In this document: piece by piece, positions 1 through 45,041 of the stretch | Layout: each line of letters begins with the position of its first letter | Numbering within the stretch: position 1 is the first letter of the stretch | Origin: a virus | Lineage: Duplodnaviria; Heunggongvirae; Uroviricota; Caudoviricetes | Length of the DNA: 45,041 nucleotides | IMG/VR virus record: IMGVR_UViG_2802429245_000013 | Strand: one strand, 5' to 3' | Notes under the pieces: generated by a model | Database searches by the model: none | Told to the model about the DNA's origin: nothing | Seen by the model: the letters and a program-made list of their open reading frames with translations, nothing else | Position numbers and translations under genes: made by a program

Positions 1-834
1 CTCGCCCTGACCTTCACTGGTAGGGATAAGGTGCAGGCACTCTTCCGAACGACGAAAAATCAGACCAAAGGCTTCGTTGAAAATCCTCAGCGCATTAACA
101 CCACGGATTTTCAGTTCCCCGGTCATCAAATCACCAGATTTTTTTACATATCGCAGATCAAAATCTGAATAGATATTTCCAGGATTTATCACACTGAAAT
201 AGCTTTTCTCGCTATCAAGAAGGCAAATCAAAGGAATACCCTTAATGATATCATTCGCCACCAGCTCGGACTTGTTCCCCTTATAAAGTGGGAACGTACC
301 AAGAACCTTTCCGCCTAGTGTTAGTTGAAGTGTCGCCGCGTTGGTATTGTTCTGAACGGGGAAAACGATAATCGGGGTTCGTAGCGTCCAATCTGTACCC
401 TCATTAACAAAAAACGTCGAGGGAAGTTCCAGCGTCAGTGTGTTTGCAGTGCCACCAGCAACACCCGCAATATAATGACCGCTCTGAAGCTGCGCAATCT
501 GTACGAAATAGTTTTCCGATCCACGCGTGGCAAAGTTAGCCACAACGTCATTAAGGGACCAACCTTTCGCGGTTGTTCCTTCCTGCCCACGAATGACTTT
601 CAGCACATCACCGCTTACCGATACCAGGTGACAAATCTCAAATGCAGACTCTTTATTATCGGTAAGCGTAATTTTTGCATAGACGCGTTGCCCGTTCGAT
701 TTATTTTCAAAATCGGCAGAAAGCAATTTTGCAAATTTAGCTCCCGTGCCCGGCATCACCGGAATATCAGTCTGAATCGTCGTAATATCACCAGCCAGTG
801 CTGAAACAACGTTATTGCCGAATCCAAGAATCAT
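1..834 (-). CDS. Tail fibre protein, N-terminal 278 codons; gene continues beyond window start
   Basis: Minus-strand frame open from 834 to position 1 (hand-translated; not in ORF track because no stop in window). ATG at 834-832 overlaps stop of upstream gene (ATGA). Translation MILGFGNNVVSALAGD...DLRYVKKSGDLMTGELKIRG is tail-fibre-like; last gene of tail operon. Confidence 0.6.
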   Translation of the reverse strand, partial: MILGFGNNVVSALAGDITTIQTDIPVMPGTGAKFAKLLSADFENKSNGQRVYAKITLTDNKESAFEICHLVSVSGDVLKVIRGQEGTTAKGWSLNDVVANFATRGSENYFVQIAQLQSGHYIAGVAGGTANTLTLELPSTFFVNEGTDWTLRTPIIVFPVQNNTNAATLQLTLGGKVLGTFPLYKGNKSELVANDIIKGIPLICLLDSEKSYFSVINPGNIYSDFDLRYVKKSGDLMTGELKIRGVNALRIFNEAFGLIFRRSEECLHLIPTSEGQGE

Positions 835-1457
835 TTTTGAATCACCGTTGTTGCATAGGAATAAATAAAAGGGAGTTTTACATATTTCTGGTCAATGGCA
901 TCTTTCAGAAAATAGCCTATACCATCACCATATTCTGGTATCTGAATAGAAAAAACACTGTCCGATACAGTCACGCTCACATCAAAAGTGTGCTGCAACG
1001 GCGGGTCTATTCCGTTTTTCCCATGAATGAACCGCGCCACACGGCGCTTTAACCAGTCAATGCAGAAATGCGAACCGTCAGCCTTATAAAAATTCCACGT
1101 TAATATTCGTTTGAAATAATCATCAGGGACATACGATGCCTGCCCCGGAACGTAATTCCGCATTGCTGCGTACGGGATCGTATTGTATTCAATGGTATCG
1201 TATGCGCCGCGTGCAATAGCCTCCTCGGAAACCTGTAGTAAAGGCCTTTCAACGCCATAAATCCCGAGTGCAATCCAGTCCAGCAATTGCCCGGTTATTG
1301 ATTCCGATGTCCAGCATGGCAATGCCAGATTGTTGAGTGAATCGAGGTATTCCTGAGCAATTTCATTGTATGCATCAAAGAACGCAACAACATTCGGATC
1401 ATCTCTGTACTGCACAAATGGATAAGCAGGGAGAATTTTCTCAGTCAGATATTGCAT
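831..1457 (-). CDS. Baseplate protein (P2 gpI / Mu gp48-like position), about 208 aa
   Basis: ORF 831..1565 trimmed to first ATG after upstream stop (MQYLTEKILPAYPF...); lies between J-like gene and tail fibre. Confidence 0.45.
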   Translation of the reverse strand: MQYLTEKILPAYPFVQYRDDPNVVAFFDAYNEIAQEYLDSLNNLALPCWTSESITGQLLDWIALGIYGVERPLLQVSEEAIARGAYDTIEYNTIPYAAMRNYVPGQASYVPDDYFKRILTWNFYKADGSHFCIDWLKRRVARFIHGKNGIDPPLQHTFDVSVTVSDSVFSIQIPEYGDGIGYFLKDAIDQKYVKLPFIYSYATTVIQK

Positions 1458-2667
1458 ACTTGTTGACCTGAACCTGTGATGCCACCGTTGAAAAATAGGA
1501 ATAGGTATCGCCATAAACCAGGCTTGTGTCTTTTGCCGGAAGAACAATATGGCCGTTAATACCAATGCTCACACTGATTGTTGAGATCAACGTCGCATCA
1601 ACCAGCAATTTTACGGAGCTGGTAAAAATATCCTGGATTCGCAGCAGATTTATCGGGTGACCGACTTCAATAGAATTGATGTAATCAGCAACGTTTTGCT
1701 GCACAGCCATAGCAATACCCGCCGGATCAACATAATCATCAGACACCGTGTTCCAGGTGATTAGCACCATGACGTTTTGTGATGACGGGATAACGAACGG
1801 CACCTGATAAACGTCCGGCGAAACGGTTATTGAAACCGTGCGTTTTTCCACTGCCGCACCGGATGGATTGCTAACATCGTTGGTCAGTTTCGAAATATCC
1901 GGTACAGATTTGTAAATCGCATAAGCCACATCATACGGATCACCGCCACCAACAACCGCAACCCATTTCCCCAACGACGACTGCCGGAAAGAAATCAGGT
2001 TTTCTCGCACACCGCTTACTGATTTGAGCATCGCTTTAAAGCAATCCGGTGTTCCCTGCACACCAAACATGCCGGACTCCATGACTTCGGCGCGGTATGA
2101 TGCCCACGTTTGCGCCTCCTGACCTGGCATCCCTGCGGTTAGGTTGGTGCATTTTACAGGCTGGTCTTTGGGTACTGATGTAATGACCTGCGTCACGGTC
2201 CCTTCCGGTACAGCCCATGAGCCTGACGTAGTGGCCACACAGTAGACTGGTTCAGTCTGCCCACTTTCCGGCACCACCGTATCGCGGGAAACCGCATACT
2301 GGTAGTTACCGTCTCCAACCACAAATCCTTTAGGGATACCAAACCCCGGCAACGCCTCAAACACCACGTATACCGCCGTATTTGTACTTAATCCCTTCTG
2401 TGCTCCATAAATGTTTCCGAGTTGCATCAGTAACGGAATATTTGCGCCGTATGGGCTTACGGAGTTAATAAGGTCCACCCGCGCCTGGTCTATTAATGCC
2501 AGCGCCCCGACAGCCGTGCTGGCAAGGTCTGTAATAAGTCCTGCCGGAAGGTTGGCTGTATATCCAGGTACTTTTTCAGCAACTCTGGTGATAAGATTCG
2601 CGAGCAAATCATTGGGTGGCGTAGGCTGCGCACCCGCACTGGTCATAGTAATTGGTATTTCAGACAT
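1441..2667 (-). CDS. Baseplate J-like protein (gp47/J family), 408 aa
   Basis: ORF track 1441..2667; size and position upstream of gpI-like and fibre genes in a contractile-tail baseplate cluster. Confidence 0.55.
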   Translation of the reverse strand: MSEIPITMTSAGAQPTPPNDLLANLITRVAEKVPGYTANLPAGLITDLASTAVGALALIDQARVDLINSVSPYGANIPLLMQLGNIYGAQKGLSTNTAVYVVFEALPGFGIPKGFVVGDGNYQYAVSRDTVVPESGQTEPVYCVATTSGSWAVPEGTVTQVITSVPKDQPVKCTNLTAGMPGQEAQTWASYRAEVMESGMFGVQGTPDCFKAMLKSVSGVRENLISFRQSSLGKWVAVVGGGDPYDVAYAIYKSVPDISKLTNDVSNPSGAAVEKRTVSITVSPDVYQVPFVIPSSQNVMVLITWNTVSDDYVDPAGIAMAVQQNVADYINSIEVGHPINLLRIQDIFTSSVKLLVDATLISTISVSIGINGHIVLPAKDTSLVYGDTYSYFSTVASQVQVNKYAISD

Positions 2668-2678
2668 ATCTACCCCAT

Positions 2679-2703
2679 AAAAAAACCGCCGAAGCGGTTT
2701 TAA
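2679..2703 (-). terminator. Rho-independent terminator of the moron gene (also usable on + strand)
   Basis: A-run then hairpin AACCGCCGAAGCGGTT then T-rich; on minus strand the hairpin is followed by TTTTTTT, immediately downstream of the 2710..3456 gene. Confidence 0.6.
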
Positions 2704-2709
2704 GTTAAC

Positions 2710-3456
2710 TTATTTTGCCTGTTTCATTTTTTCCACCCTCTCAAGCATTCTTTTTACATTTGATGGAGGATAGTTAAATTCATCGCCGTCTCCAAAAGAA
2801 ATTTTTATAGGCTTCATTTTCATAACCAATTCTTTCAGAACCGCTTTACCAATTTCAGTTTTTGGTACTATAAAACCATTTCCATACAAGCATGATTTAT
2901 AAGTTTTATAATATTCACCATTAATCAAAATTGGTGGATACTCTAATGGTCCATCAATTTGCACTGAATTATCGCAAAATCCATTGCCTTTAGATTTTGA
3001 AGCAATAAAAATAGCTATTGTCCCATCATCGCCATACATCAGGAATCTATTTTTACTAACACCTTCCAGTGGAGGTAATATTATCAGTGCACCATCAATA
3101 TACCATTCAGCGTAATTCTTTGATTCATTGATTATGTTCTCATTAATTTCATTTAAAGATGAATATTCCCTGAATGCATTAGAATACCATTGTCGAACAC
3201 ATGATTCTGTTTTGCACTTCTCTCTTTCATTCCACAAGTCTGAAACAATTTTTCTAAAAGCTTTCTTATCAGCGCTCTCTAACTTTACTTTTTGATATAA
3301 AGAATTTAATTTATCATCAAGTTCAGATAATTCACTGTTGCTGCAAATTAACTTTTCAGAATATGATTTAGCTTTCGAGCAATCAAAAGATACCGCATTC
3401 GCAGTTCCGATTTGTAATAAAAAAGCAAACACTACAAATAATTTAAACTTAATCAT
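2710..3456 (-). CDS. Secreted moron protein: signal peptide plus DUF1311/LprI-like Cys-containing N-terminal domain, unknown C-terminal domain
   Basis: ORF track 248 aa; N-terminal hydrophobic leader MIKFKLFVVFAFLLQIGTANA; motif CSKAKSYSEKLICSNSELSELDDKLNSLYQKV...C...C; strong RBS AAGGAG 7 nt before ATG; visibly AT-rich relative to flanks. Confidence 0.6.
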   Translation of the reverse strand: MIKFKLFVVFAFLLQIGTANAVSFDCSKAKSYSEKLICSNSELSELDDKLNSLYQKVKLESADKKAFRKIVSDLWNEREKCKTESCVRQWYSNAFREYSSLNEINENIINESKNYAEWYIDGALIILPPLEGVSKNRFLMYGDDGTIAIFIASKSKGNGFCDNSVQIDGPLEYPPILINGEYYKTYKSCLYGNGFIVPKTEIGKAVLKELVMKMKPIKISFGDGDEFNYPPSNVKRMLERVEKMKQAK

Positions 3457-3485
3457 CCGTAATCTCCTTAAAAACAGGAGATTAA

Positions 3486-3513
3486 ATTTTACCCATTCTT
3501 AATGTCCGTTCAA
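3486..3513 (-). promoter_or_regulatory. Candidate sigma70 promoter of the moron (TTGAAC-16-TAAAAT on minus strand)
   Basis: Minus-strand hexamers read from sequence: -35 TTGAAC (complement of 3508-3513), 16-nt spacer, -10 TAAAAT (complement of 3486-3491), about 25 nt upstream of the RBS. Confidence 0.4.
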
Positions 3514-3580
3514 GTTCATACTTTACAACCGCGCCCAGTTGAGTATGATTAAGCGCATGAGGCGTCGAAACCTCTTCTCA

Positions 3581-3659
3581 GTGCGGTCACAACCAACCCC
3601 GTTAGTGTTGGATTTTTTATGCCTGCTATTTAGTGATGGCACAATGTGCGGTCACATCC
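3581..3659. repeat. Two copies of a 14-bp direct repeat GTGCGGTCACA(A/T)CC, 65 bp apart, upstream of antA-like gene
   Basis: 3581-3594 gtgcggtcacaacc and 3646-3659 gtgcggtcacatcc; candidate regulator binding sites. Confidence 0.5.
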
Positions 3660-3788
3660 CCGAACAATGTCGGGAGGGCGACGAATACAACACCCGAAAG
3701 GGGAATAAGTCCGCGGCCTCACTGAGCCGTTTCGAACCTCCCGGCTCCACTCCGATAGTGGAAATTCGAAAAAATCAGTGAGGTCGTT

Positions 3789-4358
3789 ATGACAATACAA
3801 TTAATCCCCGTTTTCAACGGAACTATCTCAAACGAAACCGCCCTACTCTGTAATGCTCGTGATCTGCACGCTTTTCTTGGTGTAGGTAAGGTTTTCGCTG
3901 CCTGGATTACATCCCGCATCGCAGAATACGGATTTACAGAAAATCAAGATTACATTTTGCTTTCCAAAACAGGAAAGCAATCGTTAGGAGGCAGAGGAGG
4001 ACATAACCGCAAGGACTACCACCTCACCCTAGACACTGCCAAAGAGCTGGCAATGGTCGAGCGCAACGAAAAAGGACGCCAGATCCGCCGATACTTCATC
4101 GAGTGCGAGAAGAAGCTGCGCGAAGATACCACCAGCACACAATCCCCTCTGAATGTTGACATCATCATGCGCGTCAGAAACGGCTCGGTTACCCACATTG
4201 AGCACCACAAATCAGGCTCAGTTATCACCACAGAATGGGCAATTCACTTACTACGCAAAAGTGGATGGATTGTCATGCCACGCGATGAACTTCTTAACAC
4301 GCCACTGGCCCAACTGATGCCCGAAAATTTGACTCAAACCGGAACCTGCGTCCGGTAA
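3789..4358 (+). CDS. AntA/AntB-type phage antirepressor-like protein, 189 aa
   Basis: ORF track; N-terminal region ...ALLCNARDLHAFLGVGKVFAAWITSRIAEYGFTENQDYILL... resembles AntA antirepressor domain; opposite strand to surrounding tail genes; RBS GAGG 5 nt before ATG. Confidence 0.55.
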   Translation: MTIQLIPVFNGTISNETALLCNARDLHAFLGVGKVFAAWITSRIAEYGFTENQDYILLSKTGKQSLGGRGGHNRKDYHLTLDTAKELAMVERNEKGRQIRRYFIECEKKLREDTTSTQSPLNVDIIMRVRNGSVTHIEHHKSGSVITTEWAIHLLRKSGWIVMPRDELLNTPLAQLMPENLTQTGTCVR

Positions 4359-4681
4359 CTGGTCCCATTAAAAAACACAACATCAATGTTATAGGTGGGG
4401 TTCTCTGCCCCATCTACCTTTGAAATTGCCAGCGATGCAAAATACCCGGCAAACTGTTGCTGAACCATGTTCACATAGTAGTCCGGGTAAATTTGCTGCA
4501 CGATGCACTGCTGCGCTGGAATGCCGTAATTCGCGTAAAACGGCGACTCCCCCAACCCCAGCTTTAACGTCTGAATGAGCGTCGTCAGCCAGCCGTAGGA
4601 GAAATCACCGCTGGCGTCTGACTCTACTGCAACCCATTTTTTGTTGCCGTTCGCGTCGGTGACGCGGCCCCATGTTCTCAT
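4334..4681 (-). CDS. Phage tail/baseplate protein, 115 aa (occupies gp25/W-like wedge position)
   Basis: ORF track; size and position between spike (V-like) and J-like genes; sequence itself not recognisably gp25-like to me. Confidence 0.4.
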   Translation of the reverse strand: MRTWGRVTDANGNKKWVAVESDASGDFSYGWLTTLIQTLKLGLGESPFYANYGIPAQQCIVQQIYPDYYVNMVQQQFAGYFASLAISKVDGAENPTYNIDVVFFNGTSYRTQVPV

Positions 4682-4685
4682 GCGT

Positions 4686-4849
4686 CAACCTTTCAAGTAA
4701 ATTAGGGTACCGGTAACCAGAGCGGTGCAAATGATCCACGCTACTGGAGTCAGAATATGCCGAATCCCCCGACATACTGCGATTATTCTCGCAGCCTTAT
4801 CAGCCCCTTGTGGGGTTGTCTCAGCCTTAAGAATCAGTTCGCTATCCAT
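4686..4849 (-). CDS. Small membrane protein, 54 aa, C-terminal TM segment
   Basis: Hand-found ORF below track cutoff: MDSELILKAETTPQGADKAARIIAVCRGIRHILTPVAWIICTALVTGTLIYLKG; RBS AAAGG 6 nt before ATG; stop 5 nt before next gene start. Confidence 0.35.
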
Positions 4850-5009
4850 TTAGAACCTTTATGATCTCTGCGATTCCCGGAAGCGATTTAGCAACTGCAA
4901 ACCCTCCGATAACTATAAGAACTGCATAAAACATTCTTCTCAGAACCGGACTTCTTTCGAGCAATTTTAGAGCTTCCACAATCCAGTCTCCTCCGCTAAA
5001 ATTAATCAC
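4842..5009 (-). CDS. Small membrane protein, 55 aa, central TM segment, GTG start
   Basis: Hand-found ORF: VINFSGGDWIVEALKLLERSPVLRRMFYAVLIVIGGFAVAKSLPGIAEIIKVLNG; RBS GGAGG 6 nt before GTG; stop overlaps downstream ATG (ATGGATAG). Confidence 0.35.
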   Translation of the reverse strand: MINFSGGDWIVEALKLLERSPVLRRMFYAVLIVIGGFAVAKSLPGIAEIIKVLNG

Positions 5010-5064
5010 GGAAGACCTCCAAACATACGTAATTATCCCTTGCCTTATTCAAGGTCAGAAACAG

Positions 5065-5096
5065 AAAGCCCCGACTGTTTGCCCAGTCGGGGCTTT
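5065..5096 (-). terminator. Terminator-like hairpin just downstream of V-like gene
   Basis: Perfect 13-bp stem AAAGCCCCGACTG / CAGTCGGGGCTTT; on minus strand followed by CTGTTTCT (weak U-tract). Confidence 0.4.
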
Positions 5097-5134
5097 CGCT
5101 TTATGGATAGAATTTAAAGTGAAATGAACCGGTA

Positions 5135-5848
5135 TTAACCCGGATTTGGTTTCTTTGACGTGATCGTGCTGTTGCCGCTTTGAACCCCAGTCACATCGTG
5201 GCTGTGACCGCTGGCGCTGACACCTTTTATCATCGCGTCGTTTTGCACAGTAAGCGGGCCAATCAGCGAAGCAGTTGTATCCTTCATCTGGGCTTTGTCC
5301 TGGACGATCGGTCCGTTGAGGTGAATTTGACCGTTCATGAAGATATCTTCGGCCTCGAGGTAAACAGCTTTCGACTTTAGCCTGATTTCTTCCGGTGCCA
5401 CCGTTACCGAGCTACTGCCGTCCTCTGTTTTGAGGATCGCGCCATCCGGACCGTACAAAACGATTTTTTGCGGATCTTCGTCGGACCAGTCCTTGTTTGC
5501 CAGTGGCACGAAAAACAGTGGAGTGAGCGACATCGAGTAAGAAAGCGTCGCCATACCGGTTCCCAATCCGGACACACCGCGCAGGGATACATCAGCGGCA
5601 ATTGTTACTCCTCGATCGCCCGGCTGTATCGGGTAACGAATATACGGGAATGTGGCGACAGGGATTGTTATCTGCGGAAAGTTGATCCCCTCCGGCAGCA
5701 TATCAAACTGAACTGTCACTATCTGCCCGCTGACACCGACAACATGGCAGGGCAATTCACGGCCTTTAAGCTCGGCTTGCTGGTTGCCGGAAAAGGACAC
5801 CATTTCCGAAAAGCGTTGGAGAGGTAGTCGTTTTTGAGCGTTTGACAT
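5135..5848 (-). CDS. Baseplate spike / assembly protein V-like, 237 aa
   Basis: ORF track; position after hub gene; Gly/Ser-rich C-terminus typical of spike proteins. Confidence 0.5.
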   Translation of the reverse strand: MSNAQKRLPLQRFSEMVSFSGNQQAELKGRELPCHVVGVSGQIVTVQFDMLPEGINFPQITIPVATFPYIRYPIQPGDRGVTIAADVSLRGVSGLGTGMATLSYSMSLTPLFFVPLANKDWSDEDPQKIVLYGPDGAILKTEDGSSSVTVAPEEIRLKSKAVYLEAEDIFMNGQIHLNGPIVQDKAQMKDTTASLIGPLTVQNDAMIKGVSASGHSHDVTGVQSGNSTITSKKPNPG

Positions 5849-6855
5849 TACACCCTCACCCAGTTTTCAGCATACGCCTCGAACACTGTCACCCATGCAT
5901 CACCATCGGCCGTCAGATACGAGCCAATGTGTCTGACAGATTTAACCATAAATTTTCCGGTAAACGTGGTCGAGTTTTTGGAGATAACGCTAGGAGCCAT
6001 TGTATTAGCCATCACAATCGACGCTGCACCTGAATATAGCCCCTCCGGTAGTTTAACCACATCACCACATCTGATATCACCTCTCATTGGGCATTTGAAA
6101 CTGACAGTAAACGGCTCAATCCAAGTCGGCTGTCCAACCAGTTCATGGGCATGAATTGTTTTAGGTTCTCCCCACTTTGCCGACACGTTATCGTAAATTC
6201 GTATTCTGTCGGAAAGAATGCTGATGGCTATTCCGCTATATTTCGCATCACGCATCATCGCTATGGATGCGTTTTTTACGACCATCGCTAACGAGCCAAT
6301 ATTCTTATAGGACGCAGCCCATCTCTCAGGTAAAACAAGGCTGTCATTGACCAGACATTCAATCTTTTTTTTAGGAAAAGCTTCTTTCAGTGCACGTGCG
6401 ATAACATCCCCTACTTTCTCACCAGCTTCACCTTTACCCTCGATTGAGAAAGGGCTTCCATCTTCTTTTTTTCTGAGCGTTGGATTAATAACCAGATTCA
6501 ACGTCTGGTTGGTGCCAATCCAGTTAGCATAAGCCAGATAGACTTCACCGTAGATGATTTCCCCCTGCTGCTCAGGGTTGGCCAGAGGCAATCCTTCTGA
6601 AAACCCACCCCGCATTCTTACAATACACCCTTGCAAGTTAACGCTCTGTTTAAGCATATCGAGCGGTAAACCATATATCGCAAGCATGGTTCCCGAGTTC
6701 ACCACATCAAGTCCAGTCACCTGCACGTCAAATTCAATATGTAACCCACACCCGGGTGTTTTACTGGTATCAAAAGGCCCGATAGGTTTACCGTTGCAAT
6801 CCACTGGCGGCTTGCCTGTTTTAGGATTGATGATTTCCAGTCGGTAATAGCGCAT
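5848..6855 (-). CDS. Baseplate hub protein (Mu P / late control D-like position), 335 aa
   Basis: ORF track; start overlaps upstream stop; contractile-tail gene order. Confidence 0.45.
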   Translation of the reverse strand: MRYYRLEIINPKTGKPPVDCNGKPIGPFDTSKTPGCGLHIEFDVQVTGLDVVNSGTMLAIYGLPLDMLKQSVNLQGCIVRMRGGFSEGLPLANPEQQGEIIYGEVYLAYANWIGTNQTLNLVINPTLRKKEDGSPFSIEGKGEAGEKVGDVIARALKEAFPKKKIECLVNDSLVLPERWAASYKNIGSLAMVVKNASIAMMRDAKYSGIAISILSDRIRIYDNVSAKWGEPKTIHAHELVGQPTWIEPFTVSFKCPMRGDIRCGDVVKLPEGLYSGAASIVMANTMAPSVISKNSTTFTGKFMVKSVRHIGSYLTADGDAWVTVFEAYAENWVRV

Positions 6856-7121
6856 TACGAAACCTCAAACTGATTAGAACTTTCACGAAAAACGAGTTTC
6901 CCCGGCGAGCAAGGCAGCGCCAGATTGATGTCGTAATTGTCAGGTGACGCGATCAACGGTGTGTACACAATCACGTCGCCAGAACTGTCTTTCAGTTCCA
7001 GGTAGTAACGATTTGCATACAGATTAAACGGAACGCGGGCGAATGTTTCATATTCTCCGATTCTGGCCGTGAACTGAAACGGACCTCGCCCGTCCGGTTT
7101 GAAAGGAATTAACGTTGTCAT
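6855..7121 (-). CDS. Tail protein, 88 aa
   Basis: ORF track; translationally coupled within tail operon. Confidence 0.35.
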   Translation of the reverse strand: MTTLIPFKPDGRGPFQFTARIGEYETFARVPFNLYANRYYLELKDSSGDVIVYTPLIASPDNYDINLALPCSPGKLVFRESSNQFEVS

Positions 7122-7786
7122 AAGCCAATACCAAACTCCTGCACGACCTGGTTCTTAATACCTGACCACGATAGCGGACCGTCTGACGGCATCCCTTTAT
7201 CAAATTTATCCAGAACATTCGCCAGCGTCTTTACTGTTTGTTCGACAGACGACAATGGTTGCTCAAACTCAATCTGCCAGGTGTGCTGAACCTGCTTGTT
7301 CTGCTCAGAGAAACCGGATGTATCGATAAACGACCGCATCAGGCAGCGCGTGTAGATAAACGAGGGAGTCAGAACGGTGTAACAACCGCCATACTGGTTA
7401 TGCATATCAAGCGCCATTTTCAGCGCCGTGAACGTCATTCCCTTCGTGGTGTAGCCACCGTCCTCCGTTGATGCCGGACGGATCATCTGCATGGCTACCC
7501 GATTGGGCTTCCTGACGGTCGCATTCGCTGCCGTTACCTGGTTATAGAAATTCAGGTTACAAAGATCCTGCTGGACTAACGTTGTCCCCGCCATCGGGGT
7601 AAACGCCGCCATCGAACGTGTGCGTATCTCGCCATGCAGCAGACCGTTCGTGATGCTTAGCCCTTCAGTCAAAACAGCAATCGGCATCACCCCACCTGGA
7701 ATTTTCGACGCTATGCCGTCAACCAAAAGAATGGGCGAGACTTCAAACGCCAGTTTGAAAGCCTGTCCAAAGTAATTAAGTGACAT
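7118..7786 (-). CDS. Tail protein, 222 aa (between tape measure and hub)
   Basis: ORF track; operon context. Confidence 0.4.
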   Translation of the reverse strand: MSLNYFGQAFKLAFEVSPILLVDGIASKIPGGVMPIAVLTEGLSITNGLLHGEIRTRSMAAFTPMAGTTLVQQDLCNLNFYNQVTAANATVRKPNRVAMQMIRPASTEDGGYTTKGMTFTALKMALDMHNQYGGCYTVLTPSFIYTRCLMRSFIDTSGFSEQNKQVQHTWQIEFEQPLSSVEQTVKTLANVLDKFDKGMPSDGPLSWSGIKNQVVQEFGIGL

Positions 7787-7789
7787 GGT

Positions 7790-9907
7790 TTACCCCGGTA
7801 TTTGTTGCATTCCGGCGAGTTGTGCCAGTATATCTGAACCTGGTTTTTGTTGAACTTCGAGCCTGATTACCTGAGAAGCATTATTTGATGAATATACGTT
7901 CCCCCGGTTCATTGCCAGCGCCCGCATCACATCATCGCCACTTACAGCACGAGCGGCGGCCCCATTTTCATGGTTAATAATGCCCTGAATTAGCTTTCTC
8001 ATTAGCTCAAAATTAGAACCATCGATTTTCTCCTTAACACCTAATCCGGTGTACTGAGAGAGATAACTTTTATAGGACGATGTGTTATTTCCATCAGATG
8101 AAGGGGCATAAATATCAATAATCTGATCAATCGTATTTTTGCCGCGCTTCAGATATAGCATGACCTGTCGATCCAACGCAGCAATACCTTCCAGCATCGT
8201 CGGGAAGCTGGCAAAACGGGCATTTGGCCCCGATTCCAGGGTCGCCCCTTTTTGTCCTGCGAAATTAAGGTTTCCGGGATTGTTATTCCTGATCCCTCTG
8301 GATAAATATGCTGACCTGTTTACATTGTTTGAATATTCCTGCAATCCGTTTGCTGTCGCCACTCCCGGAATATCCATAGCAATTTCAGGCGTTCCCTGAA
8401 CGGTATTTTTACGCCCAAGATCGGTATCAATACCTATCCAGCGAAGCGCATCACCAACATTTCTCTTGGTGTAGTCCCATGATGAATTTGCCGAAGCGAT
8501 GATATTTTCGTGATCCTTATACGCATAAGCACCATAAGCCATTGCCGCAGAGATCAACGGATGCCTCATCATCGCAGTTACAACCGCACTCGCCACTCCA
8601 GTGAAAGCCCCGCTTCCTCCGGCAATAACCGCAGCCCCAAAAAGCCAGGGATGCTCAGCCGCAAAACCTACAAATCCGCCAAGAGCCTTAGTGACCTTTG
8701 CAACATTTCCGGCAAAATTATTCAGGTCGTTATTAAAATCCGGGCCATTTACGTACTTACCAAGCTTATCCAGCCCCGTTCCAACATCAGTCAGAATCCT
8801 TTTAAAGTTCTCACCATTCATGAAATTCAAGGCAGCATTCGTAGTACCATCAGAAATTCTGATTAAAGCGTCTGCATTCCCCGCCATAGCTCCTTGAAAT
8901 CCACTGGTCAGTCGATCCCAGTTATTTTCCAGGTTACTGGTAAGATTCTGATATTTACTTGTATGTGCAGATGTGAGCAACGAGTCATTCTGAGAAGCTC
9001 GCGATAAAAACTCTTTGTTGAGTTCAGGTATTTTGTCCTGATATTTGACTAACTGGTTAGCAAGACCAAAATTTACCCATCCAAGGCCACGGCCTCTGAG
9101 CATGCTCTGAGTAAGCCCGGAACCTTCATATTCCTTTGCAAGAGCAGCGACTCTTTCTAACAACACAGGGAGATTTTCTGCTGCCCCTTTTTTAGGATTT
9201 ATCCCTAACCCAATTAGCCCGTTGTAGGCAGGATGCTGAGTGTCATTCTGCGCGGCTGCCAGTGTATTGAGCAAATTACCAACACCGGAAAAATAAGGCG
9301 AATAGGTACTCTCTGCCGCCTTTAATTCTCCCGGCGTTGCCACAAGCTCATCTGCATTTTTCTGTTTTTCTACAACACTACGGGCCATCATGCCAAAGCC
9401 AAACGGCCCGGCAACGCCCATAACCGCAAGTTTTGTCCCCCACGATACGGTGGTTTTAAACAGGTTGTTTAATCTCGAAGTGGTCGTCCGTAGCGTAGAA
9501 TTGATCTGCTTGTAAGTTTTCAGCGTCTGTTTGGCGTTTTTCCCCAGCCCGCTGAGGTACTTATCAAACATCGTTTCGCCGCGACCTTTATAGTTGCTCA
9601 CCAGCGAATCCGCTGTTTTTCCGCTGCCAACAAAGCGCCCTTTTTCATCCCTTAAACGTCCATCACTGGACGCAGCCGGAACTGGCGCAGGTGAAGACGG
9701 TTTCCTGGGAGCCTGATTGGCTTCTCCGCCTGTGGTTGTCTGCCGGGCGCCACCTCCCTGACCTGTATTTGAAGGTATTTTAAGCGGCGTCCCGGCAGGA
9801 CCAATCATCAGCCCGTTGCGATACTTTTCAAATATCGCCTCAAGCCGCTTGAGGTGTTCTTCATTAACATCCAGCGTCAGAACTGGCATCTGGTTACCAG
9901 CCATCAC
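7790..9907 (-). CDS. Tail tape measure protein, 705 aa
   Basis: ORF track; large Gly/Ala-rich protein directly downstream of the frameshifted chaperone pair. Confidence 0.6.
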   Translation of the reverse strand: MMAGNQMPVLTLDVNEEHLKRLEAIFEKYRNGLMIGPAGTPLKIPSNTGQGGGARQTTTGGEANQAPRKPSSPAPVPAASSDGRLRDEKGRFVGSGKTADSLVSNYKGRGETMFDKYLSGLGKNAKQTLKTYKQINSTLRTTTSRLNNLFKTTVSWGTKLAVMGVAGPFGFGMMARSVVEKQKNADELVATPGELKAAESTYSPYFSGVGNLLNTLAAAQNDTQHPAYNGLIGLGINPKKGAAENLPVLLERVAALAKEYEGSGLTQSMLRGRGLGWVNFGLANQLVKYQDKIPELNKEFLSRASQNDSLLTSAHTSKYQNLTSNLENNWDRLTSGFQGAMAGNADALIRISDGTTNAALNFMNGENFKRILTDVGTGLDKLGKYVNGPDFNNDLNNFAGNVAKVTKALGGFVGFAAEHPWLFGAAVIAGGSGAFTGVASAVVTAMMRHPLISAAMAYGAYAYKDHENIIASANSSWDYTKRNVGDALRWIGIDTDLGRKNTVQGTPEIAMDIPGVATANGLQEYSNNVNRSAYLSRGIRNNNPGNLNFAGQKGATLESGPNARFASFPTMLEGIAALDRQVMLYLKRGKNTIDQIIDIYAPSSDGNNTSSYKSYLSQYTGLGVKEKIDGSNFELMRKLIQGIINHENGAAARAVSGDDVMRALAMNRGNVYSSNNASQVIRLEVQQKPGSDILAQLAGMQQIPG

Positions 9908-10197
9908 AATACTCCTGCGGGATTTTTGAATTTGAGCAGCTCACGAAACTGAGCTGCCGTTTTTACATTCAGACCGGAATCTGCACAGATGTCTCTGAAT
10001 CCGGCTCCGGCTGAGTAGTCGAGGATGTCGCTGATGACGTGTTCGCCGTCGCGCCAGAACTGGCGGCTGATTTCAATGTCGGCAATGAAACGATCCATTC
10101 CGTAAGATTCAATGACGAGCATTGAGTGCTCCATATTCCATTGACCACATCCATAGTCCCCTTCGCCTGCTCCGGTGAATTTATCGACGAGACGCAT
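9904..10197 (-). CDS. Tail assembly chaperone -1 frame extension (T-like part of G-T fusion)
   Basis: ORF in -1 frame relative to 9969..10598, opening right at the T8 run and ending 3 nt before tape measure start. Confidence 0.45.
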   Translation of the reverse strand: MRLVDKFTGAGEGDYGCGQWNMEHSMLVIESYGMDRFIADIEISRQFWRDGEHVISDILDYSAGAGFRDICADSGLNVKTAAQFRELLKFKNPAGVL

Positions 10198-10598
10198 GTA
10201 AAAAAAACGAGTTCACCCGCAACATCATCCAGCTCAACGATTTCACGCTCCAGCGCCATATCAAGAGGGATTGTGTCGTAACCTTTGCCCTCCACCGGAT
10301 AAACAAGGTTTGCCAGGCGAATTATTTCGTTCACCAGCGTATTACGAACTCCCTTATCATCGTCCCAGATACCGGAATCACGCGAGATCCGCTCCAGCAT
10401 CAGAAAAGCGATACGCGGACCCGCAACGACGCCAAGACCTTCAGAAAAAATGGCAGAAAAGGTTTTACTCAGAATGAAGAAATGCTCTTTAAACACCTCT
10501 TTGCTGATCGGCGTGGCATGGATCCAGCCATTACCCTTTTCTGTCCGGACAGGAATAATCAGATTCAGATTTCGGGAGATTTTCATACCAGATCCCAC
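9969..10598 (-). CDS. Tail assembly chaperone (G-like, zero frame)
   Basis: ORF track 209 aa; located between tube and tape measure genes; contains run of eight T on the coding strand. Confidence 0.5.
   Translation of the reverse strand: MGSGMKISRNLNLIIPVRTEKGNGWIHATPISKEVFKEHFFILSKTFSAIFSEGLGVVAGPRIAFLMLERISRDSGIWDDDKGVRNTLVNEIIRLANLVYPVEGKGYDTIPLDMALEREIVELDDVAGELVFFTCVSSINSPEQAKGTMDVVNGIWSTQCSSLNLTEWIVSLPTLKSAASSGATANTSSATSSTTQPEPDSETSVQIPV
10200..10207 (-). other. Candidate -1 ribosomal slippery site (eight consecutive T on coding strand)
   Basis: Plus strand aaaaaaaa at 10200-10207; zero frame reads GTT TTT TTT ACA, -1 frame continues into MRLVDKF... ORF. Confidence 0.45.
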
Positions 10599-11026
10599 AT
10601 TTCAGAGTTGATGTAATACGTACCGGTAATGGTGATGGCCACACCCGGCTCGCCCCCGGCGAAGGTCATATCCTGCACGTTGGTGATCGCCGTGTTATAG
10701 ATATCGAAGTCACCGAATACCGTGCTGTCGCTATACACTTTTGCGTCGCCGATCGTGGCGTTTTTTTCCCATTGCGCCTTGAATTGTTTTCCCAGCGCCT
10801 GGCTACGCAGCAGATGAACACGCGCCTGTAAAATCATGTATGGCTGCGGCGACTGCACAGCTCCCGTCATAGCGGGTAAAAACTCCGTGATATTGCCCTG
10901 AAAGGACAATTCGACGCCTTCTTTTGCCAGAAATGAGGCGGACACATTCAGTTCGGAATGAGAGGTGAATTTAACGCTGGCGCGAACCCGGTTAAGGGTG
11001 CCAACGGGAATCATTGGATTAGGCAC
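10583..11026 (-). CDS. Tail tube protein, 147 aa
   Basis: ORF track; small protein immediately after sheath gene. Confidence 0.55.
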   Translation of the reverse strand: MPNPMIPVGTLNRVRASVKFTSHSELNVSASFLAKEGVELSFQGNITEFLPAMTGAVQSPQPYMILQARVHLLRSQALGKQFKAQWEKNATIGDAKVYSDSTVFGDFDIYNTAITNVQDMTFAGGEPGVAITITGTYYINSEMWDLV

Positions 11027-11037
11027 GGTTCAGTCCC

Positions 11038-12375
11038 TCACGAAAGCTGCATTGTCACATTGATGTTAAAAATGATTTCGACAAATCCGCGCATCGGCGT
11101 ATAGGAGGCCGAAAGGCCTGCATAACGCCCGATACCGTAATCATTCGGATTAGTGTTGATATACTGGCGGAAAGGCACTGCATCGACGACAGGCTGGCCG
11201 TTGACCAGGCCGTAAGATACGCCCGTATTGAACACCGCCTGTGCGACCTGCTGTAGACGGTCGATCCCGTCCTGGTTGTAGTAAAGCGGGTTAATTGGGT
11301 TATTGCTGCCGTTGATCACCGTGTTGGCGAGCTGCATATCGACGTTAATCTGCACCCAGTCTACGGAATACCAGTACGTCATATCGTTACCGTCACTGGT
11401 AACGCCTTTCACCAGAATCGTGTTGGAAATTCCACCCTCAGCACCCGTATCGACGTAGTTAATATTCTGCTTTGTCATCGTGGCCAGAATGGAATTTTTG
11501 CCCTTGTGGGCGTTTACCGCCTGCAGATAGCGAAATGCCATCGGCGGCACCTTGTTGATTTCTGAAGGTGATGCGGAAACATAGTTCCACATTACGGCTG
11601 CTGCCGCGTTTGTCGCCGGGTACGTATCATCCGCCGTTGCAATAACCGACTTAATACCGGCATAAGGCGAAACGTAATTCGTGTCGTCCGGCGTTTTCGT
11701 CAGCACGAAGAAATACTGCATCGCTTCGTTGGCGGTGTGGAGTTTTGCCAGACTGATAAACTCTGCGTCACCATCCCACGGCTGCGGCACCAGATACGCA
11801 TAAAAACGCAGGAGCGGATCTTCCATATAAGCTTTCAGTGCAGCGATTTCCTTACTGATCCCGCCTTTCTGTACTCCCAGCTCCAGCAGGTAAATCCCAA
11901 CTGAATTTCCCTGGGCAAAAAACGTGTTTACTGCCGTCACCAGATTTTCACTGCCGACAATGGAAAACTGCCCCAGTGTCACTGGCGAACCGGAAAGCTG
12001 AGAATCAGCAATCGTCCAGGTCAGTGTTTTTTCATCCGTGACGGTAGCAGTATATTCGCCATTCCACGCGTCGGGCGAACACCCGGAAACAACAATTTTC
12101 ACCTCAGAACTGTTTTCGCGTCGGATGTTGCTCCCTTCCGGAAGCGTCATCGTAACGGTGACGTTTGCCGCAGATTTTCCTGCGGCAGCCGCCGACAACG
12201 CAGCAATCGGATTTTTAACCAGATCGTTAATATCCTGATTGCTGGTGAGTAATACAGGCTTCCCCGGCTCATGAGTCGTGGAGCCAAACGAGAGAACCGC
12301 AGACATCTGCTGCAAATTCGAGGGTATAGCCCCGATGGTCTGGGACACATTCACCGTGACGATATTAAATCCCAT
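11038..12375 (-). CDS. Tail sheath protein, 445 aa
   Basis: ORF track; size and order sheath-tube-chaperone-tape measure. Confidence 0.55.
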   Translation of the reverse strand: MGFNIVTVNVSQTIGAIPSNLQQMSAVLSFGSTTHEPGKPVLLTSNQDINDLVKNPIAALSAAAAGKSAANVTVTMTLPEGSNIRRENSSEVKIVVSGCSPDAWNGEYTATVTDEKTLTWTIADSQLSGSPVTLGQFSIVGSENLVTAVNTFFAQGNSVGIYLLELGVQKGGISKEIAALKAYMEDPLLRFYAYLVPQPWDGDAEFISLAKLHTANEAMQYFFVLTKTPDDTNYVSPYAGIKSVIATADDTYPATNAAAAVMWNYVSASPSEINKVPPMAFRYLQAVNAHKGKNSILATMTKQNINYVDTGAEGGISNTILVKGVTSDGNDMTYWYSVDWVQINVDMQLANTVINGSNNPINPLYYNQDGIDRLQQVAQAVFNTGVSYGLVNGQPVVDAVPFRQYINTNPNDYGIGRYAGLSASYTPMRGFVEIIFNINVTMQLS

Positions 12376-13319
12376 TATTTAACCTCATATTTACAAATAA
12401 CTTTTTCAATCAACTGCCGGGATATTTCCCGGGCGGTGCTCTGGTAGTAATTCACGTCAAAATCGACAATTTTTTTCTTCGCCAGAGCGTTGATTTCAAC
12501 CTGTCCCGACTTTGCGTCCTGAACCACCGGAATATTAGTTACACCAAACCTTTCCTCCTCCAGCGCCCTGTTCACCACCGAGTCGACAAGATCCAGCGCC
12601 ATTTTGTTGCTGAATCCGTAAAGCGTCAGGCGAACCGAATCCTGGACTAGCTGGAACCGCTCACCGCCGAAAACAACGGGAGCCACCTGCAACGGAATAC
12701 TGTTGCGAACATCCACCGCGATATACGGAGGGCGAAGGTTCTGCGGTACCAGGTAAGACGGATACACGGTCGCGGCATCTTTCATTTGCAGCCAGATCGG
12801 GATGCTGTTGGAGATGATCTGCTCGTCGCTGATATCCTTCTCGCAGTCAATAATCTGAGAACGCATGGTTGGTAAAATCGCCATGCCGCGATAATGAAAA
12901 ATACCCGACTGCTGATAACGGCTCTCCATTCGTGAAAAAGCGAACTGGACGCCTCCGTACTCACCGAGATAGATCGCATCGGGATTTTCCACATTAAAAT
13001 CATCAACCTGCTGAACAGGCGTGAAAATAATGTTGTTCACATCCTTCGAGACAGACTCGTCCTGAATCGCAATAACCTGACGATGCAGGCTGCCTTTGAT
13101 TTTCAGACGAGTTGGTGACTCAATATTCAGGCGACACAGTTCATCGCAACTGATGATTTCCGCATTAACCCAATAGACAAAGCCATCCAGCGGCAGAACC
13201 TGCCGGACATAGAGCCTGAACGTGATTTCCTGGTCTGACGAGATGGTTTCAACTGCGGATTTAAGAACGGACGAGAGCTGCGAACTGTGCTGTTCGGCTA
13301 ATTCCTCAAGACTCGGCAT
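12375..13319 (-). CDS. Phage structural protein, 314 aa (neck/tail completion region)
   Basis: ORF track; operon context only. Confidence 0.35.
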   Translation of the reverse strand: MPSLEELAEQHSSQLSSVLKSAVETISSDQEITFRLYVRQVLPLDGFVYWVNAEIISCDELCRLNIESPTRLKIKGSLHRQVIAIQDESVSKDVNNIIFTPVQQVDDFNVENPDAIYLGEYGGVQFAFSRMESRYQQSGIFHYRGMAILPTMRSQIIDCEKDISDEQIISNSIPIWLQMKDAATVYPSYLVPQNLRPPYIAVDVRNSIPLQVAPVVFGGERFQLVQDSVRLTLYGFSNKMALDLVDSVVNRALEEERFGVTNIPVVQDAKSGQVEINALAKKKIVDFDVNYYQSTAREISRQLIEKVICKYEVK

Positions 13320-13761
13320 TATTATCTATCCACGCTATAAAGCTGCCCTTAAACAGGCCGCCGTCTATGAATGACGGACGCCGCTCTCCGGTATATTTGT
13401 CCTTAAGCCTGGAGTTAACGCCCAGTAGCGCGGCCTGAGTTGGCACAGGGTTTCCGTTAATCGTCATCCCGGCCATTTCTTCAGTTTCAAGAAAAATATG
13501 GAAAATCTTCCCGGTCCCTTCCAGAAAATGCTCGCCAGGTAGCGGAGCCTTATACTTGAAGTGATTGACCAACTGGTACGCCAGTTCAGTACCTGCCTCC
13601 TGGATAATCTCGTCCTTATGCATTTCCCAGAAGTGCGTAAAAATTTCGTATCGCTCCTCGAGGTCACAGGCTACGTCAAACGTGGTTTTTCCCGGCTCGT
13701 CGCCGTAGTCATACGGCTGGTCGATAACCCCAAAACAAAGTTTCATGGCGTGTAACCCCAT
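13306..13761 (-). CDS. Head-tail joining protein, 151 aa
   Basis: ORF track; operon context only. Confidence 0.3.
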   Translation of the reverse strand: MGLHAMKLCFGVIDQPYDYGDEPGKTTFDVACDLEERYEIFTHFWEMHKDEIIQEAGTELAYQLVNHFKYKAPLPGEHFLEGTGKIFHIFLETEEMAGMTINGNPVPTQAALLGVNSRLKDKYTGERRPSFIDGGLFKGSFIAWIDNNAES

Positions 13762-14183
13762 ACCGTGCCCATCTGCATCAGCACCGCAACAACCTGTCGT
13801 CCATACGGATCCTGTAACATCTGCAAATCCAGCAAAGACAGATTACTCAGCGCATCGCTGATGGTGATCGAACCCGATGTCCCCTGGTCTGCTGCCGCAC
13901 TGACAAGCCCAGTAGCCAGTTTCCCAAGGTTGAGTTTTTTTCTCAGGTCGGCAAACCACGAGCCTGGAGCGAAATTCAGGAGAAATGAGGCGGCAGCGTT
14001 ATAAACCGTTCGCACATAGATGATGGGTAAACGCTCCAGCCCCTGATCGTGAGGGATTAGCTCCATCGCAGACTGAAAGCAACATTCCAGCGTCGGATCA
14101 TCGTCAGCAATAGCGTGAACCGGTACTTTCATGTCGTCACGAACAAAGCGAATAAACCCCTCCAGTGACGGACGCAGGGTCAT
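13743..14183 (-). CDS. Head-tail connector/adaptor protein, 146 aa
   Basis: ORF track; operon context only. Confidence 0.3.
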   Translation of the reverse strand: MTLRPSLEGFIRFVRDDMKVPVHAIADDDPTLECCFQSAMELIPHDQGLERLPIIYVRTVYNAAASFLLNFAPGSWFADLRKKLNLGKLATGLVSAAADQGTSGSITISDALSNLSLLDLQMLQDPYGRQVVAVLMQMGTVWGYTP

Positions 14184-14668
14184 TATTTTTTAACCTTAAT
14201 ATTTCGCTTTGTGCTGGGCGGATTTTCCTGTTCGGTGTTAACCGCTTCCCCGGTGATTTCCATTTCAATACCACCTGGTTGAGGTTTTTCGCCACTCTGA
14301 ATCACCGCCTGATCCACTGCGTTATTCAGCGATACAGCGCTGGCTGCGAGAATTTCTTCTGACAGGGATTCCAGATTTTCCGTTTTCTGCTCCGCGCAAT
14401 CCTCAATGCGACCAACGCTCACAGGTTTATCGATGGAATAGCAGATACCAGAAAAATTCTTGTCCACCTTGTCACAACGCTGGAATCCGTAAGGCTCATG
14501 CTGTCGGATGATGTGGTCGATAATATCGGACTGATTTTCGATCATATGCTGACGTCCGGACGGAATTGTCACACCGAACGACTGCATTTTTTCGGGGAGT
14601 TTGTAGTTGAACGTGTGCGGCTGACGTGAGCAGTTAGCGATGTAGAGTTTCATAAATTTTTCCCACAA
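14183..14668 (-). CDS. Head completion protein, 161 aa
   Basis: ORF track; operon context only. Confidence 0.3.
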   Translation of the reverse strand: MWEKFMKLYIANCSRQPHTFNYKLPEKMQSFGVTIPSGRQHMIENQSDIIDHIIRQHEPYGFQRCDKVDKNFSGICYSIDKPVSVGRIEDCAEQKTENLESLSEEILAASAVSLNNAVDQAVIQSGEKPQPGGIEMEITGEAVNTEQENPPSTKRNIKVKK

Positions 14669-14710
14669 AAAAGGGGAGCATTTAGCTCCCCGCGTTATCA
14701 GGTTGAACGT

Positions 14711-15739
14711 TTATGCGTATTTGGCAGACAACAGGGTGATCCCCTCAGGGCGGAAGTTCCAGCCCGGCGTCGCGCGCATGGTATACAACGTGGTCAGGCC
14801 ACCATCCGGCATAGGGGATGGTATTTCCGTCGGCGCTGCCATATCACAGAACATCACGTTGACGGCCTGCTGGTTAGGAACCAGCGTGGAGAAAATATTG
14901 GTGTTAATGGTATGACGCGCTTCCGGAACCTCAATCGTCGGGTTCGTAACGATGATCAGGTCATTACCACCAGCGCCTTTACCGATCAGCGTGTCGTCCT
15001 GGCAGAAAATGATGTCGTCGCCTGTCGCCTTATCGGCGACATCTTTAACCATCGTTCCCACCGTTCCGGTACCACCACCAGGACGCTGATAACTGGTCAG
15101 CTCAACAATTCCTGTCCACTCCAGCGCCTTCATGAATCGCTGTGGGCTCAGAATAACAGTCGTTAATGGCTGCCCCAGCAGCAACATGCGGGTTTTCTGG
15201 TCAGCAATCAGGCCAAGCATAAATTTAGCCATCTCGCCGGAATCCCAGGTGGTGTATGAATCGTTACCTTTGCTGTCGTTGCCCAGATTCAGTGTCACTG
15301 CATTCGGGGAGTTGGTGATCCCTTCGTTATTCTTCGCTTCAACACCGTACAGCAGCATATTACGCAACATTTGAGCGTGTCCCTGGCGGTTAGCCAGGCG
15401 CAGGCCTTCAATCAGAGAATAGCCCCAGCGATCTGCTGCATCAGTATCGAGATAGCTGTATTGCGAGCGGGAAGAAATTCGGTAAGTCATCATCCCGTCA
15501 TAGCCGCCAGAGATACTGGAAGACGGTAACTGGCCCGGCAGAGACTGGCTGACCTGAGCCTGCGAGGTCATGCGCAGATATTTCTGATAGACCATCAAAT
15601 CACTGGAACTGATTTTTACTGCCGGAGCACCACCAGCCAGGACTTCAAACGCCCCGGAAGCCATGCTCTGTTGCACGATCATTTCCGGCAGCACCATTGA
15701 CGGCGACACAATAGTAGTCGCAGGAGTAAATGCGCTCAT
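14711..15739 (-). CDS. Putative major capsid protein, 342 aa
   Basis: ORF track; largest head protein downstream of scaffold gene. Confidence 0.5.
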   Translation of the reverse strand: MSAFTPATTIVSPSMVLPEMIVQQSMASGAFEVLAGGAPAVKISSSDLMVYQKYLRMTSQAQVSQSLPGQLPSSSISGGYDGMMTYRISSRSQYSYLDTDAADRWGYSLIEGLRLANRQGHAQMLRNMLLYGVEAKNNEGITNSPNAVTLNLGNDSKGNDSYTTWDSGEMAKFMLGLIADQKTRMLLLGQPLTTVILSPQRFMKALEWTGIVELTSYQRPGGGTGTVGTMVKDVADKATGDDIIFCQDDTLIGKGAGGNDLIIVTNPTIEVPEARHTINTNIFSTLVPNQQAVNVMFCDMAAPTEIPSPMPDGGLTTLYTMRATPGWNFRPEGITLLSAKYA

Positions 15740-15753
15740 TAATTAATATCCCC

Positions 15754-16371
15754 TTAAATTAAAAACAGGCCGCACGGTTTGCCGATTTCCCAGACAACGT
15801 TACCGCCATCCTCTTTTTTCACCGTCAGGTTTCCGTCAACTGAAACCATCAGCAACTTAATATCCACTTTCGGATTAGCTCCGGGTGATCCCGAATAAAC
15901 ATCAACCATGTTTTTCGTCAGATCCCACACAAAACCACTGGCAGCAACGGTGTTATTTCCATCAGCCAGCGCAACAACTTCTGCACTGACAGGGAGAGGA
16001 ATGCGGGCACCTGAGCCAACGCGGTAATAGTGAACAAAGCCACCCGCGAGATATAACGGCACCGGATTATCCGGCGTGGTAATGCCATGAAATGCCTGAT
16101 TAAAGACAGTAAAGGCGTTACAGGCGTCCTTCGTGGCTTGTTTAATTACCGCGCCGTTAACGCTGTCTTTCGCGGGAGCAATGCACTCCATAACTCCAAC
16201 GCCACCCCATACCGGTTCAGTGATTTTGCTGTCCAGTCGACCGGAGCAAAGTTGCAGACGAATTGCCGGATCATCCTGCGCATCCCCCTGCATCAGCCCA
16301 CGGGATTCGACGTTAAAAAGGCCACCAAATGCTCCACGGTTTTTAAACGGATGAAAGTTAATATCAGCCAT
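15754..16371 (-). CDS. Head protein, 205 aa (decoration or minor capsid protein)
   Basis: ORF track; between scaffold and capsid genes. Confidence 0.3.
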   Translation of the reverse strand: MADINFHPFKNRGAFGGLFNVESRGLMQGDAQDDPAIRLQLCSGRLDSKITEPVWGGVGVMECIAPAKDSVNGAVIKQATKDACNAFTVFNQAFHGITTPDNPVPLYLAGGFVHYYRVGSGARIPLPVSAEVVALADGNNTVAASGFVWDLTKNMVDVYSGSPGANPKVDIKLLMVSVDGNLTVKKEDGGNVVWEIGKPCGLFLI

Positions 16372-17686
16372 TGTTCAGGCTCCCTTGAGTGTTAATTTTT
16401 GCCAGACGACGCCCCGGAATTTTGAAGGCACTCAGCCAGACGTTCGGATCGCCCTGATATTCAGTAATGCGACGCCCGGCTTCATCGTTGCGGATACGTT
16501 TATGCAGTTGCCCCTGGGTACTCATCATTTCTTTTTCGATGGACTGACGGGCGGCACTGAAAATTGCGTCCTCAAGCACAGCCAGCGTTGCAGAATCCGC
16601 AATCGCGCGAATATTGACGTCCTTATGTGCCGGAGAGTGTTTCTGCATAGCGATTAGCGCACGCTTGCGGTAGTCCAGCGCATTTTCACCAGAAAACGGT
16701 GCTGGCGCGTTTTTACCGCAGGCACTGAATGCGGAGTCGGCTTTTGCCTGCGCTTCTGCCAGGGCAGAATCATTGCGTTCTTTTTCTGCCTCCTCGTCGG
16801 CCTTACGCTGTTCTTCTGCTTCGGAATCAGCCTTTGCTTTCTCCTCAGCATCTTTAGCTGCTGCCTCGTCAGCTTTGGCTTTTTCTTCCGCCTCCTTTGC
16901 CGCAGCTTCATCAGCTTTACGCTGTTCCTCTGCGGCTTCATCGGCTTTGGCCTTTTCTTCGGCCTCTTTTTTCGCCTGTTCTTCGGCATCCGCCCGCGCT
17001 TTGTCCCGCTGTTCCAGTGAGTCCATGCGCGTAACGACACCATCGATTTTCTGATTAATGCCTTGCAGGGCATCGCTCACAACCCCCTGTAACAGGGCCT
17101 GGAGTTCTTCTTTTTCCATCTCGATTTCACCTGTGTTTGTCACTTCAACCCCTGCGGGGATCCGGTCTTTATCCCACACGCCCAGCGAGCCGTGGGCTTT
17201 CGTCACCAGGGCGATGTGATCAACCAGGAAAGGAACGCCCTCGATTAAAAAATTGGTGTCACCTTCCTGTACTTCCACATTTCCTGATGTGCTGTTGAAC
17301 ACCACCGACGGACTTGTCGAAACATCCCCCTCAGTGATTTCTTCAACAATGCTCTGGAGGTAAACGCGGCACACCGCCCATACCTCATCACCCCGGATAT
17401 ACGGCAGCATGACGCTACCGACGATCCGCGATTTAAAATCCTCCTCCGTCAGAACTGCGTCGTCAGGATGGTTTGTGATAACCGGAAGGCCATTGCATCG
17501 CCTTAAAAACTCCTCGTTCAGATAGAGCTTTGGATCACGCCAGACGTGCTCTTTCAGCCCGGCGCGATAGGCAAGCCCGGTTCCGGTTATGCGCAAATTC
17601 ACCAACCACATGTTGGAGAATTTCACCGGAGACGGTACGGTTCCGTCCCTGATGCGTTCTGCCACTTCAAGCTCGGTTAAACTCAC
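16364..17686 (-). CDS. Head scaffolding / prohead protease-like protein with Ala-Glu-Lys repeat region, 440 aa
   Basis: ORF track; C-terminal half contains coiled-coil-like repeats EEKAKADEAAEEQRKADEAAAKEAEEKAKADEAAAK... Confidence 0.45.
   Translation of the reverse strand: MSLTELEVAERIRDGTVPSPVKFSNMWLVNLRITGTGLAYRAGLKEHVWRDPKLYLNEEFLRRCNGLPVITNHPDDAVLTEEDFKSRIVGSVMLPYIRGDEVWAVCRVYLQSIVEEITEGDVSTSPSVVFNSTSGNVEVQEGDTNFLIEGVPFLVDHIALVTKAHGSLGVWDKDRIPAGVEVTNTGEIEMEKEELQALLQGVVSDALQGINQKIDGVVTRMDSLEQRDKARADAEEQAKKEAEEKAKADEAAEEQRKADEAAAKEAEEKAKADEAAAKDAEEKAKADSEAEEQRKADEEAEKERNDSALAEAQAKADSAFSACGKNAPAPFSGENALDYRKRALIAMQKHSPAHKDVNIRAIADSATLAVLEDAIFSAARQSIEKEMMSTQGQLHKRIRNDEAGRRITEYQGDPNVWLSAFKIPGRRLAKINTQGSLNNG
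16780..16990 (-). repeat. Imperfect tandem DNA repeats (about 72 nt units) encoding the Ala-Glu-Lys repeats of the scaffold protein
   Basis: Recurring units such as CTTTACGCTGTTC(C/T)TCTGC and GGCTTTGGC(C/T)TTTTCTTC seen directly in sequence. Confidence 0.5.
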
Positions 17687-18500
17687 GTTTGCCCTTCTCC
17701 GTTAAAAATTCGTCGGGTAGTTTCTGAGGGGCGTAGATCGGCAGAGCATCGCAACTGCAATAAACCTCCTCCCCGGCAGCAGTGATTTCGTCATAAAAAC
17801 CATATACGGGCTTAATAAGCCCCTGCTCCAGCGCCCACGAATCGCGGAGGAGATAAATTTTCTCGTCGCGCTCTTTGTGGTCCTGTCGGTATTTGTAGCC
17901 CGGACGCCGCCAGTTAGAATGCCAGCGCAGAGCAATCGCACCACTCTGAACAGCCAGCAGATACTTAACGTTGCTCGCCAGCTTATGTCCCTGGTCAATT
18001 GCCACCCGGCGACTGATAAAATCCATATCCTTCACGGACTTCTGAAAACCGGACTTCACTTCCCGGCGATCAATTTCGCTCACCCCGTCAGGCGGAATGG
18101 ACGTAACCCATCCCTGAAAACGCTGTATAGTTTTCTCGATAGCCTGTTCGCGGTTGAGTTTTATCAGGTTGGCACTGGCGAAAATTCGCCTGTCGAGTTC
18201 CTTGCGAAACTCAGGTTTCAGTTTTTCAACAGTGATTTTTTTAGGGCCGTCAGGAGGCTGATCCCGTAATGCCCCGCCGTCGATGACAAGACGGCTGTAG
18301 ATAGCGGTGAGGTGTTTTCTGGCTACGGTATCATCAGGGGTTTCTCGCTGAGCGGCTACACGGAGTTTCCGGCACCATTCGAGCAATGATTTTTCGCTAT
18401 CCCACCCGTGATTTACGTAGTAGTTAACGGCATCCGTCAGAACCTCATATAGCGTCCTGATCCGTTTCTTCTTCCTCACCGCCCGGCTGGAAATTGCCAT
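17667..18500 (-). CDS. Head morphogenesis protein (Mu F / SPP1 gp7-like), about 277 aa
   Basis: ORF 17667..18638 trimmed to ATG at 18500 with RBS AGGAG 7 nt upstream; follows portal gene. Confidence 0.45.
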   Translation of the reverse strand: MAISSRAVRKKKRIRTLYEVLTDAVNYYVNHGWDSEKSLLEWCRKLRVAAQRETPDDTVARKHLTAIYSRLVIDGGALRDQPPDGPKKITVEKLKPEFRKELDRRIFASANLIKLNREQAIEKTIQRFQGWVTSIPPDGVSEIDRREVKSGFQKSVKDMDFISRRVAIDQGHKLASNVKYLLAVQSGAIALRWHSNWRRPGYKYRQDHKERDEKIYLLRDSWALEQGLIKPVYGFYDEITAAGEEVYCSCDALPIYAPQKLPDEFLTEKGKREFNRA

Positions 18501-19881
18501 CAGGCGTCTCCTGCTTCGGTGGTTCATAATTCGCCAGCGCGTCCACATCAATGATGAGTGGAGCTTCGCCATAGGTTTGCGTGGCATTAACAAGGCTTGC
18601 CAGCCATTCAGTGACGGCGGCACGGTTTTCAGGATCAACCTGTGGCGACACGGCAGAGAAAAGTGCTATCGCCTGTTGAATCACTTTACTGTCGCTTTCC
18701 CGGCGTTTGTCCGGCGACTCCTCCACCAGCTCCTGCCATGTCGCGGTAAATTCACGTCGCCACTGGTAAAACGTGGTTTTATAGTCATCAGTTATGATGT
18801 CCGGGTAATCATTTTTCAGCGACTGATAAAATTCCTCGTTCCAGGCGATGTACTGCACCAGGCGTTCGAAATAATCCATCACGGGTTCAATCTGCTGGCG
18901 TACACCATCGATATACTGGCTGATGGCTTTCGAATCTTCGGTCCCCTCACCGAAACCATTCGAAAAGGCTTCCTCTTTGATGAGGATCGCCGGAACGTCA
19001 CTCCCTGACGCAATATCGGAAATAATATTGTCGCGTGCAGCGTTTAGCGCACCATCGATGTTTTGTAGATTTAGCGAGGTAACGTCCTCATCCTTCCCGA
19101 TACTAAGCACACCTTTATTTTTTGCCTCTTTGACGTTTTCCCTTTTTCGTCCCGTGGCGGCAGCCATGAGCCCGTCAAGTTTCGAACCGTACTGCACAAC
19201 TTTAGCTACCAGTACGCCCGCCTTCTGGCTGACGAGATCATTCGCCTCCATCGTGTTGATATAGGATTTCAGGGAATAAAGAACGCGCTGAAACACACTT
19301 CGTCCGGTGAATCCGAACGATGAACTCTGAAACTCCAGATAAATCGGTGTGCCGTTGAAGATTTTCAGTGTGCGTGACGGATGCCAGTCTTTTCCGCCAA
19401 TCTTCAGTTTTTTATTGGCTTCCTGGAAAAACGGGCTGTTGGGGTTCTGGTCAGTCACCATCGAACCGGAAGCGTTCAACGGGTCCCACGCGTTGATATA
19501 CACGTCATCTTCTGTCAGTCCGAACGTCGGAAGCGGTTCACGACATGAAACACTGTCGGTGCCCACGCCGATCGCTGCGGCACCGTAGCAACGAGACAGA
19601 AAAAACAGATTTTTAATCTTCTCGTTAACCTTCATACGTTCCCATACCTCCTGGAAACGCCGCACAACCCGCTCGTCAGGGTCTGTCTCCACGTTGTACT
19701 GGCGCGGCTTACACATCGCCATAAGTATGGGTTTTTCGACAAGTTTCCCGCCCAGCGGGTGGTACTGCCACAGCAGTTTACACAGTTCATAGCCAATGTC
19801 GGTTCCCGGCTGAATTTCTTCAGCCTCAAGAATGCGCATCAACGAAGAACTGAGATTTACAGAAATCTCGATCTCAGCCAT
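18445..19881 (-). CDS. Portal protein, 478 aa
   Basis: ORF track; size and position directly after terminase large subunit; acidic C-terminus. Confidence 0.6.
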   Translation of the reverse strand: MAEIEISVNLSSSLMRILEAEEIQPGTDIGYELCKLLWQYHPLGGKLVEKPILMAMCKPRQYNVETDPDERVVRRFQEVWERMKVNEKIKNLFFLSRCYGAAAIGVGTDSVSCREPLPTFGLTEDDVYINAWDPLNASGSMVTDQNPNSPFFQEANKKLKIGGKDWHPSRTLKIFNGTPIYLEFQSSSFGFTGRSVFQRVLYSLKSYINTMEANDLVSQKAGVLVAKVVQYGSKLDGLMAAATGRKRENVKEAKNKGVLSIGKDEDVTSLNLQNIDGALNAARDNIISDIASGSDVPAILIKEEAFSNGFGEGTEDSKAISQYIDGVRQQIEPVMDYFERLVQYIAWNEEFYQSLKNDYPDIITDDYKTTFYQWRREFTATWQELVEESPDKRRESDSKVIQQAIALFSAVSPQVDPENRAAVTEWLASLVNATQTYGEAPLIIDVDALANYEPPKQETPDGNFQPGGEEEETDQDAI

Positions 19882-19900
19882 CAGAAAAAAATCCAGATTT

Positions 19901-21229
19901 TTACAATTCCGCGTAATTACCGTGCGCGATGATCAATCCATAGGTGTAACAATCGAAAAGGTCATCAGCACGTTTATGCGCATCTTTGTCTGCCAGGTGG
20001 AACCCGGCGATTTGTTTTATGAGGTGGTTTGCGGTGGTGCGTTTGAATGAAACGGTCTTGTCGTAAGCCTCCCGGACGATTTTGCACATCCCCTGATAGT
20101 GGTAGCTGGATGCCATCACCGCCCGTTCGTCTTTGCCCTTGCTGGTTAGTGCCGATTTAATCGGCGTCATATCCCAGCCTTCGGTTTCCGCCTTCTGGTT
20201 GAGGATTGCCCCCATCGCGGCGTCTTCCATAAAAATACCCTGGCTGCCCAGACGCGGACGGCATAATTTCGCGAGGCGCTCGAGGTTGTCATAAACGCCG
20301 GGGATATACTCAGGAAGCAATGACGCTTTAATTTGCGTCACATCCCAGTCAATAATCGTCAGTTTTGGATCGTCCGAATACGTTGACTCATAAGAGAAAT
20401 ACACCACGCCAGTACCATCATTTTCGGTCCCGCCTTTCAGCGCCGTATCCATCACTGCGAAAATCATGTCGCAGTACGGCGGCATCTCAATTGGTTGACC
20501 GTCCACCAGCAGCTTATCGACATCGAGTAACGCGTCTTTGGACCAGTCTACGAACTCTGCAAGATATTCCTGCTGCCAGACGCGCGGATCGGATTTCTTC
20601 TCCGTTTCCTCCAGTTCTTCTTTCGGAATATACGGATTCGATGAAGTTGGCGCATGGTGCATAACAAATCCCAGGGATTCATCGTGGCATATCGCGTAGA
20701 AAAAATTGCTCTCGTCGATACCGTTTGGTGTGGAAAATACCCACGCACAGCCGCGGTAATCGACAAGCGTCGGGCGTATCGCTCGGGGCCAGATTTCCTC
20801 GAGCATTTCCGGCGATTTAGTGAATGCGGCCTCATCAATCAGCACAGCGTGATATTTACGCCCACGCCCGGCCAGTTTGTTATTGTCCGTTACCCAAAAG
20901 TCGATGCGCCCCCCATTACGGAGAATGATGCGCTTTTCATTTTTTGACTGACTGAGGATCAGCGGTTGCAGAACGGCGCTAATTTCATCCCAGATTTCCT
21001 GGTACTGGCGGTATTGCGCGGTAAAAATCCCCACCCTACCCGCGATAAGTTGCCCGGTGGTAGGAACGGCAAATTTCCGCGTAGCGAAACTGGTAGCGAT
21101 GTTCACCAGCATCACCGTTTTACCCCAGCGACGACCACAGCATACCGCGTGGAAGCGTTCCTCTATTGCCGCCGTCCATGCAGCTATTTGCCCCTCATGA
21201 GGTTTTGGGAGGTAGATTTCAATCGACAT
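19901..21229 (-). CDS. Terminase large subunit, 442 aa
   Basis: Walker A-like CCGRRWGKT and Walker B-like VLIDEAA motifs in ORF translation; followed by portal. Confidence 0.75.
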   Translation of the reverse strand: MSIEIYLPKPHEGQIAAWTAAIEERFHAVCCGRRWGKTVMLVNIATSFATRKFAVPTTGQLIAGRVGIFTAQYRQYQEIWDEISAVLQPLILSQSKNEKRIILRNGGRIDFWVTDNNKLAGRGRKYHAVLIDEAAFTKSPEMLEEIWPRAIRPTLVDYRGCAWVFSTPNGIDESNFFYAICHDESLGFVMHHAPTSSNPYIPKEELEETEKKSDPRVWQQEYLAEFVDWSKDALLDVDKLLVDGQPIEMPPYCDMIFAVMDTALKGGTENDGTGVVYFSYESTYSDDPKLTIIDWDVTQIKASLLPEYIPGVYDNLERLAKLCRPRLGSQGIFMEDAAMGAILNQKAETEGWDMTPIKSALTSKGKDERAVMASSYHYQGMCKIVREAYDKTVSFKRTTANHLIKQIAGFHLADKDAHKRADDLFDCYTYGLIIAHGNYAEL

Positions 21230-22310
21230 TATCCACTCCCGGCATCGGCAGAGAGTTGTGGATAATTATTTCGTTATTCTCACCACCCACGCCTTTTTTG
21301 AGGTTTTCAATCTCAGTGCGCAGCTTTTCGTTGCGAAGCCTCAGTCCTTCAAGCTCCAGATCATTGCGACTGTCAGTTGCACCACCAGCAGAACTTCCTT
21401 TCGTCGCCATTATCAGCTTGATAAGTTCACGCCGGGCGGCAGCCTTATCCTCCAGCAGGATCTCAACACCAAATTTCCCGAGCTTTGCCCCTGCATATAA
21501 TTGCCGCGCATCCCCATCAAGCAGAGTGGTATCAGCCATATAAAGCTGCCCCGTTCCCTCACCGCAGCACTTCGGGCAGTCCGGATTGGGTATGGCGTTA
21601 TCAACAAAGCCGAGGCCTCCATATTCCGGCTCGGGTTTGCCATCTCTGGAGGCCTGTGCCGCTGCCTTATCGAATTCTGCAATATCACGCCACTGGTAGA
21701 GATGATTCTCGCCCCAGCAATAACGGCAGTTAACACGGCGAAATTGTGCCAACTGATTGGGGTCGGCCTGGACAATGGCCATCAACTGACTCACCAGTAA
21801 ATCCAGGTCTGCGGTATAGCGTTTCTGGTACTGATTGCGGAAGTAGCTGATAGCGCGAAAAACCTTAGGATTTCTTAGGAGCTGGCTGGCGGTTACGTAG
21901 GCCGCATTCCCCTCTGACTCGTATCCTGCCAGGCGATATGCCTCAACGAGTTTTTTCCCCTGGGCAACCAGCATTGCGAATTTCGCCTGCTGGTCTGAAA
22001 TACCGAATTCATCGGGACAGAATGAAATTTCCTCCGCGTCGCCCTCATTCAGGCACGCATCGGATACTGACTTTTTTTTCTGAGATTTTCCGTTCCGCTT
22101 TTGCGCAGTCTGCGCAAATTTTTTCTGCGCACTTTTTTGCGCAGTTTTGCGCACTTCTGTCTGCGCATTTTTCGGAGGTTTTTTGATGTAACGACGGGCT
22201 GTTGCGTAATTCAGTCCCCTTGCTTCACACCATGCCACCGGAGATATACCGGAGCGGGTGTATTCAGCAATATACTCCTGCTGCAACGCCCCCCAGTCCG
22301 GTCTGCTCAT
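21219..22310 (-). CDS. Terminase small subunit-like DNA-binding protein (N-terminal HTH, Cys4 motif), 363 aa
   Basis: ORF track; N-terminus ISPVAWCEARGLNYATARRYIKK is HTH-like; CxxC...CxxCC cluster; start overlaps terminase large subunit region by 11 nt. Confidence 0.45.
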   Translation of the reverse strand: MSRPDWGALQQEYIAEYTRSGISPVAWCEARGLNYATARRYIKKPPKNAQTEVRKTAQKSAQKKFAQTAQKRNGKSQKKKSVSDACLNEGDAEEISFCPDEFGISDQQAKFAMLVAQGKKLVEAYRLAGYESEGNAAYVTASQLLRNPKVFRAISYFRNQYQKRYTADLDLLVSQLMAIVQADPNQLAQFRRVNCRYCWGENHLYQWRDIAEFDKAAAQASRDGKPEPEYGGLGFVDNAIPNPDCPKCCGEGTGQLYMADTTLLDGDARQLYAGAKLGKFGVEILLEDKAAARRELIKLIMATKGSSAGGATDSRNDLELEGLRLRNEKLRTEIENLKKGVGGENNEIIIHNSLPMPGVDNVD

Positions 22311-22313
22311 CAG

Positions 22314-22523
22314 TTAGTCCTGATTTTTATCCACCCTGAGTAGTTCGCGCAGGGCAAAGGCATCCCCTTTTCTGGCAAGCTTAAACAATGCCGCCCGTAG
22401 CTCGGCTTCACCTTTCGCTCTGCCCTTACGGATGGACGCATAAAAATTTGTCATTGCTTCCCGATTTTCTTTCAGTCGGTTCAGATCAACATCCAGAACG
22501 TCAGCTATTTGTTGTGCAGTCAT
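22314..22523 (-). CDS. Hypothetical small protein, about 69 aa
   Basis: ORF track 22314..22565 trimmed to internal Met; start uncertain. Confidence 0.3.
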   Translation of the reverse strand: MTAQQIADVLDVDLNRLKENREAMTNFYASIRKGRAKGEAELRAALFKLARKGDAFALRELLRVDKNQD

Positions 22524-23433
22524 CCGGCACGCTGCCAGAGACTCGACTTTCGAATACGGAATCATTTGTCACCCCCATTGATATGCAGGGTGTCTTCTTC
22601 CTGTATTTTTCGTGAAGGATTTTTACTGCAGCGTTGTTCCAGGTGACCTGATGGTGAATGCGTTTATGGCTGGCACCCATCAGTGAGATTTTTACGCACG
22701 ACGGCGCATACATGACGGAGTAAAAACTTTTAACGTAGGTTCCGGAATCCAGATACAGCTCGGTCATTCCGCCGCTGTTTTTCTGCGTCTGTTTCTGCCC
22801 TAACTGGACAGCACCGATCGTCATAAACAATTCACCACGGCGACCGAGATTCGTGTACGTATTCACATCCTCGTTAATGCGCCCCATGAATGAGAACGGT
22901 CGCTCGACCGAACAGATAAAGCTGTTCATTGCCTTGCGTTTCACCCATGAAGCATGGCCGCCATTGTCACCAAGAAAATCCCCGCCCTGCGACATAGCGA
23001 TGGAAAGAGCAGGTATTGATTCGTAATACGCCAGCATTTCAGAAAGGATCGCATCCAGTTTCCTTATCGGAAAATAGGCCTGGTCATAGTTGCGATCCAC
23101 CCGAAACTGAAACTCGTGATAATCATCATCGAGCTGAATGAAGTATTTACACCCGACCTTTTTTGCCAGGTCAAAACTGGCATTACGGGCGTAAAAAATT
23201 GAGCGACGATCACCGAAATTATCGGCTTCGTCAAAACGACTGGCGATATCGGCTTTGGAAAACACCAGCACCTGTTCACCAAATTCTGCTATGTACTGAT
23301 GCCGGGTTTTATCTTCATCATCAACGACGATAAAAATTTTCCCGGTATAGCCAGCACGACGCAAAGTCCGGTAAGTCAGAACTTTGTCCGGTCGCCCGTG
23401 AGTCAGAATAAAGGCGCAAAAATCATCACGCAT
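22501..23433 (-). CDS. Unknown enzyme-like protein, about 310 aa, possible GT-A-fold DxD-type transferase
   Basis: ORF 22501..23451 trimmed to ATG at 23433 with RBS GGGAGG; strand-DxD-like YFIQLDDDYHEF and N-terminal CAFILTHGRP...KIFIVVDDED suggest a Rossmann-like nucleotide-dependent transferase; start overlaps ParB-like stop by 8 nt. Confidence 0.35.
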   Translation of the reverse strand: MRDDFCAFILTHGRPDKVLTYRTLRRAGYTGKIFIVVDDEDKTRHQYIAEFGEQVLVFSKADIASRFDEADNFGDRRSIFYARNASFDLAKKVGCKYFIQLDDDYHEFQFRVDRNYDQAYFPIRKLDAILSEMLAYYESIPALSIAMSQGGDFLGDNGGHASWVKRKAMNSFICSVERPFSFMGRINEDVNTYTNLGRRGELFMTIGAVQLGQKQTQKNSGGMTELYLDSGTYVKSFYSVMYAPSCVKISLMGASHKRIHHQVTWNNAAVKILHEKYRKKTPCISMGVTNDSVFESRVSGSVPDDCTTNS

Positions 23434-24214
23434 ATTCCTCCTCCCCGCCATGCATGATCTCCACCATGCACTGCGTCATCCGGACAAAACCATTTTCGAT
23501 GGCTTGCTGATAATCAATGATCACCAGCGCCGACTCTTCGAAAAGCGCCTGAACTTCAGCGGGCGCATGGGCGTAATAGTCCGCAATTCTGCTGAAATTA
23601 AACACTGTGTGGCGTTCTGCCGCACACAGGAGGAATTTTTCGATATCAGGATCAAGGGACGCCGAACGTATCCGGCTGACCAGCTCCTGAGTTTTCGTAT
23701 CGTCGTACAGTTCGCCGATATCCGGTTTATCGCCTGACGGCTCATAAACAGGTGTATCAATTTTCGTCGTGTACTGCTCCTCCTCATTTCCGGTACCTGG
23801 CAAAACATCCGTCAACAGTTCATCAATTTCTGTTGGGCTGAATCCTGTCAGGGAGATATCAAAATCAGCATTGATTAGCTCCGACAGTTCCACCCGTAAC
23901 AGTTCTTCATCCCAGCCAGCGTTGAGCGGCAGGCGATTATCTGCCAGGCGGTACGCCTTTTTCTGATCATCCGTCAGGCCAGACAGAACAATGACCGGAA
24001 CCGAATCCATTTTGAGCATTTCAGCCGCCATCACGCGACCGTGACCAGCAATAATTTCGCCCTTTTCGTCAATCAGCACCGGATTGGTCCAGCCGAATTG
24101 CTTAATGCTTTCTACCAGTTGTGCCACCTGCTCAGGGCTGTGTGTCCTGGCGTTGTGCGCATACGGAGACAGTTTTTGCAACGGGCGATAGACGATCTTT
24201 AATTTCTCGCTCAT
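23426..24214 (-). CDS. ParB N-terminal domain (ParB/sulfiredoxin-like) protein, 262 aa
   Basis: ORF translation has ParB-N hallmark ...NPVLIDEKGEIIAGHGRVMAA... near N-terminus. Confidence 0.6.
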   Translation of the reverse strand: MSEKLKIVYRPLQKLSPYAHNARTHSPEQVAQLVESIKQFGWTNPVLIDEKGEIIAGHGRVMAAEMLKMDSVPVIVLSGLTDDQKKAYRLADNRLPLNAGWDEELLRVELSELINADFDISLTGFSPTEIDELLTDVLPGTGNEEEQYTTKIDTPVYEPSGDKPDIGELYDDTKTQELVSRIRSASLDPDIEKFLLCAAERHTVFNFSRIADYYAHAPAEVQALFEESALVIIDYQQAIENGFVRMTQCMVEIMHGGEEEYA

Positions 24215-24332
24215 ACAGCCTCGCTTGATGAATAAAAAAGCTCACTAACAGCCAGTGCGCTGGGTGCGCGGCGGGTGCTGTTGGTGAGCCTGGCATTATC
24301 GCAGCCCCTCACTGAAGGGCTGCTGTAATGCC

Positions 24333-24521
24333 TTAACCCAGTTTCGCTCGCACCAGAGCATCTTTTGCTTCAAGCAATTTACGTAACCCAGCCGACTTTT
24401 CCGGACCGTCTGGCAAAGATTCATCCATTACTCTTGCCAGATCACCAATTGGCTTACTCACTTCCTTTAACGAAGTCGGAAGATGCTCATAATTGAAATA
24501 TTTCATAATTGGCGATTCCAT
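24333..24521 (-). CDS. Hypothetical protein, 62 aa
   Basis: ORF track; RBS AAGGAG favours second Met. Confidence 0.3.
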   Translation of the reverse strand: MESPIMKYFNYEHLPTSLKEVSKPIGDLARVMDESLPDGPEKSAGLRKLLEAKDALVRAKLG

Positions 24522-24553
24522 CATTTCTCCTTAGTAAAACAATTATCAGGCGA

Positions 24554-24736
24554 TCAGTTCTGCATACACTGCCGGACACCGTCGACAATTTCACAGACCT
24601 GAGAAGCTGTATCGAAAAGCTGGCGCGCCTTATCCAGGCTGACGCATCCCACCAATAAAAAAGGCACCAGTATCGCTACCAGTGCCCATTTCGCTGCCGT
24701 TCGCGGCATTCTGTGTGTCCAGTGTTTTCGACTCAT
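24554..24736 (-). CDS. Lysis-associated lipoprotein (lipobox LLVGC), about 60 aa; o-spanin-like position
   Basis: ORF 24554..24808 trimmed to Met after endolysin stop: MSRKHWTHRMPRTAAKWALVAILVPFLLVGCVSL... Confidence 0.4.
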   Translation of the reverse strand: MSRKHWTHRMPRTAAKWALVAILVPFLLVGCVSLDKARQLFDTASQVCEIVDGVRQCMQN

Positions 24737-24750
24737 AACTCGCCCGGCTA

Positions 24751-25128
24751 TCAGCGTTTCAATTGGAAGTGCGGCCCGTCCTTCAGCGTTTTCCAGTCCC
24801 CGCCCCATTCGATGGCGACTCCCAGCTCTGCGGCAGCCTGCTTAAATGCCTGTGCGATTTTCTCGTACAGAGGCCAGTCCCATGACACCTGGCTGCCAAC
24901 ATAAGCCACAACATCCACAGCATCACCGGTCAGGTGGCGGCTGTTCATGGTCTGGCTTTTCCCTTCCGCGACCAGCTGTTTCTGGCGTTCTTTCGTGCGC
25001 AGCCCTTCCGTAATACCGAAATCAACCTCCGTCAATTCCAGCGCACGGCGAACGACAGCAACCAGCTGTGGTTTGACGCCCTCCAGATTTTTTTCACTGC
25101 GACGACTGAATCTGAATTTACCCGACAT
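24751..25128 (-). CDS. Endolysin, L-alanyl-D-glutamate peptidase (peptidase M15 / VanY-like)
   Basis: Motifs ...SRHLTGDAVDVVAYVG...W...DGPHFQL typical of M15 phage endopeptidases; ATG at 25128 with RBS GGAGG 5 nt upstream (ORF-track first codon is GTG). Confidence 0.75.
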   Translation of the reverse strand: MSGKFRFSRRSEKNLEGVKPQLVAVVRRALELTEVDFGITEGLRTKERQKQLVAEGKSQTMNSRHLTGDAVDVVAYVGSQVSWDWPLYEKIAQAFKQAAAELGVAIEWGGDWKTLKDGPHFQLKR

Positions 25129-25130
25129 GC

Positions 25131-25406
25131 TCACCTCCGGAATGAAAGGATTTTTGAAACGTTCCCGCGTGCACGTATCACCAGCACGCAGAACAGCAGA
25201 TTAAGCCCCACCGCCAGCCAGTTCGCCGCTAACGGGCGACCGCACAGATAGCTGAGGGGTGCAAAGGCATACAGCAGCATCAGCAGCCAGGCCAGCCATG
25301 ACATCAGCGGTTTGTGTCTGGAATCACGGCGACGATAAAAAAAGAGCGTCAGCACGATAACCGTGCATAACGCCACATTCAGCAATCCGGAAAGGTTACT
25401 TAACAT
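25131..25406 (-). CDS. Small membrane protein (holin/antiholin-like), about 91 aa
   Basis: ORF 25131..25460 trimmed to Met with RBS GGAGG; two to three hydrophobic segments; stop overlaps endolysin start. Confidence 0.45.
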   Translation of the reverse strand: MLSNLSGLLNVALCTVIVLTLFFYRRRDSRHKPLMSWLAWLLMLLYAFAPLSYLCGRPLAANWLAVGLNLLFCVLVIRARGNVSKILSFRR

Positions 25407-25788
25407 TGCCGCCTCCTCCGCCCCGCAGGCGGGAGAACAGGCCGGACACCAGCGATGCAATATCCTGCTGGTGGATGAACGAGAGAATCTTCACCGACAC
25501 CACTGACACCAGTACTGCACACAATGCGTCGACAGGCGCGCTGTCAAATCCTGTGTGCTTTACCAGCCAGGCAGCCAGAACCTCTGCGCCCAGCACGCCA
25601 ATAATGAACGACACCAGAAAATGCGCCGCCACACGCCAGGCTGAAAGCGCCTGCGGCATCGTTGCCACAAATAACGCCCCGGCGAACGCACCAAACACAA
25701 TCCCGAAATCCGTTCCGGTAAACAGCCCGTACACCGTCGCCCCACCGAGCGCCGCAGCCGTGCCGGAACCGGATAAGGGTTCAGACAT
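25396..25788 (-). CDS. Holin-like multi-TM protein, about 131 aa
   Basis: ORF 25396..25860 trimmed to Met with RBS AGGAG; Gly/Ala-rich transmembrane segments; first gene of lysis cassette. Confidence 0.5.
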   Translation of the reverse strand: MSEPLSGSGTAAALGGATVYGLFTGTDFGIVFGAFAGALFVATMPQALSAWRVAAHFLVSFIIGVLGAEVLAAWLVKHTGFDSAPVDALCAVLVSVVSVKILSFIHQQDIASLVSGLFSRLRGGGGGNVK

Positions 25789-25802
25789 ACTTTTTTCTCC
25801 TG

Positions 25803-25829
25803 TAAATAAAAAAGGGCCACCAGCGGCCC
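25803..25829 (-). terminator. Hairpin plus U-tract immediately upstream of holin RBS (minus strand)
   Basis: Stem GGGCC/GGCCC with 6-nt loop; on minus strand followed by TTTTTTATTT. Confidence 0.45.
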
Positions 25830-26107
25830 GTAAAAAACACCCCGTCAAAAGCACCGGCATCCGCAGATGCCCTTTGCGTGGCGTTATTTGATGCGCGCCA
25901 GATGTGGCGCAAAGAAATGAAATAAGACTTATCGGAAATTAAGGTTAATTTGAGGATTTAAACCACTTCTGAAGCTTAGTAGTATGAACATGTCCCCGGA
26001 AGGGGGCCAATACTTATTATTCTTCATGGACTTTGTCCCGCGGTCTTAATCCGACGACCGCGCTACTTTTCACCCTCTCGCAAATTGCTATCCAAAGGAC
26101 GTTGTCC

Positions 26108-26140
26108 CACGAGTATTCCTGGATGCTCGTGTCTTTTTTC
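26108..26140 (+). terminator. Plus-strand terminator-like hairpin (CACGAG...CTCGTG then TCTTTTTTC)
   Basis: Read from sequence; convergent with minus-strand terminator 20 nt away. Confidence 0.35.
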
Positions 26141-26154
26141 GTCCTGAGAAAGGA

Positions 26155-26180
26155 ATAAAAAAAACCGCCAGATATGGCGG
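26155..26180 (-). terminator. Rho-independent terminator downstream of the tRNA pair (minus strand)
   Basis: Hairpin CCGCCAGATATGGCGG; on minus strand followed by TTTTTTTT. Confidence 0.55.
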
Positions 26181-26546
26181 TTGGTCAATGCAAGGGATGA
26201 ATTTTTTTAATTGTTATTAAACCGAGGCGTCGGGTGCCTCCCGAAGTATTCCGTGCTGTATGGATACTGTGGTTTCCCGCTAAACCGACTCTTTAAACCA
26301 CCCTCGCACTGAGGTGCGCCTCTTTGGTGCGATTTACAACACCAGAATGATGCATCACCGACCCTGCCAGGAAATACAAAATCTCCACCGATAATGCACC
26401 ATTCTGCTGTCGTAAAAAAATCAGCACTGAGGCTACACCTGGCCTCAAATCATAGCCAGAGAACAGAATGCTTTTTCAAAACAACCTGCTCCCACGTAAT
26501 AAAAAATACGCCAGTGCCGCAATACAATAAGGCTTGTTTCAAATGC

Positions 26547-26621
<75 letters not shown>

Positions 26622-26624
26622 ATA

Positions 26625-26700
<76 letters not shown>

Positions 26701-26937
26701 ATTGGTTCTTCAGGGGAGCGATATCACCGAGCAAAGAAGAGTTCCCCCCTCAGAACCGTTTTCGATGATACGATTTAATATTCCAATCGCAACAACACTT
26801 TACGTCAAGTTATGTAAATTAATTTATATGTTTTTATTTTATGTGAATAATTCACTTTCATTTAAAATATACATGACAATATATAAACAAATTTATTTTG
26901 AAGGCGATTATTAAATGTCGTTTCTTATATCACACCA

Positions 26938-26966
26938 TAGAAACAACAAAACCCGCTCGATGGCGG
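26938..26966 (-). terminator. tR-prime-like terminator about 100 nt downstream of Q-like gene
   Basis: Hairpin CCCGCTCGATGGCGGG; on minus strand followed by TTTTGTTGTT. Confidence 0.5.
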
Positions 26967-27066
26967 GTTCTATTAAAGTTCAATTGCGCTTGGTTCGCCT
27001 CGCGATACAGCTTTGCGAAGCATAGCTGAATTGAAGCAGTTTATTGGCAAAAATGCAATAACTTTT

Positions 27067-27522
27067 TTATTGGCTTTCTCCGCATAACGCCAATTTCATT
27101 GGTATATACAGAATGTGTTCAGCAACACCCAACCATGCATCAATGCGATTTCTGCAAGTTTTCAAGCTCCAGCCAGGGCGATACTTATTTAACTGTTGTG
27201 CCATTTTCAGCTTACTCATCCCCCGCCCTTCATATCTTTGTCGGAGGATAAAAATCAATCCAGGATGCTCTGCCATCACTTCACTAATTACCCGGTCAAT
27301 ACATAACGCCTCGGCATCAGTGCAATGGGACAGCCAGCTTTTTTGCTTACTGTCGATCATCTCACGCAAAAATGCTTCCAGCTCTGGCTTCTCTATTCCC
27401 GCTTTTTTCATTCTGCGCAGAGCTTCATTGATGGCTGTTTTCGTCAATTTTTTGGATGCCAGCAACTGGTTGAACATATTCCCCGTCTTACCGCCACCAA
27501 TATACGACCAGCGCCCCCACAT
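27067..27522 (-). CDS. Late-gene antiterminator Q-like protein, about 151 aa
   Basis: Position (last early gene before late terminator and lysis genes); ORF 27067..27729 trimmed because its 5-prime part overlaps the upstream gene; assignment is positional plus weak sequence impression. Confidence 0.45.
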   Translation of the reverse strand: MWGRWSYIGGGKTGNMFNQLLASKKLTKTAINEALRRMKKAGIEKPELEAFLREMIDSKQKSWLSHCTDAEALCIDRVISEVMAEHPGLIFILRQRYEGRGMSKLKMAQQLNKYRPGWSLKTCRNRIDAWLGVAEHILYIPMKLALCGESQ

Positions 27523-27605
27523 ACGCAGTTTTCCCTGAATCCAGACACTTTCCAGCGTGGTGAGACGAAGGTGTTCTCCGCTTTTTCCTGTATTCGTTGG
27601 GTAAA

Positions 27606-27896
27606 TCACAAATATCCCTCCTTTCTCCAGATTTCTTGTGTGCGAAAAACACCTTCTGCATGCATCAGGCGTAATTCTTCTTTGGTGTAATCGCTGGTTT
27701 TTACCCGCCCGTCGATTAAATCGTGGCACGAGCTACAGGCAATCGCGGCCTGCATATCGTGTGGCTTTATCGCTGTTCCGCACGTTCCCGCCAGTCGGTA
27801 ATGCGCCAGCACAGACGTTTCGGGATTGTGATTGCAGTAGCCAGGAATTCTGACCTGGCACATCTGGCCCCGCGCCGCTTTACGTAAATCCACCAT
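27606..27896 (-). CDS. YbcO-like Cys-rich nin-region protein, 96 aa
   Basis: ORF track; Cys pattern C..C....C...CSSCH; nin-region position upstream of Q. Confidence 0.5.
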   Translation of the reverse strand: MVDLRKAARGQMCQVRIPGYCNHNPETSVLAHYRLAGTCGTAIKPHDMQAAIACSSCHDLIDGRVKTSDYTKEELRLMHAEGVFRTQEIWRKEGYL

Positions 27897-28507
27897 TACG
27901 CAAACTCCAGCAGCTGCACGGCCACATTTTCGACTTGTTCCGGAGAGGAAAATTTACGGAACAGAATCCAGTTCCACAGCACATTCAGTACAGATTTATA
28001 AACCTGCTGAAACTCGGTTTCGTCCATATTCGCAAACGAGATGGATTTCGCCCTGCGCCCACGGCTACCGTCCGGATAAATATGCTCGGTGTAAAATCCG
28101 GCCTGAATGGTTACCCACTCGCGGAAAGCCTCAAACGACTTTAGCAATGCTGTATCTCGGGTTCTGCGTGTCGCAACTGTATTCAGATATTGCTCTGCGG
28201 CTTCGCTCAGAGCTGGCGTATGTTCCCGGCCTACTGATTCGCACAGATAATCAACGAAACCGGACACCAGTTTTCGCTCGCGAGGAGTGATCGCCCCACC
28301 GACCGGAGTCCAGTAATCGAATCCGAGTTGCAGAAGTTTGAAAAAACGCTTATGGAATGCGTAGTTACGAACGCGCTTAAAATCAGCGTGTATCCACTCG
28401 CCTATTTTGATTTGATGCAGAAAATCACAACTCTCCGGCGTCGCCGGGAGAAGTAATCCGGAAGAGGTTTGTTTGACCAGTTGTATATGCGCCATTGCTG
28501 TCTCCAA
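27896..28507 (-). CDS. YbcN-like nin-region protein, 203 aa
   Basis: ORF track; stop overlaps start of YbcO-like gene. Confidence 0.5.
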   Translation of the reverse strand: METAMAHIQLVKQTSSGLLLPATPESCDFLHQIKIGEWIHADFKRVRNYAFHKRFFKLLQLGFDYWTPVGGAITPRERKLVSGFVDYLCESVGREHTPALSEAAEQYLNTVATRRTRDTALLKSFEAFREWVTIQAGFYTEHIYPDGSRGRRAKSISFANMDETEFQQVYKSVLNVLWNWILFRKFSSPEQVENVAVQLLEFA

Positions 28508-28554
28508 TGGCGCTGTAGGTTGCCAGTTGTTCAGGCTGGCTTACGAATTATAAC

Positions 28555-28731
28555 TCATTCCCGAACCACCTTGAAACCGAGCCTTTCCAGGTATTCAATG
28601 AATGCCTCGATAGATAAAATCACATGATCATCAGGAATTAACGTTGTGTAGATAACGTCTCCATTCTCAACGCGCACAGCATAGAGGCCATTTTCACTAA
28701 AAATTTCACCCAATTCTTCGATTTTCATCAT
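28555..28731 (-). CDS. Hypothetical protein, 58 aa
   Basis: Hand-found ORF below track cutoff: MMKIEELGEIFSENGLYAVRVENGDVIYTTLIPDDHVILSIEAFIEYLERLGFKVVRE; RBS AAGGA upstream. Confidence 0.35.
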   Translation of the reverse strand: MMKIEELGEIFSENGLYAVRVENGDVIYTTLIPDDHVILSIEAFIEYLERLGFKVVRE

Positions 28732-28914
28732 CAGAATCCTTCCAGATAAATAGCTCTCCCCTTCGGGGTCCGTCCTTCTTATCCTTGCGCGCTATTTAAG
28801 AGCCCACGATTCTAGCCGTGAAGACACACCAATCAACAGCAACAAGCCACCGAAATAACAAAATTAGTCACCCACATCAGTACAACCAGATGCATCATGC
28901 TCACCGAAAATAAA

Positions 28915-28939
28915 CAACAAAAAACCCGCCGAAGCGGGT
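28915..28939 (-). terminator. Rho-independent terminator at 3-prime end of hok transcript
   Basis: Hairpin ACCCGCCGAAGCGGGT; on minus strand followed by TTTTTTGTTGTTT; about 70 nt after hok stop. Confidence 0.6.
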
Positions 28940-29008
28940 TAAATGCGGGTGCGTTGAGGATGTCTGGCACATCAGAGGTGGCGAGGGATTTCTCCCCCGC
29001 CTGGTCTC

Positions 29009-29164
29009 TTACTCCTCAGGTTCGTAAGCTGTGAAGACAGCGACCTCCGTCTGGCCGGTTCGGATTCGTACCTCGCAGAGGTCTTTCCTCGTTACCAGTG
29101 CCGTCACTATGACGGTTAAACAGATGACGATCAAGGCGATTAACATCGCCTTTTGCTGCTTCAT
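29009..29164 (-). CDS. hok: Hok/Gef family type I toxin (HokD/RelF-like), 51 aa
   Basis: Translation MKQQKAMLIALIVICLTVIVTALVTRKDLCEVRIRTGQTEVAVFTAYEPEE is a canonical Hok-family sequence (single TM, conserved C-terminal periplasmic part). Confidence 0.85.
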   Translation of the reverse strand: MKQQKAMLIALIVICLTVIVTALVTRKDLCEVRIRTGQTEVAVFTAYEPEE

Positions 29165-29222
29165 AGCCTGCTTCTCCTTGCCTTTCGGCACGCAAGAGGC
29201 TAATCTTCAGTTGTCGAGACAT
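29016..29222 (-). CDS. mok: Mok-like overlapping reading frame (translation coupled to hok)
   Basis: ORF 29016..29312 in a different frame overlapping hok almost completely and ending 7 nt from hok stop, as in hok/mok/sok loci; start uncertain. Confidence 0.4.
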   Translation of the reverse strand: MSRQLKISLLRAERQGEAGYEAAKGDVNRLDRHLFNRHSDGTGNEERPLRGTNPNRPDGGRCLHSLRT

Positions 29223-29435
29223 AAGACTGGCCTCACTTCGATTTATAGTCGGGTGGGGCTTTTCTCTATCTGCCTTTTGGTGTTCATGCCCGAGGCAGAT
29301 AGCCTCAAGCACCCGCAGTAATTCTACTTAACTCTCCTTTTCCCGCAAACCGTTTTTATCCCCATCGGCAAATCGAATACACAACCAGCGCCACCGCCAG
29401 TGCAATTCCTACCGTTGTGAATGCTTCAGGCCAGG

Positions 29436-30032
29436 TCATCGTAAAATATCCTCCGCGCTTATCAGTCCGTTTCGCTTCAGGTAGACCATCGCCTTCTCCG
29501 GTAATTTGCAGTCCGGCTTCGCTTTCCTCAATTGGCTAACCAGTTGTTTAATCAGCATTGTTAATTCCCGTACCTGAACGTCCCCTTTGGTATCCTCATT
29601 GGTGAGGATACCATCGTCTTTCCCCTGAAGCATGGCGGCGCAGCAGGCGTTCCATGAAATTTCCTGAAGGGAACGACGAATCTGTGTGCTGCATATACTC
29701 CTCCCTGACTCCTGGCTGTTAAACCATGTTTCAAATTCCGGCACTACCGTCGCTGGCGGGGCGGTGTAAAGTGGAACAACTCGCCCTCCCCATTGCTTAA
29801 CACTACTCTCCGCGAACACTAAATGCTCAGTCCGATAATACCCGGGGGCATCAATATCTTTTCTTTCGCTATCCCACATGTAAACCACCGGCTCTGCTTC
29901 CAGCGATGCCAGTGCGATACGAAACACATTAGTAAGCAGGCTGTTTGAAGATTGGTTATCGTGCGCCGGATCGCTCAGGAAACCAGTGATGAATGATTTA
30001 ATTTCCGCGTTTTCTCTGGTAATAGTGGTCAT
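29436..30032 (-). CDS. Hypothetical protein, about 198 aa
   Basis: ORF 29436..30122 trimmed to Met whose ATG lies 1 nt after upstream stop (TGATATG). Confidence 0.4.
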   Translation of the reverse strand: MTTITRENAEIKSFITGFLSDPAHDNQSSNSLLTNVFRIALASLEAEPVVYMWDSERKDIDAPGYYRTEHLVFAESSVKQWGGRVVPLYTAPPATVVPEFETWFNSQESGRSICSTQIRRSLQEISWNACCAAMLQGKDDGILTNEDTKGDVQVRELTMLIKQLVSQLRKAKPDCKLPEKAMVYLKRNGLISAEDILR

Positions 30033-30033
30033 A

Positions 30034-30252
30034 TCAGTTTTCCTTATACGGATTAATTTTATTGTGTAGTGTGTTGAACGGCGCCCATACCACGTCGTTA
30101 TACAATTCAATAACTGGCTCAATTATTTTCCCGATTGCCCAGACAAAAATTAGAGGGGATATCGGTATCATCAACACGATAAACAGAATGAGAAACAAAA
30201 ATTCTGTCGCTCTACTTTTTCGCAGATATTCTTTTCTGAATAATGTAGGCAC
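30034..30252 (-). CDS. Small membrane protein, 72 aa
   Basis: ORF track; hydrophobic core FLFLILFIVLMIPISPLIFVWAIG. Confidence 0.35.
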   Translation of the reverse strand: MPTLFRKEYLRKSRATEFLFLILFIVLMIPISPLIFVWAIGKIIEPVIELYNDVVWAPFNTLHNKINPYKEN

Positions 30253-30253
30253 A

Positions 30254-30469
30254 TCACTCTCCTTTGTTGCTCCTCAAAATTTTATGCCCTGGCGCAAAAG
30301 CACGCGTTTTGTCGGCGCTTATTCGCCACCCATCTTTACGTGCCTCTTTTGCACAGCCAGCCCATGACGTACCGATATACTCACCGAAGTCTGGTGACTG
30401 ATATTTACCATTTGTACACTGGCGACAATCACAGTAGAGATGCATGGTGTAACTTGCGGCAATAGCCAT
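30254..30469 (-). CDS. Cys-rich small protein, 71 aa
   Basis: ORF 30254..30577 trimmed to Met with RBS AAGGAG 7 nt upstream; motif CDCRQC...C. Confidence 0.4.
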   Translation of the reverse strand: MAIAASYTMHLYCDCRQCTNGKYQSPDFGEYIGTSWAGCAKEARKDGWRISADKTRAFAPGHKILRSNKGE

Positions 30470-30470
30470 A

Positions 30471-30662
30471 TCAGGCTCCTTTAGTGCGCAAGTGGTTTTT
30501 CCAGCGGTTTTGCGCCGCGCTGCGCTTATCTTTGATTCCCTCTCTGGCAATTCCAGAATATAAGTACAACACCACACGGCGATTGCTAACTCTCAACCAC
30601 TGGCTGGGATAGCAACGTCTGTATACACGGGAAATAAGCATCTTTGCTTTACGGTTTTTCAT
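30471..30662 (-). CDS. Basic small protein, 63 aa (doubtful)
   Basis: ORF track; stop overlaps downstream RBS/start. Confidence 0.25.
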   Translation of the reverse strand: MKNRKAKMLISRVYRRCYPSQWLRVSNRRVVLYLYSGIAREGIKDKRSAAQNRWKNHLRTKGA

Positions 30663-30992
30663 CGTTTTGCTCTCCTGCGTCTCTTTGCTGCACGTCGCGC
30701 CGCTGCAATACCGGTATGGCGCTTTGGTGCCGGGATAATATTGTCAGCCATCATGACATGTGGAATAACTGTTAATGACGACGCCCCAAACCGCACCAGA
30801 TACGGCAATAAACAATTTTCCATCCGCATTTCTCACCTCAATTGATCTGAATATCAGTAATTGTTTGTTGCAACCATTCTTTAGTTAGTTCTGCCATTTT
30901 TATTACCGCCCTTTCGGGCGGCCTCCGGATGATTTGAGGGTGCAGGAATCCCTCCGGTTAAGGATTAAAATTATTTACAGTGCTAAATTTAA

Positions 30993-31349
30993 TTATTCAG
31001 TTCTGTTTTTTTTCGCCCTGCGTATCCGCGCTTTCGCGTTACGCTCAATCTGAATTAACTTTTCTATATTTTTCCGCCTTTCCTGTTCCTCCTGGCGCAA
31101 TAGCCTTACATCATCTGCCAGTCTGGTTTCTCTTTTCGCCACAGAGAGCATCCAGTCAAACGGCTCCACAACTGCACCGCAGATTTTACAGCGGACCTGA
31201 CGCTCTTTTTCGTCAACCCGAACAGAGGCGTGATGACAATATGGTCTTTCCGATGACTCATAAAGAAAATTAACCTGATTACGTGGGTCATCCTCTTTTA
31301 CCGGAAATAAAACAATATTACTTAACTCATCTTCTGGTTTTATTTCCAC
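30993..31349 (-). CDS. Hypothetical protein with CxxC motif, about 118 aa, GTG start
   Basis: ORF 30993..31430 trimmed to GTG 1 nt after upstream stop with RBS AAGGAG; C-terminal basic stretch. Confidence 0.4.
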   Translation of the reverse strand: MEIKPEDELSNIVLFPVKEDDPRNQVNFLYESSERPYCHHASVRVDEKERQVRCKICGAVVEPFDWMLSVAKRETRLADDVRLLRQEEQERRKNIEKLIQIERNAKARIRRAKKNRTE

Positions 31350-31350
31350 G

Positions 31351-31881
31351 TCACTCTCCTTTGATGCGAATGCCAGCGACGCGTGGCACATTAACTTCCA
31401 CGATGCGCACATTTGGTTTGTACATCTCAATCGCTGTCAGCCAGTCAGCGCCGGTCATACGCTTTTCTGCATCGCCATTAGTCCATTGAACCGGCGCACC
31501 AATAGCTTTCATCGCAATTTCTATTTCCCCGGCAATGGCGCTTTTCCCGCAACCAGTAAAACCAGATACAACGACAAGAACTTCACCTTTGGCTGGTTTT
31601 ATTTCCCGTGCTTCCAGTTCTGCAATGCGCTTTTTGGCTGCTTCCAGTTCATCCAGTAGTGCCTGCACTACTGCTGGGTTGAAAGCTGCGATATAACGAG
31701 CGTTGTTCTCTGCGTTTTTCTGTCCGTCAAAGCCGGGCCATTTGATAACGTCTTCACATCGTTTATCACCGGGCGTATGCACCGCATACGTACCAGTACC
31801 CGACGAAATAAATGCGCACCATTCGCCCTGCGTGGCCTGTTTTGCTATCTTACGCAGTACCTTATATTCAATTTTGCCCAC
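31351..31881 (-). CDS. Ead/Ea22-like protein, 176 aa
   Basis: N-terminal region ...ATQGEWC...[28 protein letters not shown]... shared with paralog at 32131..32778; GTG start with RBS GGAGG. Confidence 0.5.
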   Translation of the reverse strand: MGKIEYKVLRKIAKQATQGEWCAFISSGTGTYAVHTPGDKRCEDVIKWPGFDGQKNAENNARYIAAFNPAVVQALLDELEAAKKRIAELEAREIKPAKGEVLVVVSGFTGCGKSAIAGEIEIAMKAIGAPVQWTNGDAEKRMTGADWLTAIEMYKPNVRIVEVNVPRVAGIRIKGE

Positions 31882-32134
31882 TGGTCGCCTCCGCTTCCCA
31901 CGTTTTCAGACTTTCACCACAGAACGGGCAAAATGAAACCCGAACTGGTGATTTAGAAAATTCACCGGAACGCAACATCACCAAATCAGGGCCGCGAGTT
32001 AAACTCTCATTCCAGATTTTGTATATCAGCAGACCTTTTCGCGTCGTGTATTCAGCATCATGCTCAAGGGATTTTGCCAGAGCCGTACACGGTTCTATCT
32101 TGTTGCCATTAATTTGGCATTTTGACTCACTCAC
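31868..32134 (-). CDS. Small Cys4 zinc-ribbon-like protein, about 88 aa
   Basis: ORF 31868..32167 trimmed to GTG overlapping upstream stop (GTGA) with RBS AAGGAG; Cys pattern C-x10-C ... CPFC. Confidence 0.4.
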   Translation of the reverse strand: MSESKCQINGNKIEPCTALAKSLEHDAEYTTRKGLLIYKIWNESLTRGPDLVMLRSGEFSKSPVRVSFCPFCGESLKTWEAEATSGQN

Positions 32135-32778
32135 TGGTTGTCTCCTTTGCGAATCTGTTCCACCCATTCTTCAAGGGATTTCTCCGCATATTCACCGGAC
32201 AGGCCATCAATCGGGTGCGGTTCATTAGCCAACTCTTCTTTCGCTGACAGAATCATGCGCGTAACGTCGAAAACTTCACGTAAAGACTTATTGATAAATC
32301 CGTGGTTGAAAGCAGCAGCAAGACGGCTGGCGGTATAGTTAATCCCCTCGTTGCGAGCCTCCGCACGTACTTCAGCCAGGAAAGCATCGGTGGCTGGGGT
32401 TTGCGGCATCCTTCCGTCTATTGCGCAGATATACGCATCAGATAGTTCATCCTGCTCGCCATCAAACACGTAGCAACTCTGTACGATAAATTTATTCAGC
32501 CCCGCATTCTCCGCCGCCAGCGCCACAAGATTAGCTTCCAGCTCTGCAATGCGTTTGCTTTGGGCTTCCCGTTCATCAAGCACTGCCAGCACGGTAGCCG
32601 GATTGGCTGCCGCTATGAATCGCTTATTGGCGCGATTATCTGGTCCTGAGCATGATGCTATGTAGTAATTTGCGTTCAGTCCGGCATCGGCAATTACCCC
32701 ATAATCATCAGAACACCATTCGCCAGGGGTTGCATTTTCTGCCGCCATTCGCAGTGCCTGGTAATTAATGTTGCTCAC
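32131..32778 (-). CDS. Ead/Ea22-like protein (paralog), about 215 aa
   Basis: ORF 32131..32808 trimmed to GTG with RBS AGGAGG; N-terminal ...ATPGEWC...[28 protein letters not shown]... Confidence 0.5.
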
Positions 32779-33508
32779 TGGTTTCCTCCTGGCAAAGCTG
32801 GGCGACAATATCGCGATATTTATTCAGCTCCCGCAGCGCGGCGCAGACTCGCTCCCATTTCCGGATATCACTTTTCGCCCGACGCAGTTCGCGGTTTGCC
32901 TGTCGCAGCGATGGCAGAACCAGATTATCCACTCGCTTCTCAAGCGGCTGCACAATGTCCGCCACAGTTTCTGTTTTAATATCTTCCTGTGTTGCAGCTT
33001 CCTGTACTGGTAACGCAACATATGCAGGCTGAGGAAAGGCTTTACCATCAGTTTCCGCTACCGATGCCGCTTTCGGCTCTGCTGGTAAATTACCGCCCGG
33101 CATGCAGTAACGAAATTTACCGTTCTGATTAACACGAATCAGACGACCTTTGCTGATTGCCATTGCCAGCGTTGAAGCCACTTTGCGGGATGTTGTACCG
33201 AACAGAGTAGCCAGTTCATCCGCCGTTTGTGGTCCGCGTTGTTCAATCGTCGCGGTTAAATCGCACTCTGAGATTTTCGCTACTGTCGCCGTGGTGGTTT
33301 CTTCCGGCTGTTCTTCTGGCGCTGGCTGTTCCTGCTGAACGTTGTTATCAGCCACACGCCAGGTGTATACGCTTTTATCAACGAAGCCAGCCTTTTTCAG
33401 TTCCCACAGCTCGTTCAGTACTTCTTCACGACTGATATCAAGTCGCGCAGCCAGCTCTACCGACGTGGCTTTTCCCATCGCTTTCAGTGCGTCAAAAACA
33501 GTCTCCAT
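32765..33508 (-). CDS. Winged-helix DNA-binding protein of early region, 247 aa
   Basis: ORF track; N-terminal HTH-like [30 protein letters not shown]; RBS GGAGG. Confidence 0.45.
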
Positions 33509-33528
33509 AAATTTCCTCCCGGTAAAAA

Positions 33529-34275
33529 TTACTTTTCAATACCTGGCTGACCAACATTCGGGCGCCAGCTCTCCCAGTTAAAATTCACCCAGCGCCCGCC
33601 GTTCATGGTCATGCGATCCATAATCCGCTCGCCGAGCAATGTTTTCATGGCCTCATAGTTCAGGTTTGTCAGCATTCCCACGCTACGCATCGACGCTGTC
33701 CGTCGATCAATAATCTGGTGCAGTACCACCTGCTCGTTTTTCGTCTCGCGCTGAATGCCAATTTCATCAAGAACCAGCAGATCCACTTCGCACAGTTCCC
33801 GCAAAAATTTTTCGCCTGACTGCCCGTCGTCATAGCTGGCGTGCAGGGCGCTCATAACATCAGCCACGGTAACCACAATCACTGTCTGACCGTCTTTCAG
33901 CAGGCGATTCCCGATAGCTGCCGCTAAGTGATTCTTCCCGGTACCAGGTTTTCCGCTGAACGCAAAATTTGTACACCCGGTCATCAGTTCATCGGCGATG
34001 GATTTCGCCTGGCTTAACGCGTATCGCTGGTCGTCGTTCTGCACCTGGTAATTCGCAAACGAGCATTTACGGTGCAACGGCTGGATGCCTGAGCGATTCA
34101 GAATTTTTTCCACCCGCAACTGGCGATTCAGGCGGTTGATCTCCTCGCTACGTTTCTGGCCTTCAGCAAGTTGCCACTCGCGCCACTCCGCAACCGTTCT
34201 GAATGGGGCGGTTACATGTGGTGGGGCCAGTCTGCGGATACGCTCCAGAACGCCTCCTGTCGCAATATTTTTCAT
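33529..34275 (-). CDS. DnaC-like replication helicase loader (IstB-like AAA+ ATPase), 248 aa
   Basis: Walker [18 protein letters not shown] and Walker [10 protein letters not shown] in ORF translation; follows O-like gene. Confidence 0.75.
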
Positions 34276-34281
34276 GGTCTG

Positions 34282-35070
34282 TTACCCCCTGAAGCCTGGC
34301 GGGATCGCACTGTCCGGCAACGAGACGGTGTTAACCTGTCGGAGCAACGTCTCAGGCCGAACGCCTTTCGGCGCGAACAAGCCCTGGTATTCATTGGCGA
34401 TGCTGTGTCTAATCACCTGCTCAGGGGTAAAACCCTGCTGGCGGAATTTTTCCAGCTCCCGTATCGCCCCGTTAGCGCCCTGCTCCGTTCGAATCGGTTT
34501 TCGTAATGCCTGTCTGAACCGGACCCACTCATGCCAGAGTGTTTCCGGCAACCAATCGGGCAACTCAATAGCCTCCGGCTCGAATTTTTTAGATGCTCGT
34601 TTTTGGCGAGGGGGATTTAGGGGGAGATCAGTATTTATATCTTCCTCTTCCTCTTCCTCTGGTAACGCTTTTTGATCCGTTTGTGTAACGCTGCCAGCGT
34701 TACCTTTTCGTTTCAGCTCGCGTAATTTTGTAACCCTCTCGTTTGTAATCGCCCGTTTTTTAGAGCTTTTTCCGTTATGGCGTTCAAAGTTAGGTAGAGA
34801 AAGCCCAACGTCATTTTCGACCAGCCATCCAACCTGAATTAACGCATCAGCAAAACCAGCCATAAAAGTGATGCGATCTATTGCACTTTTTGTAACGCCG
34901 CGAGCGTTACAATCTGCATTACCGTCTATCATTTGTTGATCCGCCCATGCCCAGAAGCGAATAACCTTCCCTAATGCGGCATCTGGATCAATATTCAGAA
35001 TCTCAGCAAGCCTGAATATTTCCGGCTTATCCGGCGTAATAACCTCGAGCTTTATCCAGTTTGAAGCCAT
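34282..35070 (-). CDS. Replication initiation protein (O-like / YdaU-like), 262 aa
   Basis: ORF track; position between CII-like and DnaC-like genes; acidic linker EEEEEED; contains two 19-bp palindromes. Confidence 0.5.
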   Translation of the reverse strand: MASNWIKLEVITPDKPEIFRLAEILNIDPDAALGKVIRFWAWADQQMIDGNADCNARGVTKSAIDRITFMAGFADALIQVGWLVENDVGLSLPNFERHNGKSSKKRAITNERVTKLRELKRKGNAGSVTQTDQKALPEEEEEEDINTDLPLNPPRQKRASKKFEPEAIELPDWLPETLWHEWVRFRQALRKPIRTEQGANGAIRELEKFRQQGFTPEQVIRHSIANEYQGLFAPKGVRPETLLRQVNTVSLPDSAIPPGFRG

Positions 35071-35102
35071 TTGTTTTCACCTTGTAACGCTCGCAGCGTT
35101 AC
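34685..35102. repeat. Three 19-bp palindromes GTAACGC-N5-GCGTTAC at 34685-34703, 34892-34910 and 35084-35102
   Basis: Read directly: gtaacgctgccagcgttac, gtaacgccgcgagcgttac, gtaacgctcgcagcgttac; two inside the O-like gene, one just upstream of its RBS. Confidence 0.6.
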
Positions 35103-35147
35103 ATTTAACTGATACCGAACAAAACAATCCGGCACGATTAATTTCAA

Positions 35148-35570
35148 TCAATGCACTACGACAGAATCACCGGGCGACCCACCACCGCTGAAATGTGCTT
35201 TCCGGTAAACGGCCTGGACTGCATCATCATGCGCATCAATTGCCGTACTCAACGCTTCCTGCGCCGCCAGTAATGCACGGCGTTCCAGGGTATCGAAGAT
35301 GCAGAGTCGGTGACGCAGCTCGCGCGGAAGAATTGCCAGAACCGCAGGGATCAGTGTCTGAATTTTTTCCCTTTGCGCTTTCGTTTCACCTTTTAACCAA
35401 CGGTGATAGATGTTCTGCTGATTATTCCAGTCCTTGCCTGGTACCAGGGGCAATTCGCCGCCCCCCTGGCGCAGATATTCTTCAGTAATTGCATTGGCTA
35501 CCCATGCCTGCCCTTTTTCAGCGGCCAGGGCTAACAGCACTGATTCGATGTGCTCATGCCTGATTTTCAT
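35148..35570 (-). CDS. CII-like / YdaT-like regulatory protein, 140 aa
   Basis: ORF track; second gene of the Cro-side operon. Confidence 0.45.
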   Translation of the reverse strand: MKIRHEHIESVLLALAAEKGQAWVANAITEEYLRQGGGELPLVPGKDWNNQQNIYHRWLKGETKAQREKIQTLIPAVLAILPRELRHRLCIFDTLERRALLAAQEALSTAIDAHDDAVQAVYRKAHFSGGGSPGDSVVVH

Positions 35571-35829
35571 GAATCAACTCCTGTGCATTTTGTGTGTTAG
35601 CCTTACATCCAACAGGTAAACCATCGGTCGGATTCGGGTAGATATCAGGCCGGAGTTCATGAGGTGTAACCTCGAAATTCGTTACTTCAGCAACACGTAA
35701 TGCTTTTTCAGGGCTGAATCTTTCATAGCCCCCCAGCACTCGACTTACATGCACCTGAGATAAACCCGTTAGCTTCCCAAACTGTAACTGGGTGATATGT
35801 TTCTCTTTTAAATAGTCTCTTAAGTTCAT
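35554..35829 (-). CDS. Cro-like HTH regulator (YdaS-like), about 91 aa
   Basis: ORF trimmed to ATG at 35829 with RBS GAAGGT; HTH QLQFGKLTGLSQVHVSRVLGG; divergent from repressor gene. Confidence 0.55.
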   Translation of the reverse strand: MNLRDYLKEKHITQLQFGKLTGLSQVHVSRVLGGYERFSPEKALRVAEVTNFEVTPHELRPDIYPNPTDGLPVGCKANTQNAQELIHENQA

Positions 35830-35859
35830 AGCCAACCTTCTACGTTATGCCTCGAACAA

Positions 35860-35888
35860 ATATTAGCTCCACTAATTTTAAAGATCAA
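35860..35888 (-). promoter_or_regulatory. Candidate Cro-side promoter (TTGATC-17-TAATAT on minus strand)
   Basis: Hexamers read from sequence in the 100-bp divergent intergenic region. Confidence 0.45.
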
Positions 35889-35904
35889 CAGTCAGACTAT
35901 CTTT
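35880..35904. promoter_or_regulatory. Operator-like inverted repeat AAAGAT-N13-ATCTTT in the immunity intergenic region
   Basis: Read from sequence; overlaps both candidate divergent promoters. Confidence 0.3.
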
Positions 35905-35930
35905 GATAATATTGGTAAAACAAATAAACT
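35903..35930 (+). promoter_or_regulatory. Candidate repressor promoter (TTGATA-16-TAAACT) giving a leaderless or near-leaderless transcript
   Basis: -10 hexamer ends 6 nt before the repressor ATG and no Shine-Dalgarno is present. Confidence 0.4.
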
Positions 35931-35936
35931 CTATGT

Positions 35937-36398
35937 ATGAAAAAAACACGCGAAGTGATTGCAACTCCAGAAGCGAGCAAGAATTTAAAAGCCGCATGGA
36001 ATGCAAGAAAAAAAGAGCTGAAGCTGACTCAAGAGCTGGCGGCTGAGTTGTTGGGATTCGAATCTCAAGGCACCGTTAGCCAGTATCTGAACGGCAAGAT
36101 ACCGGTAAATACCGACGCTGCGCTAAAATTTGCGGCTCTATTAAAGGTAAAACCAGAGGACATTCGAGAAGACCTTAAAGACTTAATGAATTATGTAAGA
36201 TCATCAGATACTTATGATGATAGCTTTTCAGGCAAAGGATGGAGGCTGGTCAATGAAGAACAGGCTGAGTTACTTAACCTCTTCGAGATTCTACCTGCGT
36301 CAGAAAAAGCCAAACTCCTTAACCAGCTACGTGGACTAAACAAGCTCTACGAGGAAGCCTTCGAGAACATGCTGGCACTAAAGAAACGTAACCAGTAG
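35937..36398 (+). CDS. CI/RacR-like prophage repressor (XRE-type HTH), 153 aa
   Basis: HTH LTQELAAELLGFESQGTVSQYLNGK; divergent from Cro-like gene; own terminator downstream. Confidence 0.6.
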   Translation: MKKTREVIATPEASKNLKAAWNARKKELKLTQELAAELLGFESQGTVSQYLNGKIPVNTDAALKFAALLKVKPEDIREDLKDLMNYVRSSDTYDDSFSGKGWRLVNEEQAELLNLFEILPASEKAKLLNQLRGLNKLYEEAFENMLALKKRNQ

Positions 36399-36413
36399 CC
36401 ACCACTCACTACC

Positions 36414-36447
36414 CCCTCCACAACAAAAAAACCGACGTCTTAGTCGG
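36414..36447 (+). terminator. Rho-independent terminator after repressor gene (bidirectional shape)
   Basis: AAAAAAA-AACCGAC-GTCTTA-GTCGGTT-TTTTTT. Confidence 0.6.
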
Positions 36448-36551
36448 TTTTTTTGTGCCATAACTTCTGCAAATCAGCTGTATAACTAATATTTTTCCCT
36501 TGAAAAAACATTTACATAGTTACTAAATCAAAAATATCATACGCCATACTG

Positions 36552-36580
36552 TTGACTTAAAATATCCGTGTTACTAATAT
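36552..36580 (+). promoter_or_regulatory. pL-like early-left promoter (TTGACT-17-TAATAT)
   Basis: Near-consensus hexamers 70 nt upstream of ydaG RBS; flanked by repeated GTTACTAA motif. Confidence 0.5.
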
Positions 36581-36647
36581 TTCTATCAAGAACAGCACGG
36601 CGCTGTAGGTTTTAGTTCCGCCACCCGGCGTTAAGGGGAGAGATAAG

Positions 36648-36782
36648 ATGGTGCATTACGAAGTAGTTCAGTATTTGATGGATTGTTGCGGTATCACTTA
36701 CAACCAGGCTGTGCAGGCTTTACGCAGCAACGACTGGGATCTCTGGCAGGCAGAAGCCTCTATCCGCAACAACAAGATGTGA
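36648..36782 (+). CDS. ydaG: YdaG-like small protein, 44 aa
   Basis: Hand-found ORF MVHYEVVQYLMDCCGITYNQAVQALRSNDWDLWQAEASIRNNKM; RBS AAGGGGAG; Rac gene order. Confidence 0.55.
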   Translation: MVHYEVVQYLMDCCGITYNQAVQALRSNDWDLWQAEASIRNNKM

Positions 36783-36793
36783 GGGTTCCCAAA

Positions 36794-36946
36794 ATGCAAA
36801 AAATCGACCTCGGCAACAACGAATCCCTAGTTTGTGGCGTGTTCCCCAACCAGGATGGAACGTTCACTGCCATGACTTATACCAAAAGCAAGACATTCAA
36901 AACGGAAACGGGCGCACGTCGCTGGCTTGCCAAAAATACCAGCTAA
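36794..36946 (+). CDS. ydaF: YdaF-like small protein, 50 aa
   Basis: ORF 36683..36946 trimmed to MQKIDLGNNESLVCGVFPNQDGTFTAMTYTKSKTFKTETGARRWLAKNTS. Confidence 0.55.
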   Translation: MQKIDLGNNESLVCGVFPNQDGTFTAMTYTKSKTFKTETGARRWLAKNTS

Positions 36947-37366
36947 TCCATTTATTGGATTAATTCAATATTCTCGCTGTAGGGGTATAGCCGAGGCCAC
37001 CAAAGCCCGGAGGTGGTGAAATAAAACCGGGCACAACACGAAGGCGCATTTCCGATATCCATAAAGAGTCGGTCTTGTCTGTTAAATTTAAATGGTGGGA
37101 ATGCGCCTCCGGTTGTGAATAACAACACCGCTGTGTGTAGTCTTGGTGGCATCAGTTTTTTCTTGAAGTTCGACTGATGTCCGCCCTTTTTAAAGTGAAT
37201 TTTGTGATGCGGTGAATGCGGCTAAGCGCACGCGGCACAGTTAAAAGTCATGTTAGTCCTTATTGGTTTGGGTGGGAAAGCCGACTGTAATTGTTAACTG
37301 GTTGCAGTCACCTGGAGGCACCAGGCACCGCATCAACAAAGTTCATTTGTAAAAATGGAGATAATT

Positions 37367-37588
37367 ATGATTGCACATCACTTCGGAACTGATGAAATAC
37401 CACGTCAGTGTGTGACTCCTGGTGATTATGTTCTTCATGAAGGCCGGACATATATCGCCTCGGCAAACAATATTAAAAAGCGAAAACTTTATATTCGTAA
37501 CCTGACTACAAAAACATGCATTTCTGACTGCATGATTAAAGTCTTCCTCGGTCGTGATGGTTTACCTGTAAAGGCGGAGTCATGGTGA
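37367..37588 (+). CDS. kilR: KilR, prophage-encoded cell division (FtsZ) inhibitor, 73 aa
   Basis: Translation [49 protein letters not shown]... recognised as Rac KilR; RBS GGAG. Confidence 0.8.
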
Positions 37589-37758
37589 TGACTAAGAAAA
37601 TAAAATGTGCTTACCACCTTTGCAATAAAGAAATTGAAGAAAGCAAAAGTATTAAAAGACCTCTTCATTTCATGCGTGGAGTTATCCCAATGACGGAAAT
37701 GAAAAAATATTGTAGTGAAAGTTGTGCCGAAAAAGACCAGATGGCACACGAACTTTAA
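37588..37758 (+). CDS. ydaE: YdaE-like zinc-binding small protein, 56 aa
   Basis: Hand-found [59 protein letters not shown]; ATG overlaps kilR stop (TGATG). Confidence 0.65.
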   Translation: MTKKIKCAYHLCNKEIEESKSIKRPLHFMRGVIPMTEMKKYCSESCAEKDQMAHEL

Positions 37759-37832
37759 TTAACTGACTATTCGAAACTGAATTTATGCCAGCAATGGCAG
37801 GGATTCGCTCAACCTTAATTAAGGAGAAAAAC

Positions 37833-38108
37833 ATGATTACCAATTATGAAGCCACTGTTGTAACGACCGATGACATTGTTCACGAGGTTAATCTGGAAGG
37901 AAAGCGTATTGGCTACGTGATTAAAACAGAAAATAAAGAAACCCCATTCACTGTGGTTGATATCGACGGTCCATCAGGCAACGTAAAAACACTTGATGAA
38001 GGTGTCACAAAAATGTGCCTGGTTCACATCGGAAAGAATCTGCCCGCAGAAAAAAAAGCCGGATTTCTGGCAACTCTGATTGCAATGAAATTAGGCGGTG
38101 AAATCTGA
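37833..38108 (+). CDS. racC: RacC, 91 aa
   Basis: ORF 37785..38108 trimmed to MITNYEATVVTTDDIVHEVNLEGKRIGYVIKTENKETPF... with RBS AAGGAG. Confidence 0.7.
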   Translation: MITNYEATVVTTDDIVHEVNLEGKRIGYVIKTENKETPFTVVDIDGPSGNVKTLDEGVTKMCLVHIGKNLPAEKKAGFLATLIAMKLGGEI

Positions 38109-38209
38109 AAGAAATAGCCTGCGCCATACGCAGGCTATGAACAGTGTGTATCCGGCAAGATCATTCACTGAACAAAACGAATTTTAATCTGAGTTGAGGT
38201 TAAAAAACA

Positions 38210-41200
38210 ATGAGCACAAAACCACTCTTCCTGTTACGGAAAGCGAAAAAATCATCCGGTGAACCTGACGTCGTCCTGTGGGCAAGCGACGATTTTGAAT
38301 CGACCTGTGCCACTCTGGACTACCTGCTCGTTAAGTCAGGTAAAAAACTGAGCAACTATTTTAAAGCTGTTGCCACAAATTTTCCTGTCGTTAATGACCT
38401 TCCCCCTGAAGGTGAGATCGATTTTACCTGGAGTGAACGCTATCAACTCAACAAAGACTCCATGACCTGGGAACTAAAACCGGGAGCAGCGCCAGACGAC
38501 GTTCACCATCAGGAGGATGCACCGGAAACCGAAGAACCGACGGGAGGCCAGGAAGAAAACGCGCAGGCAGACGCCCACGAGGATTGCCAGGATTGCGAAG
38601 TCTCTGTAGCCACTTTGCGGTTCACACAGCGTCTTCTGCACATTTTTACGTATGCAGCCGGGGATCGAAAATACCTGCATCATGCCACCCGTGAACAACG
38701 CAAACACATTACTGCTCTTGAGATGGATCAGGAAAACAGCTATGTCCAGAATCTGCTGTTGGCCATACGCAGCATGGCAGAACCGACAACTCTGGATAAT
38801 GCCGCCCTGCTCCGCCTGACTGATGCAATTAAGGCAGTGTTCTCTATCACGAAAAAACATCAGCCCTATGAATTTAAGAATTTCATTTCAGCCTGGCTGG
38901 ATACCGAACACATTGATCGCGGTCTTCTGACAAAAGAATGGCGAAAAGGGAATCGTGTTTCACGCATCACTCGCACGGCTTCCGGTGCTAATGCTGGCGG
39001 CGGGAACCTCACCGATCGCGGCGAAGGTTTCGTCCACGATCTGACGTCACTGGCGCGCGATGTAGCCACTGGCGTACTGGCCCGTTCAATGGACGTGGAC
39101 ATCTATAACCTTCATCCGGCACACGCTAAACGCATTGAGGAAATTATCGCTGAAAATAAACCGCCCTTTTCTGTTTTCCGCGACAAATTCATCACCATGC
39201 CTGGCGGGCTGGATTATTCCCGCGCCATCGTGGTTGCGTCCGTGAAAGAAGCACCAATTGGGATCGAGGTCATCCCCGCACACGTCACTGAATATCTGAA
39301 CAAAGTACTGACTGAAACCGATCATGCCAACCCTGATCCGGAAATCGTGGATATTGCCTGCGGTCGCTCCTCGGCCCCGATGCCGCAGCGAGTAACAGAA
39401 GAAGGAAAACAGGACGATGAAGAAAAACCACAACCATCTGGCGCAATGGCAGATGAACAGGCAACGGCTGAAACAGTGGAACCGAATGCAACTGAACATC
39501 ATCAGAACACGCAGCCGCTGGATGCTCAGTCACAGGTAAATTCTGTTGATGCGAAATATCAGGAACTGCGGGCAGAACTCCATGAAGCCCGGAAAAACAT
39601 TCCATCAAAAAATCCTGTCGATGCCGATAAATTGCTTGCTGCATCACGTGGTGAATTTGTTGACGGAATTAGCGACCCGAACGATCCGAAATGGGTTAAG
39701 GGGATCCAGACTCGCGATTCTGTGTACCAGAACCAGCCAGAAACGGAAAAAATCAGCCCGGATGCGAAACAACCTGAGCCAGTAGTGCAACAGGAACCGG
39801 AAATAGTCTGCAATGCCTGCGGTCAGACTGGCGGGGATAACTGCCCTGACTGTGGTGCGGTGATGGGCGACGCAACGTATCAGAAAACCTTTAATGAAGA
39901 AAATCAGAATGAATATCAGGAAAAAGGTCTGGAGGAAATGGAAGGCGCTGAACATCCGCACAATGAGAATGCTGGCAGCGATCCGCATCGCGATTGCAGT
40001 GATGAAACTGGCGAAGCGTCAGCTCCTGTAGCAACTGAAATCATGTGGCCGTCATATTTCGAGCCAGGCCGCTATGAAAACCTCCCGAACGAGGTTTATC
40101 ACTCCGCCAACGGAATAAGCAGCACGATGCTGAAGGATGCCCGTATCAGCCTGATGTATTACCACGGGAGGCACATTGCCGGAACTATTCCGAACGAGGA
40201 AAGTGATGCACTGCTGCGTGGGCGGATCATTCACAGCTATGTTCTGGAAACGGATAAATTCGCTGATGAATATGCCATTCCGGTACCGGTTCCTGAATAT
40301 GTGGTTACTACTTCTAACGAACTGATCGCCATCATTAAAAAACACAATGCCAGTCTGCCAGCACTGATGACACCAGAGCAGATGAAAGAGTGGATCGAAA
40401 GCTACAACAGCACTCTTATACAGCCACTGTCTGTAAGTGCTGGGGCCGAAGAAACAGGCATCCTTTACGGTTCACTTCCGGTGGAATTTCGGCGTATTCC
40501 TGAGGGGGAAAAACACACAGCATCAGCAATGAAAGCCTGTATTAAAGAATACAACGCAAGCCTCCCTCCTCTGTTGAAAACCAGTGGAGCACGGGAGCAG
40601 CTTCTGGATCAAATTGAAACTGTAGACCCAGAACTGGCAAAAAAAGAACGTGCTAAATCGTTGCCTTACAACATCAGTGGCACAAAAGAGCAATTAACCG
40701 AAATCGCACGGAAAATTCGCCCGGAACTGGTGACACTGGAGGACTGGCAAAAACGCCAGCAAGAAGAAAACGCCGGGAAAACGTTTATCAGTCCGGATAT
40801 GTATGAACAGGCAAAAAATATTCACGCGGCACTGCAAAACAATACCGATGCAGCAAGGCTACTCAACCACCCGGATCGCAAATCTGAAATCAGCTATTTC
40901 GGGTTTGATGAAGAAACCGGGCTGGAAATCAGGGTCCGCCCTGATATCGAAATCCGGCTGCCATACGAAAGCATTTGCGCTGACGTGAAGTCAGTCAGCC
41001 TCGGTTATGTGCGGCAGGAACGACTTAAAGATCGCCTGCACCTTGAAATTATTGAGCGTGATTATCACCTCAGCGCCGCAATGTATTGCGATGTGGCAAA
41101 CCTGGACAAATTTTTCTGGATCTTCGTCAACAAAGATGTTGGCTATCACTGGGTGGCAGTCGTGGAAGCCTCGCAGGAACTCCTGGAGCTTGGTCGACAG

Positions 41201-41335
41201 GAATATCGCCGGACGCTACGCCAGATAAACGAAGCCCTAGAGACAAACAACTGGCCAGCACCTATTACCGAAAGTTACACCGACGAATTAAACGACTTTG
41301 ATCTTCGTCGTCTTGAAGCACTGCATCTGGCTTAA
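38210..41335 (+). CDS. recE: RecE-like exonuclease VIII, 1041 aa, with C-terminal PD-(D/E)XK (YqaJ/lambda-exo-type) nuclease domain
   Basis: N-terminus [26 protein letters not shown]... and central ...[30 protein letters not shown]... recognised as RecE; C-terminal ...RPDIEIRL...ADVKS... nuclease-like. Confidence 0.75.
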
Positions 41336-42438
41336 TGGAGAACCTGACCATGCAAAATACCAATATCATCACGACAGAGCAGACACCAAATACCATTTCT
41401 GCCAGTAACACTATTTTTAACGTTCAGGCGTTGACGCAACTTCAGGAAGTAGCCGGGTTGATGTCACAGGCCACCGTCACAGTTCCCGATCACCTTCGCG
41501 GAAAACCTGCCGACTGCATGGCAATTATCATGCAAGCCATGCAATGGGGCATGAACCCCTACGCTGTGGCTCAGAAAACACACCTGGTAAACGGAGTTCT
41601 GGGTTATGAAGCACAACTGGTTAACGCTGTGATCTCTAGCTCAAGTGCAATTGTAGGCCGCTTCCATTACAAGTACGAGGGAGACTGGGAGAAATGCTCT
41701 CGCACCCGAGTGGAGACCGTTAAGAAAACGGCCAAAGGAGGCGGAATCTATGAGAAAAAAGAAACGATCCCATGTTGGACCAGTGAAGATGAGTATGGTC
41801 TATCAGTTCGAGTGGGTGCAGTTCTTCGCAGTGAAAGTGAGATTACCTGGGGAGAACCGGTGTTTCTTTCCAGCGTGATTACGCGTAATTCTCCTTTATG
41901 GACCTCAAACCCGAAACAACAGCTCGCCTATCTGGCGTTGAAATACTGGGCTCGCCTTTATTGTCCTGACGTCATCCTGGGCGTGTATACCCCCGACGAA
42001 CTGGAAGAGCCACAGGAAAAAATCATCAATCCTGTGCCGGTACAGAATTATAGCGAGGTAAGCGAGCAGCGAACAGAAACCATCGAACAGCGTATTGACG
42101 AAGCGTGGATTGATGAATTCCGGCAGCGCGTCGAAAGCGCGGCCACGACTGAGGAAACCACTGCATTACGCCAAGAGATAGAGGATCAGAAAAACCAGAT
42201 CGGCGAATTCTTTGCCGAGCTTAAAGGAAAAGTGGTTCGGCGCCATCACCGTCTCAATGCTATTGCCAGTATCGAGAAGATGATAAATGACCTGCCTTCA
42301 TCAGGTGATCCAGAAGCAGAACAAAAATTTACTGCTCTGGAAAATACGCTGAATGCTGCACGACCACATCTGGGTGAATTATATGAGGCGTATAAAACGA
42401 CACTGACAGATATAAAACCAGAATATATCAGCTCCTAA
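41335..42438 (+). CDS. RecT/Redbeta-type single-strand annealing protein, 367 aa
   Basis: Immediately downstream of recE with overlapping stop/start (TAATG); recombinase partner position; N-terminus does not match the K-12 RecT sequence as I remember it. Confidence 0.55.
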   Translation: MENLTMQNTNIITTEQTPNTISASNTIFNVQALTQLQEVAGLMSQATVTVPDHLRGKPADCMAIIMQAMQWGMNPYAVAQKTHLVNGVLGYEAQLVNAVISSSSAIVGRFHYKYEGDWEKCSRTRVETVKKTAKGGGIYEKKETIPCWTSEDEYGLSVRVGAVLRSESEITWGEPVFLSSVITRNSPLWTSNPKQQLAYLALKYWARLYCPDVILGVYTPDELEEPQEKIINPVPVQNYSEVSEQRTETIEQRIDEAWIDEFRQRVESAATTEETTALRQEIEDQKNQIGEFFAELKGKVVRRHHRLNAIASIEKMINDLPSSGDPEAEQKFTALENTLNAARPHLGELYEAYKTTLTDIKPEYISS

Positions 42439-42501
42439 TATTGACTTTGGCGGTGTAGCCTCACCGCCATCACAAAATTTTATTATATGAGAGAAAAGAC
42501 A

Positions 42502-42696
42502 ATGCGGTATGAAAAAGTCAAACCATGTCCGTTTTGTGGTTGTCCATCAGTAACGGTGAAAGCCATTTCAGGATATTACCGCGCAAAGTGTAACGGATGC
42601 GAATCCCGAACCGGTTATGGTGGAAGTGAAAAAGAAGCACTCGAAAGATGGAATAAACGAACCACTGGAAATAATAATGGAGGTGTTCATGTATAA
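42502..42696 (+). CDS. ralR: RalR (Lar) restriction-alleviation protein / type I toxin, 64 aa
   Basis: Translation MRYEKVKPCPFCGCPSVTVKAISGYYRAKCNGCESRTGYGGSEKEALERWNKRTTGNNNGGVHV recognised as RalR. Confidence 0.8.
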   Translation: MRYEKVKPCPFCGCPSVTVKAISGYYRAKCNGCESRTGYGGSEKEALERWNKRTTGNNNGGVHV

Positions 42697-42877
42697 AATT
42701 ACCGCCACTATTGAAAAGGAAGGTGGCACTCCTACTAACTGGACAAGATATTCAAAATCTAAACTAACGAAATCAGAATGCGAAAAAATGCTCTCAGGGA
42801 AAAAAGAAGCAGGCGTTTCCAGAGAGCAGAAAGCAAAACTGATAAATTTTAATTGCGAGAAACTTCTGTCATCGTGA
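42689..42877 (+). CDS. ydaC: YdaC-like protein, 62 aa
   Basis: ORF 42617..42877 trimmed to MYKITATIEKEGGTPTNWTRYSK... with RBS GGAGG 5 nt upstream; overlaps ralR end. Confidence 0.55.
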   Translation: MYKITATIEKEGGTPTNWTRYSKSKLTKSECEKMLSGKKEAGVSREQKAKLINFNCEKLLSS

Positions 42878-42983
42878 GTTGCATTATATCCAAACTAGAA
42901 CTTCATAGGTGATTATTAAAAATCAACCACGCCCGCCAGTATTCTGTATATTTACTGGCGGTCATATCGTAAGAGGTATGGCA

Positions 42984-43265
42984 ATGAATCTTGTGACACT
43001 CAAAACGTGGGGAAAACTCAGATATCCGGATAACCCACCATCAATATCAACGCTGAGACGATGGGCAAGGAATGGAAACATTTATCCTGCACCTGAACTA
43101 CACGGGAGGAGTTACAGGGTGGTTCCGGAGGCTTTCTATATCAACCCAAATAAGGTTGATACCGATATAACACACCATCAACCTAATGGGCGACAAGGGA
43201 GAGACAGTCCGTTACTGGAGAAGTTAAAACATGCAGCGGAAAAAATACGATCCCAATTTGCCTAA
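42984..43265 (+). CDS. xis: Excisionase (Xis), about 93 aa
   Basis: ORF 42909..43265 trimmed to Met with RBS AAGAGG; ...TLKTWGKLRYPDNPPSISTLRRWARNGNIYPAPEL... resembles lambda Xis; overlaps int start by 35 nt. Confidence 0.6.
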   Translation: MNLVTLKTWGKLRYPDNPPSISTLRRWARNGNIYPAPELHGRSYRVVPEAFYINPNKVDTDITHHQPNGRQGRDSPLLEKLKHAAEKIRSQFA

Positions 43266-44307
43266 AAACTTAACATATCGAAGGAGGGACAAAGCATATT
43301 ACTGGCGCAACCCTCTGACGAAAGAAGAATTTACACTAGGTAAAATTTCAAGGAGAGATGCAGTAGCGCAGGCAATTGAAGCAAATCATTATATATACAA
43401 AAACTACTCTCCTGCAGCCTTAATTGAAAAGCTTAAAGGGTTCGACTCATTTACTATGGCAGACTGGATTGAACGTTACAAAACGATTCTTATAAGGAGA
43501 AAAGTGTCCAGAAATACTTATAAAATTCGGATAAATCAACTGGAGACAATAAAAGAAAAATTGGGAGGAATTTTACTGACAGAAATAACCACTCGCCATA
43601 TTGCCGAGTTTCTTGATTTGTGGATTGAAGGAGGGAAAAACACAATGGCAGGATCAATGCGTTCTGTGTTGTCTGATATGTTTCGCGAGGCCATTGTTGA
43701 AGGACGTATATCTCAAAATCCAGTAACGCCAACAAGAGCACCGAAAATAGTAGTTACAAGAGAACGACTGAAACTAAAGACATACAACTGCATCAGGGAG
43801 GCAGCAGATCAACTTCCGGCATGGTTCCCATTAGCTATGGATTTAGCCCTTGTAACAGGACAACGTCGCGAAGACATAACGAATATGCGGTTCAGTGATA
43901 TTTATGATGATCGTCTCCACATCAGGCAAATTAAGACAGGAATGATGATTGCTATCCCCCTGTCACTCAGCCTTCCTGTCGCTGGTCTACGGCTTGGTAC
44001 AGTAGTTGAACGGTGCCGCCTGGTAAGCCGGGGAGATTATCTAATCAGTGCCGGGATTAGAAAAAACAGCCCTGACGGCAGCATTCACCCGGATGGCCTG
44101 ACAAAAAAATTTGTCGCAGCCAGAAAATTAACAGGTATCCAGTTCAGTGAAAACCCACCAACTTTTCACGAGATCAGAAGTCTGGCTGGACGATTGTACA
44201 AAGAAACATGTGGAGAAGAATTTGCCCAGCGCCTACTTGGTCACACATCGGAGAAGACAACAAAAATGTATCTTGATGAGCGAGAAAAAACGTACTTACT
44301 GCTCTGA
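43231..44307 (+). CDS. int: Integrase, lambda-family tyrosine recombinase, 358 aa
   Basis: N-terminus aligns with lambda Int by eye ([38 protein letters not shown] versus MGRRRSHERRDLPPNLYIRNNGYYCYRDPRTGKEFGLG); C-terminal [11 protein letters not shown]...[13 protein letters not shown] catalytic region. Confidence 0.85.
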
Positions 44308-44354
44308 TTTTAACGTAAATGGATTGTTAAATGTATATTGGTTGTGATATAACC

Positions 44355-44472
44355 AAAAAAGACCGGAATACAGAAATTCGAGTAAATTTCGGGGGATTTC
44401 GGGGAGATGCTTGCAACTAATTGATTTTAAATACAATTAAAAAGAGACCGAATACGATTCCTGTATTCGGTC
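44355..44472. repeat. att-region repeats: three copies of GACCGAATAC(A/G) (one inverted, forming a 10-bp-stem palindrome) plus tandem TTTCGGGG(G/A)
   Basis: 44361-44373 gaccggaatacag; 44446-44472 gaccgaatacgattcctgtattcggtc; 44386-44406 atttcgggggatttcggggag. Confidence 0.4.
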
Positions 44473-44616
44473 CAGGGAAATGGCTCTTGGGAGAGAGCCG
44501 TGCGCTAAAAGTTGGCATTAATGCAGGCTTAGTTGCCTTGCCTTTTAAGAATAGATGACGACGCCAGGTTTTCCAGTCCGCGCGTAAAGTGGTCAGAAAA
44601 AAAGCGCGTTTATCAT

Positions 44617-44660
44617 CCTCTAAAATGTTAAAAACCGCCCGTTCTGGTGAAAGCACCCGG
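44617..44660. terminator. Bidirectional rho-independent terminator ending the host gene
   Basis: AAAAA-CCGCCCG...CGGGCGG-TTTTTTATTT; downstream of minus-strand host ORF. Confidence 0.5.
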
Positions 44661-44699
44661 GCGGTTTTTTATTTAAAATCAAAAAATTACTATAGATAA

Positions 44700-45041
44700 T
44701 TAACAGAGTCTCTCAGCTCTTTCAATAAACGGTGCCAGACTCACTTTTTCACCTGGTTTATTGGGATCATCAATCTGGATCACCGAAATGGGCTGGGCTT
44801 TAGTCTTCCCGCTGGCTACTTCCTTTTGTGCGATATCGTTTAAAGGATACTGTACCAGGGTACTTGGGTTAATGACATACAAAGCATTGCCCGGACGACA
44901 GGTCAGCATCACCTCTTCGCGATTAAACGCCCATTTGTCTTTACCCATTTCAAAACGGCTGACGGTAATCACCTGCGGAGCCGCCAACGCCGCTGCCGAA
45001 CTGGTGAGTAACAGAAACGCCAGAATACTTTTTTTCATCAT
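44700..45041 (-). CDS. Host small secreted protein with signal peptide, 113 aa (possibly YebY/DUF2511-like)
   Basis: ORF track; signal peptide [22 protein letters not shown]; lies outside prophage beyond the int-proximal att region; family name is recollection only. Confidence 0.45.

Follow-up and report, generated by a model that had tools for sequence, protein, structure and literature searches.

Palindromes in and upstream of the initiator gene of a Rac-like prophage as probable elements of a replication origin

The window analysed here, i.e. the whole stretch of 45,041 bases, contains on its minus strand the gene of a predicted replication initiator. The protein is composed of a winged-helix-like N-domain (amino acids 1-121) with a basic helix (amino acids 102-121), a disordered acidic linker (amino acids about 122-165), and a DnaT-like C-domain (amino acids about 166-262). 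The gene is adjoined by genes for CII/YdaT-like, cro/YdaS-like, cI-like, and DUF1627 winged-helix proteins, and it seems to share a transcript with the cro-like and the cII-like gene. Three palindromes, designated sites 1 to 3 in the direction of the gene, and the elements next to them are located as follows:

35084..35102, no strand: site 1, palindrome GTAACGCTCGCAGCGTTAC, non-coding, its end 13 nt 5' of the initiator ATG
34282..35070, minus strand: initiator gene, 262 amino acids (N-domain, linker, C-domain)
34916..34922, minus strand: GTAATGC, a degenerate left half-site 12 bp ahead of site 2
34892..34910, no strand: site 2, distal palindrome in the N-domain coding sequence, codons 54-60 (CNARGVT)
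34732..34734, minus strand: codon of Val113, a basic-helix residue co-varying with base 3 of the half-site
34685..34703, no strand: site 3, palindrome GTAACGCTGCCAGCGTTAC, perfect 8-3-8, codons 123-129 (GNAGSVT)
34662..34668, minus strand: GCGTTAC on the gene strand, the terminal right half-site, 23 bp beyond the right arm of site 3
34640..34660, minus strand: polypurine tract AGAGGAAGAGGAAGAGGAAGA (gene strand), 21 nt, coding for EEEEEE of the linker
34626..34641, minus strand: AT-rich stretch GATATAAATACTGATC, 16 nt, including GATC at 34626-34629
33529..34275, minus strand: DnaC-like helicase loader directly downstream of the initiator gene (NCBIfam PRK12377, 1e-152, and DnaC, 1.1e-90; Pfam IstB_IS21)

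Scans of the initiator and 51 relatives with Pfam and NCBIfam gave no match for the N-domain, including none to Phage_rep_O, the Pfam model of lambda O. The fold of the initiator appears to resemble that of DUF1376 proteins and SPP1-type replisome organizers, a common fold class being suggested by BFVD entries with the name 'Replisome organizer' that match it at E about 7e-4; winged-helix matches obtained with Foldseek against the PDB were weak (all E > 0.6). Amino acids 170-262 match the C-terminal single-stranded DNA-binding domain of DnaT (PDB 2ru8, E 9.4e-5; 9zbt, 3e-4), and the Pfam DnaT model is found in three of the 51 relatives. The DnaC-like loader is presumed to be the partner of this C-domain. 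At seven distant loci, the gene downstream of the initiator encodes a complete DnaB-type helicase in four cases, the N-terminal domain of DnaB only in one, and an IstB/DnaC-like loader in another. The genomic context of the initiator gene is replication.

A scan of the 45,041 bases yielded exactly three exact matches to GTAACGC-N5-GCGTTAC (34685-34703, 34892-34910, and 35084-35102, with spacings of 207 and 192 bp) and no further site even with three mismatches; none of 100 dinucleotide-preserving shuffles contained a single exact match. The palindromes noticed in a preliminary description of this DNA are therefore real, and their placement, one just upstream of the initiator gene and two within its coding sequence, was confirmed. 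Of the heptamer GTAACGC, the window contains 13 copies (3.9 expected), 7 of them within the 440-bp palindrome stretch; the fuller consensus of the palindrome is GTAACGCT-N3-AGCGTTAC. This consensus, the two additional half-sites, and the polypurine run with its AT-rich neighbour had been overlooked in the preliminary description. As the gene is located on the minus strand, the palindrome at 35084 is the upstream one, and it adjoins the Shine-Dalgarno sequence AAGGTGA of the initiator gene. Site 2 encodes a surface loop, with residues 47-60 showing low pLDDT, and the degenerate half-site in front of it arose, as judged from the sequence and the protein alignment, via a clade-specific insertion of 12 bp (four codons, GNAD). 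Site 3 is situated where the N-domain ends and the linker begins. The half-site at 34662-34668, which encodes Ala-Leu-Pro with the Leu codon TTA, is fused to the polypurine tract, and the AT-rich stretch is followed by CCCCCTAAATCCCCC, where homology to K-12 ydaU begins.

We propose that site 3 represents the core of an origin. Together with the terminal half-site it occupies codons 123-136, between the folded N-domain (to amino acid 121) and the disordered linker, and the same location is found family-wide. In the family, the order of elements at this place is up to three left half-sites, the palindrome, up to two right half-sites with a periodicity of 11-12 bp, and GCGTTACC fused to the polypurine tract, which reads AGAGAAGAGAAG... 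and follows directly after the terminal half-site. In the family profile, the purine content at the tract rises to 0.79 and the GC content drops from 0.56 to 0.32, a local GC minimum; we propose that the tract belongs to a DNA-unwinding or helicase-entry region. Other family members carry three to six half-sites at 11-12 bp arranged as an inverted array. The core of the window is a reduced form of this arrangement, with one palindrome and one half-site, fewer repeats than in classical iteron origins, and its AT-rich stretch measures only 16 nt and is surpassed in AT content by another part of the gene. Four tandem iterons about 20 bp apart characterize the lambda ori. Around site 3 there is no series of three or more tandem repeats at about 20 bp, the half-site being 23 bp off and the other palindromes 192 and 207 bp off. 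The remark of the preliminary description that the wide spacing is unlike that of lambda iterons was correct, yet incomplete: the core is a cluster of half-sites at 11-12 bp around site 3, and sites 2 and 1 are separate distal elements. The distance between the sites ranges from 189 to 231 bp, and a search for a fixed helical phase between them was negative. As the distances vary and are not locked to the helical repeat, any model involving looping is a loose one.

The distribution of the sites was determined at 80 loci that had been chosen by the protein alone (alignment of six sequences; motifs not overlapping the sites) and whose hosts are labelled as members of several phyla (Proteobacteria, Planctomycetota, and Verrucomicrobiota), labels that may be wrong where they stem from metagenome bins. 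With at most two mismatches, an equivalent of site 2 (+136 to +172) is present at 71 of these loci, an equivalent of site 3 (+334 to +393) at 70, and both at 66, and the flanks (398,624 bp) contain no exact palindrome and four with at most two mismatches. An upstream site (-32 to -44) is limited to relatives that are at least 63% identical, and among the 80 loci one occurs a single time, at -105; site 1 is an addition of the enterobacterial clade, to which it is confined. Sets of loci selected by the pattern are subject to ascertainment bias; in viral contigs, the initiator N-domain was found at 101-103 of 120 loci with an exact palindrome, compared to 2 of 120 for the control palindrome GTGACGC-N5-GCGTCAC, almost all others being unrelated single matches. 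In bulk metagenome DNA, 73 of 143 exact palindromes are located in or near an initiator gene. A metagenome pair of palindromes 71 bp apart (L395) was rejected, since a long inverted repeat of unrelated nature supplies both of them, one in each arm. Public data contain 6,727 cluster representatives of the initiator family at 50% identity, whereas plasmids almost lack it (2 of 72,556 records), and the recognition sequence is common to about 90% of the typable loci sampled. The sites mark a large family of phage initiators with a winged-helix-like N-domain that has no Pfam model and whose members are mostly labelled "hypothetical" in databases.

Several properties of the sites point to selection at the level of the DNA. 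The palindrome is retained in two reading frames, giving xNAxxVT in one and VTxxALx in the other (the third would contain a TAA stop), and the first and fifth encoded residues vary only inside the NGT and NGC codon sets. Third codon positions carry 1.5-1.8 bits of information at the arms and about 0.1-0.5 bits elsewhere. Codon choice is correspondingly narrow, with GGT for Gly in 69 of 71 cases (background 24%) and GTT for Val in 70 of 74 (background 29%), TTA for Leu in 64 of 65 cases in the family column of the terminal half-site (background 13%), and AGA for Arg in 31 of 33 (background 13%). The spacer, in contrast, is free to vary across the family, and among close relatives the variable positions amount to 3 of 42 in the arms, 12 of 15 in the spacers, and 421 of 812 in the remainder. 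With two frames in use, fixed codons that are rare or non-preferred, and an unconstrained spacer, it is the DNA sequence that is conserved, and selection acts on it and not on the encoded peptide.

With respect to the protein that reads the sites, the 80 protein-selected loci encode no CII-like, DUF1627, or cI-like protein and one cro-like protein, a DnaC-like protein is present at 7 and the same C-domain at 1. Only the N-domain always accompanies the sites, which makes it the predicted binder. Within this domain, residue 113 shows the highest mutual information of all columns with the half-site type (0.470 of 0.503 bits). At loci with GTAACG half-sites, this residue is V (143), A (11), Q (8), or T (1); at loci with GTGACG half-sites it is M (7), N (5), S (5), or Q (1), and never V or A. 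According to a neighbour-joining tree, residue 113 and base 3 of the half-site switched about eight times independently. In the epsilon15-type subfamily, the half-site is GTCCGC and residue 113 is Lys. There appears to be a recognition code, with V or A for GTAACG, M, N, or S for GTGACG, and K for GTCCGC; as Q occurs with both site types and one locus (L245) mixes GTAACG and GTGACG sites, this code is a tendency, not a rule. The general idea that the palindromes are sites for a dimeric DNA-binding protein is well supported by the DNA-level conservation and the protein-DNA co-variation.

From the sequence comparisons, we consider it likely that the palindromes are binding sites of the prophage's own initiator and form a replication origin inside the initiator gene. 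In this model, dimers of the initiator would bind to the palindromes via a reading surface formed by the winged-helix-like N-domain and the basic helix at amino acids 102-121. The core would comprise site 3, the in-phase half-site at 34662-34668, the 21-nt polypurine tract, and the AT-rich stretch, all of which lie in linker-coding DNA, and initiator bound there would destabilise or mark the neighbouring DNA of low stability. The DnaT-like C-domain and the DnaC-like loader would then place the host DnaB helicase on the DNA. Sites 2 and 1, about 200 and 400 bp upstream of the core, would most likely cooperate with it by looping or wrapping into one nucleoprotein complex, and site 1, lying against the ribosome-binding site, may also allow the initiator to limit its own expression. 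Of the two proposals of the preliminary description, the one that saw in the palindromes lambda-like origin elements within the initiator gene is likewise well supported by the DNA-level conservation, the position in the linker by the polypurine/AT block, the co-variation, and the exchange of the repeats together with the N-domain in K-12 Rac (see below).

An alternative, which we judge unlikely, is that the initiator binds to site 1, and perhaps to sites 2 and 3, as autoregulatory operators and thereby blocks transcription or translation of its own gene, with the true origin located elsewhere. Many plasmid and phage initiators repress themselves via inverted repeats, site 1 adjoins the Shine-Dalgarno sequence, and extra sites far from the initiator gene in some relatives (L006:528 and L092:1368) suggest roles beyond a single origin. 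However, nearly all of the family lacks site 1 but keeps the intragenic sites, and a promoter scan detected no sigma-70-like promoter near site 1 on the gene strand that the palindrome could overlap; a roadblock or a translational effect may still occur there. Moreover, an origin is the better explanation for the conserved fusion of the last half-site to the low-GC polypurine block in the linker and for the fact that K-12 YdaU and the epsilon15 subfamily carry different repeats at this position.

It is very unlikely that the palindromes function as hairpins in RNA or single-stranded DNA, be it in mRNA stability, translation control, antisense termination, or as a primosome or priming signal. 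Each site can indeed fold into a stem of 8-10 bp (-10 to -12 kcal/mol, z about -4), the C-domain resembles the single-stranded DNA-binding domain of DnaT, and in the GTGACG lineages both arms change together, so that pairing is preserved. Site 3 was also called as a weak terminator-like structure on the antisense strand, which we regard as a side effect of the palindrome. On the other hand, the arms are nearly invariant in sequence and not just complementary, the unpaired direct-repeat half-sites and the terminal half-site are conserved and switch sequence along with the palindromes, and at one locus (L334) the arms no longer pair (GTAACG...CGTCAC). A search of Rfam gave no match for the sites and a single chance-level one (E 0.071) elsewhere in the region.

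Binding of a conserved host protein recruited by the phage, such as a nucleoid-associated protein or a replication factor, is highly improbable. A universal factor could in principle explain why the same sequence occurs in phages of very different hosts, but the labelled hosts range over several phyla, and the half-site variants follow a residue of a phage protein in about eight independent lineages. In addition, the epsilon15-type GTCCGC and the GTAACG type are both found in enterobacteria as well as in Pseudomonas, and about 400 kb of flanking host and prophage DNA hold no exact match. We know of no host factor with the specificity of this palindrome, including DnaA, IHF, and Fis.

The second proposal of the preliminary description, in which the CII-like or the DUF1627 winged-helix protein encoded nearby uses the palindromes as operators, was not borne out, both proteins being absent from all 80 loci, 66 of which possess both intragenic sites. 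When it is widened to the CII/YdaT-like, cro/YdaS-like, cI-like, and DUF1627 regulators together, we regard it as extremely improbable: the regulator genes are adjacent in the window and dyad-symmetric sites are typical of HTH repressors, but a single cro-like protein is the only such regulator at loci that mostly carry both sites, the half-site co-varies with a residue of the initiator itself, and CII-type activators such as lambda CII read direct repeats, not dyads. Finally, an origin of the repeats by chance is excluded by the shuffles, and we virtually dismiss the idea that conservation of a peptide motif (GNAxSVT) produced them incidentally. Sites 2 and 3 do share a frame and encode similar peptides in the window, but a second frame (VTxxALx) keeps the same DNA, the flanking residues follow the NGT and NGC sets, rare or non-preferred codons are fixed, site 1 is non-coding, and the peptides lie in a low-confidence loop and a disordered linker.

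The proposed origin inside the initiator gene can be compared with several known systems. As in lambda and the lambdoid O/P or gene 18/12 replication modules, the origin would lie in the initiator gene, within DNA for the linker that joins the DNA-binding N-domain to a C-domain for partner binding, each repeat comprises about 19 bp with an internal dyad, the purine run and AT-rich stretch may correspond to the adjacent AT-rich, strand-asymmetric segment, a gene for a helicase loader or helicase follows directly downstream, and the N-domain moves with its repeats in mosaic exchange. These features of the lambda ori are well established. Differences are that the initiator shows no sequence relationship to lambda O (no Pfam match), that the half-sites form one extended inverted repeat at the core and a second site or cluster about 200-280 bp upstream in the N-domain coding sequence, that the clade of the window has a third site before the gene, that a GA polypurine tract is fused to the last half-site, and that the recognition sequence is common to a very large part of the family rather than differing between close relatives. 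Conceptually, with the origin in the initiator gene, the system stays inside the lambda paradigm. G38P of the Bacillus phage SPP1 is a winged-helix initiator that binds to repeats in its own gene beside an AT-rich region (oriL). A common fold class is suggested by the matches to 'Replisome organizer' proteins in BFVD, but the initiator of the window has no match to Pfam Phage_rep_org_N, uses dyad half-sites instead of direct AB boxes, has a DnaT-like C-domain, and is found in other hosts. The Rep proteins of iteron plasmids (pPS10 RepA, F RepE) differ in that they bind as monomers to direct iterons outside the gene, whereas dyad repeats inside the gene are present here.

The Rac prophage of E. 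coli K-12, for which an active origin, oriJ, has been reported (PMC3945230), agrees with the window in prophage type and gene order (racR/cI-like, ydaS, ydaT, initiator, ydaV-like loader, DUF1627), and the initiator C-domains are 93-96% identical in DNA. With the initiator gene plus 77 nt upstream as query, ydaU in E. coli genomes matches only the C-terminal 27-42%; YdaU has the same C-domain and loader but another, distantly related N-domain of the DUF1376 type, and instead of GTAACGC sites, of which it has none, five direct repeats RRTGTTSAAM at the same position in the linker. Phages of the epsilon15-type subfamily (epsilon15, phiPSA1, RPZH6, and BUCT711) possess an N-domain of the same fold family (about 33% identity) and likewise a layout of two clusters in the gene plus a polypurine tract, the proximal cluster being fused to CAGAGAAGAGAAG, but their half-site is GTCCGC(AT) instead of GTAACGC, and their distal cluster is located at codons about 19-33 instead of about 50-56. 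The searchable literature on oriJ/Rac, the motif, iterons, ydaU, the epsilon15 origin, and DUF1376 yielded no description of the sites and no experiment on binding or origin activity for any family member; the bare motif was encountered mostly in primer sequences.

The wider proposal that these elements constitute an undescribed and very widespread origin-initiator system, with a two-part origin, a recognition sequence shared by most of the sampled members, and a specificity tunable largely by one residue of the basic helix, is a tentative one, which we hold with less than even confidence. In this proposal, the layout with a distal site in the N-domain coding sequence and a tract-fused core cluster about 200-280 bp away, which is kept even in subfamilies with a changed recognition sequence, would point to an obligatory looped or wrapped initiation complex.

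If our interpretation is correct, it would provide an origin and a function for a protein that about 680 of 5,426 complete E. coli genomes list as "hypothetical", and the same assignment would extend to the family with its 6,727 cluster representatives. The sequence signature would then locate the origin in Rac-like prophages, Xanthomonas CP2-like phages, Ralstonia phages, and Pseudomonas prophages, while phages of the epsilon15 type combine this layout with another half-site. The sites offer a clear case of DNA-level selection overlaid on a coding sequence in two reading frames, and the pairing proposed between residue 113 and base 3 of the half-site is specific and testable. As the recognition sequence is shared by most of the family members sampled, unrelated phages and prophages residing in the same cell could fire or compete for each other's origins, and a common origin sequence thus raises the question of cross-talk among co-resident prophages.

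In the window, GTAACGC-N5-GCGTTAC is present in exactly three copies (sites 1 to 3 in the list), the scan found no further match even at three mismatches, and no exact palindrome arose in 100 dinucleotide-preserving shuffles of the window; chance is excluded. The heptamer GTAACGC has 13 copies in the window versus 3.9 expected, seven of them within the 440-bp palindrome stretch. The preliminary description had placed one palindrome upstream of the initiator gene and two inside it, and both this arrangement and the number are borne out; as the early-right genes are located on the minus strand, site 1 is the upstream one.

Genes and palindromes of the early region of the window
35937-36398, divergent from the early-right genes: cI/RacR-like repressor gene
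35835-35554, minus strand: cro/YdaS-like gene
35570-35148, minus strand: cII/YdaT-like gene
35084-35102: site 1, its end 13 nt 5' of the initiator ATG, directly against the Shine-Dalgarno sequence
35070-34282, minus strand: initiator gene (O-like replication protein, 262 aa)
34892-34910: site 2, initiator codons 54-60
34685-34703: site 3, initiator codons 123-129
34275-33529, minus strand: DnaC-like loader gene
33508-32765, minus strand: DUF1627 protein gene

RecE, RecT and integrase genes lie beyond the repressor. The region belongs to a Rac-like E. coli prophage, as confirmed by a 1041-aa RecE-type exonuclease VIII (C-terminal PDDEXK), RecT, a lambda-type integrase, tRNA-Gly(TCC) and tRNA-Thr(TGT) (38210-42438, 43231-44307 and 26547-26700). 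Many E. coli chromosomes carry the initiator segment at 94-98% identity, and K-12 ydaU matches it over the C-terminal third only.

Among viral contigs, the exact palindrome was found at 120 loci, and at 101-103 of these it falls within an initiator N-domain homologue (residues 1-121 in the window protein), often of just 35-50% protein identity; the usual pair sits near nt +150 and near +350. The control palindrome GTGACGC-N5-GCGTCAC was located in an N-domain homologue at 2 of 120 loci in viral contigs. In bulk metagenome DNA, 73 of 143 exact palindromes are in or near the initiator gene family, the remainder being isolated single matches at chance expectation for so large a collection. Sets selected by the palindrome are biased towards site presence; because ascertainment by DNA motif had to be removed, 80 loci from species-representative genomes were retrieved by a pair of peptide patterns located outside the sites. 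These are labelled Burkholderiales, Pseudomonas, other Gammaproteobacteria, Planctomycetota and Verrucomicrobiota including Akkermansia, although metagenome bins may be mislabelled (the 1.5-kb 'Streptomyces' contig L149 looks Pseudomonas-like). A palindrome with at most two mismatches is present at the site-2 position in 71, at the site-3 position in 70 and at both in 66 of the 80 protein-selected loci, while their flanks (398,624 bp) contain no exact palindrome and four with at most two mismatches. An equivalent of site 1 is confined to enterobacterial relatives with an identity of 63% or more, where it lies at -32 to -44, apart from a single one elsewhere, at -105. On this distribution, the sites are a property of one gene family and not of the window prophage. 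Some relatives carry remote extra sites, which might serve as further origins or as targets of regulation: a palindrome with two to three right half-sites (single arms) 8 kb from the initiator, at the 5' end of a different gene (L006, 520-590), and a perfect GTAACGCTGCCAGCGTTAC within a small ORF 4.5 kb from it (L092, 1368-1386). A palindrome pair separated by 71 bp and lacking a neighbouring initiator gene (L395, 5300-5420) was rejected, being the arms (about 45 bp) of an unrelated long inverted repeat.

A coding constraint as the cause of this conservation is excluded. The palindrome is kept in two reading frames encoding different peptides, NGT-AAC-GCN-NNN-NGC-GTT-ACN (xNAxxVT) and GTA-ACG-...-GCG-TTA-C (VTxxALx), the third frame giving a TAA stop; in the former, the flanking residues are only Gly, Ser, Cys and Arg, precisely what NGT and NGC codons allow. 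Across 76 codon-aligned protein-selected genes, the third codon position carries 1.5-1.8 bits of information in the arms versus about 0.1-0.5 elsewhere, and codon choice at the sites departs from the background of the same genes for Gly (GGT 69/71, background 24%), Val (GTT 70/74, 29%), Leu (TTA 64/65, 13%) and Arg (AGA 31/33, 13%). The centre is free to vary, the fuller consensus being GTAACGCT-N3-AGCGTTAC. Among 15 close relatives, picked for at least one exact site, variable positions amount to 3/42 in the arms, 12/15 in the spacers and 421/812 in the remainder (Fisher p = 1e-9). In the predicted structure, the site-encoded peptides map to a loop modelled with low confidence (residues 47-60) and to the margin of the disordered linker, which fits an initiator that would merely tolerate them. 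The constraint thus described acts on the DNA. In two close relatives, L059 and L093, site 3 is displaced by one base (gene nt about +368) and the frame enters the TAA of the palindrome, a frameshifted pseudogene or sequencing error.

With respect to the binding protein, the initiator N-domain is the sole protein element that always accompanies the sites. The proposal of the preliminary description that the palindromes are operators for the adjacent CII-like or winged-helix (DUF1627) protein is excluded, each being absent from all 80 protein-selected loci; cI-like proteins were found in none, a cro-like protein in one, the DnaC-like protein in seven and a window-type C-domain in one. Residue 113 (Val; codon 34734-34732) is part of a basic helix (residues 102-121) and co-varies with the half-site: across 198 loci, this column holds V 143, A 11, Q 8 and T 1 with GTAACG, and M 7, N 5, S 5 and Q 1, never V or A, with GTGACG. 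Its mutual information with half-site type is the highest of all columns (0.470 of 0.503 bits, 99 representatives), followed by residues encoded by half-sites and then by position 116 on the same helix face. About eight independent switches were counted on a neighbour-joining tree from which these high-information columns were left out. L334 (Q, right arms CGTCAC) shares 81% identity with L088 (V, GTAACG), and GTGACG replaces GTAACG at every position in L197, L184 and L213. The association is a strong tendency rather than a rule. It is chemically reasonable to suppose that hydrophobic Val or Ala would face A:T and polar or long side chains G:C. The viral contig L245 has a canonical GTAACG site 2 with Asn at residue 113, and its linker (gene nt +340 to +600) contains at least eight GTGACG/CGTCAC half-sites, an expanded array in a duplicated block. 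Binding by a host factor is unlikely in view of the breadth of host range, the co-variation with a residue of a phage protein and the occurrence of differing half-sites within the same host genera.

In PHROGs, the initiator is assigned to replication initiation protein phrog_2509 (1.6e-88), and its family has 6,727 representatives at 50% identity (E up to 1e-3); the closest relatives are labelled hypothetical almost throughout, and Pfam and NCBIfam contain no matching model for the N-domain. The AlphaFold2 model, of moderate confidence (pLDDT 73.8), comprises two helices, a loop, a helix-turn-helix with a beta-hairpin wing and the long basic helix, followed by a disordered linker and a helical C-domain. 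Among predicted viral structures, matches at E about 5e-4 to 6e-3 were to DUF1376 proteins, 'replisome organizers' and Lin1244/Lin1753 N-domains, and the C-domain resembles the DnaT ssDNA-binding domain (2ru8, 9.4e-5). The next gene downstream codes for the DnaC-like loader in the window and, in seven distant loci, for a complete DnaB-type helicase (four), the DnaB N-terminal domain alone (one) or an IstB/DnaC-like loader (one). Members are very rare in plasmids (2 of 72,556 records) and occur in named phages (among them TL-2011b, Xanthomonas CP2, the Xylella/Xanthomonas Usme group, Ralstonia phages, Pseudomonas PAN70 and phiPSA1, and epsilon15), with annotations such as 'primosomal protein I', 'replication initiation protein' or hypothetical.

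Alignment of the protein-selected loci downstream of +320 revealed a common layout: up to three left half-sites GTAACG (12-bp period), the palindrome, up to two right half-sites CGTTA(C/G) at 11-12 bp, and last GCGTTACC, fused directly to the polypurine tract (T/A)AGAGAAGAGAAGAGAAG, before AT-rich sequence. The tract with its final half-site encodes ALP(R/K)EEKRRE. Within 20-40 nt past the last half-site, on which the profile was anchored, GC drops from about 0.56 to 0.32 and purine content reaches 0.79. The arrangement around site 3 in the window is a reduced version of this layout.

Elements beside sites 2 and 3 in the window
34916-34922: degenerate half-site GTAATGC, one period before the site 2 palindrome
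34662-34668: half-site, 23 bp (two helical turns) from the right arm of site 3
34640-34660: purine run, 21 nt
34626-34641: AT-rich stretch GATATAAATACTGATC

The degenerate half-site comes with a 12-bp insertion carried by the window clade. GATC (Dam) sites at 34626-34629 and 34674-34677 flank the half-site and polypurine block. Site 3 together with the adjoining CTTTTCGTTT (34685-34713) was flagged as a weak terminator-like hairpin on the plus strand, which is antisense to the initiator, and CTTTT likewise follows the palindrome on the antisense strand of many relatives.

YdaU of the K-12 Rac prophage shares the C-domain and the loader with the window but has a different N-domain and zero GTAACGC half-sites; where site 3 sits in the window, its linker carries five direct repeats RRTGTTSAAM (L201 plus strand, about 2889-2968; gene nt 391-470; last four at 11-13 bp period) and then AT-rich DNA, and homology to the window begins right after these, at CCCCCTAAATCCCCC. 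K-12 Rac represents a natural swap of the N-domain together with its repeats, and the latter may serve as iterons of oriJ, the origin of Rac. The subfamily of epsilon15, phiPSA1, RPZH6 and BUCT711 (about 33% identical) keeps the whole layout but uses the half-site GTCCGC(AT)/(AT)GCGGAC, with the distal cluster within N-domain coding sequence, the proximal one fused to CAGAGAAGAGAAG, and Lys in the residue 113 column. The epsilon15 genome has 18 half-site copies, eight of them in the initiator gene as two clusters of four GTCCGC/GCGGAC (L375, 35233-35284 and 35512-35552), the second fused to CAGAGAAGAGAAGAGAAG, as in the other three phages; its richly annotated RefSeq record lists many protein-binding sites and no origin. 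A C-5 cytosine methyltransferase gene overlaps the initiator gene from directly upstream in epsilon15-like and Vibrio phages (L375 34020-35189; Vibrio phage H57/H58; Salmonella phage H84, H86). Taking N-domain linkage, the K-12 swap, the subfamily half-sites and residue 113 co-variation together, we regard the initiator itself as the predicted binder, the one explanation to account for every observation.

A function of the palindromes as hairpins in RNA or ssDNA is possible and energetically feasible (-10 to -12 kcal/mol), but leaves unexplained the invariant arm sequences, the conserved single half-sites and the non-pairing arms of L334. A purely autoregulatory role is possible for site 1 and may apply to site 2. 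If the initiator is the binder, dimers would dock on the palindromes via the N-domain, with residue 113 reading base 3 of each half-site, as co-variation suggests. The core would consist of site 3 and the in-phase half-site adjoining the polypurine/AT block; by analogy to lambda O/P and from gene context, this block would be the place of unwinding and helicase entry, and the C-domain, with the DnaC-like protein, would recruit host DnaB. Even where half-site sequence and exact gene position have changed, the family keeps the distal site or cluster; we infer from this that the DNA would have to be anchored a second time, about 190-280 bp from the core, most simply so that it could be looped or wrapped into one complex. 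Since inter-site spacing shows no lock to the helical repeat, the geometry of this complex would have to be flexible. Site 1 would be a third site added by the window clade at a similar distance (192 bp), beside the ribosome-binding site, and could additionally provide autoregulation.

In the searchable literature, outside which most subscription journals lie so that an older account is possible, no description of these sites was found. Lambda ori sits inside gene O and SPP1 oriL inside gene 38, and the proposed origin likewise lies within the gene of its own initiator. The lambda comparison of the preliminary description accordingly holds for the logic; by sequence the initiator belongs to neither the lambda nor the SPP1 initiator family, and the layout differs. 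Unlike those origins, the proposed one would combine an extended inverted half-site array, a fused polypurine tract and an obligatory distal site inside N-domain coding sequence with one recognition sequence retained over great breadth.

Follow-up and report, generated by a model that had tools for sequence, protein, structure and literature searches.

Do the base pairs between two divergent regulatory genes of this virus form a lambda-type immunity switch, and is the repressor on one side of them translated from an mRNA that has no leader? The window, by which we mean the whole stretch of 45,041 nucleotides that was analysed, contains a gap of 107 bp (35830-35936) between the ATG of a Cro-like gene at 35829 on the minus strand and the ATG of a repressor gene at 35937 on the plus strand, and the estimate of about 100 bp in a first-pass annotation was thus accurate. 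The leftward operon runs in the order ydaS (Cro-like), ydaT (CII-like), a ydaU-like replication gene and a DnaC-like loader. On the rightward side lie the helix-turn-helix (HTH) repressor gene, a strong terminator, a PL-like promoter and a kilR/recE/recT/xis/int operon. This opposition of a Cro-like, CII-like and replication operon to an HTH repressor and a PL-like operon supports the divergent immunity switch that had been proposed. Judging from its sequence, the region is very probably the OR-type control region of a Rac-family lambdoid prophage, with the wiring of lambda OR, a different immunity specificity and a leaderless repressor mRNA.

The same module was found in phage Rac-SA53 (KU052037), with DNA 98% identical and a repressor 100% identical to those of the window. 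The record of this phage has 52 kb, was deposited as a complete phage genome, and carries annotated genes and no promoters or operators. Existing annotation of the module goes no further than 'helix-turn-helix protein' or, purely by analogy as in the Rac-SA53 record, dicA/dicC. The module was found in about 180 of 5426 complete E. coli genomes and also in E. albertii, and related versions are carried by Salmonella, Hafnia, Serratia and Enterobacter. Three homologous loci came from a scan of genome contigs, and the diversity came from contigs encoding homologous proteins and from viral contigs. In one close relative (L101), the prophage adjoins ttcA, the Rac site; ttcA was not seen beyond int within the 45-kb window. 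An Rfam scan of positions 35000-38300 returned no match in the intergenic region. DicF-like and STnc100-like matches were obtained to the right of it, both sub-threshold.

Two divergent promoters can be placed in the gap. The PR-type leftward promoter (35860-35888, minus strand) is composed of the -35 hexamer TTGATC (35888-35883), a 17-nt spacer and the -10 hexamer TAATAT (35865-35860), with a predicted transcription start near 35853. Both hexamers are kept in all aligned homologues. The PRM-type rightward promoter (35903-35930, plus strand) has TTGATA (35903-35908), a 16-nt spacer and TAAACT (35925-35930). Its -10 is found at the same position in every lineage compared and its -35 is not conserved, which fits an activator-dependent promoter of the PRM type. 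The hexamers and positions given in the first-pass annotation are correct, but 'near-consensus' was too strong a term: the rightward promoter is a scanner match at 9/12, and the leftward one reaches 8/12, below the scanner threshold. As the scanner reported five promoter-like sites in 1.2 kb, versus 2.2 +/- 1.5 in shuffled sequences, the hexamers alone are not significant, and it is their conservation across homologues and lineages that raises these promoters above chance. A third promoter, TTGACT-17-TAATAT (36552-36582, plus strand), also matched by the scanner, is on sequence likeness the twin of the leftward promoter and the equivalent of PL. The leftward promoter is 71% similar over 35 nt to the region of this promoter (36548-36582).

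The repressor gene (35937-36398, plus strand) encodes an HTH_3 protein of 153 aa, and the A of its ATG is the predicted transcription start. The hexamer TAAACT is followed by six nucleotides (ctatgt), and this A is the seventh base after the hexamer, in agreement with the distance of about 7 nt noted earlier. With the -10 exactly 6 nt before the ATG, RNA polymerase should start at the A of the ATG. The spacing was surveyed in 96 loci with 55 distinct upstream sequences, and 15 diverged lineages were compared whose upstream DNA is only 27-53% identical. TAnnnT occupies -12 to -7 of the repressor ATG in 13 of the 15 lineages and occurs at any other offset in at most two; nAnnnT is found at -12 to -7 in all 15. 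The spacing is likewise kept in all 11 close homologues and in two distant ones, and the sequence of the 6-nt spacer varies freely.

The in-frame stop TAA at 35925-35927 leaves the ATG at 35937 as the sole possible repressor start, and the N-terminus encoded from there is conserved and arm-like (M[KR][KR]). The lack of a Shine-Dalgarno sequence claimed for this ATG was borne out by anti-SD energies over the 20 nt upstream, where the best duplex is +1.6 kcal/mol versus -5.8 kcal/mol for the Cro-like gene. The first 13 nt of the predicted mRNA are unpaired. Leaderless transcripts have been mapped experimentally for RacR, DicA, the e14 repressor and PaaR2 of CP-933P, the last by 5' RACE, N-terminal sequencing and mass spectrometry (PMC8630535, PMC9986795). 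The mapped leaders measure 0 nt for racR, whose layout is GAATAT, 6 nt and ATG, 0 nt for ymfK and 3 nt for dicA. Because of the fixed spacing from -10 to ATG, the single possible start, the lambda layout and the mapped 5' ends of analogous repressors, the repressor mRNA is probably leaderless and would start at the A of the ATG. This had been suggested with a 'probably', and the 'probably' stays. In two relatives, L017 and L018, the Cro-like gene appears to be leaderless too, within a switch of 82-83 bp that has no leader on either side.

Some observations count against a leaderless transcript. In some lineages, G-rich spacers touch the ATG (ggtggt, tgaggt; anti-SD energies down to -6.2 kcal/mol) and might be taken for Shine-Dalgarno sequences placed very near it. 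The annotated repressor ATG of an Stx2a phage, whose operators belong to the same family, follows GGAGG at a distance of 5 nt, and leaderless expression is thus not universal in this domain family. In two rare database variants (P0003 and P0005) the reading frame opens further upstream, with an ATG at 35933, and gives MYEKTREV. This variant, which has one A fewer, was rejected as evidence for an upstream start, since L071, the only such locus retrieved, is frameshifted at a second place as well and probably represents either a pseudogene or an error in a homopolymer. The A7 run is present in 55 of 56 loci.

A second -10-like hexamer, TAATAT at 35907-35912, also speaks against the proposed start. 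Initiation from it could give the maintenance transcript an A/U-rich leader of about 18 nt without a Shine-Dalgarno sequence, and the conserved TAnnnT by the ATG would then be part of an operator (O_R3, below) or an A/U-rich translation enhancer. The hexamer is a good -10, nAnnnT is found there in 11 of the 15 lineages, its block is visibly conserved in the alignment, and a missing Shine-Dalgarno sequence alone is no proof of a missing leader. However, the full TAnnnT is present at this upstream offset in two of the 15 lineages against the 13 at -12, its -35 position (ATCAAC) agrees with the consensus at two of six bases by our own reading, and the TAATAT block coincides with the left half of O_R3, AATATTGG. 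Where the recognition helix differs (third residue S/G, seventh H/Q), TAnnnT is still found at -12, as would be expected of a polymerase element; the half-site ATATTAG is also kept in these variants, so that specificity may be unchanged and the argument from those lineages is weak. In racR, ymfK and PaaR2, which have the same geometry, the mapped start is the A of the ATG. We therefore consider a leadered maintenance transcript improbable and retain the leaderless one.

The repressor protein itself has only HTH_3 (1.1e-09) and HTH_31 matches in Pfam. A phmmer search of solved structures shows that its N-terminal domain is homologous to that of lambda cI over residues 12-78 (3kz3, E 2.6e-04; 1lmb, E 8.5e-04), and its N-terminus MKKTRE forms a basic arm. 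The C-terminal 42 residues are 38% identical to DicA (BLASTP, E 8e-06). No Peptidase_S24/LexA-like cleavage domain was detected by Pfam in the 153 aa; relatives that have PF00717 are 234-259 aa long. The protein fits the short non-cleavable DicA/Gifsy-type class both in size (153 aa versus about 135-160 aa) and in its combination of an HTH with a short DicA-like C-terminus. Records of Gifsy phages in the phage collection contain no tblastn match to it at E <= 1e-3, and it is thus DicA-like rather than GfoR-like. It has no homology to RacR. A perfect LexA box (CTGT-N8-ACAG) is absent from the window, and no antirepressor gene was noticed there.

The operators are likely three dyads of the type ATATTAG-N5-CTAATAT, with centres 68, 43 and 19 bp from the repressor ATG. 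Candidate O_R1 (AATATTAG-CTCCA-CTAATTTT, 35859-35879, centre 35869) covers the -10 and the spacer of the leftward promoter and is the best dyad in the 45-kb window (15/16). In the E. coli lineage its half-sites are kept and all five central bases are variable, and TATTAG-N5-CTnATn is also found at this position in L017, L018 and an Stx2a phage. Candidate O_R2 (CAACAG-TCAGA-CTATCT with the palindrome AGTCAGACT, 35886-35902, centre 35894) lies over the leftward -35 and scores 9/16 against the consensus. Its 18-mer AGATCAACAGTCAGACTA is identical in the distant relative L018, polymorphisms are found at three of its five central bases, and equivalent AG-N5-CT dyads are located 41-46 bp from the ATG in L017, L018 and L100. 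The third site, a weak candidate O_R3 (AATATTGG-TAAAA-CAAATAAA, 35908-35928, centre 35918), lies over the spacer and -10 of the rightward promoter. Its assignment is tentative: it scores 12/16, tied fourth to sixth in the window, and only its left half is good. A counterpart in L018, ATAG-CACGC-CTAA, is centred 17 bp from the ATG of that locus.

Dyads of this type also mark the PL-type promoter. Candidate O_L1 (AATATCCG-TGTTA-CTAATATT, 36561-36581) lies over its -10 and is the second-best dyad in the 45-kb window (14/16). The dyad centre is positioned 5 bp upstream of the first TAATAT base at both PR (35869 vs 35865) and PL (36571 vs 36575), and all three copies of the exact 9-mer CTAATATTT in the 45 kb fall in this region. 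A search for O_L2 and O_L3 gave only weak candidates at 36543 and 36483, which score 11/16, the background level. Three equally spaced dyads are seen in four lineages; L018 has sites with the same 25/24-bp spacing, together with a repressor whose recognition-helix sequence, ESQGTVSQYLNGKIP, is identical.

The first-pass annotation had pointed to another inverted repeat overlapping the promoters, AAAGAT (35880-35885) and ATCTTT (35899-35904) separated by 13 nt. It is present as described, a perfect 6-bp repeat between the two -35 hexamers, with a looser 17-nt version that is 76% complementary, and one could take it (35880-35904) for a single repressor operator common to both promoters. Yet a perfect 6-bp inverted repeat with a loop of 3-20 nt arises in 36-39% of shuffles of the 107-bp stretch, which is chance level. 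L018 retains the inner 18-mer and not the outer arms, the centre of the repeat (35892) is 2 bp off that of the overlapping, conserved AG-N5-CT dyad (35894), and the repeat has no evident counterpart around the PL-type promoter, where the ATATTAG-N5-CTAATAT dyad recurs. A single operator would also leave the three equally spaced dyads unexplained. The repeat was rejected as an operator, and a shared single site is very unlikely; the three dyads remain the preferred candidates.

The genes of the leftward operon agree with the switch. The first is the Cro-like gene (35554-35829, minus strand), which encodes a YdaS-family HTH protein of 91 aa (Pfam YdaS_toxin 2.4e-07, HTH_3 9e-07) that is 32% identical to K-12 YdaS and has no homology to DicC. 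Its start is the same in the RefSeq annotation, and its predicted leader is about 24 nt with a GAAGG Shine-Dalgarno sequence. The CII-like activator gene (35148-35570, minus strand) encodes a YdaT-family protein of 140 aa (Pfam YdaT_toxin 9.1e-11) that matches the solved YdaT of CP-933P (8bt1, E 1.2e-06); both Pfam toxin families are above their cut-offs. At the ydaS/ydaT junction lies a YdaT box, CTGATTTTCATGAATCAA (35560-35577), with one mismatch to TTGATT-N6-AATCAA, the motif footprinted for the YdaT of CP-933P (PMC8630535, PMC9986795). By our own comparison it matches the YdaT box of K-12 Rac, which activates racR 29-fold, at 16 of 18 positions, and it is a probable site of a PRE-type reverse promoter. 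The one-gene repressor transcript would end at an intrinsic terminator (36423-36456, plus strand) with perfect 14-nt arms, a hairpin of -19.7 kcal/mol (z = -7.1) and a following T run. A toxin-antitoxin-like addiction cassette, in which the HTH protein would neutralise the toxins YdaS and YdaT, is suggested by the Pfam names 'Bacterial toxin YdaS' and 'Bacterial toxin ydaT' and by PMC5700373, in which RacR is essential in K-12 as the repressor of ydaS and ydaT, but it was rejected as exceedingly unlikely on gene context and published work, given the lambdoid early-region order (Cro-like, CII-like, replication) with a PL operon of recE, recT, xis and int, the demonstrated action of YdaS and YdaT as Cro and CII equivalents (PMC8630535, PMC9986795), the activation of the repressor promoter by YdaT through its box, and the presence of the same module in the Rac-SA53 record, deposited as a complete phage genome.

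The gene identities, the geometry of the sequence with its conservation, and the clustering and symmetry of the dyads are observed; the transcription start, the occupancy of the sites and its order, self-activation and the route of induction we infer as follows. On the lytic side, the PR-type promoter would drive ydaS, ydaT and the replication genes. The PRM-type promoter would give an mRNA without leader, translated from its 5'-terminal AUG and ended after one gene. The repressor may bind dyads of the ATATTAG-N5-CTAATAT type, and on O_R1 and O_R2 at the leftward promoter and O_L1 at the PL-type promoter it would turn lytic transcription off. From O_R2, which lies some 43 bp ahead of the start, it would probably stimulate its own promoter, which has a weak -35. 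The weak O_R3 over PRM may limit the level of repressor or be the preferred site of the Cro-like protein. For establishment, YdaT on the box at the ydaS/ydaT junction would give rise to a second, leadered repressor transcript. Induction would be expected via an antirepressor, not RecA-stimulated cleavage.

A tentative possibility, which we regard as less likely than not, is that the leaderless start is an inherited part of a lambda-cI-type N-terminal domain module and not a product of repeated convergence. The -10 of the promoter, its 6-nt distance to the AUG, the AUG itself and the basic arm of the protein would then move as one recombination unit, and this unit would be retained whatever the C-terminus, be it a DicA-type stub, a cleavable S24 domain or another. 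If true, selection would have made the lack of a leader an intrinsic feature of such switches, and the reason why maintenance repressors do without ribosome-binding sites could be tested directly by comparison. The spacing of -10 and ATG across the 15 lineages is among the cleanest sequence-only evidence for selection on leaderless maintenance repressors, and the module extends the short list of leaderless E. coli mRNAs by a case open to broad comparison. The known leaderless genes of E. coli have been compared under kasugamycin (PMC8794815). The promoters, candidate operators, terminator and YdaT box placed here make up a testable map of a heteroimmune Rac-type switch.

A close parallel in layout is lambda OR. 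The gap between the divergent repressor and cro genes is of similar length, 100 bp in lambda and 107 bp here, and the resemblance to cI transcribed from pRM that had been pointed out holds: lambda has TAGATT, taacgt and ATG, again a -10, 6 nt and the ATG of a leaderless mRNA. The centres of OR3, OR2 and OR1 lie 19, 42 and 66 bp from the cI ATG, and those of the candidate sites here 19, 43 and 68 bp. The PL promoter resembles PR in both, and the N-terminal domains of the repressors are homologous. However, the lambda operators are 17 bp whereas those proposed here are of the ATATTAG-N5-CTAATAT type, and the repressor ends in a short C-terminus of the DicA type where cI has its S24 cleavage domain. 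The part of CII falls to a YdaT-family protein, which would recognise an inverted repeat. Lambda cI is co-transcribed with rexA/rexB, whereas the repressor gene here ends at its own terminator.

CP-933P of E. coli O157:H7 has much of the same wiring (PMC8630535, PMC9986795). It is lambdoid, with YdaS as the Cro equivalent, YdaT as the CII equivalent, divergent PR and PRM, palindromic operators with TTAG (consensus GTTTAGTAA), a YdaT inverted repeat at the ydaS/ydaT junction, and a repressor, PaaR2, made from a leaderless mRNA, which is proven there. PaaR2 activates itself at low level and represses PR (PMC8630535, PMC9986795). The repressor and the immunity specificity are different, the YdaT match is a distant one, and the gene here is monocistronic with three candidate dyads, whereas that of CP-933P shares its transcript with the paaA2-parE2 toxin-antitoxin pair and four palindromes are described there.

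K-12 Rac belongs to the same prophage family and has the same flanking operons, a near-identical YdaT box, and racR with its 0-nt leader and the same hexamer, 6 nt and ATG. In contrast, RacR is unrelated to the repressor described here, the YdaS proteins share the low identity given above, and the K-12 intergenic region, of 123 bp, has GCCTAA-type repeats; the two should be heteroimmune. Qin DicA is likewise a short non-cleavable repressor with a related C-terminus and a 3-nt leader, and its operators are, in our own reading, TTAG-N6-CTAA dyads with a central spacer of 6 nt versus 5 nt here. DicA is relieved by the antirepressor Rem. In BLASTP, however, only the C-terminal 42 residues align and the N-terminal HTH does not, and the Cro-like gene lacks similarity to DicC. 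Current understanding is unchanged, as experiments on lambda, K-12 Rac, Qin, e14 and CP-933P have already established this design, and beside them the module is a well-supported, ordinary case of a known arrangement.

The control region at 35829-35937 belongs to a lambdoid prophage carried in reverse orientation. Genes on its left, all on the minus strand, encode the Cro-like YdaS-family HTH protein (91 aa, 35829-35554), a YdaT-family protein (140 aa, 35570-35148), a 262-aa product occupying the ydaU position, and a DnaC/IstB-like loader. On the right, on the plus strand, are found the HTH repressor gene (153 aa, 35937-36398), small ORFs, RecE (1041 aa) and then RecT, a 118-aa ORF where an excisionase gene would lie, and the integrase gene (43231-44307). 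Around the control region, a 951-bp stretch shows 98% identity to phage Rac-SA53 and 99% identity to several E. coli chromosomes, and most of it is present in about 180 of the 5426 complete E. coli genomes. The Rac site gene ttcA adjoins the prophage in the close relative E. coli NRZ103545 (L101); within the window it was not seen beyond int. The repressor is not RacR, and the Cro-like protein shows 32% identity to K-12 YdaS and no detectable similarity to DicC. This makes the prophage a member of the Rac family that carries a different immunity module. The labels dicC and dicA in the Rac-SA53 record (KU052037, 6082-6899) are thus names by analogy, since likeness to DicA is confined to the C-terminal 42 residues of the repressor (38% identity). 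In L101, S8-family peptidase and AAA ATPase genes just past the replication genes (6058-9520) may be cargo or a defence pair.

The two start codons are separated by 107 bp, close to the roughly 100 bp of the first-pass annotation, and all the hexamers and the inverted repeat it described were located in the sequence. The leftward promoter PR (TTGATC-17-TAATAT) scores 8/12 and the rightward promoter PRM (TTGATA-16-TAAACT) 9/12, though hexamers alone prove little because a promoter scanner finds sites in this A/T-rich stretch at about twice the shuffle rate. PR is kept in every aligned homologue. The -35 of PRM is not conserved across them, as expected of an activator-dependent promoter. Assuming initiation 7 nt after each -10, the predicted divergent starts are about 84 bp from each other, near 35853 and 35937. 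A further rightward promoter, TTGACT-17-TAATAT at 36548-36582, has 71% similarity to PR over 35 nt; it follows a strong terminator (36423-36456, -19.7 kcal/mol, z = -7.1) and precedes the kilR/recE operon, which marks it as a PL equivalent. A sub-threshold Rfam match to the DicF sRNA at 37132-37186 (38.6 bits, gathering score 48, E 3.9e-06) suggests a diverged DicF-like small RNA in this PL-type operon, as in Qin, and a match to STnc100, also sub-threshold (37.4 against 47), was found at 37188-37374.

A total of 96 homologous loci, with 55 distinct upstream sequences, were gathered from genomes, metagenomes and viral contigs. They represent about 15 lineages; repressor identity is 55-100%, and the 60 nt upstream share only 27-53% identity with the window. 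The hexamer TAnnnT is placed exactly at -12 to -7 from the repressor ATG in 13 of the 15 lineages, and nAnnnT in all 15; at any other offset TAnnnT occurs in at most two. The 6-nt spacer between hexamer and ATG varies freely (ctatgt, aagcag, gaacgt, ggtggt, gagcgc, ttacga and others), and therefore selection acts on position and not on a longer sequence block. An upstream start of the repressor is excluded by an in-frame TAA (35925-35927) within the hexamer, and the homologues keep a basic N-terminus, M[KR][KR]. As the first-pass annotation had proposed, the ATG lacks a Shine-Dalgarno sequence: the anti-SD energy of the 20 nt upstream is +1.6 kcal/mol, versus -5.8 for the Cro-like gene. The predicted mRNA has an open 5' end, with its first 13 nt unpaired. 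The comparison drawn there with lambda cI holds as well, lambda having TAGATT, taacgt and ATG in the same arrangement, and racR has GAATAT, 6 nt and ATG. In K-12, dRNA-seq gives leaders of 0 nt for racR and for the e14 repressor ymfK, and of 3 nt for dicA (PMC4681348), and PaaR2 of CP-933P is made from a leaderless PRM933P transcript according to 5' RACE, N-terminal sequencing and mass spectrometry (PMC8630535). Based on five lines of sequence evidence, the lambda layout and mapping in sister prophages, the predicted transcription start is very likely the A of the ATG at 35937.

Variants of this start region were also found. At 35933-35946 an out-of-frame ATG precedes the repressor ATG by 4 nt, and a run of seven A follows; with one A lost, the upstream ATG comes into frame (MYEKTREV...), as read in database proteins P0003 and P0005 and in locus L071. 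This shorter form looks like decay or homopolymer error and not like a switch, because L071 has a second frameshift and A7 is present in 55 of 56 loci. In two distant relatives, L018 (2916-3003) and L017 (1667-1755), the intergenic region is just 82-83 bp and the Cro-like ATG is 7 nt past TAATAT, the -10 of the leftward promoter; leaderless transcripts are thus possible for both divergent genes. The Stx2a phage Lyz12581Vzw (NC_049917, L100 540-700) encodes a cleavable cI with a related N-terminal domain and has operators of the same family (TATTAG-N5-CTGATT and CAATAG-TCTAG-CTATTT). With GGAGG 5 nt before the annotated ATG, this cI is likely a leadered counter-example within the family.

The operator assignment of the first-pass annotation needs correction. 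Its repeat AAAGAT-N13-ATCTTT (35880-35904) is present; however, shuffling the same 107 bp produced a perfect 6-bp inverted repeat in 36-39% of cases, its centre (35892) is 2 bp off the conserved dyad centre at 35894, and its arms are absent from L018. In part it is a product of the two -35 hexamers, which face each other. All three exact copies of the 9-mer CTAATATTT in the 45 kb lie inside the immunity region. When every 21-mer was scored against AATATTAG-N5-CTAATATT, the candidate operator O_R1 (35859-35879), overlapping the PR -10, ranked first (15/16), and O_L1 (36561-36581), overlapping the PL -10 at the same relative position, ranked second (14/16). O_R3 (35908-35928; 12/16, tied fourth to sixth) and any further O_L sites are tentative. 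The third-best match, AATATATC-AGCTC-CTAATATT (42422-42442, 13/16), is at the recT 3' end just before a hairpin, and may be chance or a distant half-operator because its right half alone is good. At three distant loci, L017, L018 and Lyz12581Vzw, the recognition helix of the repressor is the same or nearly the same as in the window (ESQGTVSQYLNGKIP), and AG-N5-CT dyads lie 66-70 and 41-46 bp from its ATG. In L018 a further one at 17 bp gives a spacing of 25 + 24 bp as in the window, and the 18-mer AGATCAACAGTCAGACTA around the middle dyad (palindrome AGTCAGACT, centre 35894 in the window) is identical between the two. The intergenic region has 21 variable positions in a set of about 70 close E. 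coli relatives; eight of them are within the ten N5 positions at the centres of O_R1 and O_R2 (35886-35902), and the half-sites are constant, a pattern expected of dyad operators with uncontacted centres.

Over residues 12-78 the repressor matches solved structures of the N-terminal domain of lambda cI (3kz3, E 2.6e-04; 1lmb, E 8.5e-04). No S24 domain was found in it, and relatives with the same N-terminal domain have one; a perfect LexA box is absent from the window. By analogy to the DicA/Rem and Gifsy repressors, which show antirepressor-type induction (PMC10448788, PMC3121763), this prophage would be expected to be induced via an antirepressor.

The ydaS/ydaT junction carries CTGATTTTCATGAATCAA (35560-35577), which differs at one position from TTGATT-N6-AATCAA, the YdaT motif footprinted in CP-933P. 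In our comparison it agrees at 16 of 18 positions with the YdaT box of K-12 Rac, through which a reverse racR promoter is activated 29-fold, and a leadered PRE-type repressor transcript would thus be expected during establishment. Such a transcript is compatible with leaderless maintenance, and parallels the PRE-type route of lambda and the longer repressor form made from an upstream promoter upon induction of Gifsy-3. The only other site in 45 kb with one mismatch, GTGATTATTAAAAATCAA (42909-42926), lies where the 118-aa ORF begins, shortly before the integrase gene; the equivalent place in lambda holds the CII-dependent promoter PI.

The control region is real, and both strong comparative evidence and direct precedent support its reading as a switch with a leaderless repressor transcript. 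The design is already known from lambda, Rac and CP-933P, and this is a member of the type not characterised before. The candidate operators are similarly spaced as well: measured from the repressor ATG, the dyad centres are at 68, 43 and 19 bp, and lambda OR1, OR2 and OR3 lie 66, 42 and 19 bp from that of cI.

Follow-up and report, generated by a model that had tools for sequence, protein, structure and literature searches.

RecE/RecT and λ Exo/Redβ are two-component exonuclease–annealase recombinases whose specificity for their own partners is established, and the C-terminal domain (CTD) of Redβ is known to bind λ Exo (reviewed in PMC11611040). Gifsy recET genes, when derepressed, suppress the recombination defects of recB mutants (PMC3121763). 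An EHAP1-like subfamily of the RecT/Redβ annealases has also been described for E. coli and Salmonella (Iyer et al. 2002, cited in PMC8093625).

Here we describe a recE–recT locus in a 45,041-nucleotide stretch of Caudoviricetes DNA (IMG/VR record IMGVR_UViG_2802429245_000013; the whole stretch is called the window below). Judging from sequence comparison, we put at roughly 85% the probability that the locus is a working-looking RecE/RecT pair in the early left region of a Rac-like lambdoid prophage, a recombination module in which a K-12-like RecE front is joined to a nuclease–annealase cassette of the Gifsy type. Public annotation already includes near-identical copies, in phage Rac-SA53 and in E. 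coli genomes, and the pair resembles Gifsy-2 RecE/RecT at 52–61% identity. The system is therefore of a known kind, and the shuffling of phage modules that it shows has been catalogued before. Taken as a sequence feature, this mosaic module for prophage recombination is ordinary, all of its parts being catalogued; its value lies in being a clean natural experiment, with an in-frame junction at a domain linker and a nuclease domain and annealase transferred jointly, as predicted if exonuclease and annealase are specific for their partners.

Mosaic structure of recE and limits of the exchanged cassette

The two open reading frames of the locus are as the initial annotation had given them (Table 1). 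The product of the first belongs with RecE by its N-terminal domain, its whole-protein score, its catalytic residues and a nuclease fold like that of PDB entry 3H4R: it matches Pfam Exonuc_VIII (PF06630) at residues 2–182 (E 2.9e-66, profile positions 1–203) and DUF3799 (PDDEXK) at residues 853–1017 and in a second stretch, and it scores 1381.2 bits against NCBIfam NF007259, above the curated equivalog cut-off of 1269 (K-12 RecE scores 1830).

Table 1. Coordinates of features of the recE–recT locus in the window
Feature	Position	Strand	Basis
recE-like gene, mosaic, exodeoxyribonuclease VIII family	38210..41335	+	ORF, 1041 aa
recE segment 1, aa 1–100, K-12-like allele	38210..38511	+	94.8% DNA identity to K-12 Rac (blastn)
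recE segment 2, aa 101–235, Gifsy-2/Rac-SA53-like, not K-12-like	38512..38914	+	
recE central segment, aa 236–602, K-12-like	38915..40016	+	94.4% DNA identity to K-12 (blastn)
Exchanged C-terminal nuclease domain, aa 603–1041, 'long' RecE-type PD-(D/E)XK exonuclease domain	40017..41335	+	
Catalytic-residue span	40235..40990	+	H676 40235–40237, D912 40943–40945, D925 40982–40984, K927 40988–40990
Helical insertion, about aa 712–854 (~145 aa), absent from K-12 RecE	40343..40771	+	Gap in K-12 alignment
recT-like annealase gene	41335..42438	+	ORF, 367 aa from ATG 41335; 362 aa from likelier ATG 41350
GGAG, Shine-Dalgarno-like motif	41337..41340	+	9 nt upstream of ATG 41350, read from sequence
Annealase CTD, ~110 aa, helical, candidate nuclease-docking module	42100..42426	+	AF2, CTD HMM
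GC-rich hairpin, conserved, GGCGGTG...CACCGCC, right-hand cassette junction	42449..42468	+	K-12 homology resumes here, just after recT stop

Alignment to K-12 RecE and RecT gave no high end-to-end identity. Residues 1–100 and 236–602 of RecE, the latter containing a zinc-ribbon-like CxxC...CxxC motif, are ~95% identical to K-12 as protein and 94–95% as DNA (BLASTP, blastn), and to that extent the K-12 likeness first noted for the N-terminal and central regions is real; residues 101–235 and 603–1041, by contrast, cannot be aligned to K-12 as DNA, and the former is a second divergent patch that the initial annotation had not mentioned. The protein of segment 1 is 87–95% identical to K-12, as against 22–40% to strains U90, S163-2 and N8B7-2. 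Segment 2 has no blastn match in the K-12 Rac region; it aligns with Gifsy-2 RecE, for example over one stretch of 16 residues, and is 97–100% identical to Rac-SA53 and pPE4. By these comparisons, the mosaicism of recE extends to more than one site.

The limits of the larger replacement are sharp. DNA identity to the K-12 Rac region (blastn) is perfect up to 40016, absent from 40017 to 42447 and back from 42448, so that the exchanged unit, 2.4 kb long, is exactly the nuclease domain plus the annealase; the left junction falls in an acidic linker, ~17 residues ahead of the point at which the crystallised nuclease domain of K-12 begins. The junctions at 40016/40017 and 42447/42448 thus bear out the earlier proposal of module exchange inside the recombination operon. 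As part of our overall best explanation, we consider it highly probable that nuclease domain and annealase were swapped jointly for a Gifsy-type variant. They would move together because an exonuclease and its annealase need mutual recognition, with junctions placed in the recE interdomain linker and just after recT.

The exchange may also have run the other way, the long nuclease and CTD-bearing annealase being ancestral in full-length RecE and the short nuclease and classical RecT of K-12 Rac having been swapped in, so that the window would hold the original state at this place. The long nuclease is present in 80 Enterobacterales species, and most of those sampled have it joined to N-terminal regions like Exonuc_VIII; the window protein and Gifsy-2 RecE are collinear from end to end, and residues 101–235 of the window RecE are likewise Gifsy-like. 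Within E. coli, however, the K-12 cassette outnumbers that of the window about ninefold, at 1,728 of 5,426 complete genomes compared with 196 that carry near-identical copies of the window cassette, and we give this reverse order slightly less than an even chance. Among the matches listed, each of the two E. coli cassette types has a matched nuclease–annealase pair every time. Present-day structure and function are identical under either direction.

Nuclease domain and annealase

The nuclease domain, of ~440 residues, has no DNA similarity to the K-12 Rac region (blastn) and is 29% identical to K-12 RecE over only 133 residues around the catalytic motif (BLASTP), in agreement with the initial impression that it is unlike that of K-12; it is 52–55% identical to the RecE C terminus of Gifsy-1 and Gifsy-2. 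Its sole PDB relative by sequence is the RecE structure 3H4R (E 2.8e-7), which is also the top Foldseek match of its AF2 model (E 6.7e-7, probability 1.00, target-normalised TM 0.52, for a model whose core has moderate confidence, whose overall pLDDT is a moderate 67.6 and whose first 63 residues are unmodelled). Further matches are to other exonucleases of the λ-Exo/Cas4/MGME1 type; λ Exo structures themselves are weak fold matches (E 0.04–0.2). The PD-(D/E)XK pattern, noticed at the outset, was recovered in full: H676, D912, D925 and K927 align with H652, D748, D759 and K761 of K-12, and are invariant or nearly so in 15 family members (H75, D312, D325 and K327 in the numbering of that alignment, A1).

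The helical insertion splits the DUF3799 match. Its region consists of repeated helix–linker–helix units (R1, residues 692–740; R2, 760–810; R3, 811–850), which hhalign recognises as internal repeats (R1 versus R2, 97% probability, E 4e-11; R2 versus R3, 93%), and the AF2 model of the insertion is all-helical (pLDDT 80–91). Pfam searches at a permissive threshold returned only sub-threshold noise for the insertion, the annealase CTD and the variable and central segments, a match to Ish1 (HeH-like, E 0.089) included, so a resemblance of the repeats to SAP/HeH DNA-binding motifs stays speculation.

The recE stop codon and ATG 41335 have one base in common, within TAATG, and the overlap from which coupling of the two genes was first argued is thus real in the sequence. 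A second ATG at 41350 (MQNTNI...) is the more likely start of recT, because the GGAG motif lies 9 nt ahead of it, it is the equivalent of the Gifsy-2 RecT start and it is the start called by PGAP in strain U90 (99.7% identical). With recT starting there, the genes would be separated by 14 nt and would not overlap.

The annealase had been called non-canonical, which holds with respect to K-12 RecT and not with respect to the RecT family as a whole. It has no BLASTP similarity to K-12 RecT; it has no match to the NCBIfam RecT models NF007351 and TIGR00616, on which K-12 RecT scores 464 and 416 bits, and thus falls outside classical RecT as those models draw it; and hhalign of its family against K-12 RecT gives a non-significant 0.1% probability. 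It does match Pfam RecT (PF03837) at residues 41–227 and profile positions 2–191 (E 5.6e-36, 124.4 bits versus a cut-off of 24), the same profile span that K-12 RecT covers, and it has a Redβ/RecT/Rad52-like core fold. PDB searches with the sequence and with the family profile found nothing, and Foldseek with the AF2 model found no PDB match. These searches link it directly, by sequence or profile, neither with K-12 RecT nor with an annealase of solved structure, and the relation to K-12 RecT runs solely through the Pfam profile. There is no match to Bet (TIGR01913) either, placing the pair outside the λ Red (Exo/Bet) family, although the superfamilies are the same. Relatives at 59–64% identity carry the name 'enterohemolysin' (NCBI, UniRef); the annealase belongs to a distinct subfamily within the RecT family, probably the EHAP1-like or 'enterohemolysin' group.

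Annealase C-terminal domain and its nuclease partner

In the AF2 model, the helices of the CTD occupy residues 251–359 (pLDDT 82–88) and are preceded by a disordered linker. A CTD HMM has no match in K-12 RecT, the partner of a short nuclease. In related loci, the same HMM finds a CTD-bearing annealase after the long nuclease in all 77 that are informative, whatever the annealase core: 72 cores are EHAP1-like and five are classical RecT, these five hybrids being mutually close relatives that probably represent one event. In the viral contig L153, the CTD is fused to a third, unannotated core type, which is phrog_3657, a large unannotated family whose core has no sequence relatives in Pfam or the PDB. 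The CTD is thus kept, at 30–45% identity, on three cores that have no sequence relation to one another, always beside a long nuclease. Together with the binding of λ Exo by the Redβ CTD, this suggests that the annealase attaches to the nuclease through its CTD, the link between the two being drawn from the comparison of loci.

An alternative is that the CTD serves to bind host SSB, to oligomerise or to regulate, and that its association with the long nuclease reflects linkage together with replacement of a middle segment inside conserved flanks. In Redβ, the surface by which the CTD binds λ Exo overlaps with one that binds SSB (PMC11611040), and the two E. coli annealase alleles do differ in a patch lying between more similar flanking DNA; both flanks being kept is also the expected outcome of homologous replacement of the middle segment. 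We had considered these two alleles as evidence for conservation of the CTD and set them aside as weak, because a simple recombination patch would account for DNA that is 82% identical in the CTD and 98% in the nuclease domain. Against such an alternative stand the retention of the CTD at such low identity on unrelated-sequence cores, always next to the long nuclease, and its absence from the annealase of the short nuclease. The host SSB, moreover, is identical for both cassette types in E. coli, and SSB binding alone is therefore insufficient for a type-specific association. We regard a CTD without a docking role as unlikely, and favour docking on the nuclease.

The helical insertion was considered as the docking site for the CTD. 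This is unsupported, because nucleases that are without most of the insertion are likewise paired with annealases that carry the CTD; the same observation is in keeping with a CTD that does not dock on the nuclease at all.

A broader proposal, which we hold tentatively and with a little more doubt than belief, is that the CTD is a portable docking adaptor for the long RecE-type nuclease into which unrelated cores can be plugged; phrog_3657 would then be an unrecognised family of single-strand annealing proteins, and the insertion would serve either as the platform for docking or as an additional element that binds DNA. If true, it would supply the RecE/RecT side of an answer to the question, raised in a 2023 review, whether annealases besides Redβ bind their exonuclease via a CTD. 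The comparison in any case flags an unannotated protein family in the annealase slot. It also points to the CTD as the element of specificity, which could be of use in designing recombineering pairs: the CTD might be moved to match a chosen core to a chosen nuclease, and full-length RecE variants might be tried in linear–linear cloning.

Proposed function and comparison with known systems

The module would lie in a lambdoid prophage of the Rac kind, at the ryeA/sdsR–yebY insertion site. Its full-length RecE (exonuclease VIII), with N-terminal and central parts that are largely K-12 Rac alleles, is predicted to resect a double-strand end through a RecE-type PD-(D/E)XK 5'-to-3' dsDNA exonuclease enlarged by the repeated helical insertion; the predicted annealase, of the RecT/Redβ superfamily and EHAP1-like, would be loaded on the 3' overhang and anneal it to complementary ssDNA, its CTD docking onto the long nuclease type by analogy with Redβ CTD and λ Exo.

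Could the pair instead be a decaying remnant of a defective prophage, currently functionless? Defectiveness is frequent among Rac-type prophages, and deletion derivatives occur elsewhere, with the RecE N terminus fused to the CTD in L147 and recE truncated in EC6563. The window copy, however, has both reading frames intact, all catalytic residues in place and no frameshift seen; dN/dS is 0.08–0.28 across the nuclease domain (0.08–0.16) and CTD (0.11–0.28), which argues against decay; the window holds a full-length prophage including structural genes; and Rac-SA53, deposited as a complete phage genome, has the same arrangement. We consider decay very improbable, and a working pair remains the reading we adopt.

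Like λ Exo/Redβ, the window pair is a two-component exonuclease–annealase recombinase whose annealase has a DNA-binding core joined by a flexible linker to a helical CTD. The two systems have no sequence similarity, and λ Exo is a 226-residue trimer without the RecE N-terminal region. The window CTD, at ~110 residues, is larger than that of Redβ (~70; Redβ CTD–λ Exo structure 6M9K), and no fold match between the two CTDs was obtained.

With K-12 Rac the window shares the operon order kilR–ydaE–racC–recE–recT–ralR, the RecE catalytic residues, the PD-(D/E)XK RecE fold and the coupling of nuclease then annealase. It differs in its nuclease domain, which is 158 residues longer than that of K-12 RecE (PDB 3H4R), with the repeated helical insertion and another C-terminal tail; in residues 101–235 of RecE; and in its annealase, which has no detectable pairwise similarity to K-12 RecT and carries the 110-residue CTD in addition.

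The nearest relatives are in E. coli. Escherichia phage Rac-SA53 (KU052037) is collinear with window positions 37033–42927 at 96% DNA identity, and in Rac-SA53 and RefSeq E. coli prophages such as that of U90 the cassette is 98.8–99.7% identical to that of the window and annotated as 'recE: exodeoxyribonuclease VIII' and 'recT / RecT family recombinase'. Rac-SA53 uses IntR and is integrated at ttcA, whereas the window prophage is beside yebY with another integrase; in U90, the N-terminal half of RecE is of another allele.

The Gifsy-1 and Gifsy-2 RecE/RecT pairs (STM1009/STM1008 in Gifsy-2), whose recombination function has been demonstrated genetically, have, like the window, an Exonuc_VIII N terminus, a long nuclease with the insertion and a CTD annealase of ~369 residues, which in Gifsy-2 is 61% identical to that of the window over its full length. 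Both parts of the module are similar over their full length, adjacent and in the same order, and the replacement module is, by its sequence, of the type found in Gifsy-1, Gifsy-2 and many Enterobacterales prophages. The N-terminal and central parts of the window RecE are, in contrast, merely ~38% identical to those of Gifsy; the central part is the K-12 allele, and the window recE is therefore a chimera of the K-12 and Gifsy lineages.

Junctions of the exchanged segment

The recE and recT ORFs are both intact and lie in a tightly packed operon with the order kilR, ydaE, a racC-like gene, recE, recT, ralR, xis and int. Pfam places PF06630, the enterobacterial exonuclease VIII domain, at RecE residues 2–182, the PDDEXK domain DUF3799 in two separate RecE stretches, and PF03837 (RecT family) at annealase residues 41–227 (E = 5.6e-36). 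The TAATG overlap previously taken to couple the two genes is real in that the recE stop and the first recT ATG share one base; however, the recT start is likely to be the ATG at 41350, because it has a GGAG 9 nt upstream and is equivalent to both the Gifsy-2 start and the PGAP-called start in strain U90, meaning that a 14-nt gap separates the genes with no overlap.

Features of the cassette, its prophage surroundings and two CTD fusion proteins
Feature	Location	Strand	Details
recE ORF	38210–41335	+	1041 aa
recT ORF	41335–42438	+	367 aa
ralR	42487–42696	+	RalA antisense alongside
RalA antitoxin sRNA	42695–42873	-	Rfam RF02694, 217.7 bits
Prophage integrase	43231–44307	+	358 aa
RyeA/SdsR host sRNA pair	44435–44579	both	Rfam, 175 and 116 bits
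yebY	44700–45041	-	
Hybrid annealase	L031:5296–6411		Downstream of long nuclease; classical RecT core plus Gifsy-type CTD
phrog_3657–CTD fusion	L153:4086–5330		Viral contig IMGVR_UViG_3300011855_000048; downstream of long RecE-type nuclease

Against RecE of the K-12 Rac prophage, BLASTP gave ~95% identity over residues 1–100 and 236–602 but no useful alignment for residues 101–235; the K-12-like character that the initial annotation ascribed to the N-terminal and central regions therefore holds for the two outer segments and not for the stretch between them. Its view that the nuclease domain and annealase depart from K-12 was borne out, as the former aligned at 29% over only 133 aa, centred on the catalytic motif, while the latter had no BLASTP similarity to K-12 RecT and no match to the NCBI curated RecT models, on which K-12 RecT scores >400 bits. 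End-to-end identity to K-12 RecE and RecT was absent.

At the nucleotide level, blastn homology to K-12 Rac spans 36972–38511, 38915–40030 and 42448–42927, with none at 38512–38914 or 40031–42447. Base by base, perfect identity runs through 40016 (codon E602, K-12 E585) and then collapses; since the crystallised K-12 nuclease domain begins near K-12 residue 602, this breakpoint falls in the acidic linker before the catalytic domain. The right-hand breakpoint is a GC-rich hairpin (42449–42468) 10 nt past the end of recT, where K-12 homology returns. What lies between, without homology, is precisely the nuclease domain plus the annealase gene (2.4 kb versus 1.64 kb in K-12), flanked on both sides by K-12 homology, which upholds the proposed module exchange within the operon; either type could have replaced the other.

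Sliding-window identities among seven RecE proteins resolved four or more segments whose alleles have separate histories (residues 1–100, 101–235, 236–600 and the nuclease domain), and the nuclease domain reaches 97–100% identity between E. coli prophages with N-terminal halves just 25–40% identical. Module exchange is well established in lambdoid recombination regions, and this patchwork agrees with the shuffling already known for lambdoid Rec modules. A recent survey of such modules expressly did not analyse the ‘shuffling of partner interaction domains’ (PMC12315714). The central region also carries a zinc-ribbon-like motif (39806–39853, RecE residues 533–548) that is conserved in K-12 and matches a zinc ribbon in Pfam only below threshold.

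Nuclease domain and annealase

The K-12 RecE nuclease structure 3H4R is the sole PDB sequence relative of the nuclease domain (E = 2.8e-7) and the top Foldseek match of its AlphaFold2 model (E = 6.7e-7), with Cas4, MGME1 and λ exonuclease ranking next; mean pLDDT was 67.6, with 65–78 in the core and the N-terminal 63 residues unmodelled. The PD-(D/E)XK-like pattern noted earlier is confirmed by the PDDEXK match and by H676, D912, D925 and K927, which align with K-12 H652, D748, D759 and K761 and are invariant in an alignment of 15 relatives. Unlike K-12 RecE, the nuclease contains a ~145-aa insertion (about residues 712–854) that interrupts the DUF3799 match and is confidently predicted to be all-helical (pLDDT 80–91). 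Using hhalign, we found that duplicated helix-linker-helix units make up this insertion: R1 (residues 692–740) matched R2 (760–810) with 97% probability (E = 4e-11), and R2 matched R3 (811–850) with 93% probability. A Pfam search with the insertion yielded no significant family name.

In the annealase model, a disordered linker joins a β-rich core to a helical C-terminal domain (CTD; residues 251–359, pLDDT 82–88). Nothing in the PDB matched the model by Foldseek, or the protein by sequence or profile search. Compared with related E. coli alleles, dN/dS is 0.08–0.16 for the nuclease domain and 0.11–0.28 for the CTD. Relatives at ~60% identity carry the database names ‘enterohemolysin’ or ‘RecT family recombinase’, and from these names we take the annealase to be probably EHAP1-like. 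PMC8093625, citing Iyer et al. 2002, describes within the RecT/Redβ superfamily an EHAP1-like subgroup found in E. coli and Salmonella.

Pairing of the CTD with nuclease type

Scanning one genome per species with the nuclease alignment gave 80 loci from 80 Enterobacterales species, in which CTDs were detected with an HMM made from annealase residues 245–362; this HMM did not match K-12 RecT. The gene after this ‘long’ type of nuclease encoded a CTD-bearing annealase in 77/77 informative loci. The core was EHAP1-like in 72 of these and classical RecT in five Serratia-type loci (L025, L031, L043, L082 and L084), which probably descend from one evolutionary event; this hybrid core shows 31% identity to K-12 RecT (E = 4e-26) and has a Pfam RecT match at 3e-37, and its fused CTD matches at E ~1e-19. 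The modules in L025 (‘Sphingomonas sp. NPDC019816’) and L082 (‘Streptomyces sp. NPDC002677’) are nearly identical to those of the Serratia loci, and these enterobacterial sequences are probably assembly contamination. Decay of the module is seen in E. coli EC6563 (L008:2207–5069), where recE is truncated and leads into a shortened recT.

Using the CTD alignment to scan viral contigs also gave 80 loci, 77 of which combined an EHAP1 core with a long nuclease upstream. In L153 the partner of the long nuclease is instead a third type of core, fused to the CTD: the N-terminal 280 aa of its annealase-slot protein belong to phrog_3657 (‘unknown function’). This core matches no Pfam family and lacks a sequence relative in the PDB; its about 7800 homologues, 60–70% identical among the matches listed, include proteins from Enterobacterales, Aeromonas, Marinobacterium and others, hypothetical wherever the source gives a name. 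Possibly, phrog_3657 is a family of single-strand annealing proteins that has escaped annotation. The other two loci, L147 and L151, are deletion remnants; at L147:3840–5264, an in-frame deletion joins the RecE N-terminal Exonuc_VIII domain straight to the annealase CTD.

Because it occurs on EHAP1-like, classical RecT and phrog_3657 cores, the CTD tracks the nuclease type and not the annealing core. According to a 2023 review (PMC11611040), it is an open question whether annealases of the RecT type use a CTD to contact their exonuclease; the example of Redβ, whose CTD binds λ Exo, leads us to infer that this CTD may be a nuclease-docking element. Homologous replacement of a middle segment would also leave conserved flanks, and so could account for the association of CTD and nuclease. 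Relatives without most of the insertion still have CTD-bearing partners, which does not support the insertion as the site where the CTD would dock.

Prophage site and comparison with known modules

Directly downstream of the exchanged cassette, RalA lies next to ralR, indicating that the RalR/RalA toxin–antitoxin pair of K-12 Rac is retained. The position of RyeA/SdsR between the integrase and yebY places a Rac-like prophage at the ryeA/sdsR–yebY site, whereas K-12 Rac and phage Rac-SA53 are at ttcA with IntR. Rac-SA53 is collinear over 37033–42927 and has the cassette at 98.8% identity (Megablast). Among 5426 complete E. coli genomes, 196 have the window-type cassette (full length in 32), annotated ‘recE: exodeoxyribonuclease VIII’ and ‘RecT family recombinase’, and 1728 have the K-12 type; nuclease type matches annealase type in every row among the matches listed. 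The early region of PP818812 (‘Actinobacillus phage vB_Apl-pPE4’), including kil, recE and recT, has ~92% DNA identity to this E. coli Rac-like region, and its deposited host, Actinobacillus pleuropneumoniae, seems doubtful.

The system belongs to a known kind that public annotation already covers: it is a RecET cassette of the Gifsy/EHAP1 type, carried by a Rac-like prophage. To this our analysis adds, modestly, a precise domain-boundary junction and comparative evidence matching the annealase CTD to nuclease type. RecE of the Salmonella prophage Gifsy-2 is collinear with the RecE described here, at ~38% identity in the N-terminal half and 52–55% in the nuclease domain, insertion included, and Gifsy-2 RecT is 61% identical to the annealase over its full length. 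When derepressed, Gifsy recET restores recombination in recB mutants (PMC3121763), providing genetic evidence of function for this type of module.

Follow-up and report, generated by a model that had tools for sequence, protein, structure and literature searches.

The window, as we call the whole 45,041-nt stretch of DNA analysed here, very probably carries near its end the int-proximal junction of a prophage of the lambda Int family (positions 44308-44472), which entered the host small RNA gene sdsR at its terminator hairpin by the Int- and IHF-dependent mechanism proposed below. In lambda nomenclature this segment corresponds to attL, with a P' arm, an overlap and a host half-site. The identities of the sRNA genes, the position of the junction, the duplication of the core in related lysogens, an empty site in the same species and the geometry of the repeats were all observed directly, and the proposed mechanism is built on them. 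An earlier, sequence-only reading had recognised an int-proximal attachment region here, and this part of it holds. The int gene ends at 44307. The features are listed in Table 1.

Table 1. Features of the int-proximal prophage junction and its surroundings (positions in the window)
Feature	Position	Strand	Basis
xis, excisionase, 93 aa	42984..43265	+	Pfam Exc PF07825, 52 bits
int, lambda-type heterobivalent tyrosine integrase, 358 aa	43231..44307	+	lambda Int structures, Pfam
Hypothetical promoter-like element: TTGTTA (44324-44329), 18 nt, TG-n-TATAAC (44345-44353)	44324..44353	+	read from sequence
Pseudo-core AAAAAAGACCGGAATACAG, resembling a core half-site	44355..44373	+	kept in 18/19 lineages
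Candidate arm-type repeat 1, AAATTCGAGTA, WTTCG offset -70	44374..44384	+	conserved offset
Candidate arm-type repeat 2, AATTTCGGGGG, offset -59	44385..44395	+	offset; tetranucleotide co-variation with Int residues 19-23
Candidate arm-type repeat 3, GATTTCGGGGA, offset -49	44395..44405	+	offset; co-variation
IHF consensus match AATCAATTAGTTG (WATCAANNNNTTR), between arm repeats and core	44414..44426	-	consensus search
sraC/ryeA body and terminator, without own promoter and 5' end	44435..44670	+	Rfam RF00101
Phage-supplied core part: complement of SdsR U-tract TAAAAAGA and half-site GACCGAATAC (44446-44455)	44438..44455	+	similarity to empty sites from 44438
sdsR (ryeB) sRNA gene, complete	44439..44538	-	Rfam RF00111; fold
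GATTCCT, SdsR terminator loop, candidate 7-bp overlap	44456..44462		crossover bracket 44454-44464
Host-side core half-site GTATTCGGTC	44463..44472	+	100% identical to same-species empty sites onward
Terminator-shaped host hairpin	44635..44670		stem CCGCCCG/CGGGCGG then T-run, read from sequence
yebY, host gene, 113 aa	44700..45041	-	ORF; E. coli annotation

The sdsR/ryeA locus as integration target

Two overlapping small RNA genes were found at the junction by Rfam searches. The SdsR_RyeB model (RF00111, threshold 38) matches the minus strand from 44538 to 44439 with 116.4 bits over model positions 1-100, and the SraC_RyeA model (RF00101, threshold 37) matches the plus strand from 44435 to 44579 with 175.3 bits over its full length, sdsR on one strand overlapping sraC/ryeA on the other. 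The target is thus the inside of a bidirectional sRNA locus, where integration into or beside a protein-coding locus had been expected. The palindrome at 44446-44472 consists of a stem of 11 pairs, a 7-nt loop and a T-run on the minus strand, as found by pattern search and folding. Because the Rfam placement of SdsR covers it, this 10-bp palindrome is the Rho-independent terminator of SdsR/RyeB, and it is also the recombination core. The final ~15-25 nt of sdsR, namely the U-tract and the 3' half of the terminator stem, are phage-derived.

A tRNA or tmRNA target was rejected, as ARAGORN and Rfam detect no such gene in the junction region, the two tRNAs of the window both lying inside the prophage at 26547-26700; the sequence-only reading had likewise seen no tRNA target here. 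A host terminator, which it had placed beyond the repeats, can indeed be read as a hairpin with a T-run at 44635-44670, although the consensus terminator scan did not call it. We infer that this hairpin terminates ryeA and, on the opposite strand, yebY. In E. coli the end of RyeA lies ~261-270 nt from its start (PMC6610125). The YebY Pfam domain is present in same-species loci.

The host part of the region is ~90% identical in all 5,426 complete E. coli genomes. In those free of the prophage, similarity begins at window position 44438, and 228 of the 5,426 also match the end of int and the arm. When aligned with the K-12-like empty pphA-yebY intergenic region, host similarity begins at TAAAAAGAGACC. 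YebY and its flank are identical to those of the window in CP025979.1, which we take to be E. marmotae HT073016, and a look-up of the exact YebY with a window-identical host flank gave six empty and four occupied sites among the places shown. The host of the window is an Escherichia ~90% identical to E. coli in this flank.

The locus has been described as a phage target before. PMC7380047 puts the attachment site of phage PhiW104 at the final 23 bp of ryeB, a segment that also lies within ryeA, and this source and PMC3603311 both trace the ryeA/ryeB target to Balbontin 2008 (J Bacteriol 190:4075). Integration-site surveys already include the sdsR/ryeB site (PMC3603311), and 'RyeB' serves as a site name in island catalogues (PMC10111431). 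Our literature search for prophages at yebY/pphA or at an sdsR attB in E. coli returned nothing specific.

Core, half-sites and crossover

The decamer GACCGAATAC is present in exactly two copies in the 45-kb window, at 44446-44455 on the plus strand and 44463-44472 on the minus strand. Three copies had been counted earlier, one of them inverted so as to form a palindrome with a 10-bp stem. Two copies and the palindrome stand, but the third copy does not: positions 44361-44372 read GACCGGAATACA, with an inserted G, and are missed by a search for GACCGAATAC even when one mismatch is allowed.

The crossover is bracketed by two polymorphic positions. Of the 66 int-side junctions, 62 have T at 44453, as the window does, and the remaining four have G. 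At the equivalent of this position attP-like sequences have T, whereas C is found in each of the 36 host-flanked pphA-side junctions and in the three empty sites read. At 44465 an A is present in 65 of the 66 int-side junctions and in empty sites, and the equivalent base is T in attP and at pphA-side junctions. As 44453 is of phage type and 44465 of host type, strand exchange took place within 44454-44464 (ACGATTCCTGT), a bracket that rests on more than 100 junctions (66 int-side and 36 host-flanked pphA-side). Two exceptions, namely the E. coli lysogen NZ_CP148426, with the host-type C at the 44453 equivalent on the int side, and one junction (L059) with the phage-type T at the 44465 equivalent, make this bracket strong but short of absolute.

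The 11-bp bracket contains the 7-nt loop, which is flanked by the 10-bp inverted arms. In a Yersinia attP (contig L086) identity with sdsR stops directly after GATTCCT, and attP carries GTTTTCGTCA where the window has the host half-site GTATTCGGTC. By this layout the exact 7-bp overlap would be GATTCCT. Since the crossover falls between 44453 and 44465, the 'perfect' palindrome of the window is chimeric: the phage contributed the left arm and the host the right one. In the left arm that the host itself carries, the 44453 equivalent is C, giving a G-U pair in the RNA stem. The core spans 44438-44469 and the SdsR 3' end is at 44439, which places the core in the 3' end of ryeB, as described for PhiW104 (PMC7380047).

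The other prophage end, attP and attB

A second copy of the core was sought within the window by pattern search and by blastn-short of 44250-44620 against the rest, and only chance matches of 9-12 nt were obtained. The sequence-only reading had predicted that the core would recur at the other prophage end outside the window, and lysogens of the same species and of E. coli do carry it at the prophage end that faces pphA. The prophage of E. coli lysogen NZ_CP148426, situated between pphA and yebY, has TAAAAAGAGACCGAACACGATTCCTGT(A/T)TTCG at both of its ends. A search of IMG/VR for far-arm junctions gave 36 host-flanked pphA-side junctions with a duplicated core, two of them from genomes of the window's own species, with a yebY flank 99.8-100% identical to that of the window.

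An intact attP is present in the deposited phage genome pPE4 (PP818812.1). It consists of an int-proximal arm that hardly differs from window positions 44308-44437, the core TAAAAAAAGACCGAATACGATTCCTGTTTTCG, and a far arm that agrees exactly with the pphA-side junction of the E. coli lysogen. Intact attPs were found in pPE4, Tbat2_3 and contig L086, each with the same int-proximal arm, then the core and then a different far arm. pPE4 is 96% identical to the window over int and arm, 31.5 kb of the window aligning with it, and by this alignment the missing prophage end should lie ~4.1 kb beyond window position 1.

The comparison with uninterrupted attB sites that had been suggested with the sequence-only reading could be made, empty sdsR sites being found in both the window's species and E. 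coli. The empty attB of the window's species reads ...ATAGATAAAAAGAGACCGAACAC-GATTCCT-GTATTCGGTCC...; its similarity to the window starts at 44438, and from 44454 onwards the identity is 100%. Excision would restore an attB of the form GACCGAACAC-GATTCCT-GTATTCGGTC together with a pPE4-type attP. The pphA-side end is predicted to read from the ryeA promoter (TATGGT) through GATAAAAAGAGACCGAACAC-GATTCCT-GTTTTCGTCAAC into the far arm, and to adjoin pphA.

Integrase, excisionase and their relatives

Residues 8-353 of Int align with the lambda Int structures 5j0n and 1z1b (E 3.5e-72). The motifs TGQR, KTG, HEIR, LGH and MY align with lambda R212, K235, H308/R311, H333 and Y342 (5j0n), and the catalytic set R-K-H-R-H-Y is conserved. 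Pfam detects Phage_integrase (61.7 bits) and Phage_int_M, and at the N-terminus Arm-DNA-bind_1 (PF09003, 28.1 bits for a cut-off of 22), where the protein also matches the N-domain chain of lambda Int, 1kjk (E 4e-4). Among characterised integrases, HK022 and lambda Int come closest, with 39-41% identity. The counterpart of xis in an E. coli lysogen is annotated as an excisionase.

A scan for relatives, using one genome per species, gave 18 integrases with 48-94% identity from Shigella/E. coli, Citrobacter, Scandinavium, Buttiauxella, Rahnella, Rouxiella, Yersinia, Serratia and Erwinia. SdsR and SraC lie 80-140 bp downstream of int in 17 of the 18; the eighteenth locus is a fragment that was left unscanned, and a further contig (L086) carries an intact attP. 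The position of sdsR directly 3' of int in 17 of 18 loci indicates that the whole integrase clade is sdsR-specific. The integrases of three contigs (L063, L064 and L066) are 75% identical and are accompanied by a host flank with Salmonella-like divergence, and these sequences may represent the PhiW104 type.

Candidate arm-type repeats

The tandem TTTCGGGG pointed out by the sequence-only reading is present at 44387 and 44397, and with an upstream AAATTCGAG the arm has three WTTCG repeats, of which that tandem is two-thirds. In the window TTTCGGGG occurs three times for 2.0 expected, which is no enrichment by itself. For this set of repeats and for the decamers alike, significance comes from comparison with other sequences and not from counts within the window.

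Such comparison gave a constant geometry. Three tandem WTTCG are found at -70, -59 and -49 (+/-1) from the start of the phage-side half-site in 20 of 20 sequences, with only two other WTTCG elsewhere in the compared arms. The far arms of the pPE4, L046 and L086 attPs have two more at +135 and +156, and that of Tbat2_3 has a pair at +136 and +158; these four far arms are otherwise unalignable, and Int identity is 64% for L086 (Yersinia) and 50% for Tbat2_3. The attP therefore totals five candidate sites in a 3+2 arrangement over ~240 bp.

The four bases that follow TTCG vary between phages (GAGG, GGGG, GGAG, GGAC, GTGT, GATA) and are constant within one phage, although repeat 1 of the window (AAATTCGAGT) differs from the other two (TTTCGGGG). 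This tetranucleotide co-varies with Int residues 19-23 (NDKA, RDKA, GSKS, xRxT, xYKS, VQLT). At matched overall identity, Int residues 17-24 are 66-88% identical between phages of the same repeat class as against 32-43% between classes, a co-variation that is partly confounded by phylogeny and has an exception in L092 and the L085 group, which have GATA repeats in common but differ in residues 19-23. The conserved N-terminal part of Xis, presumed to bind DNA, is constant across repeat classes. With Int 19-23 co-varying and Xis constant, the N-domain of Int is favoured as the reader of the WTTCG repeats, which are good candidates for arm-type sites by their conserved offsets and by this co-variation, and are probably true Int arm-type sites.

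From these features we infer which protein would bind where. The C-terminal domains of Int would bind the stem arms as inverted core-type half-sites, GACCGAATAC from the phage and GTATTCGGTC from the host, and strand exchange would proceed across the 7-nt loop GATTCCT (44456-44462). The N-terminal domain of Int would bind the three tandem WTTCG repeats (44374-44405) and the two on the far attP arm, and an IHF-type bend at 44414-44426 would join arm and core.

Alternative readings of the repeats and of the junction

The sequence-only reading had taken the GACCGAATAC copies for plausible arm-type, Xis or IHF sites and had considered a protein-coding target probable; as a rival model this would put the core elsewhere. 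It could appeal to three similar decamers between int and host DNA, to a junction without a tRNA and to an arm-located third copy that is conserved across lineages. Two of the three decamers are, however, parts of the SdsR terminator that are also present in empty sites and thus lie inside a conserved host gene, and the crossover maps between them; the palindrome is the core itself, half of it supplied by the phage. The flanking host feature is moreover an sRNA pair and not a coding sequence, and co-variation with the Int N-domain is a property of the WTTCG repeats and not of the decamers. This assignment of the decamers can hardly be right.

That the WTTCG triplet serves Xis or another accessory protein is very unlikely, even though three direct repeats spaced by 10-11 bp resemble the X1-X1.5-X2 sites of the lambda Xis filament and whole-protein Xis identity is somewhat higher within the same repeat class. 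The N-terminal segment of Xis (TLRRWARNGNIYP...) is essentially constant across GAGG, GGAG and GATA phages, between which Int residues 19-23 do change, for example from L080 to L092, and the int-proximal arm of lambda has Int sites and not Xis sites. Further copies of the motif, at conserved offsets on the far arm, are also in line with lambda, which has five arm-type sites (PMC4880445). It is also quite improbable that the junction is a fossil, left by a defective prophage whose repeats are decaying without current function. Degraded relatives do exist, one (L011) without arm sites, one (L137) with a truncated int and an IS and one (L078) with a mutated sdsR terminator, and the window holds only one prophage end. 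Yet the window retains an intact int and xis, all three repeats, the IHF match and an intact core. These differ little from the attP of pPE4, with 96% identity over int and arm, and 31.5 kb of the window aligns with that phage.

Pseudo-core, IHF match and promoter-like element

The arm-located sequence that had been taken for a third decamer is better described as a pseudo-core. In 18 of 19 lineages AAAGACCGRATAY lies ~86 bp from the true half-site and directly 5' of arm repeat 1, and where the arm is short it includes part of the int stop codon. It tracks the invariant core half-site and not the repeat class; as it does not co-vary with that class, it is no more than a possible fourth, inverted arm-type site. 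In one IMG/VR lysogen (L011) a deletion runs exactly between the pseudo-core and the true core, with loss of the arm sites. The pseudo-core could serve as an additional core-type site for Int, represent a relic, or keep the 3' half of the sdsR terminator in reserve.

The IHF consensus is matched perfectly at 44414-44426, one of three matches in the 45-kb window, and other long-arm lineages have perfect or near matches at the equivalent place. Short-arm lineages have WATCAA on the plus strand, the strand and position of the match changing relative to the long-arm lineages.

Between int and the pseudo-core, the promoter-like element includes a TGnTATAA(C/G/A) that is kept in the long-arm lineages L063, L064, L066, L080, L082 and L092 while the surrounding bases diverge. 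The element at 44324-44353 was not called by our consensus promoter scan, which requires a T at position 6 of the -10 hexamer. Another candidate immediately upstream of the core, TTGCAA-15-TACAAT (44411-44437), was rejected as a replacement ryeA promoter, as its spacer is too short and its hexamers are unconserved in divergent arms. In the MAFFT alignment the phage arm also seemed to resemble the leader of the host ryeA, but this was rejected as a short AT-rich match unsupported in other lineages.

Expected consequences for host transcription

The phage carries the last ~25-32 nt of sdsR, and integration therefore leaves this gene complete. The sdsR terminator of the lysogen folds normally, with an 11-bp stem and a 7-nt loop. 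The situation of ryeA is another one. In E. coli, RyeA has a length of ~270 nt, and transcripts started at the sdsR promoter read through into pphA (PMC6610125). The primers given in PMC6610125, together with the sequence, place the E. coli ryeA -10 (TATGGT) ~44 nt from the core, on the pphA side, and in the window's species the ryeA promoter is found at the other prophage end (contig L110). Integration thus carries the promoter and leader of ryeA, along with pphA, off to the opposite end of a ~48-kb prophage, while the ryeA antisense body remains downstream of int. Judged from this arrangement, integration would remove the sigma70 promoter and 5' leader of ryeA and part pphA from the sdsR promoter, with effects on expression to be expected. 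According to PMC7380047, the same arrangement in the case of PhiW104 lowers ryeA transcription and raises that of ryeB. By analogy, lysogeny here plausibly changes the expression of RyeA, SdsR and pphA.

The consensus scan found no plus-strand terminator between int and the core. This terminator-free stretch and the conserved TGnTATAAC facing the core suggest that a phage-driven RyeA-like transcript is possible. There is an outside chance that the prophage arm exchanges the ryeA promoter for its own, so that a chimeric RyeA-like antisense RNA would reset the toxin/antitoxin-like balance of SdsR and RyeA and the expression of pphA in lysogens, with the pseudo-core in the role of a further Int site or a back-up half of the terminator. 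If true, such a phage promoter would amount to a built-in rewiring of an RpoS-dependent sRNA circuit of the host across Enterobacterales.

Significance and comparison with known systems

The junction is a clear but ordinary example of its kind: sdsR has been known as a target since 2008 from a Salmonella phage, and current understanding stands. What is new is another host, an Escherichia ~90% identical to E. coli, and a detailed and consistent map of attP. The annotation of the region is corrected, the 'palindrome' being a host sRNA terminator made half by the phage and the target being sdsR/ryeA. The attP map, with its five candidate arm sites, candidate IHF site and candidate 7-nt overlap, covers the sdsR-targeting clade from Escherichia to Yersinia, Serratia and Erwinia. 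The paired changes in Int residues 19-23 and arm sites form a natural series that could be used for studying or re-engineering arm-site specificity.

The system resembles lambda and HK022 in its Int, 39-41% identical over the full length with three domains and the catalytic residues, and in the Exc-family xis just upstream. The lambda core consists of inverted core-type half-sites around a 7-bp overlap, and there are five arm-type sites (PMC4880445). The attachment site described here is like it in having three int-proximal and two distal arm-type-like repeats, an IHF-like site, inverted half-sites and a candidate overlap of 7 nt within ~240 bp (PMC4880445). It differs from lambda in its target, an sRNA terminator and not the gal-bio intergenic attB, and in its repeat, WTTCGNNN, which is not the lambda arm consensus. 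Phage and host are identical over 25-32 bp here as against 15 bp in lambda. For the conserved core-like copy in the arm we know of no lambda counterpart.

In host locus there is a likeness to PhiW104, PMC7380047 and PMC3603311 placing its insertion at the same sub-site, in the last 23 bp of ryeB, with the 5' part of ryeA replaced. The core as delimited above contains these 23 bp (AAAAAGAGACCGAATACGATTCC). The host of PhiW104 is Salmonella, unlike the Escherichia of the window.

There is also a likeness to the integrases of tRNA and tmRNA genes that use the anticodon loop, and which, as Williams reportedly described in 2002 (a paper cited in PMC3603311), cross over in a 7-nt anticodon loop flanked by a symmetric stem. 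Here, too, the crossover lies in the hairpin loop of an RNA gene, the arms of the stem are the inverted half-sites, and the RNA gene is restored upon integration by a 3' end that the phage brings with it. The hairpin in the present case is the intrinsic terminator of an sRNA and not a tRNA arm. Finally, the early region upstream of the attachment site is of the Rac type, with the gene order recE-recT-ralR-rcbA-xis-int and the RalR/RalA toxin-antitoxin pair. The Rac prophage of E. coli K-12 sits at ttcA, whereas the module described here ends in an sdsR-specific integrase.

Variation at the sdsR attachment site

The 3' end of SdsR, the small RNA whose terminator hairpin is both integration target and recombination core, is the Hfq-binding region of this RNA. 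At position 44453 of the window a T provided by the phage turns the G-U pair of the host terminator stem (host GAACAC) into A-U, and in many relatives the U-tract is lengthened, with AAAAAAAG replacing AAAAAGAG. On these two sequence changes, the SdsR 3' end is subtly changed by lysogeny. In Shigella flexneri CP182556.1 (approximately 3700-3810) the prophage-adjacent sdsR terminator carries mutations, reading GACCAACATGATTCCTGTATTGGGTCC, and the SdsR score is 81 bits versus about 115 elsewhere. The mutated terminator, together with an IS3-type frameshift element (ALIL) upstream in the locus, identifies a Shigella lysogen in decay. At the same site in CP025979.1 (GCA_002900365.1; 3235-5221), int is shortened to 266 aa and adjoins an IS3-family transposase. 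The YebY of this genome, which we take to be that of Escherichia marmotae HT073016, is identical to that of the window; if this assignment is correct, the window host would be E. marmotae.

The int-proximal arm varies as well. In the int-sdsR spacer of the lysogen IMGVR_UViG_2728369554_000022 the whole interval between the pseudo-core, a copy resembling a core half-site, and the true core is gone, and with it all three WTTCG arm repeats and the IHF match. This deletion looks as if the two AAAAAGACCG..AATAC copies had recombined with each other, and it would probably leave the prophage fixed at its site. Four IMG/VR contigs (L109, L112, L116 and L118) carry attP-like junctions, composed of int-proximal arm, core and far arm, internal to longer contigs, suggesting that elements occur in tandem or in circular form at the sdsR hot spot. 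The arms of the last three contain two WTTCG repeats instead of the usual three.

PP818812.1 is titled 'Actinobacillus phage vB_Apl-pPE4', with A. pleuropneumoniae as stated host. When the whole record was compared with window 1-44469, 31.5 kb of the present Escherichia prophage matched it at 87-97% identity, and an attP of the sdsR type is part of the record. The stated host seems questionable.

Early region and RNA genes of the prophage

RNA genes and associated small ORFs within the prophage
Feature	Window position	Strand	Remark
sRNA-Xcc1 match	3669-3753	+	Rfam
189-aa ORF	3789-4358		adjoins sRNA-Xcc1 match
tRNAs Gly-TCC and Thr-TGT	26547-26700	-	two, phage-borne
sok antitoxin RNA	29159-29314	-	hok/sok type I toxin-antitoxin
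Small ORFs with matches to Lar (restriction alleviation) and DUF1187	42487-42877	+	opposite RalA
RalA antitoxin sRNA	42695-42873	-	Rfam, 218 bits

The early region is of the Rac type, recE-recT-ralR-rcbA-xis-int, joined here to an sdsR-specific integrase.
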